Below are positions 1-28,348 of a stretch of DNA of 28,348 bases, piece after piece; positions within the stretch are counted from its first letter, which is position 1; the number at the start of each line of letters is the position of its first letter. Both the position numbers and the translations under genes were made by a program. Source of the stretch: an uncultured Candidatus Saccharibacteria bacterium (GTDB lineage Bacteria; Patescibacteriota; Minisyncoccia; Minisyncoccales; CSSED10-335); the NCBI GenBank assembly GCA_964452925.1, contig CAYVNL010000065.1, forward strand, positions 1 through 28,348, read 5' to 3'. A model generated the notes under the pieces. That model had not been told where the DNA came from and made no database searches. It was given only the letters and a program-made list of their open reading frames with translations.

Positions 1-6
1 TTATTA

Positions 7-1146
7 ATGGTTTTATTTTTTATAATTCCAATTATTGTATTTTCTTTTTATTCATTATTTTTAGGTGTAGATATTATTATTTGGCCTGAAACAAAAGAAA
101 TTTTTTACGATGATCTTGTTGAGGTTAATATGGAGTCCTTTCACCACGATATTGAATTAGGAATTATTCCTGGAAAAACTATAGTGATGCAAAAAAATAT
201 TTCTAAAAACTTTCTTTCTTCTGGAACTGAAGTAGAAGAAAAAAAAGCAGAAGGACTTTTAACGATCTACAATAATCATTCAGCTCAATCACAAACACTT
301 GTTGCCGAAACTAGATTCATGTCTTCAGATGGAAAGCTTTTTAGGTCTACGGAAAGAGTTGTTATCCCTGGAAGAACTCAAGATGGTGGTAGGTTTATTC
401 CTGGAGAAGCTAGTGTAATCGTTAGGGCAGTTGAATCAGGAGAAGATTATAACTTAGATAAAAATACAAAATTTTCAATTCCTGGACTTCAAGGGACGGT
501 GATGTATACATCAATTCATGCAGAAAACAATGAACCAATAACCGGTGGTTTTATGGGTAGTTTTAAAAAAGTTACGGAAAAAGACGTAAAAGAGGCCAAG
601 GAAGTTATTATGTTAGAAATAATTAACGAGACAGAAAAAGATATTAACGATAGTTCGGAGGGATTTATTTTTGAAGAAGAACTTGTTGATATTATTATAA
701 CAGAAGAATCTGTTAGTCCGGAAATAGGCGAAAGAAACGATGGCTTTACATATTCTTTAAAGGCAGAGGTTAGGGTTTCTTCTTTTAAAGAAAGTGATTT
801 AATTAAGTTCTTAGAAGGTTTTTTCTTTTCAAGAATTAAAGAAGAAAAAGATGTCTTTATAAATAGATTGTACAAGGAAAGCCTAACTTTTACATATAAA
901 CCAGAAATAAAAATAAATAGAAGCAATAATTTTGATATATCTGTTGAGTCTTCAGTTTTTTATTATCCATCTATTATAGACGAATTAATAAAAAAGAAGA
1001 TTAGTGGTAAAAAAATTAATGAAGCTAGGATTATATTTAGCGACTATGAAGAAATAGAGAAAATGGAAATTAATAGTTGGCCTTCTTGGATAAAAAAAAT
1101 TCCTAACACAAAAAGAATAAAAATTAAAACCATAATTGATTTATAG
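7..1146 (+). CDS. Membrane-anchored hypothetical protein with a baseplate J/gp47-like central domain; probably 5'-truncated by the window edge
   Basis: N-terminal hydrophobic helix (VLFFIIPIIVFSFYSLFLG). Central segment AEGLLTIYNN...QTLVAETRF...FRSTERVVIPG...VRAVESGEDYN...FSIPG...TGG resembles baseplate-J-like repeats. Frame is open back to base 1. Confidence 0.55.
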   Translation: MVLFFIIPIIVFSFYSLFLGVDIIIWPETKEIFYDDLVEVNMESFHHDIELGIIPGKTIVMQKNISKNFLSSGTEVEEKKAEGLLTIYNNHSAQSQTLVAETRFMSSDGKLFRSTERVVIPGRTQDGGRFIPGEASVIVRAVESGEDYNLDKNTKFSIPGLQGTVMYTSIHAENNEPITGGFMGSFKKVTEKDVKEAKEVIMLEIINETEKDINDSSEGFIFEEELVDIIITEESVSPEIGERNDGFTYSLKAEVRVSSFKESDLIKFLEGFFFSRIKEEKDVFINRLYKESLTFTYKPEIKINRSNNFDISVESSVFYYPSIIDELIKKKISGKKINEARIIFSDYEEIEKMEINSWPSWIKKIPNTKRIKIKTIIDL

Positions 1147-1158
1147 TAAAGCTAATAC

Positions 1159-1187
1159 TTGACTTAAGCTTAAGTTTTTGATATTCT
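1159..1187 (+). promoter_or_regulatory. Sigma70-type promoter for the infA-alpha-rplM-rpsI operon
   Basis: TTGACT (1159-1164), 17 nt spacer, TATTCT (1182-1187) preceded by TG at 1179-1180 (extended -10). Spacer overlaps the perfect palindrome ACTTAAGCTTAAGT (1162-1175). Confidence 0.7.
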
Positions 1188-1221
1188 CCATTAGCTAAGC
1201 TTTTAGTTAGTTCTCGATAAA

Positions 1222-1443
1222 ATGAATATAAATAAAGGGGTCATACAAAAACAAGGCACAATAATCGAATCATTACCAAACGCTCATTTTAAAGTAAAGC
1301 TTGATGATGGAGGAGAGATAATGGCTCATCTCGCAGGAAAAATGAGAATGTATAGAATTAGAGTTTTGCCTGGTGATGTTGTTACGATTGAAATGTCTAG
1401 CCTTAACGACACCAGAGGTAGAATTGTCTATAGAAAAAAATGA
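1222..1443 (+). CDS. infA: Translation initiation factor IF-1
   Basis: [13 protein letters not shown]...[25 protein letters not shown]...RGRIVYR matches the IF-1 signature. Confidence 0.98.
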
Positions 1444-1553
1444 AAGTTAAATCATCAGTAAAAAAAATTTGCAAGGACTGTAAAATTGTTCGGCGAAAAG
1501 GCCGAGTTTATGTAATATGCATAAACAAAAAACATAAACAAAGACAAGGATAA
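1440..1553 (+). CDS. rpmJ: 50S ribosomal protein L36 (37 aa; missing from the ORF track)
   Basis: Manual translation [37 protein letters not shown]; zinc-type CxxC...C...H; ATGA overlap with infA. Confidence 0.98.
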
Positions 1554-1557
1554 AAAT

Positions 1558-1947
1558 ATGCCAAGAATTGCAGGAGTAAATCTTCCTGAAAATAAAAAAA
1601 TAGAGATATCTTTAAGATATATCCTAGGAATAGGACCTTCTTTAAGTAGCAAGGTTTTAGATGAGGTTAATATAGATAAAAATAAAAAAACATCAGAACT
1701 TACCCCAGAAGAAGTTCAAAAGCTAAAAGAGGCTATAGAAAAGAAATATAGAATTGAAGGAGACTTAAGGAAAGATATAATGATGAATATCAAAAGACTA
1801 AAAGAAATAGGTTGTTGGAGGGGATCTAGACATTCCAAAGGACTACCAGCTAGAGGGCAAAGAACAAAAACAAACAGCAGGACGGTTAGGGGAAACACAA
1901 GGAAAACGGTTGGTTCAGGAAGAAAATCTGCACCTTCACCTAAATAA
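1558..1947 (+). CDS. rpsM: 30S ribosomal protein S13
   Basis: MPRIAGVNLP...YILGIG...IEGDLR...RLKEIGCWRGSRH..GLPARGQRTKTNSRT. Confidence 0.98.
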   Translation: MPRIAGVNLPENKKIEISLRYILGIGPSLSSKVLDEVNIDKNKKTSELTPEEVQKLKEAIEKKYRIEGDLRKDIMMNIKRLKEIGCWRGSRHSKGLPARGQRTKTNSRTVRGNTRKTVGSGRKSAPSPK

Positions 1948-1955
1948 ATAATATT

Positions 1956-2405
1956 ATGGGCAAAAAAAGAATTATAGAAAAAACAAAAGAAGAACTTCTT
2001 TCTGAAAAAGAAAAACTAGATAAAGAGATGGTTAAAAGTTCTAAGAGTAAATCAAGAGGACTAAAGGAGGGAAGGATTCATATATTTTGTTCTTATAATA
2101 ATACAATAATTAGTCTTTTTGATTCACAGGGCAATACATTGGCTTGGTCAACTTCTGGAAACATAGGGTTTAAGGGTAGTAAAAAAGCGACCCCGTTTGC
2201 AGCGTCTAAAGTTGCTGAAGTTTTAGCTCAAAAAGCTCAAAAAATAGGCATTGATAAGGTTTCAATTTTTGTTAAAGGAATAGGTGGTGGTAGGGATTCA
2301 GCGATTAGATCTTTGGCTTCAAAAGGAATGGAAATAATTTCAATAAAAGACATTACGCCCATACCTCACAATGGTTGTCGACCTAAAAAATCAAGAAGAG
2401 TATAA
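1956..2405 (+). CDS. rpsK: 30S ribosomal protein S11 with charged N-terminal extension
   Basis: HIFCSYNNTII...GFKGSKKATPFAA...VKGIGGGRDSAIR...DITPIPHNGCRPKK. Confidence 0.98.
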   Translation: MGKKRIIEKTKEELLSEKEKLDKEMVKSSKSKSRGLKEGRIHIFCSYNNTIISLFDSQGNTLAWSTSGNIGFKGSKKATPFAASKVAEVLAQKAQKIGIDKVSIFVKGIGGGRDSAIRSLASKGMEIISIKDITPIPHNGCRPKKSRRV

Positions 2406-2408
2406 TAT

Positions 2409-3044
2409 ATGAAAGAAGCAAAATGTAAAATTTGTAGAAGATTAGGTGTTAAGCTTTTTCTAAAGGGAGAGCGTTGTTTTGGTCAGAAATGTGAAGTTAT
2501 TAAAAGAAATTATCCACCAGGAATAAGATCTAAGGTTAGAAATAAAAAAATTTCAGAATATGGAAAAGGTTTAATGGAGAAACAAAAGATTAGAAATTGG
2601 TATAATCTTAGCGAAAAACAATTTAGTAGATATGTAAAAGAAGTTCTTACCAGCAAAAATAAAGACGGTGAAGTTAGTACAGGAGACCTTCTTATAAAAA
2701 GAATAGAGAGTAGGCTAGATAATACTGTTTTTAGGATGGGTTTTGCATCTTCTCATTCAGAGGCAAGACAAATAGTTGGTCATGGTCACTTTAATGTTAA
2801 TGGAAAAAAAGTTGACATACCATCATATCACTTGAAAAAAGGAGATGAGGTTGAAGTTAGGGATAGATCAAAAAATAAAAAACAATTTCAAGAATTAAAA
2901 AATAAAATTAAATCTTTAAATCCTCCGGTATGGATCTCGCTAGATAAAAGTAATCTAAAAGGAAAGATAATAGAGTTTCCTACCTTAGAGGAAGCAAATA
3001 TTCCGATAGAAACCTCTCTTATATTTGAATTTTACTCAAAATAA
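2409..3044 (+). CDS. rpsD: 30S ribosomal protein S4 (zinc-ribbon type)
   Basis: KCKICRRLGVKLFLKGERC...C; SEYG..L.EKQK; ESRLDNTVFRMGFA..EARQIVGHGH; IFEFYSK end. Confidence 0.98.
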   Translation: MKEAKCKICRRLGVKLFLKGERCFGQKCEVIKRNYPPGIRSKVRNKKISEYGKGLMEKQKIRNWYNLSEKQFSRYVKEVLTSKNKDGEVSTGDLLIKRIESRLDNTVFRMGFASSHSEARQIVGHGHFNVNGKKVDIPSYHLKKGDEVEVRDRSKNKKQFQELKNKIKSLNPPVWISLDKSNLKGKIIEFPTLEEANIPIETSLIFEFYSK

Positions 3045-3062
3045 AAAATAAAAAATAAAAAC

Positions 3063-4007
3063 ATGATTTCTTTACCTTCCAAACCAAAAATAACGAAAAA
3101 AGAAGAAAACAAAGCCATCTTTGAAATAGAGGGGCTTTATCCTGGTTATGGTATGACGATAGGTAATAGCTTAAGAAGAGTTCTTTTCTCTTCGCTTGAA
3201 GGAGCAGCCATAACTCAATTAAAAATAGAAGGATGTCATCATGAGTTTTCTGCAATAGAGGGGGTACTAGAGGACGTTATTACAATTATATTAAATATTA
3301 AAAAATTAAGATTCAAGATTTATTCAGATGGTCCAGAAAAAGTATTTTTAAAAATTAAAGGAGAGAAAAAAGTTAAAGGATCTGACTTAGAGATACCGTC
3401 TCAGGTAGAGCTAATAAATAAAGATTCTCATATAGTAACTTTAACAGATAAAAAATCAGAACTTAATATGGAATTGTTAATAGAAAGAGGACTAGGATAC
3501 GTTGTTTCAGATCAAGAAAAAAGAGAAAAACTTGAAGTTGGACAAATATCAGTAGATGCTATATTTACCCCAATAAAGAATGTTAATTTTAGGGTTGAAA
3601 ACATGAGAGTTGGCAAGAGAACTGACTTTGATAGACTTTTTCTAGAGATAGAGACAGATGGTACAATTAACCCAGAAGAAGCATTCAAAAAATCATCTAA
3701 AATATTAGTAGATCACTTTCAATTATTACTAGGAAAAGAAGAATCAGTTAAAAAAGAAAATAAAGATATTGAAGTAAAAGAGATAGAAAGACCAGCGAAA
3801 GAAGAAAAGACGGAAGTAGAGAAAATGAAAATAGAAGATATTGGAATAAGCTCTAGGATAGCGAACATACTAGAAAAGAATAACATTAAGACAGTTTCAA
3901 AAATAGTAAAAAAGGGAAAAAAAGGAATAATTAAGATTGATGGAATGGGCGATGGAGGCATTAAAGAAATCACTAAAAAGTTAAAAAAAATTAACGTAGA
4001 ATTTTAG
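3063..4007 (+). CDS. rpoA: RNA polymerase alpha subunit
   Basis: PGYGMTIGNSLRRVL; HEFSAIEGVLEDV; DAIFTPIKNVNFRVENMRVG..TDFDRL..EIETDG; position between rpsD and rplQ. Confidence 0.98.
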   Translation: MISLPSKPKITKKEENKAIFEIEGLYPGYGMTIGNSLRRVLFSSLEGAAITQLKIEGCHHEFSAIEGVLEDVITIILNIKKLRFKIYSDGPEKVFLKIKGEKKVKGSDLEIPSQVELINKDSHIVTLTDKKSELNMELLIERGLGYVVSDQEKREKLEVGQISVDAIFTPIKNVNFRVENMRVGKRTDFDRLFLEIETDGTINPEEAFKKSSKILVDHFQLLLGKEESVKKENKDIEVKEIERPAKEEKTEVEKMKIEDIGISSRIANILEKNNIKTVSKIVKKGKKGIIKIDGMGDGGIKEITKKLKKINVEF

Positions 4008-4010
4008 TTT

Positions 4011-4358
4011 ATGAGAAAGAAAGTAAAGGGTAGAATTTTATCAAGAAAAAAAGATCAAAGAAAGGCATTGATGTGTTCTTTAGCTAGAGAGCTTTTTTTA
4101 AACGAAAAAATAAAAACCACTGAAGCAAAAGCTAAGGAGTTGTCTGTTTTTGCAGAAAAGAAAATTACAAAAGCAAAAAAACAAAACCTATCATCAAGAA
4201 GGCATCTTCTTAAGTTTTTTTCTGAGGATGTTGTAAAAAAAATGATAGATGATTTTTCTGTAAGATATAAAAATAGGTCAGGTGGTTATACTAGAATAAT
4301 TAAAATTGGACCTAGGAAAAGTGATGGTTCAAAGATGGTATTTATAGAATTATTATAA
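4011..4358 (+). CDS. rplQ: 50S ribosomal protein L17
   Basis: KIKTTEAKAKEL; RSGGYTRIIKIGPRKSDGSKMVFIEL. Confidence 0.97.
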   Translation: MRKKVKGRILSRKKDQRKALMCSLARELFLNEKIKTTEAKAKELSVFAEKKITKAKKQNLSSRRHLLKFFSEDVVKKMIDDFSVRYKNRSGGYTRIIKIGPRKSDGSKMVFIELL

Positions 4359-4362
4359 AAAC

Positions 4363-4710
4363 ATGGAAAGAGAAACATACAAAATAGATGGTACCGGAAA
4401 GTCTTTGGGAAGGCTTGCATCAGAAATAGCAATCATTTTAAGAGGTAAAGACAAGCCTCAATTTTATCCTCATAAAGATGATGGAGCTATAGTTGTTTTA
4501 GAAAACTCAGACAAGATAAAAGCAACAGGCAAGAAAAAGAATCAAAAACAATATTATCGTCATAGCGGATATCTTGGAGGGATAAAAAAAGAATCAATGG
4601 AATCCCTTGACCTAAGAAGACCAGGGGAAACGATAAGAAGAGCGGTTATGGGAATGCTTCCAAAAAATAAATTAAGATCTAAGATGATCAAAAGATTAAA
4701 GATAAAATAG
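4363..4710 (+). CDS. rplM: 50S ribosomal protein L13 (short, 115 aa)
   Basis: IDGTGKSLGRLAS..LRGK.KP...PH.D.G; YYRHSGYLGG; AVMGMLPKN; lacks the usual C-terminal tail. Confidence 0.96.
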   Translation: MERETYKIDGTGKSLGRLASEIAIILRGKDKPQFYPHKDDGAIVVLENSDKIKATGKKKNQKQYYRHSGYLGGIKKESMESLDLRRPGETIRRAVMGMLPKNKLRSKMIKRLKIK

Positions 4711-4713
4711 AAT

Positions 4714-5307
4714 ATGGCTGAAGAAAAAAAAGAAATAGAAAAAAAGAAGGTAATCAAAGCAAAAGAAAAGGTTGTTAAAAAGAAAAAAGATTCTAACGCT
4801 GCTGGTGATTTAAAAGTAAAAGAAACCATTAAGAAGAAAAAAGATTCTGATGTTGTTGATTTAGAAGCAAAAGAAAACAATCAAAGTGAGAAGATATTAA
4901 AAGAAGCAGAAAAAAAAGATTTTTATTTTGAAGCAGTTGGTAGAAGAAAAACATCTACTTCAAGGGTTCGTCTTTATGCAAAAGGTAAAAAAGAAATAAT
5001 AGTTAACGATAAGCCCTACGAATCTTACTTTTCAACAAAAGAACTTCAAAAGGTATTTATTTCACCCCTAACTAAAATGGGTTGTGATGATAAGTTTAGG
5101 GTTTCGGTTGTTGTTAAAGGTGGAGGAATAAACTCTCAAGCAGAAGCATCAAGACATGGGATATCTAGAGCATTGGTAGTTTTTAATCCTGAATTTAAAA
5201 AAAGACTGCGGAGAGCAGGTTATCTTACTAGAGACCCAAGACAAAGAGAAAGGAAAAAATTTGGTCTTAAAAGAGCTAGAAGAGCTCCTCAATGGAAAAA
5301 AAGATAA
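4714..5307 (+). CDS. rpsI: 30S ribosomal protein S9 with long Lys/Glu-rich N-terminal extension
   Basis: AVGRRKTSTSRVRL; VKGGG..SQAEA.RHGISRAL; LTRDPR..ERKKFGLKRARRAPQW.KR. Confidence 0.98.
   Translation: MAEEKKEIEKKKVIKAKEKVVKKKKDSNAAGDLKVKETIKKKKDSDVVDLEAKENNQSEKILKEAEKKDFYFEAVGRRKTSTSRVRLYAKGKKEIIVNDKPYESYFSTKELQKVFISPLTKMGCDDKFRVSVVVKGGGINSQAEASRHGISRALVVFNPEFKKRLRRAGYLTRDPRQRERKKFGLKRARRAPQWKKR
4774..4878 (+). repeat. Imperfect tandem duplication (54 + 51 nt) in the uS9 N-terminal extension
   Basis: VKKKKDSNAAGDLKVKET / IKKKKDSDVV-DLEAKEN; exact 15-mer AAGAAAAAAGATTCT at 4780 and 4834. Confidence 0.7.
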
Positions 5308-5320
5308 TACCATTCATGTT

Positions 5321-5345
5321 AACCACCCCCTAAAAGGGTGGTTTT
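5321..5345 (+). terminator. Intrinsic terminator of the ribosomal protein operon
   Basis: Stem AACCACCC / GGGTGGTT with 7 nt loop and following T run, just after the rpsI stop; overlaps the stop codon of the convergent gene. Confidence 0.8.
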
Positions 5346-6663
5346 AGTATATAGGGCTTTTTGATATAAATAACGTCTGATTAGATAAAAAGAATATTTT
5401 TTTTGTTGAAATATCAAAACCCATCTTTTTATTTAAACCAACGATTAAATCAACAATATTTAAATTATCTCTATTATCTATTTCTACGATTTTTATACCG
5501 TTCTTTGTGTTTAAAGCTATATAGTCAGAATTAATCCAATATATAGATTTTATTTCTTCAGAGAATCTGGTTAAAAAGATGTCGTTCCCATATTTTTTTG
5601 AAACCTCTTCGTTTATTTTATCGATTGAGAAAAGCCTTAATTCATGATCATTAAAGTAGGCTATTTTATTATAATCAGGGGAAATAATTGGTTTATTTTC
5701 TGAAATAAATAATAATTCGTTTTCTACAGAATAATAGTTATTGTTCTCCTTTATTATCATATTAGATGTTTTTGGTATATATAGCTCAATGTTTTCTTGT
5801 TTTAATTTTTTGGGTAACTCTAAAACTAGATCTTCATTTTCAGTTAAGATATTGTTTTCTGAGATTAAAAAAACTACACCACGATCATCTATTTCATAAC
5901 TTGTTATTTTCTCTGAAATTACGTAAGACTCATATTTCTTGTAATCATAAGAAAATAAAGTATCGTTTTCAATATAGAGAACTTCATGCTCTTTGTTTGG
6001 ATTTATTTTAACTTTTGTCTTTTTATCTATAAAAAAGACATCTTTCTTATCTTCGATGACAAAATAAATATCATTACCATTTTTTTTAATTGATCCTAAT
6101 ATTTTATTATCATTACTTGATATCACCTTTAAGTCGCTAGAATTATTAAGATTAGTGTCGCTTGAAGACAATAATAAACTTTTTTTATTATCAGTTAAAT
6201 TATACGAAACAAGACTCCATTCATTGTCATTTTCTTTTAAGATAAAAATAAAGTCTTTTTCTGTTGTAAAAAAATCTATAACATTTTCTACTGAAGTAAA
6301 ATCTATTTTCCTTGGAATTAAGGTTATGTTTTCAGCCTTAGTAACGATACCTTGATTTATTTTTAAGTTCTTTTTCCAAGGATAGTAACCTTCTTTTTTT
6401 ATTGTAACACTATATTTTTTAGGAATTAAGTTTTCAATATATATAGTTCCAAAAAATAAATCAGTTTTTCTGTTAATTTTAAAATCTTTTTCAAGAATTA
6501 ATATCTCGGAATTTTTAGGATTAATCTTAAAATAAAAAGAACCGGTTTGAACAATATTAAATTTATCAAAATCAATTCTATAACCCCTAGAATAAAGAAC
6601 GGCAGATGGCGATACTATTAAGAATAGTATTATTATTGAAAAAAATATTTTATTTTTATACAT
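5344..6663 (-). CDS. Membrane-anchored PEGA-like domain protein with probable beta-propeller C-terminal region
   Basis: N-terminal hydrophobic helix; GYRIDF...QTGSFYFKINPKNSEI...IENLIPKKYSVTIKKEGYYPWKK is PEGA-like; later beta-rich repeats (ISPDYNKIAYFN, IYWINSDYI, IKIVEID). Confidence 0.6.
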   Translation of the reverse strand: MYKNKIFFSIIILFLIVSPSAVLYSRGYRIDFDKFNIVQTGSFYFKINPKNSEILILEKDFKINRKTDLFFGTIYIENLIPKKYSVTIKKEGYYPWKKNLKINQGIVTKAENITLIPRKIDFTSVENVIDFFTTEKDFIFILKENDNEWSLVSYNLTDNKKSLLLSSSDTNLNNSSDLKVISSNDNKILGSIKKNGNDIYFVIEDKKDVFFIDKKTKVKINPNKEHEVLYIENDTLFSYDYKKYESYVISEKITSYEIDDRGVVFLISENNILTENEDLVLELPKKLKQENIELYIPKTSNMIIKENNNYYSVENELLFISENKPIISPDYNKIAYFNDHELRLFSIDKINEEVSKKYGNDIFLTRFSEEIKSIYWINSDYIALNTKNGIKIVEIDNRDNLNIVDLIVGLNKKMGFDISTKKIFFLSNQTLFISKSPIY

Positions 6664-6669
6664 AGAGTT

Positions 6670-6698
6670 ATTTTATATTATTTAGATACACTTGCCAA
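6670..6698 (-). promoter_or_regulatory. Sigma70-type promoter for the PEGA gene; predicted +1 falls on the ATG (leaderless)
   Basis: Minus strand TTGGCA (6698-6693), 17 nt, TAAAAT (6675-6670); 7 nt further is 6663, the A of ATG. Confidence 0.6.
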
Positions 6699-6720
6699 GC
6701 CTATTTTTATAGGTTAAAAT
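6692..6720 (+). promoter_or_regulatory. Sigma70-type promoter for the murA operon
   Basis: TTGCCA (6692-6697), 17 nt, TAAAAT (6715-6720); spacer holds the inverted repeat CCTAT-tttt-ATAGG. Confidence 0.7.
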
Positions 6721-6738
6721 AATATAAATAAAATAAAT

Positions 6739-8067
6739 ATGATTCAAAAATTTATAATAAAAGGAGGTAAACCACTAAACGGAAGTATAGATGTTAGGGG
6801 ATCTAAAAATGCCGCAACTCCAATAATTGCAGCAACGCTATTAACAAAAAAACCCTGCATTATTTCTAATATACCATTAATAGAAGATGTTTTTAGAATG
6901 ATTGAATTAATAAAAAGTCTTGGAGCAAAAATTGACTGGTTATCTGAAAATGAAATAAAAATAGAGGCTAAAAACATAGATCCTAAAAAGCTAGATAAAT
7001 CATTAATTTCTAAAATGAGATCATCTATTCTTATCTTGGGACCAATTTTAGCAAGGTGTGGTTTTGTAGAGATAACTCATCCAGGTGGTTGTATAATTGG
7101 TACAAGGTCCATAGAAACACACCTAAAAGCATTTGAGAGTATTGCTAGCGTTAATGTTTCTCAGACAAATTCTAACCTTGATAAAAATAGTGGTAAATAT
7201 TCAGAAAAAAATAAAGTATATTCTTTAAAATTAAATAAAAAAATCAAAAGTAGAGAAATAGTATTAGATGAGTTTTCTGTTACGGCAACAGAGAACATAT
7301 TAATGGCTTGTTCTCTTTTACCTGAAAAAAAGATAATTAAAATTGCGGCTTGTGAACCTCATGTACAAGATTTGATAATTTTTCTTCAAAAAATGGGTGT
7401 TAATATTAATGGTGGTGGAAATCATACTATAAATATTTTAGGTAAGAAAAATCTTTCTGGTGCCAATCATTCTATTTGCTATGATTATATAGAAGCGGGA
7501 ACATATATATTGATGACTCTTACGGTTGGTGGTAGGGTTCAGGTAAATAATGTTCCAATTAATCATCTTGATTTGTTTTTTAAAAAAATAATATCAGCTG
7601 GAGCCAATATAAAAATAGTAAGCAAAAATTCAGTTATAGTAGAAAAGTCTAATAATATGAAAATAGACAAGATTCAAACATCTCCTTATCCTGGAATACC
7701 AACCGACCTACAGTCTTGTTTTGGTGTTATGGCGACCCAAACAATAGGAATGACACTAATACAAGATCCACTTTATGACGGTAGATTAAAATATTTAGAA
7801 GAGTTAAATAAAATGGGTGCAGAGATTGTTTTTTGCGACCCTCACAGAGCTGTTGTTAATGGTCCAACGAATCTTTATGGGGCAGAACTAGGAACATTTG
7901 ACCTTAGAGGGGGCGTGGCTTTAATTATCGCTGGCTTAGCGGCCAAAGGAATTACTATAATTAATAACATATCTCAAGTTGATAGGGGTTATGAGAAAAT
8001 AGAAGAAAGACTTCAGAAAATAGGAGCAGATATAAAAAGAATTAATATAGAAAAAATATTATTATAA
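6739..8067 (+). CDS. murA: UDP-N-acetylglucosamine 1-carboxyvinyltransferase
   Basis: GSKNAA; MRSSILILGP; PGGC.IG.R (catalytic Cys loop); PYPGIPTDLQ; DLRGG; DRGYE. Confidence 0.97.
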   Translation: MIQKFIIKGGKPLNGSIDVRGSKNAATPIIAATLLTKKPCIISNIPLIEDVFRMIELIKSLGAKIDWLSENEIKIEAKNIDPKKLDKSLISKMRSSILILGPILARCGFVEITHPGGCIIGTRSIETHLKAFESIASVNVSQTNSNLDKNSGKYSEKNKVYSLKLNKKIKSREIVLDEFSVTATENILMACSLLPEKKIIKIAACEPHVQDLIIFLQKMGVNINGGGNHTINILGKKNLSGANHSICYDYIEAGTYILMTLTVGGRVQVNNVPINHLDLFFKKIISAGANIKIVSKNSVIVEKSNNMKIDKIQTSPYPGIPTDLQSCFGVMATQTIGMTLIQDPLYDGRLKYLEELNKMGAEIVFCDPHRAVVNGPTNLYGAELGTFDLRGGVALIIAGLAAKGITIINNISQVDRGYEKIEERLQKIGADIKRINIEKILL

Positions 8068-8071
8068 AAAT

Positions 8072-9079
8072 ATGTTAACTAGAAAAATAGGAATTGATTT
8101 GGGTACCTGTAATTCTTTGGTTTTTATACCAGGGAAGGGTATTATCGTTGAAGAACCATCAGTTGTTGCCGTTTCTATATCTGAAAACAGAGTTTTAGCG
8201 GTTGGGCTAGAGGCTAAGGAGATGATGGGTAGAACGCCAGACACAATTAAGGTTTATAGACCGTTAAGAGATGGTGTTATTGCTGAATATAAGATAACAG
8301 AGGTCATGATAAGACATTTTATAAAGAGAGCAATGGGTTTTTTTAAATTTATTAAGCCAGAGCTAGTTATTGGTGTTCCAGCAGGAATAACATCAACAGA
8401 GAAGAGAGCAGTCATAGAAGCTGCATCTCTTGCTGGTGCTAAATCTGTATATTTAACTCAAGAGCCAATACTGGCAGCAATTGGAGCCGGAATACCAATT
8501 AATTCTTGCTCTGGTCACATGATAGTTGATATAGGGGGTGGTACGACAGAGGTAGCTGTAATATCTTTGGGTGGTATAGTCACGTATAGCTCATTAAGGA
8601 CCGCTGGAGACAAAATAGATTCTTCAATAATAGAATACGTTAAAAAGAAATATAAATTGGCTATAGGCCTTCAAACAGGTGAATCTATAAAAATTAATAT
8701 AGGAACGGCAATATCTGAGCCCGAAGAAAAAAAGATGGAAATAAGAGGAAGAGACTTAGCGTTGGGTTTACCTAGAAATATAATTATTGGATCAAATGAG
8801 ATAGCAGAAGCTATAGGAGAGACATTAGAAGAAATAATAAAAACAATAAGGCAGGTTTTAAGAGAGACGCCACCAGAATTATCAGCAGATATAATGGATA
8901 AGGGCATGGTTGTCGCTGGTGGCGGATCATTGCTTAGAAATATTGATATTCTTATATCTCAAAGCACAGGTGTCCCTTGTTTTATAGCGGAAAATCCACT
9001 TGTTTGCGTTGCTAAGGGAACAGGAATTGTTTTAGAGAATCTAGATTTTTACAAAAGAAGTATAATGAAAAAGAAATGA
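8072..9079 (+). CDS. mreB: MreB/Mbl actin-like protein, paralog 1
   Basis: IGIDLGT; EPSVVA; RPLRDGVIA; EKRAV; EPILAAIGAG; VDIGGGTTEVAVISLGG; AGDKID; AGGGSLL. Confidence 0.96.
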   Translation: MLTRKIGIDLGTCNSLVFIPGKGIIVEEPSVVAVSISENRVLAVGLEAKEMMGRTPDTIKVYRPLRDGVIAEYKITEVMIRHFIKRAMGFFKFIKPELVIGVPAGITSTEKRAVIEAASLAGAKSVYLTQEPILAAIGAGIPINSCSGHMIVDIGGGTTEVAVISLGGIVTYSSLRTAGDKIDSSIIEYVKKKYKLAIGLQTGESIKINIGTAISEPEEKKMEIRGRDLALGLPRNIIIGSNEIAEAIGETLEEIIKTIRQVLRETPPELSADIMDKGMVVAGGGSLLRNIDILISQSTGVPCFIAENPLVCVAKGTGIVLENLDFYKRSIMKKK

Positions 9080-9978
9080 TAATTGGTCATAAAAAACAGC
9101 AAGAGATATTATCTAAAATGATTTTAACTCGAAAAATACCTCATGCAATGATTTTTGAAGGACCATCAAAGTTAGGTAAAAAAAAGATAGCACTAGATTT
9201 TGTTGAGAAATTATTTTGCGCTAAAGACGATTACAACAATCTTGAATCTTGTAATAGCTTTAAAAAGGGAAATCATCCAGATTTGACGTTAATATCTTCC
9301 CTAGGAAAAGAAATTAAAATACCCGAAATTAGGAAAATAATAAATAAATTTTCACTAAAACCAAATATAGCAGAATTTAAGATAGCTATTATAGATGATG
9401 CTCATTTGATGAATAAAGATGCCCAGAATTCTATTTTAAAATTATTGGAAGAGCCAGAAGGAAAATCAATTATAATATTTATTACAGAATATCCTGACAT
9501 GATTCTTTCAACAGTTAGGTCTAGATCTGTAAAAATTAAGTTTTTTTCAGTTCAAGAAGAAGAGATAAGATTATTTTTAGAGAAAAATGATTCAAAAGAA
9601 ATAGAAAAAATAACACTCTTTTCTTTTAATAAACCAGGAATAGCGATAGATTTAATGAACGATATAGATAAAATAAACGAACGAAAGAATAAGATGAAAG
9701 AATTTATAGATATTATTTCTGAATCTACCCCTATATATAAAAAATTTAACTATATTAAAAAGATAACAGAAAACACAGAAGAGCTAGAAGACTTAATGGT
9801 TATGTGGCTAAATTATTTCAGATCTTTGATGAGAAAGAAAGCAGAAGGATTTAAGGTAAACCAATCTTTTTTAAAAATTAAAAAATCATTGGAATTAATA
9901 GAAAAACATATAAATATTGTTTTTAAAACAAATACAAATAAAAACATGGTATTAGAAGTTTTAATTATGAATTTATAA
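9076..9978 (+). CDS. holB: DNA polymerase III delta-prime subunit
   Basis: IIGHKKQ; HAMIFEGP...GK; NHPDL; KIAIIDDAHLMN..AQNSILKLLEEP; TVRSR. Confidence 0.88.
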   Translation: MIIGHKKQQEILSKMILTRKIPHAMIFEGPSKLGKKKIALDFVEKLFCAKDDYNNLESCNSFKKGNHPDLTLISSLGKEIKIPEIRKIINKFSLKPNIAEFKIAIIDDAHLMNKDAQNSILKLLEEPEGKSIIIFITEYPDMILSTVRSRSVKIKFFSVQEEEIRLFLEKNDSKEIEKITLFSFNKPGIAIDLMNDIDKINERKNKMKEFIDIISESTPIYKKFNYIKKITENTEELEDLMVMWLNYFRSLMRKKAEGFKVNQSFLKIKKSLELIEKHINIVFKTNTNKNMVLEVLIMNL

Positions 9979-9982
9979 AAAT

Positions 9983-10543
9983 ATGGATTTAAAAAATATT
10001 ATAAAAGAAGCACGCAACGAGTTTGATAGAGTTATATCTTTTTTTGAAAAAGACATAACGGGAATAAGAACTGGTAGAGCAACACCATCTTTAGTTGAAA
10101 ATATAGTAGTTGATTCTTATGATTCAAAGATGCCAGTAAAACAAATTGCTTCGATAAATATACCAGGAACAAGAATCATAGTTATTCAACCATGGGATAA
10201 ATCAATTATTCCTAACATAGAAAAAGCCATTTCTCAATCAGATCTTGGGATAAATCCAGTTAGTGACAATGATTCAGTAAAAATAAATTTACCACCATTA
10301 ACCGAAGAATTTAGAAAAAAATTAATAAAAATTTTAAACGAAAAATCTGAAGAAGCCAGGATTTCATTGAGAAGATCAAGGGAAGAATTTTGGAAAGAAA
10401 TGCAAAATGGATTTAAAGAGGGGTCAATTAGGGAAGACGATAAATTTAAAGGGAAAGAAGATCTTCAAAAAACAATAGATGAGTATAATAAAAAAATAGA
10501 AGATATTTCTAGTCAAAAAAAGAAAGAAATAATGGATAATTAA
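9983..10543 (+). CDS. frr: Ribosome recycling factor
   Basis: IRTGRATPSLV; IQPWD; LGINP; PPLTEEFRK; ARISLR; KEDLQK. Confidence 0.97.
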   Translation: MDLKNIIKEARNEFDRVISFFEKDITGIRTGRATPSLVENIVVDSYDSKMPVKQIASINIPGTRIIVIQPWDKSIIPNIEKAISQSDLGINPVSDNDSVKINLPPLTEEFRKKLIKILNEKSEEARISLRRSREEFWKEMQNGFKEGSIREDDKFKGKEDLQKTIDEYNKKIEDISSQKKKEIMDN

Positions 10544-10544
10544 T

Positions 10545-11609
10545 ATGATTTTTTATATTTTCATTTCAATAATAAGTTTAGTTGCTTTGGTTGCATTTCA
10601 CGAACTAGGTCATTTTTTAGTTGCAAAAAAATTGGGAGTTAAAGTTGAAGAATTTGGTATTGGTATTCCTCCAAGAATCTTTGCTAAAAAATTTAAAGAA
10701 ACGGTTTATTCTTTAAACCTTTTGCCAATTGGAGCTTTTGTTAGACTATATGGAGAAGATAAGAAAATTAAGGATAATAGAAGTTTTAGTGAGAAAAGTA
10801 TTTTTCATAGAATTTTAATATTACTAGGTGGTGTTGTTGCCTTTTGGATAATTGCCTTTATATTATTAACTTTTGTTATGTTTATTGGATTTGAATCTTC
10901 GATAGATGACACTCTTTATGCTCCAAATGCAAAAGTTATTGTTATTGATTTTTTAGAGGGCTATCCATCTGAGAAATCAGGAATTAAGAAGAATGACACT
11001 ATTCTTAGTCTTTCTCTTGGAGAAAAAGAGATTTTAGTTAATAAACAATCTGACGTCACTGATTTTTTAGAAGAAAACAAAGGAGAAGAGATATCTTTTT
11101 TAATTAAAAGAGGTGATTTAATTGATAGTTTTAACCTTATATCTAATGAAGAAAAAGGAGTAATGGGTTTTTATTTATTAAGAGTTGATAATAAAAGATA
11201 TCCTTGGTATGAAGCTCCATTTCAGGGAGCAGTTATGACGGGTAGGGCAACAATTAATACTGCATATCTCTTAGGTACTTCAGTTAAAAACTTAATAATT
11301 AAAGAGCCTATGCCAATAGGTGTTAAAGTTACTGGTCCGGTTGGAATAGTCAGAGACTTTTTTATCGGTTCATTAGAAAGGGGAATATCTGACTATCTTC
11401 AAGTCATGGCCCTTGTCTCTATATCGCTAGTAATATTTAATCTTATTCCTATACCAGCGCTAGATGGTGGCCGAATACTTTTCTTAATTATTGAAAAAAT
11501 AAAAGGAAGTCCAGTTAGTGAGGAGATAGAAAAAAATGCAATAGCTTTCTCTTTTCTTATTTTAATATCTATTTTTATTTTAATAACAATTAATGATATT
11601 ATGGGATGA
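10545..11609 (+). CDS. rseP: M50 site-2 intramembrane zinc protease with PDZ-like domain (RseP/RasP family)
   Basis: HELGH; EEFGIGIPP; PIGAFVRLYGE; GPVGI; NLIPIPALDGG. Confidence 0.92.
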   Translation: MIFYIFISIISLVALVAFHELGHFLVAKKLGVKVEEFGIGIPPRIFAKKFKETVYSLNLLPIGAFVRLYGEDKKIKDNRSFSEKSIFHRILILLGGVVAFWIIAFILLTFVMFIGFESSIDDTLYAPNAKVIVIDFLEGYPSEKSGIKKNDTILSLSLGEKEILVNKQSDVTDFLEENKGEEISFLIKRGDLIDSFNLISNEEKGVMGFYLLRVDNKRYPWYEAPFQGAVMTGRATINTAYLLGTSVKNLIIKEPMPIGVKVTGPVGIVRDFFIGSLERGISDYLQVMALVSISLVIFNLIPIPALDGGRILFLIIEKIKGSPVSEEIEKNAIAFSFLILISIFILITINDIMG

Positions 11610-12691
11610 TAAAACAAATAAAAAAAACAATAAAAGATTTTTTTAAAAAAATTATAGGTAAAATATCTACTGATATTGCCATAGACCTAGGAACAGCTAA
11701 CTCTTTAGTTTATGTCAAAGGCAGGGGGATTATAATATCAGAGCCATCGGTTGTTGCTGTTAATCAGAAAACAGGTCAAATACTAGCTATTGGAGAAGAA
11801 GCCAAAAGGATGGTTGGCAAGACACCAGCTCATATAGTAGCAACAAGACCTTTGGTTTCTGGTGTTGTTTCAGATTTTGACACAACAGAACAAATGTTAA
11901 GATATTTTATAGATAAAGCTCGAAAAAATAGTTTTATTTTTAGCTTTAGGCCAAGATTAATTGTTGGCATTCCTTTTGGTGTTACTGAAGTAGAGAAGAA
12001 AGCAGTGCAGGACGCTGGTAAAAGTGCAGGGGCAAGAGTTGTTTATCTTATAGAAGAACCAATGGCTTCTGCTATTGGTTCAAGGCTTCCAGTTCAAGAT
12101 GCTGGGGGTAATCTTATTGTTGATATAGGTGGAGGAACAACAGAGGTAGCGGTAATATCTTTGGGTGGGATAGTTGTTGCGAAAAGTTTAAGGGTTGCTG
12201 GAGATAAGCTTAATGAAGATATCGTTAAATTTATAGAAGAAGAACATAAGTTATTGATAGGGGAAAGAACAGCCGAGGAAATTAAGATCAATATTGGATC
12301 GGCTTACTCTTTTAAAGAAAAATTAGAGGTTCCAGTTAGGGGAAGAAATATTATAACCGGTCTTCCGGAAGAGATTATTGTTACGGATAAAGATATTAGA
12401 AAAGCCTTAGAGAAGTCAGTGAAAGAAATAATTGCCTCTATAAAGACTACGATAGAAGAGACGCCTCCAGAACTATTGTCTGATATAATGACTAAGGGAA
12501 TATATTTAATGGGGGGCGGAGGTCTTTTAAGGGGGTTAGATCTTTTGATTACAGAAGAAACCAAAATAAAAACAAAAATAGCAGATGATCCATTAACTGC
12601 AGTTGCTCGTGGAGCAGGATTTGTATTAGAAAACATAGATGAACTTCAAGAAGTGTTAGTTGATACTAATATTATTAAGGCACCAAAATAA
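11606..12691 (+). CDS. mreB: MreB actin-like protein, paralog 2, with N-terminal amphipathic extension
   Basis: IAIDLGTANSL; EPSVVA; RPLVSGVVSDFD; TEVEKKAV; EEPMASAIG; VDIGGGTTEVAVISLGG; AGDKLN; GGGGLL; DPLTAVARG. Confidence 0.97.
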   Translation: MIKQIKKTIKDFFKKIIGKISTDIAIDLGTANSLVYVKGRGIIISEPSVVAVNQKTGQILAIGEEAKRMVGKTPAHIVATRPLVSGVVSDFDTTEQMLRYFIDKARKNSFIFSFRPRLIVGIPFGVTEVEKKAVQDAGKSAGARVVYLIEEPMASAIGSRLPVQDAGGNLIVDIGGGTTEVAVISLGGIVVAKSLRVAGDKLNEDIVKFIEEEHKLLIGERTAEEIKINIGSAYSFKEKLEVPVRGRNIITGLPEEIIVTDKDIRKALEKSVKEIIASIKTTIEETPPELLSDIMTKGIYLMGGGGLLRGLDLLITEETKIKTKIADDPLTAVARGAGFVLENIDELQEVLVDTNIIKAPK

Positions 12692-12978
12692 TGATAGAAA
12701 AAGACGAGTTTAATAAAATAACAAATCTTGCAAGAATATTTTTAACAGAAGAAGAAAAGGATGTTATTTTTAATGATTTTTCTAAAATTATTAATTATGT
12801 TGACAAAATCAAAGAAGTCAAAACGGACAAAGTTCCTTTAAAAGAAATGAATACATCTTCTTCTCTTAGGAATGATAATGCTATAAAGTCAGAGAATGGT
12901 ATAGATCTAGTGAAGTCATTTAATAATAAAGAGGGATTTCTTAAGGTTAATAGGGTTATTAAGAAAAAAAATGAATAA
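12691..12978 (+). CDS. gatC: Asp/Glu-tRNA amidotransferase subunit C
   Basis: ITNLARI.L...E; IINYVDKIKEV; LRND; 95 aa directly upstream of gatA. Confidence 0.88.
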   Translation: MIEKDEFNKITNLARIFLTEEEKDVIFNDFSKIINYVDKIKEVKTDKVPLKEMNTSSSLRNDNAIKSENGIDLVKSFNNKEGFLKVNRVIKKKNE

Positions 12979-14386
12979 TTTTTCTTTGATGACAATAAAA
13001 GATATTAGAGAGGGGTTGAATAAAAATGATTTTTCAGTAGTTGAGATTACGAATTTTTTTATTGATAAGATAAAAAAAGATAAATCAGGATCTTTTATTA
13101 CGATATCAGAAAAACTTGCACTAGAACTTGCAAATAATTCAGACAAAGATATTGGTCTAGGCATAAAAAAAGATCTTTTAGGTATTCCGTTTGGAATAAA
13201 AGACAACATTGCTGTTAAGAATATTCTTTATACTGCTGGATCGAAAATGTTAGAAAATCATAAATCTTGCTATGATGCAGAAGTCATTGAAAAACTTAAA
13301 AAAAATGGTTCGGTTATATTAGGAAAATTAAACATGGATGAGTTTGCAATGGGATCATCAAACGAAAGTTCATTTTTTGGTAATGTTAATAATCCTCATG
13401 ATCCAGAAAGAGTTGCTGGCGGTTCTTCTGGGGGTTCGGCTGCATCGGTTGCTTTAGGGCTGTCAGTTTTTTCTCTTGGTTCTGATACTGGTGGGTCAAT
13501 AAGGCAGCCAGCATCTTTTTGTGGAGTTGTTGGATTAAAACCAACCTATGGATCTGTTTCTAGAAGAGGTCTTATATCTTTAGCTTCATCACTAGATCAA
13601 ATCGGTACTTTAACAAAAAATATAGATGATTCGATAAGTGTTTTTAATATTATATCTGGCAGAGATCCACTAGATTCAACATCAAAAGAAACAGACAAAA
13701 AGATTAAAGAAATTGATTTTTCTAAAATAAAAATAGGTGTTCCAAAGGAATATTTTATTGATGGAATAGATCCAAGGATTGAAAAAATGATAAAGGATTG
13801 CATAGATAAATTATATAAAAAAGGAATTGAAATTAAAGAAATAAGCCTTCCACATACAAAATATGCCCTTCCGGTATATTATATTATTATGTCTTCAGAA
13901 GCTTCAACTAATTTAAGCAGATACGATGGCTTAAGGTATGGTTTCAATAAAAAAGAAAAAAAAGATATAATAGATTGTTATTTCAATAACAGGGGAGATG
14001 GTTTTGGTTTAGAAGTTAAAAGAAGAATAATACTAGGAACTTATTGTCTTTCATCTGGATATAAGGATGCATACTACAACAAAGCAATGAAGATAAGGAA
14101 TTTAATAGAAAATGACTTTAATGATGCATTTAAAGAAGTTGATATAATCATTTCGCCAACATGCCCTGAGTTACCATTCAAGATAGGGGAGAAAAATATT
14201 AATCCTGTTTCAATGTATCTTTCAGATATACTTACAGTAACTGCTAATTTGTCTGGAATCCCTGCAATTTCTATGCCTTGTGGTAAAATAAACAATCTTC
14301 CTATTGGAATCCAACTAATGGGTAATAAATTTGAAGATTTAAAAATGCTAGAAATAGCTAAATATTTTGAAAAAATATGGAAATAA
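12971..14386 (+). CDS. gatA: Asp/Glu-tRNA amidotransferase subunit A
   Basis: IKDNI; GKLNMDEFAMGSS; GGSSGGSAA; GSDTGGSIRQPAS; NLSRYDG; EVKRRIILG. Confidence 0.98.
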   Translation: MNNFSLMTIKDIREGLNKNDFSVVEITNFFIDKIKKDKSGSFITISEKLALELANNSDKDIGLGIKKDLLGIPFGIKDNIAVKNILYTAGSKMLENHKSCYDAEVIEKLKKNGSVILGKLNMDEFAMGSSNESSFFGNVNNPHDPERVAGGSSGGSAASVALGLSVFSLGSDTGGSIRQPASFCGVVGLKPTYGSVSRRGLISLASSLDQIGTLTKNIDDSISVFNIISGRDPLDSTSKETDKKIKEIDFSKIKIGVPKEYFIDGIDPRIEKMIKDCIDKLYKKGIEIKEISLPHTKYALPVYYIIMSSEASTNLSRYDGLRYGFNKKEKKDIIDCYFNNRGDGFGLEVKRRIILGTYCLSSGYKDAYYNKAMKIRNLIENDFNDAFKEVDIIISPTCPELPFKIGEKNINPVSMYLSDILTVTANLSGIPAISMPCGKINNLPIGIQLMGNKFEDLKMLEIAKYFEKIWK

Positions 14387-14919
14387 CAAATGAATTTATA
14401 AATGAAATTATAAAATACGCCATTGACCCTCTATCTATACCATCGCCATTTATAAATATCTTTATAATAGCTAGATATCTATTTTTTATTTTTGCAATAT
14501 TTTCTATTTTTCTTATTGTTTATATATTGATTACAACGAGTTGGCTTAAGTTTAAATTTTTTGAAGATGCTCTGGAGTTTATAAAGTTTAGACCTTACGG
14601 AAGCGACAAATATCATAAAGATTGGAAAAAGATATCAAAGCAAGTTGAATCAGGGATTGAAGCAGAATATAAGCTAGCAATAATTAAAGCAGATACCATA
14701 TTAAATGAAGTTTTAGAAAGCATAGGTTATACTAAAGGTTCAACAGAGGAGAAAATAAAACAAGCAGGACCATTAGAAATAAATAATTTCGTAGAAATAC
14801 AAGAGGCTAGGATAGTTAGGAATGGTATTATTCACGATCCAGACTATGATTTATCTTATGAAAAGACAAAGGAAGTTCTAGCCATATATAAGGAAACAAT
14901 TAAAACTCTAGGAATATAA
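14377..14919 (+). CDS. Single-TM hypothetical protein with C-terminal helical domain carrying a HEPN-like RNxxxH motif
   Basis: Hydrophobic segment about aa 27-53; EYKLAIIKAD..L..VL; ARIVRNGIIHD (R148-H153). Confidence 0.6.
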   Translation: MEITNEFINEIIKYAIDPLSIPSPFINIFIIARYLFFIFAIFSIFLIVYILITTSWLKFKFFEDALEFIKFRPYGSDKYHKDWKKISKQVESGIEAEYKLAIIKADTILNEVLESIGYTKGSTEEKIKQAGPLEINNFVEIQEARIVRNGIIHDPDYDLSYEKTKEVLAIYKETIKTLGI

Positions 14920-14945
14920 AAAACCATCCTTAGGATGGTTTTTTT
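14918..14945. terminator. Bidirectional intrinsic terminator between the murA operon and the tRNA operon
   Basis: AAAAAACCATCC-tta-GGATGGTTTTTTT; A run before and T run after a perfect stem, between convergent units. Confidence 0.88.
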
Positions 14946-14948
14946 CTG

Positions 14949-15022
14949 CGGGGACGACCGGACTTGAACCGGCAACCTCCACTGTGACAGAGTGGCGATC
15001 TAACCAATTGATCTACGCCCCC
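14949..15022 (-). tRNA. tRNA-Asp(GTC)
   Basis: Full cloverleaf: GGGGGCG acceptor, anticodon arm CCACT-CTGTCAC-AGTGG, TTCAAGT T loop, G73; CCA not encoded. Confidence 0.97.
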
Positions 15023-15029
15023 TAGGTTA

Positions 15030-15103
15030 TGCCGACGGGAGGTCTCGAACCTCCGACCTACGGCTTATGAATCCGTCGCTCTAACCAGCTGAGCTACGCC
15101 GGC
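15030..15103 (-). tRNA. tRNA with CAT anticodon (elongator Met or Ile2)
   Basis: GCCGGCG acceptor fully paired, AGCTGGTTA D loop, ACGGA-TTCATAA-GCCGT anticodon arm, TTCGAGA T loop, A73; CCA not encoded. Confidence 0.93.
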
Positions 15104-15117
15104 AAACTATGAAATTG

Positions 15118-15188
15118 TTGCGGGGGCCGGAATTGCACCGGCGCCTTGAGGTTATGGGCCTCACATGGTACTACTCCACCACCCCGCT
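15118..15188 (-). tRNA. Initiator tRNA-fMet(CAT), atypical
   Basis: AGCGGGG...CCCCGCA-A acceptor nearly identical to bacterial fMet with a 1:72 mismatch; anticodon arm TGAGG-CCCATAA-CCTCA; T loop TGCAATT; 71 nt. Confidence 0.85.
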
Positions 15189-15199
15189 ATATAGATCTG

Positions 15200-15228
15200 A
15201 TTGTAATATAATTTTATTTTTTAATCAA
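15200..15228 (-). promoter_or_regulatory. Promoter of the tRNA operon
   Basis: Minus strand TTGATT (15228-15223), 17 nt, TACAAT (15205-15200); predicted +1 about 5 nt before the first tRNA. Confidence 0.75.
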
Positions 15229-15250
15229 GTCTTTTACTTTTTTTGAGGGC

Positions 15251-15279
15251 TTGATTAAAAGGCTTAATTAAGATAAAAT
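15251..15279 (+). promoter_or_regulatory. Promoter of gyrB
   Basis: TTGATT (15251-15256), 17 nt, TAAAAT (15274-15279); palindrome CTTAATTAAG in the spacer (15263-15272). Confidence 0.72.
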
Positions 15280-15292
15280 AAGATTGTAATAA

Positions 15293-17260
<1,968 letters not shown>

Positions 17261-17289
17261 TTGACAATAGACGGTTCTTTGGTTATTAT
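17261..17289 (+). promoter_or_regulatory. Promoter for secE-nusG-rplK and downstream genes
   Basis: TTGACA (17261-17266), 17 nt, TATTAT (17284-17289), immediately after the gyrB stop. Confidence 0.75.
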
Positions 17290-17320
17290 CATCATGAAAG
17301 AATCAGTTAAATATATTTAC

Positions 17321-17518
17321 ATGAATAAAAATAAAGGAAAAAATAAGTTAACAAATTACCTAAAAGAAGTTCGTCAGGAGATAAAAAAGGTAAGTTGGCC
17401 GACAAAGAAAGAGGCGTTTAACTATACAATGATAGTTCTTGGTATTTCTATTACTATAGCAACTATACTGGGAACATTTGATTATGTCTTAATAAACCTT
17501 CTCAAGAATATATACTAA
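17321..17518 (+). CDS. secE: Preprotein translocase SecE (single TM); start revised from the ORF-track TTG at 17261
   Basis: YLKEVRQEIKKVSWPTKKE followed by one TM helix with FD; upstream of nusG. The 17261 TTG is the -35 box. Confidence 0.92.
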   Translation: MNKNKGKNKLTNYLKEVRQEIKKVSWPTKKEAFNYTMIVLGISITIATILGTFDYVLINLLKNIY

Positions 17519-17521
17519 TTT

Positions 17522-18067
17522 ATGTCAAAACAAAAACTTCTACAAGAAAAAAGATGGTATGTTATACATACTTATTCTGGATATGAAGAGGCGGTTGCAA
17601 AAAATTTGAGGCAAAGATCAGAATCTTTAGGAATGGAAGAAAAAATATTTAGTGTTATTGTTCCTAAAGAAAAAAAAATTAAAATTAAAAATGGTAAAAG
17701 AAAAACTGTTGAGGAAAAAATATATCCTGGATATGTTCTTGTTGAAATGATAGTAACAGACGACTCTTGGTATGTTGTAAGAAATACTCCTAACGTTACT
17801 GGTTTTGTTGGCGCTGGAATAACACCCCTTCCACTATCTTTAAAGGAAGTTGAGGTTTTAAAGAAAAGAATGGGAGCTGATGTTGCTAAGTTTAAAATTG
17901 ATGTTAAGGTAGGGGATTCAGTTAAAATAATAGACGGACCTTTTAAAGATTTCGATGGTAGGGTTTCTGAAATTGATTCCGAGAGAGGAAAAATAAAAGT
18001 ATTAGTTAATATGTTTGGTAGAGACACTTCAGTTGAGCTAGACTCACTACAAATTAAAAAAATATAA
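17522..18067 (+). CDS. nusG: Transcription termination/antitermination factor NusG
   Basis: WYVIHTYSGYE; IYPGYVLVEM; VRNTPNVTGFVG; KOW GDSVKIIDGPF; MFGRDTSVEL. Confidence 0.98.
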   Translation: MSKQKLLQEKRWYVIHTYSGYEEAVAKNLRQRSESLGMEEKIFSVIVPKEKKIKIKNGKRKTVEEKIYPGYVLVEMIVTDDSWYVVRNTPNVTGFVGAGITPLPLSLKEVEVLKKRMGADVAKFKIDVKVGDSVKIIDGPFKDFDGRVSEIDSERGKIKVLVNMFGRDTSVELDSLQIKKI

Positions 18068-18071
18068 CATT

Positions 18072-18506
18072 ATGTCAAAACAGATAAAAAATATCTTAAA
18101 AATACAGATAGCTGCAGGTAAAGCAACTCCAGCACCACCGGTTGGGCCATCTTTGGCTCCTCATGGGATCAATATTGGTGAGTTTTGCCAAAGGTTTAAC
18201 GATCTAACCAAAGAAAAAGATGGGTTCACTATTCCTGTTAAAGTTACTATCTTTGAGGATAGGACATATGAATTAGAAATAAAAAACCCTCCAGCTTCAG
18301 AGCTTTTAAAAAAGGCAGCTGGAGTAGATAAGGGGGCAGGTAAACCAAACAAAGATCAAGTTGGTAGAATTACTAGAAATCAATTAAAAGAAGTAACTGA
18401 AAAGAAGATAGCTGATCTAAACACTGACAATATAGAGATGGCAATGAAAATCATAGAAGGAACGGCCAAGAATATGGGTATTAAAATAGAGGATAGTGAA
18501 AAATAA
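18072..18506 (+). CDS. rplK: 50S ribosomal protein L11
   Basis: AGKATPAPPVGP; FCQRFN; IPVKVTIFEDRT; PPASELLKKAAG; IEGTAKNMG. Confidence 0.98.
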   Translation: MSKQIKNILKIQIAAGKATPAPPVGPSLAPHGINIGEFCQRFNDLTKEKDGFTIPVKVTIFEDRTYELEIKNPPASELLKKAAGVDKGAGKPNKDQVGRITRNQLKEVTEKKIADLNTDNIEMAMKIIEGTAKNMGIKIEDSEK

Positions 18507-19014
18507 AAAAAACAGAAATAAAAGAATTTCGTGGGACGACGCCTTCATGGGCTTAGCTTTGATAATTTCAGAAAGAACTTCTTGTAAATTTTATGCAGTA
18601 GGTGTTGTCGCTATAGATAAAAATAAAAGAATAATTTCTCTTGGTTATAATGGATCAAGCGAAGGAGATGATCATTGTATTGATGTTGGGTGCGCTAAGG
18701 TTGATGGAGTGAATGGTGTTTATAAGCGTTGCCGGGGAATTCATGCAGAGATTAATTCAATAATAAATTCTAGTGACACTACTCGTTTAAAGGGTGCAAC
18801 GATATATACCACCCTTTTTCCTTGCTATGACTGCATGAAAGCACTTAACAATGTTGGTATAAGTGAAATTGTTTATATGGAAGAATATCAAAGAATTAAA
18901 ATTGGAGGAAAAGGTAAAGAAGAAGAAACAGAATCAATTGAATTAGCAAGAAAAAGAAAAATTAAAATTAGAAAATATAATTTAAAAGAAATAGAAATTA
19001 ATATTAAAAGATGA
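18496..19014 (+). CDS. dCMP deaminase (ComEB/DCTD family); GTG start overlapping rplK
   Basis: RISWDDAFM; SLGYNG; HAEINSI; TLFPCYDCMK (zinc motifs HAE and PCxxC intact). Confidence 0.88.
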   Translation: MKNKKNRNKRISWDDAFMGLALIISERTSCKFYAVGVVAIDKNKRIISLGYNGSSEGDDHCIDVGCAKVDGVNGVYKRCRGIHAEINSIINSSDTTRLKGATIYTTLFPCYDCMKALNNVGISEIVYMEEYQRIKIGGKGKEEETESIELARKRKIKIRKYNLKEIEINIKR

Positions 19015-19559
19015 TATTAGGAATAAAAAAAATACTTCGTTTAGTTAAAAAAAATAAGTTAGTTGAAGGTTTGTGTAATAGAGAATTGAATAATCCTGAA
19101 GGTTCAGGATTTGATTTAAGATTGGGTGAAGTTTATAAAATTGAAGGAAAAGGTTTTTTGGGCGTTGAAAATAGAAGCACTCCAAAATCTATATTAATCG
19201 CAAGAAACGAACCAGATAAAAAAGAAATAGACAATCATTTCATATTTCAACCTAATAAATATTATTTAATAAAAACAATCGAAAAAGTTAACTTACCATT
19301 AAATGTTTCGGGTATAGTTTTTCCTAGAACAACGCTTTTTAGGTCAGGAATATCATTTTTAAATGGTATAGTTCAGCCAGGATATTCTGGTGAGCTTAGT
19401 TTTGGAGTTATAAACATGAGTAACGAACCATTGAAAATATCTTTTGGTGCACGAGTTGCTCATATAACATTTCATAAAATATCTGGTAGAGGTAGTCATT
19501 ATAGAGGACAATGGCAAGGAGGAAGAGTTACGACAAAAGGATCTGAAAAGCAAGTTTAA
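19011..19559 (+). CDS. Trimeric dUTPase/dCTP-deaminase-fold protein with non-canonical catalytic motifs
   Basis: GFDLRL; PRTTLFRSG; [11 protein letters not shown]; GARVAHITF; YRGQWQGG. Confidence 0.8.
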
Positions 19560-19560
19560 T

Positions 19561-20550
19561 ATGAATAATAAAGAACAACAATATTTAAATATACTAAAAG
19601 ATATATTAGATAATGGCTTTGATAAGGAAATATTCCTAACGCCAGAAGTTAAAAATCAGTACCTGAAAGAAGAAAGAGAAATTCCCTATATTAGATCTGT
19701 TTTTGGTCGCCAAATAAGATTTGATTTATCTGAGGGGTTTCCATTACTAACAACAAAAAAAGTTTTTTTTAGGGGTATACTCCATGAACTTTTATGGTTT
19801 TTAAGTGGTGATTCTAATATAAAATATTTAGTTGATAACGATGTTCATATATGGGATGAATGGGCATGGAAAAGATACCATAAGCATTGTATTTTAAATT
19901 GTCCAGAAAAAGACGTTACACAAAAAGAATTTATATCAAAAATAAAAGAATTACCAGCAAAAGATAGCTTTGTTAAAGAATGGGGAGATCTAATATACTG
20001 TTATGGTCGTATGTGGAGGCGTTGGCCCGCAAGTGATAGTAGGGAAATCGATCAACTATCGTGGGTCATTGAGGGACTTAAAAACAAGCCATTTCGTAAG
20101 TCTTATGTTGTTTCGGGTTGGAATCCAGATTTTATATATTCAATGGCTTCAGAGAAAAACAAAAATGAAATACCACCCTTTTGTCACACATTGTTTCAAT
20201 TTACGGTTACGGACAAGCTTAATCTTGGAATGTATCAAAGAAGCGCAGATATGTTTTTAGGTGTACCATTCAATATAGCAAGCTATTCTCTCCTATTGTT
20301 AATGGTTGCTCAAGTAACAGGACTAGAGCCAGGCGAATTTGTTCATACATTTGGAGATGCTCATATATATTCAGATCACTTAATTCAGGTAAAAGAACAA
20401 CTATCAAGGGATCCCAAAGAATTTCCTGTAATAGAAATTAACAAGGGAATCAAAGACATCGATTTATTTAAGTTTGAAGATTTTAATTTAAAGAACTATA
20501 ATTATCATCCTCAAATAAAGGCCCCAATAACTAATGTAGGTGGATTTTAA
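19561..20550 (+). CDS. thyA: Thymidylate synthase ThyA, divergent
   Basis: [15 protein letters not shown]; ELLWFL; IWDEW; WNP; PFCH; [18 protein letters not shown]; GDAHIY. Confidence 0.93.
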
Positions 20551-21042
20551 ATGAAAATATCAATAATTGCCGCAATGGCTAAAAATAGGGTAATAGGCGT
20601 TGGTAATTCGTTGCCTTGGAATTTAAAAGAAGACATGGATTACTTTAAAAAGATAACTTTAAACAAAACTGTTATAATGGGTCAAAAGACTTTTGAATCT
20701 ATTGGCAAACCATTGCCAAAAAGAAAAAATATTATTCTTACAAAAGAAAAAGATTATAGTCCAGGTGGTTGTTTTACGGCAAAATCAATAGAAGATTCTT
20801 TGAAAACGATTAACCCAGAAGAAGAAGTTATGATTATTGGTGGCGCCTCTGTTTATAAGCAATTTTTACCACTAGCAGACAAAATGTACTTAACAATTAT
20901 AGATAAAGATTTTGATGGAGATGTTTTTTTTCCAGATTTTGACTATAATGAATGGAAAGAGGTTTCAAGGGTTGATAAAGAAAACAAGAACCTTAACTTG
21001 AAGTATAGTTTTATAATTTTAAAAAAAATAAAAATCTGCTGA
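20551..21042 (+). CDS. folA: Dihydrofolate reductase
   Basis: IAAMAKNRVIG..NSLPWNLKEDMDYFK; VIMGQKTFESIGKPLPKR; IIGGASVY; GDVFFP. Confidence 0.97.
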   Translation: MKISIIAAMAKNRVIGVGNSLPWNLKEDMDYFKKITLNKTVIMGQKTFESIGKPLPKRKNIILTKEKDYSPGGCFTAKSIEDSLKTINPEEEVMIIGGASVYKQFLPLADKMYLTIIDKDFDGDVFFPDFDYNEWKEVSRVDKENKNLNLKYSFIILKKIKIC

Positions 21043-21073
21043 AATCATATTTGTATAAAGCAGAAAAAATAAT

Positions 21074-21736
21074 ATGAACAAGATTGCAAAAGTTATAGAT
21101 CACACAGATATTAGGTCAGAAGCTACAATTAAGGATATTAAAAAAAGATGTAATGAAGCTAAAAAATATTCTTTTCATGGGGTTTGTGTTAACCCTAAGT
21201 TTACATCTCTCGTTAGTAGAGAGCTAAAAGGAACCAATGTTAAAACAGTTGTATTAATAGATCCTCCAATGGGTCTTTCAAGTCATAAAGATAGGTTGAT
21301 TGCTTGCAAGAAAGCTAAAAAAGATGGAGCGGATGAGTTAGACATAGTTCTTAACATAATAGATGTAAAGTATGATCGCTATGACAAGGTTTTAAAAGAC
21401 CTAAAACCTTTATGCTCTATACTTCCAACTAAAGTAATTATAGGTTCTGGATTTCTTACAGACGAAGAAATTAAAAAAGTTTCAGTTATTGTTAAAAAAT
21501 CAGGAGCTTTTTGCATTAAAACAGCTACAACAAAAGATCCTTTAGAAAATAGAGAAATGAAAGAAAAAGTATGGCATCTTAAACTAATGAAAGAATATGC
21601 ACCAGGATTAGTAGTTAAGGCTTCTGGTAAGATAAAAACAATAAGTGACATTAAAAGATGCATAAAAGCTGGTGCTGGAATTGTAGGCACTAGTTCTGGG
21701 GTTCAAATTATGAAAGAGATTTTATCTAATAAATGA
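21074..21736 (+). CDS. deoC: Deoxyribose-phosphate aldolase-like class I aldolase, divergent
   Basis: IDHT; VCV; GADELDIV; KVII; IKT; VKASG; GTSSG. Confidence 0.85.
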   Translation: MNKIAKVIDHTDIRSEATIKDIKKRCNEAKKYSFHGVCVNPKFTSLVSRELKGTNVKTVVLIDPPMGLSSHKDRLIACKKAKKDGADELDIVLNIIDVKYDRYDKVLKDLKPLCSILPTKVIIGSGFLTDEEIKKVSVIVKKSGAFCIKTATTKDPLENREMKEKVWHLKLMKEYAPGLVVKASGKIKTISDIKRCIKAGAGIVGTSSGVQIMKEILSNK

Positions 21737-23193
21737 GTAAAACAGTAATAGGCCTAGAAATACATATTGAGTTAAATACAGAATCAAAAATGTTTTGTAG
21801 TTGTTTTAATAGTTCTAAAACAAGTAAGCCAAACGAAAATATATGTGTTGTTTGTCTAGGTTATCCAGGAACTCTTCCTGTGGCTAACAAAAAGGCGATT
21901 GAAAAAACAATAAAAGCGGGCCTTGCTCTTAATTGTAATATTCCTGAAAAATCTTTTTTTTGTAGAAAAAGTTATTTTTATCCAGACCTTCCTAAAGGGT
22001 ATCAAATAACTCAAGACGACAACCCTTTATGTCATAACGGTTTTCTATACTTAAACAAAGAAAAGATTAGAATAAGAAGGATTCATCTAGAAGAAGATGC
22101 TGGAAAGTTAATTCATCCTAAAGATAAAGAATATTCCTTGGTTGATTTTAATAGGGCAGGAGTTCCATTAATGGAGCTAGTAACTGAACCAGATATTAAG
22201 TCAGCTAAAGATGCAAGGGTTTTTGCAGAAGACTTAAGGGCCATAATGAAGTATCTTAATATATCTAATTGTGATATGGAAAAAGGAGAAATGAGAGTTG
22301 ATGCTAACGTATCGATATCCTCTAGTCCAGGCAAAATAGATGGTAATAAAGTTGAAATAAAAAACATTAATTCTTTTAAATCAATAGAAAAAGCTCTTTT
22401 ATATGAAATTAAAAGACAAAAAGAAATAATTGAAAAAAAACAAAAAGTAATAAGAGAGACTAGAGGATGGGATGATAAAAAAGAAATAACCATTCCCCAG
22501 AGAAGCAAGGAAGAAGTAGATGATTATAGGTATTTTCCAGAACCAGATTTACCAGGCATTAACTTAAAAGAAATAAATATTGAAGAAATAAAATCAACCA
22601 TACCTGAACTACCAAAAGAAAGAAAAATTCGCTTCCAAGAAAAATATAATTTAACTGAAAAAGAAATTGATTTTTTTATAACAAACAAAAAGATAGGTGA
22701 TTATTATGAAGAGGTTGTTGATACCATCAATTACTTAACGAAAGAAGGTAGTTCAAAAAAAGAAACAATAGAATGTCCTATAATTTTTAAGCTAACGTCA
22801 AATTACATACTTAATGAATCTCATTATTTTATAAAAAATATAGATGAAAAAGACTTAAAAATAAGACCAAAAAAACTTGCTGAATTTATATTTTTAATAT
22901 ATGAAAAAAAGATATCAACGAATATTGCTAAAAAGGTTATAAAAGATATGATGGTTTCTGGTAGAAATCCATCTGATATAATTAAGGATAAAAATTTTGT
23001 TGAATTAAGCGATGGATCAAAAATAGATCAGATCATAGAATCTGTTGTAAAAAATAATAGTTCAGCAGTAAAAGACTATACTATGGGAAAACAAGAATCC
23101 CTTCAATTTTTAATTGGTCAGGTTATGAAAACTACAAAAGGAAGCGCTAATCCGTTAACAGTTAAAAAAGCTTTAATAGATAAAATAAGTTAA
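21733..23193 (+). CDS. gatB: Asp/Glu-tRNA amidotransferase subunit B
   Basis: IGLEIHIEL; GYPGTLP; YFYPDLPKGYQI; HLEEDAGK; DFNRAGVPLMELVTEPD; GEMRVDANVS; EIKNINS; YRYFPEPDL. Confidence 0.98.
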   Translation: MSKTVIGLEIHIELNTESKMFCSCFNSSKTSKPNENICVVCLGYPGTLPVANKKAIEKTIKAGLALNCNIPEKSFFCRKSYFYPDLPKGYQITQDDNPLCHNGFLYLNKEKIRIRRIHLEEDAGKLIHPKDKEYSLVDFNRAGVPLMELVTEPDIKSAKDARVFAEDLRAIMKYLNISNCDMEKGEMRVDANVSISSSPGKIDGNKVEIKNINSFKSIEKALLYEIKRQKEIIEKKQKVIRETRGWDDKKEITIPQRSKEEVDDYRYFPEPDLPGINLKEINIEEIKSTIPELPKERKIRFQEKYNLTEKEIDFFITNKKIGDYYEEVVDTINYLTKEGSSKKETIECPIIFKLTSNYILNESHYFIKNIDEKDLKIRPKKLAEFIFLIYEKKISTNIAKKVIKDMMVSGRNPSDIIKDKNFVELSDGSKIDQIIESVVKNNSSAVKDYTMGKQESLQFLIGQVMKTTKGSANPLTVKKALIDKIS

Positions 23194-24074
23194 TTTAAAA
23201 ATTCTTTAACTAGCTTTTCTGCTTCAGTAAATTTTCTGATCCAAATAACATCATCTTCTTTTTTAAACCAAATCATTTGTTTTTTAGAGAACTTTATCGT
23301 ATCTTGAAAAATAAAATCAATCACCTCATTTCGAGATATTTTTTTTTGCAAATATCTAGACACCCACCTATATTCCAAACCAAAACTATCAATTTTATTC
23401 CACGACAATCCATATTTTTTTAGCTTTTTGACTTCAGATATCATTCCTTGCTTTATTCTTTTTAATAGCCTTACTTTTATTAATTTTTCAATATTTTTTC
23501 TTTTGATTCCTATTTTAAGATAATTATATTTAGGATTTTTATTTATTTTTGGAATTGGCTTGCCGGTCTCTTCTAAAATTTCAATAGCTCTTATTAGTCT
23601 TCTTCGATTATTTTTATCTATTTCCTTTGATCTTCTGGGGTCCTCTTTTTTTAATTTATTATATAGATCTTGAGTAGTCATTTTTTCAAGTTTTTTTCTT
23701 TGATTAAAACTAGGCTTAACTTTTGGTAAAGAAATACCTTCTGATAAAACTTTCATATAAAAAGCGCTGCCTCCACATAGGATGGGCAGTTTATTTTTTT
23801 TTAATATCTCCTGGATTGATTTTTCTGCTAATTTTTGATATTGAGCAACACTAAACCTTTTTCTTGGACTTGCAACACTTAACATGTGGTGTTCTATTCC
23901 ATTCATTTCTTTTTTTGTTATTTTACCACTACCAATATCCATCATTTTATATACCTGCCTAGAATCAACAGAAACAACCTCACCATTAAATTTTTTTGCT
24001 AGCCTTACAGCTAAGCTACTTTTGCCCGATGATGTTGGACCTAATATTATTAATATTTTCCTTTGAGACCCCAT
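23190..24074 (-). CDS. miaA: tRNA dimethylallyltransferase
   Basis: GPTSSGKS; DSRQVY; DIGSGK; CGGSAFY; RRLIRAIEI; GLEY; KKQMIWF. Confidence 0.96.
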   Translation of the reverse strand: MGSQRKILIILGPTSSGKSSLAVRLAKKFNGEVVSVDSRQVYKMMDIGSGKITKKEMNGIEHHMLSVASPRKRFSVAQYQKLAEKSIQEILKKNKLPILCGGSAFYMKVLSEGISLPKVKPSFNQRKKLEKMTTQDLYNKLKKEDPRRSKEIDKNNRRRLIRAIEILEETGKPIPKINKNPKYNYLKIGIKRKNIEKLIKVRLLKRIKQGMISEVKKLKKYGLSWNKIDSFGLEYRWVSRYLQKKISRNEVIDFIFQDTIKFSKKQMIWFKKEDDVIWIRKFTEAEKLVKEFLN

Positions 24075-25282
24075 GTTAATCCTTTTTCGATTTTTATTTT
24101 AACAAAATTTCCAATAATTTTTTCAGGCCCTAAAAATTTAACTGTTTTATAATTTCTTGTTTTACCATAGAGAAAACCTTTATTATCTTTTCTTTCAACC
24201 AAAACATCCAAGAAACTGCCTTCAAGTTTTAGATTTTTTTCAGTTATTATTTTTCTCAACCTTTTTTCTAAAAAATCTTTTCTTTTCTTTTTTTCTAAAA
24301 AAGAAACAGTTTCTTTAATTTTGTATGATTGTGTTCCTGGTCGGGGAGAATATTTAGAGATATAGGCCATATCAAACTTTAGAAGACTAAAGAGGTCTAC
24401 GGTTTTTTTAAAATTTTTATTTGTTTCTCCAGGGAAACCAACTATTATATCGGTTGAAAGAAACGCACCAGGTATTTCTTTTCTTATTTTTATAGCTGTT
24501 TTCTTATACTCAGATATTGTATAAGGTCTATTCATTTTTTTTAATATTTCACCATCACCAGACTGAACAGGCAAGTTTATGTATTCGGTTATTTTTTTAG
24601 AATTTTTTATTGTATCAATAAGTTTCTGATTAAAATCTTTTGGATGAGAACTTAAAAATCTAATCCAAAAATCACCTTTAATTTTATCTACCATAGATAT
24701 TAAGTCAGAGAAATCAATTTCATTGTCTTTGTATGAATTAACGTTTTGACCGAGTATCCAAAGCTCTTTAAATCCATCGTTTATAGCATCTGAACACTCT
24801 TTTAAAAGGTTTTTTGCTGGCCTATAATATTCTCTGCCTTTTGTATATGGAACCGCACAGTAAGTGCAAAAATTATTACAACCAGTCATGGCTAATATTA
24901 ATGCCGAAAAAAAACTATCTCTTTTTGGGTTTATAGAAAAATAGTTTTTAGATTTTAAAACTTTTTTATTTTGAATTATTTTTGGCCACTTTGGTAGATC
25001 GTTTATATCTAGGATTAAATCAGAATTTTTTGATATTATCTTTCTATCTCTTTCTAAAATACAACCAGTTGCAATAGTTTTTACTTTTGATGATTTTAAT
25101 TTTTTTAATTTAGATAAAGACTTATCTACAGCCGACTGTCTTATAGAACAAAAATTAACAATAGCTATGTCCGGATTTTCTTCATTTTTAATGTAGCCAA
25201 TATTTTCTAGTGTTGCAGCTATCCTTTCACTATCAGAAACATTTCCTTGACAACCATAAGTTGTGATACTGTACTTTTTCAT
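24050..25282 (-). CDS. miaB: tRNA methylthiotransferase (radical SAM) with TRAM domain
   Basis: TYGCQ.N; NFCSIR; TGC; GCNNFCTYC.VPY; GQNVNSY; LPVQSGD; TDIIVGFPGET; YSPRPGT. Confidence 0.94.
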   Translation of the reverse strand: MKKYSITTYGCQGNVSDSERIAATLENIGYIKNEENPDIAIVNFCSIRQSAVDKSLSKLKKLKSSKVKTIATGCILERDRKIISKNSDLILDINDLPKWPKIIQNKKVLKSKNYFSINPKRDSFFSALILAMTGCNNFCTYCAVPYTKGREYYRPAKNLLKECSDAINDGFKELWILGQNVNSYKDNEIDFSDLISMVDKIKGDFWIRFLSSHPKDFNQKLIDTIKNSKKITEYINLPVQSGDGEILKKMNRPYTISEYKKTAIKIRKEIPGAFLSTDIIVGFPGETNKNFKKTVDLFSLLKFDMAYISKYSPRPGTQSYKIKETVSFLEKKKRKDFLEKRLRKIITEKNLKLEGSFLDVLVERKDNKGFLYGKTRNYKTVKFLGPEKIIGNFVKIKIEKGLTWGLKGKY

Positions 25283-25288
25283 TTATTA

Positions 25289-26911
25289 TTAAAGCTTTTC
25301 CTTTTTTTCTTTAAGAAAATACCTCCATTGTTCTAGGAATTCAACAAAAATTAATAAAGGCATATCTATGAGCGCGTTAAAGAAAACGGTTATTACGTTA
25401 TATTTTTTCCATCTTATTGTTAACCATCTTCCAAAAAGTATAATGGGCAATGCAAAGATGTCTATAATCATTGTAAAGAAACCATCTCTTTTATCAATCA
25501 TATGAAGTTCTTTTGATTTTTCTCTTATTTTCGTACCAGCAAATGCTATTAATGATAAGAATATAATAAAAACAAAATAAGAAAATGGCGGAAAATTTAT
25601 TTTATTTAAACACCAAAAAATAAAACTTATTGATGCAATGAAACTTATTGAATATATTAAAAAAGATAAAAAGTTAAAAATAAAACCTTTTTTCCTAAAT
25701 TTTTTAATTTCATATATATCTTTTTTCTCGTTTCTATAAACAATTTTCATTGTTTCCATAACAACTTTTTCAATATTTTCTTTTGGCGGTGACTTTATTG
25801 TTATTACAAGAATAGCCATTATTATTGTTGGAACGAATATATCAACAGCATAAGCAATAGGGGAGAATTCTCCGTAAAAATATCTTGACACTGGTATTTC
25901 TATTACCAGAAGGGCAACTATATTGGTTAAAAATATAGATATGGTTGAGTAAAAGGCAGCTCTTTTTATTCTTGATTTAAGGCTGTTAAGTCTTTTCTTG
26001 TATTTTTCTCTTATAATTGATTCAAGTTTTGATGGGTTTAGTATTTTCTCTTTTAATTCAACAAACTCTTCATTAATTATATCACCAATAATTAGATATG
26101 GTGTATTGTATTTATGGCATATCTTGCTAATTTTTCCAGATAAAGGATGATTAAAGCTATAGTCAATATCGTTTTCTATCTCATGAATTGTGTTGGCGAT
26201 ATTCTTTATTTTATCAAAAGAAAAATTAGACCAATCTGGGTATTTATATTTTATTAAATGGTATCCTATGACAGAATCATCAAGGTCGAAAAGTGCCCTT
26301 TGAACATTTATAAGCACCTGCATGTTTTTCTCGTTTTCTGTTATTTTCTCACTTTTTAAAAGGCGATCACTTAAAACTATATAATCTTTAATTTTTTCAT
26401 ACATGAAATCCATTAAAGCCCTTTCTTTTATCGAAGTATCCAAAGACTCTTCTATCTCGCAAGCCGCTATAGAGAAAAGCCACTGCATAAAGCTTATTTG
26501 TGATTTTTTCTTATTTTTAGGTGCTTTATTTATTATAAATATATACTTATCTATTATTTTTTGAACTTCTTCTATTCTTGTTTCTTTTATTTTATTATTT
26601 GGAAAATGCCCAGATCTTATTAGTTCAAAAACCAAAGATTCAGCGTCAATTTTAACATCTATAATCTTACCATTTGTTAGGTTTATTTTTGGAAACACTT
26701 TACGTTTTAAAGATCTTTCAATGGCACTTCTTTTTAATAAGTGTTTTTCTTTCCAGTCTATAATACCTCTTATCTTTTCATAAAACGAAGCAACTCTTGA
26801 AGCAACCTCATCTACATGGATTGTTCCCGTTTGGCCTTGTTGTTCAAGTAATTCAACAGAAGATTTATTTTTATTTATTAATTTTTTTAACTCATTTGAT
26901 ATTTCATTCAT
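25289..26911 (-). CDS. Hypothetical polytopic membrane protein (about 315 aa soluble N-terminal region, several TM helices)
   Basis: 540 aa ORF 2 nt after the dnaE stop; hydrophobic segments from about aa 318 onward; no recognisable motif. Confidence 0.75.
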   Translation of the reverse strand: MNEISNELKKLINKNKSSVELLEQQGQTGTIHVDEVASRVASFYEKIRGIIDWKEKHLLKRSAIERSLKRKVFPKINLTNGKIIDVKIDAESLVFELIRSGHFPNNKIKETRIEEVQKIIDKYIFIINKAPKNKKKSQISFMQWLFSIAACEIEESLDTSIKERALMDFMYEKIKDYIVLSDRLLKSEKITENEKNMQVLINVQRALFDLDDSVIGYHLIKYKYPDWSNFSFDKIKNIANTIHEIENDIDYSFNHPLSGKISKICHKYNTPYLIIGDIINEEFVELKEKILNPSKLESIIREKYKKRLNSLKSRIKRAAFYSTISIFLTNIVALLVIEIPVSRYFYGEFSPIAYAVDIFVPTIIMAILVITIKSPPKENIEKVVMETMKIVYRNEKKDIYEIKKFRKKGFIFNFLSFLIYSISFIASISFIFWCLNKINFPPFSYFVFIIFLSLIAFAGTKIREKSKELHMIDKRDGFFTMIIDIFALPIILFGRWLTIRWKKYNVITVFFNALIDMPLLIFVEFLEQWRYFLKEKKEKL

Positions 26912-26913
26912 TT

Positions 26914-28348
26914 TTATGATTCTATTATTTCTTCTGCCTGCTCACATATTATTTTAGGAGATTCGTCCCTATAGTCTACCTTACCGATAATAAAAGCTAT
27001 TTTGTTTTCTTCAAATATTCCGGGGCATTTTTCTAGAGTATCAGAAAAGGCAATAACTTCTATTCTATCTGTTAAATCCTCTAAACCAACAAACATCATT
27101 GGCTTACCGGATTTAGTAATAATTTTTTTAGTGCTTGATATTATTCCACCAACCCTTATTTTTTGTCCAGAAATTGTTTTTTTTGCTTTTATTAGGGGAG
27201 TTGTTTTTTTAGATAGTATTTCTTTAAATTCTTCTAATGGGTGACTTGTTATAAACAATCCCAATAACTCTTTTTCCCATTTTAAAAGATCATTCTTTTT
27301 AGCGGGAGGAACGTCTTTTAGTTTTATTTCATTTTGACTAAAGTTTGTCTTTTCGAATAGATTTTTTTGACCATTGGAACCGTTTTTGTTTATTTCTTTT
27401 ATGCCATCAAGTATTGTGTCCATATTTTGAATTATTTTATTTCTTTCCATTATACTATCAAAAACACCGGCCTTAGCCATGCTTTCTAAAGACTTTTTAT
27501 TTAAATTTTTATTTTTAACCCTAGAAATGAAATCGTTTAAAGAAGTAAATGGTCCTTTCTTTTTTCTTTCTTCTACTATGGCCTCTGTTATTCCCATTCC
27601 AACATTTTTTATTGCAGATAAACCAAATCTTATCTGTTTTTTATTTGGAACAACGCTAAAAAAAACAAAACTTTCGTTTATATCTGGAGCCAAAACCTCT
27701 ATTTTCATTCTTTTACACTCTTCAATTAAAAAAGAGGTTCTCTCAATATCTTTCCGGTCAGATGTTAATAGCGAAGACATAAACTCTGTTGGGTAGTGAG
27801 ATTTAAGCCAGGCTGTTTGATAGGCTATTGTTGCATAACCAGCCGAATGACTTTTATTGAAACCATAACTAGCAAAAGGTATAATCCATTCCCAAATTTT
27901 TTCAGCAATGTTTTTATTAACATTATTGTTTACACAACCATTAATGAATTTATCTTTTTGTTCCATCAAAAGATCTATAATTTTCTTACCCATAGCCTTC
28001 CTAAGTATATCTGCCTCTGCAAGAGAAAAACCAGCAAGATCTCTAGCTATACTCATTACTTGTTCTTGGTATAGAGGTATAGAGTGTGTGCTTTCTAGTA
28101 TAGGTTTAAGTTTTTCGTGTATATATTCTGGTTTTTTTTGCTTGTTTTTTCTTGCTATATAGTCTGGTATAAGCTCCATTGGTCCTGGTCTATAAAGAGC
28201 AACCATTGCAATAATATCCTCAAATTCAGTGGGTTTTAATTGTTTTAAATATCTTTGCATACCTCCAGATTCTAGTTGAAAAACGCCTATGGTTTGACCT
28301 CTTCTCAACAATTCATATGTTTCTTTGTCGTTTAGTGGTAGTTTTTCA
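26914..28348 (-). CDS. dnaE: DNA polymerase III alpha subunit, C-terminal part; gene continues beyond the window end
   Basis: GVFQLESGGM; ALYRPGPM; LYQEQVM; ADILRKAMGKK; YGFNKSH; RFGLSAIKNVG; EKELLGLFITSHPL; OB fold. Frame is open to base 28348 (EKLPLNDKETYELLRRG). Confidence 0.97.
   Translation of the reverse strand, partial: EKLPLNDKETYELLRRGQTIGVFQLESGGMQRYLKQLKPTEFEDIIAMVALYRPGPMELIPDYIARKNKQKKPEYIHEKLKPILESTHSIPLYQEQVMSIARDLAGFSLAEADILRKAMGKKIIDLLMEQKDKFINGCVNNNVNKNIAEKIWEWIIPFASYGFNKSHSAGYATIAYQTAWLKSHYPTEFMSSLLTSDRKDIERTSFLIEECKRMKIEVLAPDINESFVFFSVVPNKKQIRFGLSAIKNVGMGITEAIVEERKKKGPFTSLNDFISRVKNKNLNKKSLESMAKAGVFDSIMERNKIIQNMDTILDGIKEINKNGSNGQKNLFEKTNFSQNEIKLKDVPPAKKNDLLKWEKELLGLFITSHPLEEFKEILSKKTTPLIKAKKTISGQKIRVGGIISSTKKIITKSGKPMMFVGLEDLTDRIEVIAFSDTLEKCPGIFEENKIAFIIGKVDYRDESPKIICEQAEEIIES

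Follow-up and report, generated by a model that had tools for sequence, protein, structure and literature searches.

Bacterial initiator tRNAs are known by three textbook hallmarks, the C1xA72 mismatch, the A11-U24 pair and three G-C pairs in the anticodon stem. Textbooks present the contact between G18 and psi55 as a lock that holds the L-shape of nearly all tRNAs, and they treat U33 as near-invariant. Bacterial initiators with two G-C pairs, of the Mycoplasma and Rhizobium types, were reportedly described by Samhita et al. in PNAS in 2012, and the three pairs are thus a hallmark but no absolute rule in bacteria.

In the description by Jaeger et al. (2009, PMC2615604), a T-loop combines a UA handle with a U-turn whose sequence is UNR or GNR. 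The contact to the intercalating nucleotide is usually a 'G-clamp' and rarely a 'U-clamp', tRNA-Phe being singled out as the U-clamp case; the intercalated base stacks on the A of the U:A handle and forms a hydrogen bond with the clamp G (PMC2615604). A review of T-loops makes no mention of G55 or A18 (PMC7912444), and a search of the literature outside subscription journals turned up no paper in which an A18-G55 pair is named. At position 33, Wang et al. give U33 for the initiators of bacteria and unicellular organisms and C33 for those of multicellular eukaryotes, and they show that E. coli TsaBCDE no longer forms t6A37 once U33 is changed to C (PMC8887486). Loss of the anti-SD has been published for a Parcubacteria subgroup overlapping the group that lacks uL1 (Tsurumaki et al. 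2022, PMC9297842).

We analysed a stretch of 28,348 nucleotides (the window) from a Parcubacteria (CPR) genome of 571,681 bases in 98 contigs, with 31% G+C and an estimated completeness of 94.8%. In the window ARAGORN placed three tRNA genes, all of them on the minus strand, at 14948-15022 (tRNA-Asp, GUC), 15029-15104 (tRNA-Met, CAU) and 15117-15188 (tRNA-Met, CAU). The divergent gyrB gene lies upstream of this cluster and the convergent gatA operon downstream. The last ORF of the operon (14377-14919, plus strand, 180 aa) faces the tRNA genes, and a Pfam search with it gave no match. The features of the locus are listed below, where R1 is a covariance model made from 29 orthologous initiators.

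15118..15188, minus strand: initiator tRNA (tRNA-fMet, anticodon CAU), positions 1-73, 71 nt; found by ARAGORN, Rfam RF00005 and model R1.
15172, minus strand: A18, within the 7-nt D-loop AGUAGUA (15169-15175), with G19 at 15171; from the sequence, and covarying with position 55.
15136, minus strand: G55, within the T-loop UGCAAUU (15131-15137), with U54 at 15137, C56 at 15135 and A58 at 15133; from the sequence, covariation and the G-clamp signature.
15152..15158, minus strand: anticodon loop CCCAUAA, with C33 at 15157 and the anticodon CAU at 15154-15156; from the sequence.
15188, minus strand: A1, unpaired with A72 (15119), with A73 at 15118; from the sequence, and 1:72 non-canonical in cmscan.
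15030..15103, minus strand: elongator tRNA-Met (CAU) with a canonical elbow, G1-C72 and an A31.G39 mismatch; found by ARAGORN and Rfam.
14949..15022, minus strand: tRNA-Asp (GUC), the end of the fMet-Met-Asp cluster; found by ARAGORN and Rfam.
15200..15228, minus strand: promoter-like TTGATT-17-TACAAT, the -10 ending 11 nt before the tRNA 5' end; a match in a consensus scan only.

Rfam RF00005, whose gathering score is 29 bits, matched all three tRNAs, and the initiator gene scored 51.3 bits. Read base by base, this gene has A1xA72, G2-C71, C3-G70 and A73 at its acceptor end, a D-stem of G10-U25, U11-A24, G12-C23 and G13-C22, and an anticodon stem of U27-A43, G28-C42, A29-U41, G30-C40 and G31-C39. 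These are followed by a variable loop of 4 nt, the T-stem GCCGG/CCGGC and a T-loop with U54, G55, C56, A57 and A58, and the CCA end is not encoded by the gene. The numbering of A18 is secure, because relatives (e.g. L044) have a D-loop of equal length, AGUGGUA. The sequence-only reading, made before our analysis, had listed A1xA72, U11-A24, A29-U41, C33, A18 and G55 as departures from the bacterial consensus and the pairs G19-C56 and T54-A58 as retained, and we found all of them at 15118-15188 of the minus strand.

Two of the 33 tRNA genes of the host genome have the anticodon CAU, and both are in the window. Given that a tRNA-Ile with the anticodon UAU is also present (contig C63:6418-6491), one of the two CAU tRNAs is the initiator and the other an elongator, and no lysidine-type tRNA-Ile2 is needed. 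The paired 1:72 end and the canonical elbow identify the tRNA-Met at 15030-15103 as the elongator. An identity as tRNA-Ile2 (lysidine CAU) was ruled out for the initiator gene by the tRNA-Ile(UAU), the count of only two CAU tRNAs and the initiator acceptor end. AUA is apparently decoded without a lysidine tRNA in this genome, as there is no third CAU tRNA. In an R1 search of the host genome the initiator gene scored 99.8 bits, and the runner-up, a tRNA-Asn, 54 bits. Neither R1 nor the list of tRNA anticodons gave a second initiator candidate in the approximately 95%-complete genome of 98 contigs, which answers the proposed check on whether this gene is the only initiator; a canonical fMet tRNA elsewhere, which had been named as evidence against the earlier reading, was likewise not found there. 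The genes fmt (284 bits, above the curated cut-off), def (peptide deformylase) and truB, for which a search had been proposed, are all encoded in the host genome. Presumably, the tRNA is charged by MetRS and formylated by Fmt, since it has no 1:72 pair and carries G2-C71, C3-G70 and A73. The Fmt determinants G2-C71, C3-G70 and A73 are invariant in an alignment (A1) of 29 initiator orthologues, which represent 29 genera in the window's order. Reads of the metatranscriptome run X19 partly covered the elongator tRNA-Met with mismatches, and they therefore come from another organism.

A 241-nt query with the fMet-Met-Asp cluster matched in 38 of 41 related genomes. All helices of the initiator are 100% paired across the 29 relatives of alignment A1, and both sides have changed in 13 of the 22 scored pairs (20 stem pairs plus 18:55 and 19:56). 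The observed pairing values were matched by none of 500 shuffles, and sliding the partners abolished the signal. The full stem pairing and the both-side changes over 29 genera exclude a pseudogene. An identical tRNA was found on a 9.4-kb contig that had been assembled independently, in a different study of a different habitat (run X2), which excludes a sequencing or assembly error and, with it, the read-level errors that had been raised as a possible refutation. We regard the gene as the working initiator of the host genome and as being under selection; the view that it is functional rather than decaying is borne out by the compensatory stem changes over 29 genera and by its place as the sole initiator candidate.

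The elbow of this initiator departs from the canonical one at positions 18 and 55. To place it within the phylum, we searched 150 evenly drawn genomes with R1 and took the best match of each. The 114 initiators that could be parsed comprised 18 with A18/G55 and 96 with G18/U55, and none was mixed. In the window's order, 27 of 29 initiators had a UGCAA T-loop together with an AG D-loop (AGUAGUA, AGCAGUA or AACAGUA), and the remaining two combined a UUCGA T-loop with GG D-loops (AACGGUA and AAUGGUA). One apparent exception, AGGAGUUA with UGCAAUU, proved to be A18-G19 after numbering. When the two sets were merged and two double-counted genomes removed, 141 genomes gave 43 A18/G55 initiators, 98 G18/U55 initiators and no mixed state (Fisher p = 3e-37, a value that is overstated since the genomes are related). 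All four bases of G19-C56 and U54-A58 are invariant in alignment A1. The perfect covariation, without a mixed state in 141 initiators or in the 28 tRNA-Cys described below (tallies that count related genomes and not independent switches), gives good support to the view that the double change at 18 and 55 is compensatory, as had been suggested from the single gene. Judged by this covariation, A18-G55 is a genuine elbow pair that is used by many tRNAs of the phylum.

The same pair is found in other tRNAs. In the host genome, G55 is present in two of the 33 tRNAs, the initiator and tRNA-Cys(GCA), and these are the only two without GG in the D-loop. The tRNA-Cys (contig C32:2043-2115) has A18/G55, with the D-loop AGCAGCA and the T-loop UGCAAUU. 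Among the tRNA-Cys of 28 relatives, we counted 23 with A18/G55, five with G18/U55 and none with a mixed state. In two genomes of the window's family (G004 and G006) the initiator is A/G and tRNA-Cys is G/U, and in G039, a member of the window's order, the initiator is G/U and tRNA-Cys is A/G; these opposite states indicate that the initiator and tRNA-Cys switch independently. The pattern argues that the 18/55 switch is a within-molecule property of each tRNA and no response to a genome-wide factor. A18/G55 also occurs in the tRNA-Leu(UAA), tRNA-His and tRNA-Phe of single relatives, and the canonical elbow is present in 40 tRNA-Asp, 49 elongator tRNA-Met, 13 tRNA-Gly and most tRNA-Leu and tRNA-Phe of the same loci. 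We also scanned a broad collection with a pattern of 14 specified bases; of the 120 stretches listed most were chance matches, and at least about 20 were true tRNAs. Among the matches listed, true tRNAs with A18/G55 came from MAGs assigned to Saccharibacteria, Parcubacteria, Acidobacteriota (Cys), Thermoguttaceae (Thr), Hyphomicrobiaceae, Chloroflexaceae and Gammaproteobacteria, a distribution that is anecdotal beyond CPR and gives no count.

Several further oddities of tRNA structure were encountered in these loci. Three contigs outside CPR (L271 from a Rhodocyclaceae MAG, L276 from an Actinomycetes MAG and L238 from a Chloroflexaceae MAG) carry tRNA clusters with A18/G55 or odd T-loops, such as tRNA-Arg with GGCAGAU and tRNA-Lys with UGCAACU, and these clusters may be mobile-element or phage tRNA arrays. 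One tRNA-Leu(UAA) (L384, G036:C1) has the D-loop GAAUCGCUAGA and the T-loop UUGGAGU, which looks like a C19:G56 swap of the G19-C56 pair. A third state at position 55, C55, was seen with a normal GG D-loop, that is with position 18 unchanged, in the elongator tRNA-Met of L007, L015 and L018 and in the tRNA-Val of L376 (T-loops UCCGAUU, UCCAAAU and UCCGAGU). The A31.G39 mismatch of the elongator tRNA-Met, at the bottom of the anticodon stem, is conserved across the window's family; in more distant relatives the mismatch of this tRNA sits instead at the top of the stem, as G27.A43 or A27.G43.

We then compared the altered loop with the described classes of T-loop. At the level of sequence, UGCAA is an exact U-G-N-R-A G-clamp signature with invariant U54 and A58, and a contact between an intercalating base and the clamp G, if present, would predict a covariation such as that of A18 with G55. 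We propose that G55 would convert the T-loop to the G-clamp form, its Watson-Crick edge clamping the A58 phosphate as the N3-H of psi55 does, and that A18 would intercalate between A57 and A58 and pair with G55. With G19-C56 and U54-A58 unchanged, the L-shape would be preserved. Since the initiator has G55, it can have no psi55 and cannot be a TruB substrate at this position, so it would lack a position-55 modification; truB would be kept for the other 31 tRNAs.

The second unusual feature of the initiator is C33. In the CPR loci that we fetched, C33 was present in 25 of 57 initiators and in 0 of 189 other tRNAs. The initiator of the host genome is the only one of its 33 tRNAs without U33. Within the window's order C33 was found in 20 of 29 initiators, and it was seen with both elbow states. 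C33 in a bacterial lineage is unexpected, because U33 is given for bacterial initiators (PMC8887486). By analogy with E. coli TsaBCDE, C33 might block t6A37 formation in the CPR initiator. TsaD is present in the host genome, and TsaC/Sua5 was not found in this 95%-complete genome. The same aquatic sample (run X1) yielded another contig, whose related initiator carries U33 and differs at three places in positions 42-44 (15146-15157 of the window); a close relative with the U33 form thus co-occurs with the host organism.

The three textbook hallmarks of bacterial initiators proved to be variable as well. The window's gene combines the anticodon CAU with the absence of a Watson-Crick 1:72 pair. 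Position 1 is mostly C in the relatives, with several A and a few U even within the window's family, and A72 is fixed; four of the 29 relatives have U1-A72, a weak pair. This variation is consistent with a requirement that no strong 1:72 pair be formed. U11-A24 takes the place of A11-U24 in the window's gene, in the sampled genera of its family and in a few others, and A11-U24 is the majority state of the order (21 of 28 distinct sequences). At 29-31:39-41 the gene has A29-U41, G30-C40 and G31-C39 and not three consecutive G-C pairs. A29-U41 is the commonest state at 29:41 in the phylum sample (49/114), followed by G29-C41 (34/114) and U29-A41 (26). Some CPR initiators have U31.G39, and G30-C40 alone is invariant in the order. 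The phylum frequencies show that the three-G-C rule is relaxed across CPR, which extends the known exceptions. Because A1, U11-A24, A29-U41 and C33 are too variable among relatives, the departures form no single package; varying as they do among close relatives, we interpret these four as tolerated lineage polymorphisms of CPR initiators.

The earlier reading had tied the initiator to SD-free or leaderless initiation. The host 16S gene (contig C15, about 1-1250, L034) has the 3' tail GGAUCAUUUAAUUUU instead of GGAUCACCUCCUUA and no CCUCC, and CCUCC is absent from all 23 16S tails recovered in the window's order. GGAGG is present upstream of 2 of the 318 long ORFs of the host genome, without SD enrichment, and the region from -11 to -2 upstream of these ORFs is 43-62% A. 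As read from its genome, the host organism is SD-free. The host 16S keeps G1338, A1339, A790, G926 and C1400; a change at 1338-1339, which had been put forward as something to look for, is not there. A cross-table of the phylum sample gave 12 G55 initiators with anti-SD and two without (both from the window's order), and 26 U55 initiators with anti-SD and two without. A link between the elbow and anti-SD loss was rejected by this cross-tabulation of related genomes (Fisher p = 0.59). Outside the window's order, all 12 sampled A18/G55 genomes (12/12) keep the CCUCC tail, and two anti-SD-less relatives, G039 of the window's order and G181, have canonical elbows. In line with the published overlap between anti-SD loss and lack of uL1, we did not detect uL1 (PF00687) in the host genome or in the three other sampled members of the order; it was also not detected in two members of the class, and 134 of the 151 genomes sampled across the phylum have it. 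This protein is encoded in 14 of the 18 sampled A18/G55 genomes and absent from G012, G161, G181 and G156, which have the canonical elbow. A link between the elbow and uL1 loss was rejected, since the two states do not track each other. Re-engineering of the initiator for SD-free initiation is unsupported, given the 12 of 12 A18/G55 genomes with anti-SD and the 14 of 18 with uL1, and an adaptation of the initiator elbow to SD loss is not supported.

Taken together, these results make it very probable that the gene is the sole functional initiator of its genome, that it has an alternative A18-G55 elbow which switches tRNA by tRNA, and that its other departures are tolerated polymorphisms. It is extremely improbable that the gene is a decaying, non-functional copy (a pseudogene) or an assembly artefact. 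Its Rfam score of 51 bits is indeed lower than the 65-66 bits of the neighbouring tRNAs, and several near-invariant positions deviate, but the gene has been kept, with compensatory changes in its stems, in 29 genera of the order and across the phylum, it is the only initiator candidate of the genome, and the same sequence was obtained in an independent assembly. We also consider it very unlikely that the elbow, C33, A29-U41, A1 and U11-A24 form one package that re-engineers the initiator for SD-free or leaderless initiation. The missing CCUCC in the host 16S and in 23/23 recovered tails of its order, the long ORFs without SD enrichment and with an A-rich region from -11 to -2, and the highest frequency of A18/G55 (27/29) and C33 (20/29) in the window's order would all fit such a package. 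However, the 12 A18/G55 initiators outside the order are all in CCUCC-bearing genomes, G039 and G181 have lost the anti-SD and yet have the canonical elbow, and the A18/G55 elbow is found in elongator tRNAs; these three points weaken the earlier proposal. Moreover, C33 occurs in the anti-SD-bearing genomes G048, G176, G124, G053, G061 and G086, A29-U41 is the commonest state phylum-wide (49/114 initiators), position 1 and the pair 11:24 differ between genera of one family, and the 16S retains G1338, A1339 and A790.

A different question is whether A18-G55 is neutral. The pair could have been selected in the initiator and tRNA-Cys because some elbow-reading or T-loop-reading partner then recognises these tRNAs differently. 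The candidate effects include evasion of TruB/psi55 and of U54 methylation, altered handling by RNase P or at the ribosomal P/E-site, and escape from a tRNA-targeting nuclease; we judge this reading quite unlikely. The distribution among tRNAs is non-random, with 27/29 initiators and 23/28 tRNA-Cys carrying the pair and the other tRNAs being mostly canonical, and since truB is retained, the G55 tRNAs are a distinct psi55-less subset. The near-fixation in the initiator and tRNA-Cys and the rarity elsewhere hint at selection beyond neutral structural equivalence. On the other hand, the candidate partner is only hypothetical, uL1 loss does not track the elbow (14/18 A18/G55 genomes have uL1), and reversions to the canonical pair in the same family (the tRNA-Cys of G004 and G006) suggest that selection is weak. 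It is also unlikely that the pair defines a second, psi55-free elbow class, actively selected through an elbow-reading partner, which, together with C33, would let CPR bacteria set their initiator apart through the lack of 'universal' modifications; in such a case the readers may be TruB or the U54 methylase, RNase P, the ribosomal P/E-site contacts or a tRNA nuclease of phage-host conflict. We therefore favour an alternative elbow in a functional initiator, with the other departures tolerated.

On this favoured reading, a whole bacterial order would initiate on a tRNA with neither G18-psi55 nor U33. With no mixed state among about 170 genes, nature itself provides evidence that the canonical contact can be replaced by a T-loop of the G-clamp type into which an adenine intercalates. 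These genes offer a natural test set for the rules of tRNA folding, for the substrate rules of TruB, TrmA and the enzymes of t6A synthesis, and for tRNA-gene finders, in which such genes receive low scores. The three textbook hallmarks (C1xA72, A11-U24 and three G-C pairs) are relaxed across CPR, and the loss of the anti-SD and uL1 in the Parcubacteria group appears to be no driver of the tRNA changes. The anti-SD/SD loss in a Parcubacteria subgroup has already been published (PMC9297842). What our analysis adds are the negative anti-SD and uL1 tests, the independent switches of the initiator and tRNA-Cys, the initiator-only C33 and the phylum-level frequencies of the hallmarks.

The window's initiator resembles E. 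coli tRNA-fMet (metZWV/metY) in its CAU anticodon, unpaired 1:72 position, A72, A73, G2-C71, C3-G70 and G-rich acceptor stem, and also in G30-C40, G31-C39, G19-C56 and U54-A58. It differs from the E. coli sequence in having A1 and not C1, U11-A24 and not A11-U24, A29-U41 and not G29-C41, C33 and not U33, and A18/G55 and not G18/psi55, as well as in its 7-nt D-loop, its 4-nt variable loop and its unencoded CCA. With an A-U pair at 29:41 followed by two G-C pairs, it is like the initiators of the Mycoplasma and Rhizobium types; unlike those types, which are not known to depart from a canonical elbow and U33, it belongs to a sample of CPR initiators in which the relaxation is the norm. It shares with the initiator of multicellular eukaryotes a C33 that is restricted to the initiator (PMC8887486), and its loop CCCAUAA is that of human tRNAiMet. 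The eukaryotic initiator differs from it in pairing A1 with U72, in carrying A54 and A60 and in being unformylated. Finally, its UGCAA carries the U-G-N-R-A signature of the G-clamp T-loops of rRNA, RNase P and riboswitches. The G-clamps of that description were found in RNAs other than tRNA (PMC2615604), whereas here a tRNA would adopt the G-clamp form, with A18 as the predicted intercalating base.

Follow-up and report, generated by a model that had tools for sequence, protein, structure and literature searches.

The window, by which we mean the whole 28,348-nucleotide stretch of DNA analysed here from an uncultured Candidatus Saccharibacteria bacterium, contains five consecutive ORFs on the plus strand, separated by gaps of -4, 1, 0 and 31 nt and lying in a co-directional block whose upstream genes are secE-nusG-rplK (17321..18506, plus strand). 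We recovered the same genes, spacing and rplK-gatB setting as the original prediction. The features of the region are as follows:

17261..17289, plus strand: best sigma-70-like promoter match (TTGACA-17-TATTAT), 11/12 pattern matches
~17321-17518 (start uncertain), plus strand: secE (Pfam SecE, 64 bits)
17522-18067, plus strand: nusG (Pfam NusG, 99 bits)
18072-18506, plus strand: rplK (Pfam L11 N and C domains)
18496..19014, plus strand: dCMP deaminase of the ComEB/T4 Cd type, 172 aa (Pfam, aligned motifs)
19011..19559, plus strand: Dcd-like (archaeal-type) dUTPase-fold protein, 182 aa (profiles, alignment, model)
19561..20550, plus strand: ThyA, long (L. casei-like) form, 329 aa (profiles, alignment)
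20551..21042, plus strand: DHFR of the FolA type, 163 aa, canonical (profiles, residues)
21074..21736, plus strand: DeoC, class I DERA, 220 aa (profiles, residues)
21733..23193, plus strand: gatB (Pfam GatB), last gene of the co-directional block

The GTG start of the deaminase gene sits 11 nt inside the 3' end of rplK, deoC and gatB overlap by 4 nt, and gatB is followed by miaA in convergent orientation. The promoter-like match at 17261-17289, directly 3' of the gyrB stop and 5' of secE, is a pattern only; a second such site (10/12) falls within thyA (20474-20502), and the total number of matches across the region is at chance level. No terminator-like sites were found on the plus strand between 15000 and 24500. 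Thymidylate genes of varying content occupy the rplK-gatB slot of genomes G001, G023, G028, G035, G036, G012 and G037, and the deaminase, Dut-like, ThyA and DHFR genes are found as a group elsewhere in Patescibacteria as well (G001, G023, L068 and L070). The locus is a housekeeping thymidylate operon that Patescibacteria of the host order keep between rplK and gatB, and no new pathway is needed to account for it.

The deaminase (Pfam dCMP_cyt_deam_1, 72.7 bits) contains the zinc and catalytic motifs H83-A-E85 and C110/C113, as aligned to 2hvw, 1vq2 and 2w4l, and the DHFR (Pfam DHFR_1, 201 bits; NF008037, 168 bits, equal to its cut-off of 168) keeps W23, D28, F32 and GG97, equivalent to Trp22, Asp27, Phe31 and the GG loop. 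With all diagnostic residues in place, both enzymes are as canonical as first supposed. Fusions of the deaminase with ThyA exist.

ThyA scores above both equivalog cut-offs (TIGR03284, 349.9 bits; NF002496, 341.9 bits). It has a full set of catalytic, base-binding and folate-binding residues, including C208, R227, N238 (the uracil-specific Asn177 of E. coli), H268 and Y270, and the equivalents of the catalytic Cys, Arg166, Ser167, Asp169, Asn177, His207, Tyr209, Glu58, Trp80/83 and Tyr94 are invariant in 119 ThyA orthologs. The phosphate pocket is remodelled, with arginines lost or shifted as originally described: R179-K180-S181 (20095-20103) aligns gap-free to S-R126-R127 of other ThyAs, Arg166 is kept, Arg126' and Arg127' are replaced by Lys and Ser, and a new Arg appears one residue earlier. 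RKSY is invariant in 119/119 orthologs and K22, within an N-terminal insertion, is likewise invariant; the Arg21 position, Arg in the window ThyA, varies in the clade (E62, R17, V15, Q12, K7). The folA gene abuts thyA here (0 nt) and comes after it in G001, G428, G193 and G422, a pairing that, as gene context, suits a synthase which releases dihydrofolate. ThyA appears functional and under constraint, and with its full catalytic set is probably an ordinary enzyme.

The four-arginine phosphate site is not absolute in ThyA, since in the Vibrio/Aeromonas/Pasteurella (VAAP) clade, with its natural Arg127'-to-Gly replacement, a ThyA from Vibrio is active on dUMP with a raised Km (PMC6005164). Like them, the window ThyA clade departs from the four phosphate-binding arginines, although it changes more than they do, at both Arg126' and Arg127', with a shifted Arg, no fixed Arg21 and an insertion bearing an invariant Lys; unlike the VAAP enzymes, it also has an additional Phe ahead of the catalytic Cys. 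The rule of four invariant arginines has in this clade another natural exception, one that goes further than the first and could inform work on substrate binding by thymidylate synthase.

DeoC exceeds its equivalog cut-off (TIGR00126, 149.8 versus 117.3 bits) and retains the Schiff-base Lys149, Lys182, K120 and Asp90. Its phosphate-loop motifs are indeed altered, with KVIIGSG, KTATTKD and SGKIK in place of the usual KVIIET, KTSTG and SGGIR. DERA enzymes bind phosphate mainly through backbone amides. The Schiff-base Lys, second Lys, Asp and GTSSG loop are common to the window DeoC and the enzymes of T. maritima (3r12) and E. coli (1jcl), from which it differs by the replacement of two phosphate-loop glycines, Gly-to-Thr in the K-T-S-T-G loop (T153) and Gly-to-Lys in S-G-G-I-R (K186; Lys or Asn across the order). 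With its catalytic residues all kept, this too is probably an ordinary enzyme. DeoC occurs in 34/41 relatives, including genomes with ThyX or without a detected thymidylate synthase, and nearly all DeoCs of the order have the altered motifs; it is a near-universal neighbour gene in the order, outside any co-adapted unit.

The sole real puzzle of the locus is the Dut-like protein. It matches Pfam DCD (82.5 bits) and dUTPase (40.6 bits, passing the looser cut-off of 22), and falls below the NCBIfam dUTPase equivalogs (NF002598, 72.3 versus 130; NF001862, 36.7 versus 103; TIGR00576, 33.8 versus 102.55) and the Dcd equivalog TIGR02274 (82.3 versus a cut-off of 92.8). The absence of a catalytic acid, proposed earlier, extends to both acid positions: Q122 (codon 19374-19376) lies opposite the motif-III Asp of 9ln0, 8y1w, 4xjc, 9w59 and 2yzj, and G132 replaces the Dcd catalytic Glu (E. 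coli Glu138). H151 replaces the motif-IV Gln, at a position that is variable across the Asp-less family. The phosphate, sugar and lid motifs are retained; R106, T108, R111, Y125 and R148 are conserved in at least 80% of 114 family representatives, and Gly occupies position 132 in 81/114. Specific to the subfamily are E30 (codon 19098-19100), R55, T57, P58 and W168. Among members without Asp122, E30 is found in 88/91, T57 in 80/91 and W168 in 81/91; the corresponding figures for members with Asp122 are 12/20, 7/20 and 8/20. Gln122 itself is kept in 115/119 close orthologs.

The AF2 model (pLDDT 97) has archaeal dUTPases and DCD-DUT enzymes as its best Foldseek matches (TM 0.78-0.92). The predicted homotrimer scored 0.93, against 0.00 for the best control, a mark reached by 20/30 solved homo-pairs and 1/23 single chains; resemblance to trimers of known structure may account for this result. 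E30 and G31, together with motifs II and IV, lie on one face of the predicted inter-subunit interface, and R55, T57 and P58, together with motif III, on the opposite one.

This protein is a member of a large uncharacterised family, conserved in CPR bacteria, archaea and phages, and fills the operon slot where relatives carry a normal Dut: there, G012 has a canonical Dut following its dCMP deaminase, and G037 a Dut joined to a dCMP-deaminase domain in one fusion protein. In the phylum sample, canonical Dut occurs in 2/32 variant-bearing genomes versus 174/369 others, counts that ignore relatedness. It directly adjoins the variant in G087 and G156, indicating that the two are not simply redundant. 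The variant is closely linked to three kinds of thymidylate synthase, namely ThyA, long ThyX and an archaeal ThyA-like gene.

The class III enzyme NrdD was the only ribonucleotide reductase detected in G000, the genome to which the window belongs, indicating that it can make its own dNTPs. Searches of this genome (94.8% complete) found no class I/II RNR, second dUTPase-fold gene, MazG, dimeric dUTPase, Nudix or NDK, leaving the Dut-like protein as its only candidate among the pyrophosphatase families tested; a search for pyrimidine-nucleoside phosphorylase was also negative in G000. The reductase and the missing phosphorylase both bear on the originally proposed use of scavenged DNA nucleotides for carbon.

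We consider it an evenly balanced question whether the Dut-like protein is an active dUTP/dCTP diphosphatase that supplies dUMP and dCMP from a rewired active site, and this is the reading that we favour. NrdD delivers dCTP and dUTP as triphosphates, and the homotrimeric Dcd-like protein would remove pyrophosphate from dUTP and/or dCTP, yielding dUMP and dCMP. The deaminase would then convert dCMP to dUMP, which ThyA would methylate to dTMP while DHFR recycled the dihydrofolate, and dTMP would proceed via Tmk, encoded elsewhere in the genome. The protein cannot activate water through the textbook Asp; hydrolysis would depend on catalytic or water-binding residues that have shifted to the interface between subunits, for which E30, and possibly R55 and T57, are candidates. 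Several observations count against such an activity: position 122 varies freely family-wide (A23, S22, D20, N14, H13 and others), E30 could simply form an inter-subunit salt bridge, distant family members lie in arrays of Dcd-fold paralogs outside thymidylate operons, and the same Dcd subtype is found in genomes with and without the variant. A specific form of this mechanism, in which the catalytic carboxylate of the Asp-less family (CPR, DPANN-like archaea and some phages) has moved across the interface from the motif III Asp to Glu30 of the N-terminal 'QP' motif, is doubtful. If true, it would amount to a dUMP-supplying diphosphatase with a mechanism unseen in the characterised dUTPase superfamily, perhaps acting on dCTP as well as dUTP, and would explain why a recognisable Dut is missing from most of the variant-bearing genomes.

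The main rival, clearly less probable, is that the protein is a pseudoenzyme trimer that binds dUTP, dCTP or dTTP without hydrolysis, as a sensor, buffer or regulator of thymidylate synthesis, in an otherwise ordinary operon. The loss of both acids and of the motif-IV Gln, with retention of the phosphate-binding, sugar-stacking and lid motifs, speaks for this, and when the equivalent Asp of human dUTPase is replaced by Asn, activity is no longer detectable although dUTP is still bound (PMC4827122). The free variation at 122 and the variable motif-IV Gln are typical of a site that is no longer catalytic, and the tandem arrangement with canonical Dut in G087 and G156 and the tight linkage to all three synthase kinds point the same way. 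Against it, the variant has no conserved partner, its neighbours being either ThyA or ThyX, and either the deaminase or Dcd. Further arguments against a non-hydrolysing protein are its strong anti-correlation with canonical Dut, whose operon slot it occupies (with the same caveat on relatedness), its retention by a 572 kb genome without any other detectable dUTP/dCTP pyrophosphatase, and the presence of new invariant residues at the interface that forms the active site in homologues.

It is improbable, in our view, that the protein carries out some other conversion of a deoxypyrimidine nucleotide, such as dCTP-specific pyrophosphate release that feeds only the deaminase, deamination by E30, or cleavage of another phosphate bond. 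Its gene adjoins and overlaps that of the dCMP deaminase in ThyA-type operons, its occurrence alongside canonical Dut in one family hints that the two differ in role, and its set of interface residues is remodelled; nevertheless, ThyX/Dcd-type operons carry the variant without a deaminase, catalysis without either acid has no known precedent in the dUTPase/Dcd fold, and base specificity is not readable from sequence alone.

The original prediction assigned the pathway correctly (dCMP to dUMP to dTMP, accompanied by DHFR recycling and by DeoC), and further proposed that the five genes co-evolved as a unit, with parallel changes at phosphate sites that would point to another phosphorylation state, to a modified base or to channelling within a complex. 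Three proteins of one operon do deviate at residues usually held invariant, and the recurrence of the deaminase, Dut-like, ThyA and DHFR genes together, as well as the deaminase-ThyA fusions, would suit this proposal, but it fails the co-occurrence check named in the prediction itself, because the variant motifs do not co-occur, and we regard it as highly improbable. In at least 10 of the sampled genomes RK-type ThyA is present and no Asp-less protein was detected; this ThyA lies beside canonical Dut once (G428, with Dut, deaminase, ThyA and DHFR) and beside canonical Dcd twice (G193 and G422). Conversely, ThyX accompanies the Asp-less protein in many genomes, the altered DeoC motifs run across the order, and other CPR ThyAs show further dyads (AKN, AHN and KKH) without a Dut-like partner. 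ThyA also keeps Asn238 and all folate and hydride-transfer residues, and adjoins DHFR. The ThyA motifs (R-K-S dyad, lost fixed Arg21, invariant Lys22) and the DeoC motifs are conserved, independently inherited lineage variants. Lineage drift with normal chemistry, offered originally as the simple alternative, fits ThyA and DeoC, but so far leaves the dUTPase-fold protein unexplained. Overall, the locus is very probably an ordinary thymidylate operon with uncoupled variants.

Canonical dUTPase was detected in 176/401 genomes of the phylum sample; many Patescibacteria appear to be without one, which bears on their source of dUMP and on the exclusion of uracil from their DNA. A conserved family that occupies the Dut slot without the essential textbook residue would represent a novel way of catalysis within a very well-studied fold, or else a pseudoenzyme of wide distribution that binds nucleotides. 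In annotations, Asp-less genes should not be labelled dCTP deaminase.

The closest known relatives are the archaeal Dcd-like dUTPases (P. furiosus P45, 9ln0/9ln3; T. pacificus 8y1w; S. tokodaii 2zdc/2yzj; M. jannaschii Dut, Q58502; and the HAMAP 'probable dUTPase' 9w59), with which the window protein shares its fold and length class (TM 0.78-0.92), predicted homotrimer, lack of the Dcd catalytic Glu, C-terminal Y-x-G-x-(Y/W)-Q lid, R-S/T-S/T-x-x-R phosphate motif and P-G-Y sugar-stacking motif. In all of these enzymes motif III carries its Asp and the N-terminal 'QP..DL' motif a Gln; the window protein has Gln122 and Glu30 at these two positions and, unlike them, His at the motif-IV Gln. The bifunctional dCTP deaminase-dUTPases (B. 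halodurans 4xjc, the top Foldseek match with TM 0.78/0.84; M. tuberculosis 2qlp/2qxx; M. jannaschii 1ogh/1pkh) also form dUMP, belong to the same superfamily and can be present together with a separate Dut, but they need a Glu, for deamination, and an Asp, and the window protein has neither. Finally, the phage T4 set of gp56 dCTPase/dUTPase, Cd, Td and Frd comprises the same four activities that we propose for the window operon, although gp56 has an unrelated all-alpha dUTPase_2 fold with no profile similarity to the window protein and, unlike the T4 set, the window genes are chromosomal and inherited in a conserved slot.

Contig C65, which the window covers entirely, belongs to an assembly of 572 kb in 98 contigs (94.8% complete), and the public-record labels for close orthologs of its proteins read Falkowbacteria, Parcubacteria or Patescibacteria. 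As the original prediction had it, five co-directional ORFs lie between rplK and gatB, within a block that runs secE, nusG, rplK, the five genes and gatB. The first of the five overlaps rplK by 11 nt and the last overlaps gatB by 4 nt.

18496-21736, forward strand: five genes, in order dCMP deaminase, DCD/dUTPase-fold protein, ThyA, DHFR and DeoC, with gaps of -4, 1, 0 and 31 nt
19011-19559, forward strand: the second gene, encoding a 182-aa Dcd-like dUTPase-fold protein with Gln122 at the motif-III Asp position (the Asp-less protein)
17261-17330, forward strand: start of the longest secE ORF, at a TTG that doubles as the -35 hexamer of the top promoter-like site

A scan of the region found no terminator-like site on the forward strand. 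The best promoter-like match (11 of 12 positions) lies upstream of secE and a 10-of-12 match lies within thyA; the total number of such matches was not above that in shuffled sequence, so the promoter and terminator pattern is no evidence of function. The true start of secE is probably an ATG near position 17321; read from there, the ORF matches Pfam SecE.

Pfam and NCBIfam assigned the products to dCMP deaminase, the DCD/dUTPase fold, ThyA, DHFR and DeoC, and ThyA, DHFR and DeoC reached curated equivalog cut-offs, whereas the DCD-fold protein reached none. Motif states, read from alignments to solved structures, agreed with those originally proposed. The deaminase is canonical (H83-A-E85, C110 and C113), and the DCD-fold protein has lost its catalytic acids, with Gln122 aligned to the Asp of all solved relatives and Gly132 in place of the catalytic Glu of Dcd. 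In ThyA, an ungapped alignment places R179-K180-S181 against S-R126-R127 (E. coli numbering), with the Cys, Arg166, Asn177, His207 and Tyr209 all intact, and DeoC has KVIIGSG, KTATTKD and SGKIK instead of the usual loops but retains its catalytic Lys and Asp residues. The operon is of a known and ordinary kind, and the dUTPase-fold protein is its one real puzzle.

The Asp-less protein represents an uncharacterised branch of the dUTPase superfamily, and our literature search found no paper on the family or on this operon in CPR bacteria. The family comprises 289 cluster representatives (E ≤ 1e-10) and, at 90% identity, forms 2,669 clusters; its members are labelled 'hypothetical protein' by NCBI and 'dCTP deaminase' by JGI. 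Of 119 close orthologs, 115 have Gln at position 122, but the family as a whole has A, S, D, N, H, P or Q there, together with Gly at position 132 and variation at the motif-IV Gln. Conserved across the family are the phosphate motif (R106, T108 and R111), the sugar-stacking Tyr125, Arg148 and a C-terminal lid, Y-x-G-x-W-Q-G-G-R. E30, T57 and W168 are nearly invariant in members without Asp122, whereas Asp-keeping members are more canonical there; E30, which takes the place of the Gln in the canonical 'QP..DL' motif, is associated with the loss of Asp122 (Fisher p = 3e-5, uncorrected for relatedness).

The AF2 model (pLDDT 97) has archaeal dUTPases and DCD-DUT enzymes as its best structural matches. 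Modelling supports a homotrimer, with a prediction score of 0.93 against 0.00 for the best control, a mark that 20 of 30 solved homo-pairs and one of 23 single chains also attained, although likeness to solved trimers may contribute. In the trimer model, the interface face bearing motifs II and IV also carries E30/G31, and the face bearing motif III and residues 130-132 carries R55/T57/P58. Homology to the dCTPase/dUTPase gp56 of T4 was rejected, gp56 being a Pfam dUTPase_2 protein (hhalign probability of 0.2% against the family profile). So was a phage origin, the best phage matches being less than 30% identical, yet one family member does lie on a phage-like contig. In PADLOC, neither the window protein nor distant family members and their neighbours matched a defence system.

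There is about an even chance that the Asp-less protein is an active, rewired diphosphatase supplying dUMP/dCMP. The gene sits in the operon's Dut slot: one compared genome (G012) has a canonical five-motif Dut after the dCMP deaminase, in another (G037) Dut forms a single protein with a deaminase domain, and in a third (G428) it precedes the deaminase. Canonical Dut occurs in 2 of 32 variant-bearing genomes and in 174 of 369 others (p ~3e-6, uncorrected for relatedness). Class III ribonucleotide reductases yield dNTPs, and this class is the only ribonucleotide reductase detected in G000, the genome of the window, whose 94.8% complete assembly yielded no second dUTPase-fold gene, MazG, dimeric dUTPase, Nudix or NDK. 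The class III gene, nrdD, is split over two contig ends (G000:C5:8950-9897 and G000:C68:2-796), and contig C48 carries a short third NRDD match. Moreover, a thymidylate synthase of some kind adjoins the gene across lineages, including an archaeal cluster of ribonucleotide reductase, thioredoxin, a ThyA-like protein and the variant.

Against an active diphosphatase, however, position 122 is unconstrained family-wide, two genomes (G087 and G156) carry a canonical Dut in tandem with the variant, and some distant members lie in Dcd-fold paralog arrays or on phage-like contigs. Furthermore, replacing the equivalent Asp by Asn in human dUTPase leaves an inactive enzyme that still binds its nucleotide (PMC4827122). 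A non-catalytic nucleotide binder is the main rival reading, though a less likely one, and catalysis of another reaction appears more improbable still. A special (monofunctional) Dcd subtype beside the variant was discarded, the subtype being the same in genomes without the variant. The thymidylate kinase-dUTPase fusion of L070 was likewise discarded as a canonical Dut in a variant-bearing operon, its Dut domain itself reading as degenerate. Several related loci were observed:

L027:229-2016 and L028:765-4379 (also L029-L032): tandem runs of three to five Dcd-fold paralogs that include distant members, 42-45% identical; one run has a two-domain DCD_N/DCD_C protein and adjoins NDK, another is near HicB
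L070:7573-8661: 362-aa fusion of thymidylate kinase and a dUTPase-fold domain that, as its sequence reads, lacks the motif-I Asp, motif-II Arg-Ser, motif-III Asp and motif V; it shares its operon with an RKS-type ThyA and the Asp-less variant
L084:2733-3749 (G037): 338-aa fusion of a canonical dUTPase with a dCMP-deaminase domain, shortly after rplK; the adjacent tmk and deoC appear fragmented, the deoC match having in-frame stop codons
L068:3580-5154 (P0362): dCMP deaminase-ThyA fusion, 524 aa, with DHFR before and the Asp-less variant after
L034:1-5552: archaeal contig, with genes for RNA polymerase Rpb5/Rpb2 close by, carrying class II ribonucleotide reductase, thioredoxin, a 379-aa protein matching ThyA sub-threshold, and an Asp-less member with Ser at position 122
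L016:6447-8087, L014:4551-6152, L015:2390-4000, L087:7154-8722 and L089:5590-7245: double-length ThyX genes (~520-550 aa) with weak Pfam Thy1 matches, often directly adjoining or overlapping the Asp-less variant
L079, L080 and L081 (G039, G018 and G034): third Dcd subtype of the order, with Glu for the motif-III Asp (T-P-L-E-P-E-W) and the deaminase Glu kept

The Dcd-fold arrays (L027-L032) gave no PADLOC hits and may represent hetero-oligomers or an undescribed nucleotide system.

The active-site changes had been proposed to be correlated, and we compared them in 40 relatives within the order and then in 400 genomes sampled across the phylum, where the Asp-less protein was counted absent when not found at E ≤ 1e-25. 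A tally of 58 genomes made for this comparison includes the unpublished G192, on which none of the conclusions depends. DeoC is present in 34 of 41 relatives of the order, and almost all copies have the same loop variants, whichever thymidylate synthase (ThyA or ThyX) the genome has and even where none was detected; its variant is a subtype of the order as a whole and bears no relation to the other four genes. ThyA of the RK(S/H) type accompanies the Asp-less protein in nine sampled genomes and occurs in at least 10 without it: G428 has a row of canonical Dut, deaminase, RKS-ThyA, DHFR and SHMT, and G193 and G422 have RKS-ThyA and DHFR together with canonical Dcd. The Asp-less protein, in turn, also adjoins long ThyX genes (G028, G035, G036, G087, G104 and G156). 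The variant motifs therefore do not co-occur, one of the outcomes named in advance as refuting the proposal, and a co-evolved five-gene module is highly improbable, since the DeoC, ThyA and Asp-less variants occur independently of each other.

In two same-family relatives, the dCMP deaminase match contains one in-frame TAA (G003:C4:33343-33747 and G007:C28:31586-31984); no thymidylate synthase was found in either genome, so the deaminase gene may be decaying there.

ThyA and DeoC probably function as normal enzymes, although ThyA is strongly remodelled. In the clade of the window ThyA, RKSY is invariant (120/120 in one ortholog set and 119/119 in another), as are Lys22, within an N-terminal insertion, and all catalytic, uracil-specificity and folate residues (119 orthologs), a pattern that points to constraint, not drift. 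The Arg21 position is variable (E62, R17, V15, Q12, K7). A dCMP-methylase route was ruled out by the Asn at the base-specificity position in 119/119 orthologs; this Asn and the abutting DHFR gene favour the textbook dUMP-to-dTMP reaction. Other ThyAs in the order are canonical, of an Arg21-less type or of an R-T type, and phylum-wide dyads include AKN, AHN and KKH. Further divergent types (L041-L044 in G008, G024, G040 and G013; L046 and L047 in G006 and G004; L118, L121, L126 and L127) include one without Arg21 and with S-W-D and C-H-C-F-F-K-F motifs, one with L-R-T-H at the dyad, and others with A-K-N or A-H-N.

The ThyA of Vibrio parahaemolyticus, which naturally lacks Arg127' (Gly141'), turns dUMP over with a Km of 27 uM (PMC6005164), and replacement-set mutagenesis found the Arg127' position permissive (cited within PMC6005164). 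The CPR clade retains Arg166 and has Lys at 126' together with a new adjacent Arg, possibly assisted by Lys22 or Arg45.

What the first reader, a model, noticed from the sequence alone, without database searches (positions are those of the whole stretch)
19011..19559. dUTPase/dCTP-deaminase-fold protein lacking both known catalytic acids
Seen: motif 3 reads [15 protein letters not shown]122 sits at the dUTPase catalytic Asp (G-x-I-D-x-x-Y-x-G-E), and G132 sits at the Glu ten residues later that dCTP deaminases need. Motif 2 RS is RT and motif 4 RIAQ is RVAH, while motif 1 (GFDL) and a dcd-like YxGxxQ tail are intact. Inference: neither standard reaction is expected, yet the ORF is intact and translationally coupled. 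It may have new chemistry, be a nucleotide sensor or allosteric partner, or be a regulatory pseudoenzyme (trimeric dUTPases have known signalling roles with Stl repressors).
Basis: partly seen in the sequence, partly recalled or inferred. Interest (0 to 1): 0.65.

Follow-up and report, generated by a model that had tools for sequence, protein, structure and literature searches.

The report
dUTPase-like enzyme without its catalytic aspartate
A small, strongly conserved protein of ultra-small (Patescibacteria) bacteria has the fold of the enzyme that makes dUMP for thymidine synthesis and sits where that enzyme should be, but it lacks the aspartate that all known versions need, so it probably works with different catalytic residues.

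Summary
ORF 19011-19559 (+) encodes a 182-aa protein of the dCTP-deaminase/dUTPase fold. It has Gln122 at the motif-III Asp, Gly132 at the Dcd Glu and His151 at the motif-IV Gln.

It is neither a relic nor a one-off:
- More than 2,600 homologues were found.
- Median dN/dS among orthologues is 0.066.
- It is as conserved as ThyA and NusG.
- It lies in a fixed operon, dCMP deaminase-X-thyA-folA(-tmk), in 80 species genomes.
- More distant orthologues always precede ThyA or ThyX.

The missing Glu is ancestral, because the clade descends from Dcd-fold dUTPases that never had it. Only the Asp loss is anomalous.

In 19 of 21 Patescibacteria genomes that carry it, no canonical dUTPase was found. Each of the 21 has a Dcd paralogue, a nearby dCMP deaminase, or another cytidine/dCMP-deaminase-family hit. 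The paralogue itself lacks the Asp in five of the ten read. So the dNTP-to-dNMP step appears to fall to this protein.

Loss of Asp122 covaries with His151: His in 102 of 105 sequences, Asn only in the two that keep Asp. Glu30 and Arg55 are invariant.

Best reading (about 50%): an active dUTP/dCTP pyrophosphatase with relocated catalytic residues. Main rival: a non-catalytic dNTP-binding partner. No activity was tested. It is a new variant of a known kind.

The parts
19011..19559 (+). Gene X: a 182-aa Dcd-fold, dUTPase-like protein (P0001). It lacks the motif-III Asp and the Dcd Glu.
   Evidence: ORF and translation. Pfam DCD 82.5 bits and dUTPase 40.6 bits. Model and fold match. 2,669 homologues.
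19098..19100 (+). Glu30 codon. Glu30 is invariant in the clade and is a candidate relocated carboxylate in the motif-I region.
   Evidence: Invariant in A1, in A2 and in 105 orthologues. Canonical relatives have Gln here. Its position relative to motif I is inferred from PMC3905902.
19173..19181 (+). Arg55-x-Thr57 in a family-typical loop.
   Evidence: R55 is invariant and T57 nearly so. An ERKxP counterpart is present in solved chain 9w59.
19326..19343 (+). Motif II, R106-T-T-x-x-R111, the phosphate-binding motif (RSSxxR in relatives).
   Evidence: Invariant R106, T108 and R111. Aligned to RSSLAR in 9ln0.
19374..19376 (+). Gln122 codon, at the position of the catalytic Asp of motif III.
   Evidence: Alignments. 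In 105 orthologues this position is Q in 76, the rest mostly A, S, N or H (single cases of T, P, G), and D in only 2.
19404..19406 (+). Gly132 codon, at the position of the Dcd catalytic Glu.
   Evidence: Aligned to the Glu in the T-L-E-L stretch of 4xjc. Gly or Ala throughout the clade and in its Asp-bearing basal relatives.
19461..19463 (+). His151 codon, at the motif-IV Gln position that contacts the alpha-phosphate in dUTPases.
   Evidence: His in 102 of 105 orthologues. Asn occurs only in the two that keep Asp122. Role of the Gln: PMC3905902.
19500..19526 (+). C-terminal lid, Y164-x-G-Q-W-Q-G-G-R172, a Dcd-type triphosphate-closing tail.
   Evidence: Invariant in 105 orthologues. Aligned to the Y-R-G-N-Y-Q-G stretch of 9ln0. 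Low pLDDT, as expected for a mobile lid.
18496..19014 (+). dCMP deaminase gene, upstream, overlapping X by 4 nt.
   Evidence: Pfam PF00383, 2.4e-20. Upstream of X in 75 of 80 species loci.
19561..20550 (+). Thymidylate synthase ThyA gene, starting 1 nt after the stop of X.
   Evidence: Pfam PF00303, 4.5e-94. ThyA or ThyX follows X in almost all loci.
20551..21042 (+). Dihydrofolate reductase FolA gene.
   Evidence: Pfam PF00186, 1e-59. Found in the operon in 56 loci.
21074..21736 (+). ORF provisionally read as deoxyribose-phosphate aldolase (DeoC). It belongs to the operon here but is not a conserved member.
   Evidence: ORF. The DeoC name was never tested against a family library and is a provisional label. 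Found in only 1 of 80 related loci.

Best explanation
X is most likely an active pyrimidine deoxynucleoside-triphosphate pyrophosphatase. It would hydrolyse dUTP, and probably dCTP, to the monophosphate plus pyrophosphate. That would feed dUMP to the thymidylate synthase encoded immediately downstream, either directly or through the dCMP deaminase encoded immediately upstream.

X descends from the Dcd-fold ('archaeal-type') dUTPases, which never had the deaminase Glu.

Shown:
- The nucleotide-binding apparatus is kept: the motif-I Asp35, motif-II Arg/Thr, the deoxyribose-stacking Tyr125, the motif-IV Arg148 and the C-terminal lid.
- The motif-III Asp has been lost.
- His was fixed at the motif-IV residue that touches the alpha-phosphate.
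- Glu was fixed two residues before motif I.

Inferred:
- His151, Glu30 or both have taken over activation of the attacking water or stabilisation of the transition state.
- Position 122 has therefore become free to vary.

No activity was measured.
For: 1. Selection. Median dN/dS is 0.066 over 265 orthologue pairs. Mean identity to the window's own proteins across 80 species loci is 65% for X, against 68% for ThyA, 68% for NusG, 54% for RplK, 52% for GatB and 44% for FolA.

2. Context. The order nusG-rplK-rplA-dCMP deaminase-X-thyA-folA(-tmk)-gatB recurs in most of the 80 loci. Orthologues at 45-58% identity precede ThyA or a long ThyX, two unrelated enzymes that both use dUMP.

3. The dUTPase slot is vacant. 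In the window's genome (572 kb, 94.8% complete) X is the only dUTPase-superfamily hit. No MazG and no dimeric dUTPase were found. The only ribonucleotide reductase found is class III; by established knowledge this class reduces the triphosphates. No separate Cmk or dNK was found to supply dCMP.

4. Inventory of the 21 X-bearing Patescibacteria genomes sampled.
- A canonical Dut is present in only 2, G118 and G047.
- Seven have a dCMP deaminase next to X and no Dcd paralogue.
- Ten have a Dcd paralogue.
- Of the other four, one (G170) has a PF00383 hit about 2 kb from thyA on another contig and three have only an uncharacterised or fragmentary PF00383 hit.

5. The Dcd paralogues. All ten that were read keep the deaminase Glu. 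Five of them have Asn or Ser instead of the motif-III Asp. If the Asp is needed for hydrolysis, as in canonical enzymes, they can only make dUTP.

6. Residues. Phosphate- and sugar-binding residues and the lid are invariant in 105 orthologues. His151 is present in 102 of 105, and Asn151 only with Asp122. Glu30 and Arg55 are invariant.

7. Order of events. The basal grade of the tree carries Asp122 and Gln151, with Gln, Glu, Cys or Gly at position 30. Glu30 also occurs together with Asp122. That is the order expected if a second carboxylate arose before the first was lost.

8. Structural roles in canonical dUTPases. The motif-IV Gln hydrogen-bonds the alpha-phosphate. The catalytic Asp is held by the backbone NH of the first motif-I residue, which lies two residues after the Glu30 position (PMC3905902).
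Against: - The Asp is described as strictly conserved in trimeric dUTPases. Changing it to Asn in the human enzyme drops kcat below detection while binding is kept (PMC4827122; PMC3905902). Gln122 therefore predicts an inactive enzyme by the canonical mechanism.
- No trimer model or coordinates could be examined. The proximity of Glu30 and His151 to the attacking water is inferred from sequence position only.
- Two genomes, G118 and G047, carry a canonical Dut directly next to X. That argues for a non-redundant role there.
- In the wider family, which is partly in phage-like contigs, His151 is not conserved.
- Some Dcd paralogues could be bifunctional, which would make a separate dUTPase unnecessary.
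- Absence of genes in metagenome-assembled genomes is never certain.
Confidence: 0.5

Rival explanations
1. X is a non-catalytic pseudoenzyme. It still binds a pyrimidine dNTP (dUTP, dCTP or dTTP) and acts as a sensor, allosteric partner or buffer for the dTMP pathway, for example by modulating thymidylate synthase or dCMP deaminase.
For: - The canonical general base is gone, and Asp-to-Asn kills catalysis but not binding in human dUTPase.
- The binding residues and the lid are invariant.
- Position 122 varies freely across the clade.
- A canonical Dut sits next to X in G118 and G047.
- X is tightly coupled in translation to its neighbours.
- Established precedent exists for inactive dUTPase-fold proteins with other roles, such as herpesvirus dUTPase-related proteins and the BIV protein (title of PMC4261571, listed).
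Against: - The constant neighbour is either ThyA or ThyX, two unrelated folds, so a conserved protein-protein partnership is unlikely.
- In 19 of 21 carrier genomes no canonical dUTPase was found.
- In the five genomes whose Dcd paralogue lacks the Asp, no other gene found could turn dUTP into dUMP.
- The strict His151/Asp122 covariation looks like catalytic compensation.
Confidence: 0.22
2. X is specifically a dCTP pyrophosphatase. It would convert the dCTP made by the class III reductase to dCMP for the adjacent dCMP deaminase. It would be a functional analogue of phage T4 dCTPase, but built on a different fold.
For: - The operon order is dCMP deaminase-X-thyA in 75 of 80 loci.
- The window's genome has class III RNR only, and no Cmk or dNK was found to supply dCMP.
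- Coexistence with a true Dut in G118 and G047 would then not be redundant.
- Gly132 leaves room at C4 of the base (inference).
Against: Ten of 21 carrier genomes have a Dcd paralogue, and in most of them no dCMP deaminase was found. There dCMP would be a dead end and dUTP hydrolysis is the step needed.
Confidence: 0.13
3. X catalyses different chemistry on a pyrimidine deoxynucleotide. Possibilities include covalent His151-dNMP catalysis or nucleotidyl transfer, cleavage at another phosphate, or action on dTTP or a modified dNTP.
For: - His sits at the alpha-phosphate position.
- Gly sits where the base-facing Glu lies in Dcd.
- X falls below every NCBIfam equivalog cut-off.
- Related clades occur in phage-like contigs, where modified bases are common.
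Against: - The operon holds only standard dTMP-pathway genes.
- No PADLOC family matched.
- No close relative was found in phage records or viral contigs.
- The simpler pyrophosphatase reading explains the gene inventories.
Confidence: 0.1
4. X is a decaying remnant of a dUTPase or Dcd gene with no function.
For: Loss of both textbook catalytic residues.
Against: - dN/dS of 0.03-0.08.
- 182-aa length kept in most homologues.
- Invariant binding residues.
- Fixed operon position across many candidate phyla.
Confidence: 0.01

Closest known systems
Dcd-fold ('archaeal-type') monofunctional dUTPases, e.g. Thermococcus pacificus dUTPase (8y1w), P45 (9ln0), PDB 9w59, Sulfolobus tokodaii dUTPase (2yzj/2zdc); NCBIfam NF002598
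   Same: - Same fold, TM 0.64-0.82.
- Best sequence matches in the PDB.
- No deaminase Glu.
- RSSxxR-type motif II, stacking aromatic in motif III, and a Y-x-G-x-[YW]-Q-G tail.
- The Arg55 loop has an ERKxP counterpart in 9w59.
- S. tokodaii also has His at the His151 position.
- The X clade is nested among Asp-bearing relatives of this kind.
   Different: - The motif-III Asp is replaced by Gln here, and by Ala, Ser, Asn or His elsewhere in the clade.
- Gln30 is replaced by an invariant Glu.
- His is fixed at motif IV.
- The score of 72.3 is far below the family cut-off of 130.
dCTP deaminase Dcd and bifunctional dCTP deaminase-dUTPase (E. coli 1xs1, M. tuberculosis 2qlp, B. halodurans 4xjc, M. 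jannaschii 1ogh); TIGR02274
   Same: - Fold and length.
- N-terminal helix, motifs I, II and IV, and the C-terminal lid built from the neighbouring subunit type of tail.
- Genomic position next to thyA, as for canonical Dcd in other Patescibacteria.
   Different: - Gly132 replaces the catalytic Glu, and Gln122 replaces the Asp.
- The score of 82.3 is below the cut-off of 92.8.
- X coexists with true Dcd paralogues in ten genomes.
Classical homotrimeric dUTPase Dut (PF00692, TIGR00576)
   Same: - Jelly-roll core.
- Motif III spacing G-x-[IV]-x-x-x-Y-x-G-E fits exactly, apart from the Asp.
- Presumed role of supplying dUMP to thymidylate synthase.
   Different: - No Asp.
- No P-loop-like motif V.
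- Extra N-terminal helix and loop.
- 33.8 bits against a cut-off of 102.55.
Inactive dUTPase-fold proteins of viruses (herpesvirus dUTPase-related proteins; bovine immunodeficiency virus dUTPase-related protein, PMC4261571)
   Same: dUTPase fold with loss of catalytic residues, yet retained under selection.
   Different: - Those are viral proteins with non-metabolic roles.
- X is a cellular gene embedded in a dTMP-synthesis operon.
- X keeps all nucleotide-binding residues.
- This resemblance comes from established knowledge and a paper title only. It was not tested here.

Membership tests
dUTPase-like superfamily, Dcd-type fold (Pfam PF22769) | Significant match to the family model above the gathering score | tested here: met
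   82.5 bits against a cut-off of 27, E = 4.5e-23, covering residues 2-156.
dUTPase-like superfamily, Dcd-type fold (Pfam PF22769) | Jelly-roll fold with N-terminal helix, as in solved Dcd-family structures | tested here: met
   AlphaFold model with pLDDT 81.9. Foldseek to 4xjc, 2qlp, 8y1w, 2zdc and 1xs1 gives TM 0.64-0.82 at probability 1.00.
dCTP deaminase (TIGR02274 equivalog) | Score above the curated equivalog cut-off | tested here: not met
   82.3 bits against 92.8.
dCTP deaminase (TIGR02274 equivalog) | Catalytic Glu (E. coli Glu138) | tested here: not met
   Gly132 aligns to the Glu of 4xjc. The position is Gly or Ala in all but one of 105 orthologues (the exception is Thr).
dCTP deaminase (TIGR02274 equivalog) | Ser/Arg of the RSSxxR motif (E. 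coli Ser111, Arg115) | tested here: met
   R106-T107-T108-x-x-R111. The Ser-to-Thr change is conservative, and the residues are invariant.
Dcd-fold dUTPase (NF002598 equivalog) | Score above the curated cut-off | tested here: not met
   72.3 bits against 130.
Dcd-fold dUTPase (NF002598 equivalog) | Motif-III Asp that orients the attacking water | tested here: not met
   Gln122 aligns to the Asp of 9ln0, 8y1w, 9w59 and 2yzj.
Dcd-fold dUTPase (NF002598 equivalog) | dUTP hydrolysis to dUMP and PPi | not testable with these tools
   This needs an enzyme assay. Gene inventories suggest the activity is required of X.
Classical trimeric dUTPase (TIGR00576 / PF00692) | Five conserved motifs, including the motif-III Asp and the P-loop-like motif V | tested here: not met
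   - The Pfam domain is matched over profile positions 23-104 only (40.6 bits).
- TIGR00576 scores 33.8 against a cut-off of 102.55.
- The Asp is absent, and the tail is Dcd-like rather than motif V.
Anti-phage defence nucleotide-depletion enzymes (PADLOC) | Match to any PADLOC model | tested here: not met
   No family matched X or seven relatives.

The most novel reading that the evidence does not exclude
X represents a second catalytic solution within the trimeric dUTPase fold. Hydrolysis or transfer at the alpha-phosphate would be driven by a motif-IV histidine, possibly through a covalent His-dNMP intermediate as in HIT enzymes, together with a motif-I glutamate from the neighbouring subunit. 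That would make the 'strictly conserved' aspartate dispensable.
Probability: 0.2. Interest if true: 0.75.

Novelty: new variant of a known kind. Interest (0 to 1): 0.58.

Why it matters
The motif-III aspartate is treated as the invariant catalytic residue of all trimeric dUTPase-fold hydrolases, from viruses to man. Here a large clade under strong selection has lost it, yet appears to be the only candidate for the dUTP (or dCTP) to monophosphate step of thymidylate synthesis in most genomes that carry it.

If the protein is active, it would be a natural example of catalytic-residue migration in a textbook enzyme. It would also change how dUTPase genes are called in Patescibacteria, where NCBI records leave it as 'hypothetical protein' and JGI labels it 'deoxycytidine triphosphate deaminase'.

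If it is inactive, these minimal cells make dTMP without a recognisable dUTPase and keep a dedicated dNTP-binding protein in the operon. That would be equally worth knowing.

Tried and rejected
- **PADLOC scan.** X and seven relatives matched nothing, so the defence-system reading was dropped.
- **Phage collection.** tblastn found only canonical Dcd/Dut proteins below 30% identity.
- **IMG/VR scan.** The orthologue alignment found no relative. The broader alignment was too diverse to search with.
- **Literature.** Searches on dUTPase with Patescibacteria, dCTP deaminase-like with thymidylate synthase, dUTPase-like with thyX, and CPR with TS and dCMP deaminase found no description of this clade. 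One review id was not held.
- **Co-adaptation with ThyA.** This was rejected. The unusual ThyA motifs also occur in Patescibacteria whose thyA sits next to a canonical Dcd.
- **Short contigs.** The contigs for three representatives were too short to give more than the immediate neighbours.
- **Coordinates.** Distances from Glu30 and His151 to the active site could not be measured, and no multimer prediction is offered.
- **Cluster names.** Names for distant members were uninformative.
- **Motif-IV residue as a marker.** Using this residue (Gln versus Ala/Ser) to tell mono- from bifunctional Dcd was considered but not relied on, because it did not track the presence of Dut in genomes without X.
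Full report
**1. The observation**

The window has 30% G+C. Around the finding it encodes, on the + strand, gyrB, secE, nusG, rplK, a dCMP deaminase (18496-19014), the ORF in question (19011-19559, here called X), thyA (19561-20550), folA (20551-21042), an ORF provisionally read as deoC, and gatB. The deoC name was not tested against a family library.

X is 182 aa long.
- G33-F-D35-L
- R106-T-T-x-x-R111
- G119-I-V-Q122-P-G-Y125-S-G-E128, with G132 four residues on
- R148-V-A-H151
- Y164-R-G-Q-W-Q169-G-G-R172

HMMER alignments to solved structures put Q122 on the motif-III Asp, G132 on the catalytic Glu of the B. halodurans bifunctional enzyme, and H151 on the motif-IV Gln. The start of X overlaps the deaminase stop as ATGA. 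The thyA ATG lies one base after the X stop.

**2. Fold and family**

- Pfam gives DCD (PF22769) at 4.5e-23 and dUTPase (PF00692) at 2.6e-10.
- Every NCBIfam equivalog is missed: Dcd 82.3 against 92.8, Dcd-fold dUTPase 72.3 against 130, classical Dut 33.8 against 102.55.
- An AlphaFold model (pLDDT 81.9, with a disordered C-terminal lid) matches Dcd-family structures at TM 0.64-0.82. It matches classical dUTPases less well.

X is therefore a member of the Dcd-type branch of the dUTPase superfamily, but of none of its three characterised families.

**3. It is a real, selected gene**

- 2,669 homologues were found. The nearest are 64-71% identical and nearly all 182 aa long. They come from Falkowbacteria, Parcubacteria, Moranbacteria, Nealsonbacteria, Komeilibacteria and Gribaldobacteria.
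- Among 58 full-length orthologues, 265 pairs with unsaturated dS give a median dN/dS of 0.066.
- Across 80 species loci, mean identity to the window's own proteins is 65% for X. That compares with ThyA 68%, NusG 68%, RplK 54%, GatB 52%, RplA 48% and FolA 44%.

The relic hypothesis is refuted.

**4. Context**

In most of the 80 loci the order is nusG-rplK-rplA-dCMP deaminase-X-thyA-folA(-tmk)-gatB, with small variants. Orthologues at 45-58% identity from 21 of 201 sampled Patescibacteria genomes also lie immediately before a thymidylate synthase. That synthase is either ThyA or a long (445-530 aa) ThyX.

The upstream neighbour varies. It can be dCMP deaminase, a Dcd paralogue with or without Tmk, a canonical Dut, or a degenerate Dut-like ORF. 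The one constant partner is an enzyme that consumes dUMP. Because ThyA and ThyX are unrelated folds, the link is more likely metabolic than physical.

**5. Gene inventories**

The window's genome is 572 kb in 98 contigs and 94.8% complete.

| Feature | Result |
|---|---|
| dUTPase-superfamily hits | X only |
| MazG | not found |
| Dimeric dUTPase | not found |
| Class I/II ribonucleotide reductase | not found |
| Class III ribonucleotide reductase | present |
| Ndk | not found |
| Separate Cmk or dNK | not found |
| Tmk | present |

Class III reductases act on triphosphates (established knowledge). Deoxypyrimidines therefore arise as dCTP and dUTP, and a triphosphate-to-monophosphate step is needed before either dCMP deaminase or ThyA can act.

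Across the 21 X-bearing genomes:
- A canonical Dut is present only in G118 and G047, where it is adjacent to X.
- The 127-aa 'Dut' next to X in G089 and G012 lacks all the motifs.
- Seven genomes have an adjacent dCMP deaminase and no Dcd paralogue.
- Ten have a Dcd paralogue.
- Of the other four, G170 has a cytidine/dCMP-deaminase-family (PF00383) hit about 2 kb from thyA on another contig. G118, G047 and G096 have only uncharacterised or fragmentary PF00383 hits, so a deaminating step is not established for those three.
- All ten Dcd paralogues that were read keep the deaminase Glu. Five of them (G040, G089, G111, G012, G124) have Asn or Ser at the motif-III Asp. If the Asp is needed for hydrolysis, as in canonical enzymes, they can deaminate dCTP to dUTP but not hydrolyse it.

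In those genomes the only candidate for dUTP to dUMP is X. Other Patescibacteria have a fully canonical Dcd (Asp, Glu, Gln) next to thyA.

The sampled genomes are related, and absences in metagenome-assembled genomes are uncertain. One sampled genome (G154) is unpublished. It enters only the tallies, and no individual claim rests on it.

**6. Residue evolution**

In 105 orthologues of the thymidylate-synthase-linked clade:
- Invariant, or all but one or two sequences: E30, D35, R55, T57, R106, T108, R111, Y125, R148, Y164, Q167, W168, Q169, R172.
- Position 122: Q in 76 sequences, the rest mostly A, S, N or H (single cases of T, P, G). It is D in only two.
- Position 151: His in 102 sequences. 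It is Asn in exactly the two sequences that keep Asp122, and Phe once.
- Position 132: Gly or Ala.

In a maximum-likelihood tree with canonical Patescibacteria Dcd as outgroup (midpoint root, many unresolved forks, bootstrap not fully settled), the basal grade carries Asp122, Gln151 and no Glu at 132, which is the make-up of Dcd-fold dUTPases. Position 30 there is Gln, Glu, Cys or Gly. The Glu30 clade is nested within this grade with support 100/94. Glu30 also occurs together with Asp122 in some members.

So the missing Dcd Glu is ancestral and unremarkable. The Asp loss is derived, and it is accompanied by His at motif IV and preceded by Glu at position 30.

In the wider Glu30/Arg55 family, positions 122 and 151 both vary. 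Three of the four distant members examined lie in phage-like contigs (Atlas hint). The fourth, P0190, lies in a cellular-looking context beside a sensor histidine kinase. That family may not share one function.

**7. Mechanism**

In canonical dUTPases the attacking water is held by the motif-III Asp carboxylate and a main-chain carbonyl. The Asp is positioned by the sugar 3'-OH and by the backbone NH of the first motif-I residue of the neighbouring subunit. The motif-IV Gln and the motif-II Ser hydrogen-bond the alpha-phosphate and stabilise the transition state (PMC3905902). Asp-to-Asn abolishes turnover but not binding (PMC4827122).

Mapped onto X:
- His151 occupies the alpha-phosphate-contacting position.
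- Glu30 lies two residues before the motif-I residue (Ser32) whose NH would face position 122.

Either could activate water or stabilise charge. This step is inference. I could not obtain coordinates or a trimer model.

**8. Verdict**

The best-supported reading, at about 0.5, is an active dUTP/dCTP pyrophosphatase with relocated catalytic residues that supplies the downstream thymidylate synthase. Rivals:
- a dNTP-binding pseudoenzyme or sensor (0.22)
- a dCTP-specific pyrophosphatase (0.13)
- other chemistry (0.10)
- a relic (0.01)

Its conclusion that no standard reaction is expected is not favoured. The Stl-type signalling idea has no support.

No paper describing this clade was found. It is a new variant of a known kind. 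NCBI records currently leave it as 'hypothetical protein', and JGI labels it 'deoxycytidine triphosphate deaminase'.

**9. Earlier notes of this scan**

Note e1-5291075 described the same five-gene module. The synteny analysis here confirms the core (deaminase-X-thyA-folA) but shows that deoC is not a conserved member: it was found in 1 of 80 loci.

Note e1-5291077 described unusual ThyA motifs. These are lineage-wide in Patescibacteria and also occur beside canonical Dcd, so they are not co-adapted with X.

Noticed in passing
window 19561-20550; loci L111-L114, L120-L125: The ThyA here lacks the DRTGTG segment, reads P-F-R-K-S where E. coli has P-D-S-R-R, and ends in V-G-G-F. The same make-up is found in many Patescibacteria, including genomes whose thyA sits next to a fully canonical Dcd. 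It is therefore a lineage trait and is not linked to X.
   Followed up: partly
L131 (G040), L132 (G089), L133 (G111), L135 (G012), L134 (G124): The Dcd paralogues in X-bearing genomes keep the deaminase Glu. At the motif-III Asp they have Asn (H-V-N-P-G-W) or Ser. This is a second, independent loss of that Asp in the same genomes.
   Followed up: partly
L017:2501-2881 (-) (G089) and L024 about 2465-2845 (G012): A 127-aa ORF between rplA and X matches Pfam dUTPase weakly (33.6 bits). It lacks motifs I, II, III (no Asp, no Tyr), IV and V, so it is a degenerate dUTPase-fold protein of unknown role.
   Followed up: partly
L018:5219-7115 (G118): Two ORFs are inserted between X and ThyX. One is unknown (303 aa). 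The other (334 aa) carries a G-G-P-P-C-Q-type cytosine-5 DNA methyltransferase motif. This looks like a restriction-modification pair inserted into the operon.
   Followed up: no
L029-L031, L035, L046, L048, L057, L061 and others: Records titled 'uncultured Gammaproteobacteria', 'Bdellovibrionales' or 'Nanoarchaeia archaeon' carry the Patescibacteria-type operon at 62-68% identity. Their taxon labels are probably wrong.
   Followed up: no
G000 contigs C5:8950-9897 and C68:2-796: The class III ribonucleotide reductase gene is split across two contig ends. A third short NrdD-like C-terminal fragment lies at C48:10552-10722.
   Followed up: no
L108, L110 and a JGI contig without DNA (P0130, P0241, P0197): More distant members of the Glu30/Arg55 family lie among many small unannotated ORFs. 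Their neighbours include a Dam methylase and a Mu-like protease, so the contigs are probably phage genomes.
   Followed up: partly
L007, L017-L019, L021, L022, L027: The ThyX encoded after X in several genomes is unusually long (445-530 aa). Its Thy1 domain is matched only in the C-terminal part of the protein in the two full-length examples scanned, while in the third (L003) the match lies at residues 54-264.
   Followed up: no
P0209 (348 aa): This is a natural tandem of two X-like domains in one polypeptide. The first domain is degenerate. The second has Asp at motif III and the Q-W-R-G-G-R tail.
   Followed up: no

Follow-up and report, generated by a model that had tools for sequence, protein, structure and literature searches.

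A probable housekeeping thymidylate synthase with remodelled phosphate-binding and site-closing elements in a lineage of Patescibacteria and DPANN archaea

The thyA gene described here lies in a window of 28,348 nucleotides, which is the whole stretch of DNA that was analysed. It is very probably the housekeeping thymidylate synthase (EC 2.1.1.45) of its organism, converting dUMP to dTMP with a remodelled phosphate grip and lid. Judging by its genomic context, from which activity is read, it is almost certainly the only thymidylate synthase of the cell, and a working one. Few enzymes are as conserved or as well studied as thymidylate synthase, whose four phosphate arginines and C-terminal latch are textbook features. 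In the studied enzymes the phosphate arginines and the C-terminal carboxylate matter for ligand binding and closure, and the R21 loop and the C-terminus are the elements that close the site.

No published description of this variant in Patescibacteria, CPR or DPANN was found in the literature on thymidylate synthase. Newly recognised here are the GG-aromatic tail and the Cys-loop insert as common hallmarks, three subtypes with reciprocal basic residues, a DPANN membership that includes a DHFR-SHMT neighbour, gene fusions, and a DCD-like partner that is not exclusive to the variant.

Family, fold and changed elements

The gene is the following.

19561–20550, + strand: thyA, encoding a 329-aa 'type B' variant thymidylate synthase (open reading frame, PF00303, TIGR03284, AF2 and Foldseek)

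The protein matches PF00303 (Thymidylat_synt) over its full length (E 4.5e-94, 314.9 bits, cut-off 24.3), and not the PF02511 (Thy1) family of ThyX, for which its own genome has no match. It also scores above the curated cut-off in three thymidylate synthase models of NCBIfam, among them TIGR03284 with 349.9 bits (cut-off 108.35) and NF002496 with 341.9 bits (cut-off 325). In a PDB sequence comparison the best solved relatives are the ThyA of Elizabethkingia, Brucella and Lactobacillus casei, with E values of 8e-86 to 1e-80. The AF2 monomer model, for which a 144-sequence alignment was the input, has a pLDDT of 94.8 and a pTM of 0.93. A Foldseek search with this model returned L. casei TS first (E 6.6e-36, TM 0.84/0.87), and the TMt to E. 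coli TS is 0.95. The canonical long-form enzymes of these two species (4TMS/1LCA and 2TSC) are 43–48% identical to the query, with TM values of 0.84–0.95, and the L. casei enzyme has the same small-domain insert after I-W-D-E-W. The automatic label 'thymidylate synthase', which is also the database name of the homologues, is probably correct.

Residues were numbered against P0126, a 264-aa canonical ThyA with its key residues at E. coli positions, and PDB alignments served as a second check. Two segments with retained residues are as follows.

20233–20274, + strand: Y-Q-R227-S228-A-D230...N238, with the sole retained phosphate arginine and the Ser, Asp and uracil-specifying Asn (invariant in alignment A1 and in 290 of 292 variants)
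20353–20370, + strand: G-D-A-H268-I-Y270, equivalent to H207/Y209, the contacts to the deoxyribose 3'-OH (invariant in the alignments)

The kept residues of the query, with E. coli equivalents in brackets, are E76 (E58), W98 (W80), W101 (W83), Y148 (Y94), C208 (C146), H209 (H147), R227-S228-D230 (R166, S167, D169), N238 (N177) and H268/Y270 (H207/Y209). The folate and pyrimidine contacts K48, I79, W80, W83, L172, G173, F176, N177 and D169 are unchanged. Among tail variants as a whole, the set E58, W80, Y94, C146, H147, R166, S167, D169, N177, H207 and Y209 is complete in 290 of 292 sequences. The query and canonical ThyA have every catalytic, uracil, deoxyribose and folate-contact residue in common, and also the linkage of thyA to folA. 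The changed elements, with one candidate substitute residue, are listed next.

19627–19692, + strand: residues 23–44, replacing the DRTGTG (R21) phosphate loop and 14 residues longer (alignments)
19693–19695, + strand: R45 (position 27 in E. coli), which may stand in for R21 (role proposed from the conservation pattern)
19990–20007, + strand: L144-I-Y-C-Y148-G, replacing L-G-P-V-Y-G, with Y148 (Y94) kept (alignment)
20089–20103, + strand: P177-F-R179-K180-S181, replacing P-D-S-R126-R127 (alignment)
20125–20187, + strand: the catalytic loop with its 8-residue insert, ending in C208-H209 (alignment and AF2)
20533–20547, + strand: the C-terminal tail N325-V-G-G-F329, 4 residues past the canonical end (alignment)

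The clade consensus of the first segment is F-F-T-P-E-V..Y..[KR]G..P-P-x-I, and the AF2 model gives this region a short strand (20–23) and a new helix (28–36). In pairwise HMMER alignments R39 of the query falls under R21. Its column is variable, however, with E in 54%, R in 12% and Q in 12% of 144 clade members, and this rules out R39 as a retained R21. Position 27, which is R45 in the query, carries a basic residue in 98% of type B, 93% of type A and only 43% of canonical sequences, and is Tyr in type C, where R21 is kept. Ile replaces G91 in type B alone, in 89% of its sequences, and G-P-V is retained in type A. At the canonical arginine pair the query has S125R, R126K and R127S, so that the new Arg stands one residue earlier than the pair. 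Positions 125 and 126 are R and K in 100% of types A and B, followed by Ser in type B and by His in type A.

From N134 to C146 the query has 21 residues, compared with 13 in the canonical enzyme. This Cys loop is 20–21 residues long in 290 of 292 tail variants and 13 residues long in 61 of 104 other sequences. Within it, Y193 and M195 are 100% conserved and the AF2 model has a pLDDT of 81–85; type B has an additional Phe between the Pro and the catalytic Cys. In the tail, G327 and G328 are 100% conserved and the last residue is aromatic, and 118 of 120 type B proteins stop exactly there. The tail is a coil in the AF2 model, with a pLDDT of about 74.

Positions conserved in at least 80% of canonical ThyA were scanned for replacement in the variants. 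Only R21, G23, T26, S125, R126, R127 and L143 (to I or V) are replaced, apart from columns specific to type B (G91, Q97, V264) or to type A (Q151, F152). On this comparison the remodelling appears to be confined to three of the four phosphate arginines and the site-closing elements (R21 loop and C-terminus). The original prediction had listed the loss of DRTGTG, the change of R126/R127 to PFRKS and of LGPVYG to LIYCYG, an altered Cys loop and an NVGGF end, and all are present in the comparison with P0126 and the PDB sequences. It had also named the catalytic Cys, E58, W80, R166-S167-D169, N177 and H207/Y209 equivalents as kept, and the alignments bear this out.

The protein has HMM scores above the cut-offs, the TS fold, the catalytic residues and the Asn at 177 of the ThyA family. 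It lacks the four-arginine clamp, the D-R-T-G-T-G loop and a C-terminus at position 264. Because only R166 of the clamp is kept, the gene is filed here as a variant and not as a canonical ThyA member. In canonical ThyA the chain ends in A-V/I at position 264, whereas in the query a 4-residue G-G-F extension displaces the terminal carboxylate, and proteins of types A and C continue for 6–30 residues past the GG motif; in the query the R21 loop is replaced, R126/R127 have become K/S, and 8 residues are inserted before the catalytic Cys. The nearest protein with classical motifs is P0123 (Parcubacteria, 302 aa, 57% identity). Unlike the query, it has D-R-T-G, S-R-R and an ...A-P-I-A-V end, and its Cys-loop insert is different and shorter.

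The best structural matches in Foldseek include several L. casei mutants, namely R23I (1BP0), R178T (1BO8), R179T/A/E/K (1BO7/1TSV/1TSX/1TSY) and the double mutants 1BP6/1BPJ, and also the C-terminal deletion mutant 1TDA. These engineered changes are at the positions of the natural ones and are their laboratory counterparts. Substitutions of R179 and R23 in L. casei TS reportedly leave an active enzyme. The mutants are single or double changes in a canonical scaffold, whereas the query lineage has fixed a joint change of three arginines, the R21 loop, the Cys loop and the tail.

A lineage with three subtypes

The best 120 database matches are 70–80% identical to the query and about 330 aa long, and those that are named come from Moranbacteria, Falkowbacteria, Parcubacteria and other Patescibacteria. 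Almost without exception they have the same loop, P-[FY]-R-K-S, the Cys-loop insert and an A-N-[IV]-G-G-[FY] end. The recurrence of these motifs across 120 close homologues indicates that the changes are a lineage trait and not chance. A wider set with the same hallmarks was found at 41–69% identity (representatives at 50% identity), in which one cluster is named Nanoarchaeia. A search from that cluster led to about 120 proteins under the names Nanoarchaeota, Pacearchaeota, 'archaeon', Parcubacteria or Paceibacteria. By these shared motifs the query belongs to a large ThyA lineage that spans Patescibacteria (CPR) and DPANN archaea.

The sequences were tabulated as 292 tail variants and 104 others, 396 in all. 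Both D-R-[TS]-G and an Arg at the R21 column are absent from all 292 tail variants, and 282 of them have R-K-[SH] at 125–127. The traits of the lineage are a Cys-loop insert of 7–8 residues and a (V/I)-G-G-aromatic tail. Three subtypes were distinguished.

Type A: hosts are DPANN and some Parcubacteria; R21 loop short and degenerate, without R21; R-K-H at 125–127; tail G-G-F followed by 6–30 residues, mostly charged
Type B (that of the query): hosts are Patescibacteria; an extra loop insert of 12–14 residues, without R21; R-K-S at 125–127; tail ending exactly at G-G-[FY] in 118 of 120; additional changes G91I, Q97M, Phe before the Cys, and V264N
Type C: hosts are Microgenomates (Woyke-, Davies-, Levy- and Roizmanbacteria); D-R21 kept in 119 of 120; A-K/R-N at 125–127; tail G-G-[LYF] with further residues

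In a quick tree from all well-filled columns, the tail variants are on one side of a branch with an SH-aLRT of 99, with two apparent exceptions, which are a truncated sequence and one that ends in G-G-S. In a careful tree with the trait columns masked, the tail variants split into several weakly supported groups among the canonical ThyAs of CPR. With these columns masked, the AU test did not reject monophyly of the tail variants (p 0.188). A single origin is consistent with these data and is suggested, though unproven, by the three complex indels that the variants have in common.

Within the query's own class, relatives mostly have canonical ThyA or ThyX, and the closest type B sequences (72–74%) are in other families. 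In type A, DPANN and Parcubacteria proteins are about 70% identical. This pattern of identity across families and domains points to horizontal spread of the variant thyA among ultra-small organisms. The only tblastn matches in 50,697 phage records were canonical ThyAs, at no more than 46% identity, and none of them aligned over the tail. On this result a phage origin, or a phage-type modifying enzyme, was rejected.

Some related sequences differ in other ways. In several otherwise canonical ThyAs (P0130, P0134, P0158, P0173, P0177 and others; 12 of 104 sequences) a different insert recurs in the Cys loop, which then has about 26 residues and reads ...L-P-D-E-S-x-S-P-x-E-N-V-x-x-G-K-Q-A-L-P-P-C. 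With this different insert at the same site, the loop is an insertion hot spot. Short tails of the form ...S-V-G-L, S-V-G-I or N-V-G are present in P0160, P0165, P0215, P0227, P0145 and P0153, canonical proteins that keep D-R-T-G and S-R-R, so a short Gly tail is possible without loss of the arginines. Two full-length type C ThyAs (PF00303), P0446 and P0447, are labelled 'NUDIX domain protein [uncultured bacterium]' in nr, probably a misannotation inherited from the adjacent gene.

Gene neighbourhood and the only thymidylate synthase

Between 18072 and 23193 on the + strand is a housekeeping string of rplK, dCMP deaminase, DCD-like gene, thyA, folA, deoC and gatB, with overlaps or gaps of 0–31 nt. 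The thyA gene starts 1 nt past the stop of the gene upstream, and the ATG of folA immediately follows the thyA stop (TAA). No terminator-like sites were found inside the gene string around thyA. The neighbours closest to thyA are as follows.

18496–19014, + strand: dCMP deaminase, dCMP to dUMP (PF00383, E 2.4e-20)
19011–19559, + strand: dCTP-deaminase/dUTPase-fold (DCD-like) gene, likely for dUMP supply (PF22769, E 4.5e-23)
20551–21042, + strand: folA, encoding DHFR (PF00186, E 1e-59)
21074–21736, + strand: deoC, deoxyribose-phosphate aldolase, in the same gene string (TIGR00126, 149.8 bits, cut-off 117)

The linkage to folA is general. In 26 of 27 other variant loci a folA homologue is within 1.5 kb of thyA, mostly directly downstream on the same strand; it is divergent in L017. 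CPR folA genes complement E. coli delta-folA (PMC11974145).

Two fusions were found. The 524-aa P0093 has an N-terminal dCMP deaminase joined to a type B ThyA, and the 520-aa P0349 has an N-terminal DCD-like domain joined to a type A ThyA. On a 258-kb Nanoarchaeota contig, a type A thyA is divergent beside a 579-aa DHFR-SHMT fusion (PF00186 and PF00464; L035:3108–4847, - strand), and nearby are a dNK/thymidylate-kinase gene, a DCD-like gene, a Fic gene and two Nudix genes.

Of the 29 variant genomes, 14 have a close homologue of the DCD-like protein, whereas none of the sampled genomes with canonical ThyA does. Such homologues also occur beside ThyX (G065, G096 and G047). The presence in only 14 of 29 genomes and the copies adjacent to ThyX led us to reject the DCD-like neighbour as a variant-specific partner. 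It is a general partner in dUMP supply and not an explanation of the tail. Where dCTP deaminases (4xjc) read V-D-P-G...T-L-E-L, the DCD-like neighbour has a different segment, in which Gln and Gly stand for their usual Asp and Glu. Among PDB entries it matches 9ln0 and 8y1w best ('dCTP deaminase', 156 aa); these, too, are without that Glu and carry Met in its place.

The genome of the query (571 kb in 98 contigs, 94.8% complete) has one ThyA and encodes SHMT and thymidylate kinase (Tmk); ThyX and a credible thymidine kinase were not found in it. In a sample of 300 genomes of the phylum, ThyA is present in 100 and ThyX in 123. The tail variant is present in 29. It was aligned in 27 of these (loci L006–L030, L033 and L034), and in G068 and G111 its presence is taken from matches that reach residue 328; G154 (locus L020), an unpublished genome, adds one count to the tallies of variant genomes, and no conclusion depends on it by itself. 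None of the 29 variant-bearing genomes has a ThyX or a second ThyA.

Many Patescibacteria genomes have two Thy1 (ThyX) domain matches in one open frame of 460–800 aa, for example at G208:C3:166221–167540, G013:C11:53574–54875 and G271:C1:703090–704388. This suggests that these are tandem-duplicated, fused ThyX genes.

Substrate, phosphate site and rival readings

The folA linkage, the status of the enzyme as the only one of its kind and the fusion to dCMP deaminase together argue for dUMP as the substrate, for the release of dihydrofolate and for this protein as the sole route to dTMP. In the proposed mechanism, 5,10-methylene-tetrahydrofolate would be the methyl donor for dUMP, and the dihydrofolate released would be recycled by the DHFR encoded immediately downstream. 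The core that carries the chemistry is untouched, and the phosphate-holding and site-closing parts have been rebuilt together. The inter-subunit pair R126'/R127' has become R125'/K126', and R21 has been lost with its glycine-rich loop. R227 (R166), S228, the partner subunit's R179'/K180' and probably R45 would hold the phosphate. The canonical latch of R21 and the C-terminal carboxylate, which closes the ternary complex, would be replaced by the new loop together with the insert and the tail.

Has the phosphate site been abandoned, or has it been rebuilt? The basic residues around it are R21, R126', R127' and R166 in canonical ThyA, R21, K/R126' and R166 in type C, and R125', K126' and R166 in types A and B. 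Types A and B have lost R21 and gained R125, and position 27 is basic in them and Tyr in type C, which keeps R21. Such a reciprocal pattern would be expected if about three positive groups still bind a phosphate. This compensation between subtypes is the best in-silico argument that the site was rebuilt and not abandoned, as we infer from sequence.

A change of substrate or chemistry, to another uracil nucleotide (e.g., dUDP/dUTP or UMP) or to hydroxymethylation, would account for the replacement of three of the four phosphate arginines and for a surrounding loop, insert and tail that are new and strongly conserved. The DCD-fold gene just upstream, sometimes fused to the variant, could be read in the same way. 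However, the variant is the sole thymidylate synthase in 29 of 29 sampled variant genomes, the dCMP deaminase fusion delivers dUMP, and thymidylate kinase is present. N177, H207/Y209 at the deoxyribose and all folate contacts are kept, and the compensating basic residues are as expected for binding of a phosphate monoester. Phage dCMP/dUMP hydroxymethylases such as T4 gp42 share the ThyA fold and the same Cys nucleophile. The dCMP hydroxymethylases have Asp at 177 and are not known to release dihydrofolate or to be linked to folA, whereas the query has Asn (N238) and is linked to folA; this linkage implies dihydrofolate release, which is not expected of a hydroxymethylase. We regard this reading as very unlikely. 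The original prediction was of a uracil C5 one-carbon transferase of a distinct clade with altered phosphate recognition, worth testing for non-dUMP substrates or antifolate resistance. The retained N177 equivalent, the clade and the changed phosphate-binding residues in the sequence stand. The sole-enzyme status, the position between dUMP-supplying genes and folA, and the intact contacts favour ordinary dTMP synthesis, and these comparisons lend no support to an altered substrate or response to drugs.

Alternatively, the chemistry may be ordinary and the insert and tail mainly docking surfaces in a dTMP-synthesis complex, where they would bind the DCD-like protein, dCMP deaminase or DHFR. The tightly packed genes, the fusions with dCMP deaminase and the DCD-like protein, and the long charged tails past the GG-aromatic motif in types A and C are in keeping with such a complex. 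It is weakened by the patchy distribution of the DCD-like protein, which also accompanies ThyX, and by the changed positions themselves, which, going by TS structures, would fall on the classical phosphate and closure elements and not on free surface. Docking as the main role is thus rather unlikely, though the most probable of these alternatives. The loss of residues once held to be invariant might even suggest an inactive or regulatory ThyA-like protein. With the full catalytic set in 290 of 292 sequences, 70–80% identity across CPR classes, and no other thymidylate synthase or thymidine kinase found in the genome, a pseudoenzyme is scarcely credible. The housekeeping thymidylate synthase with a remodelled phosphate grip and lid remains the best explanation.

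It is improbable, but would be of consequence, that the rebuilt clamp and lid give this CPR/DPANN lineage a ligand behaviour unlike that of all studied thymidylate synthases. Such behaviour may include a preference for nucleotide or folate forms suited to scavenged cofactors, another closure mechanism, or a low affinity for classical active-site inhibitors. The function itself is very probably ordinary, and the interest is mainly for enzymologists and for the evolution of CPR and DPANN. Hundreds of CPR/DPANN sequences at 70–80% identity lack three of the arginines and have a different lid, yet the enzyme is apparently the sole source of dTMP in its hosts. If confirmed, this would be a natural experiment on how much of the phosphate clamp is required, a new structural solution for closure of the active site, and a marker with which to trace gene exchange between bacteria and archaea of ultra-small size.
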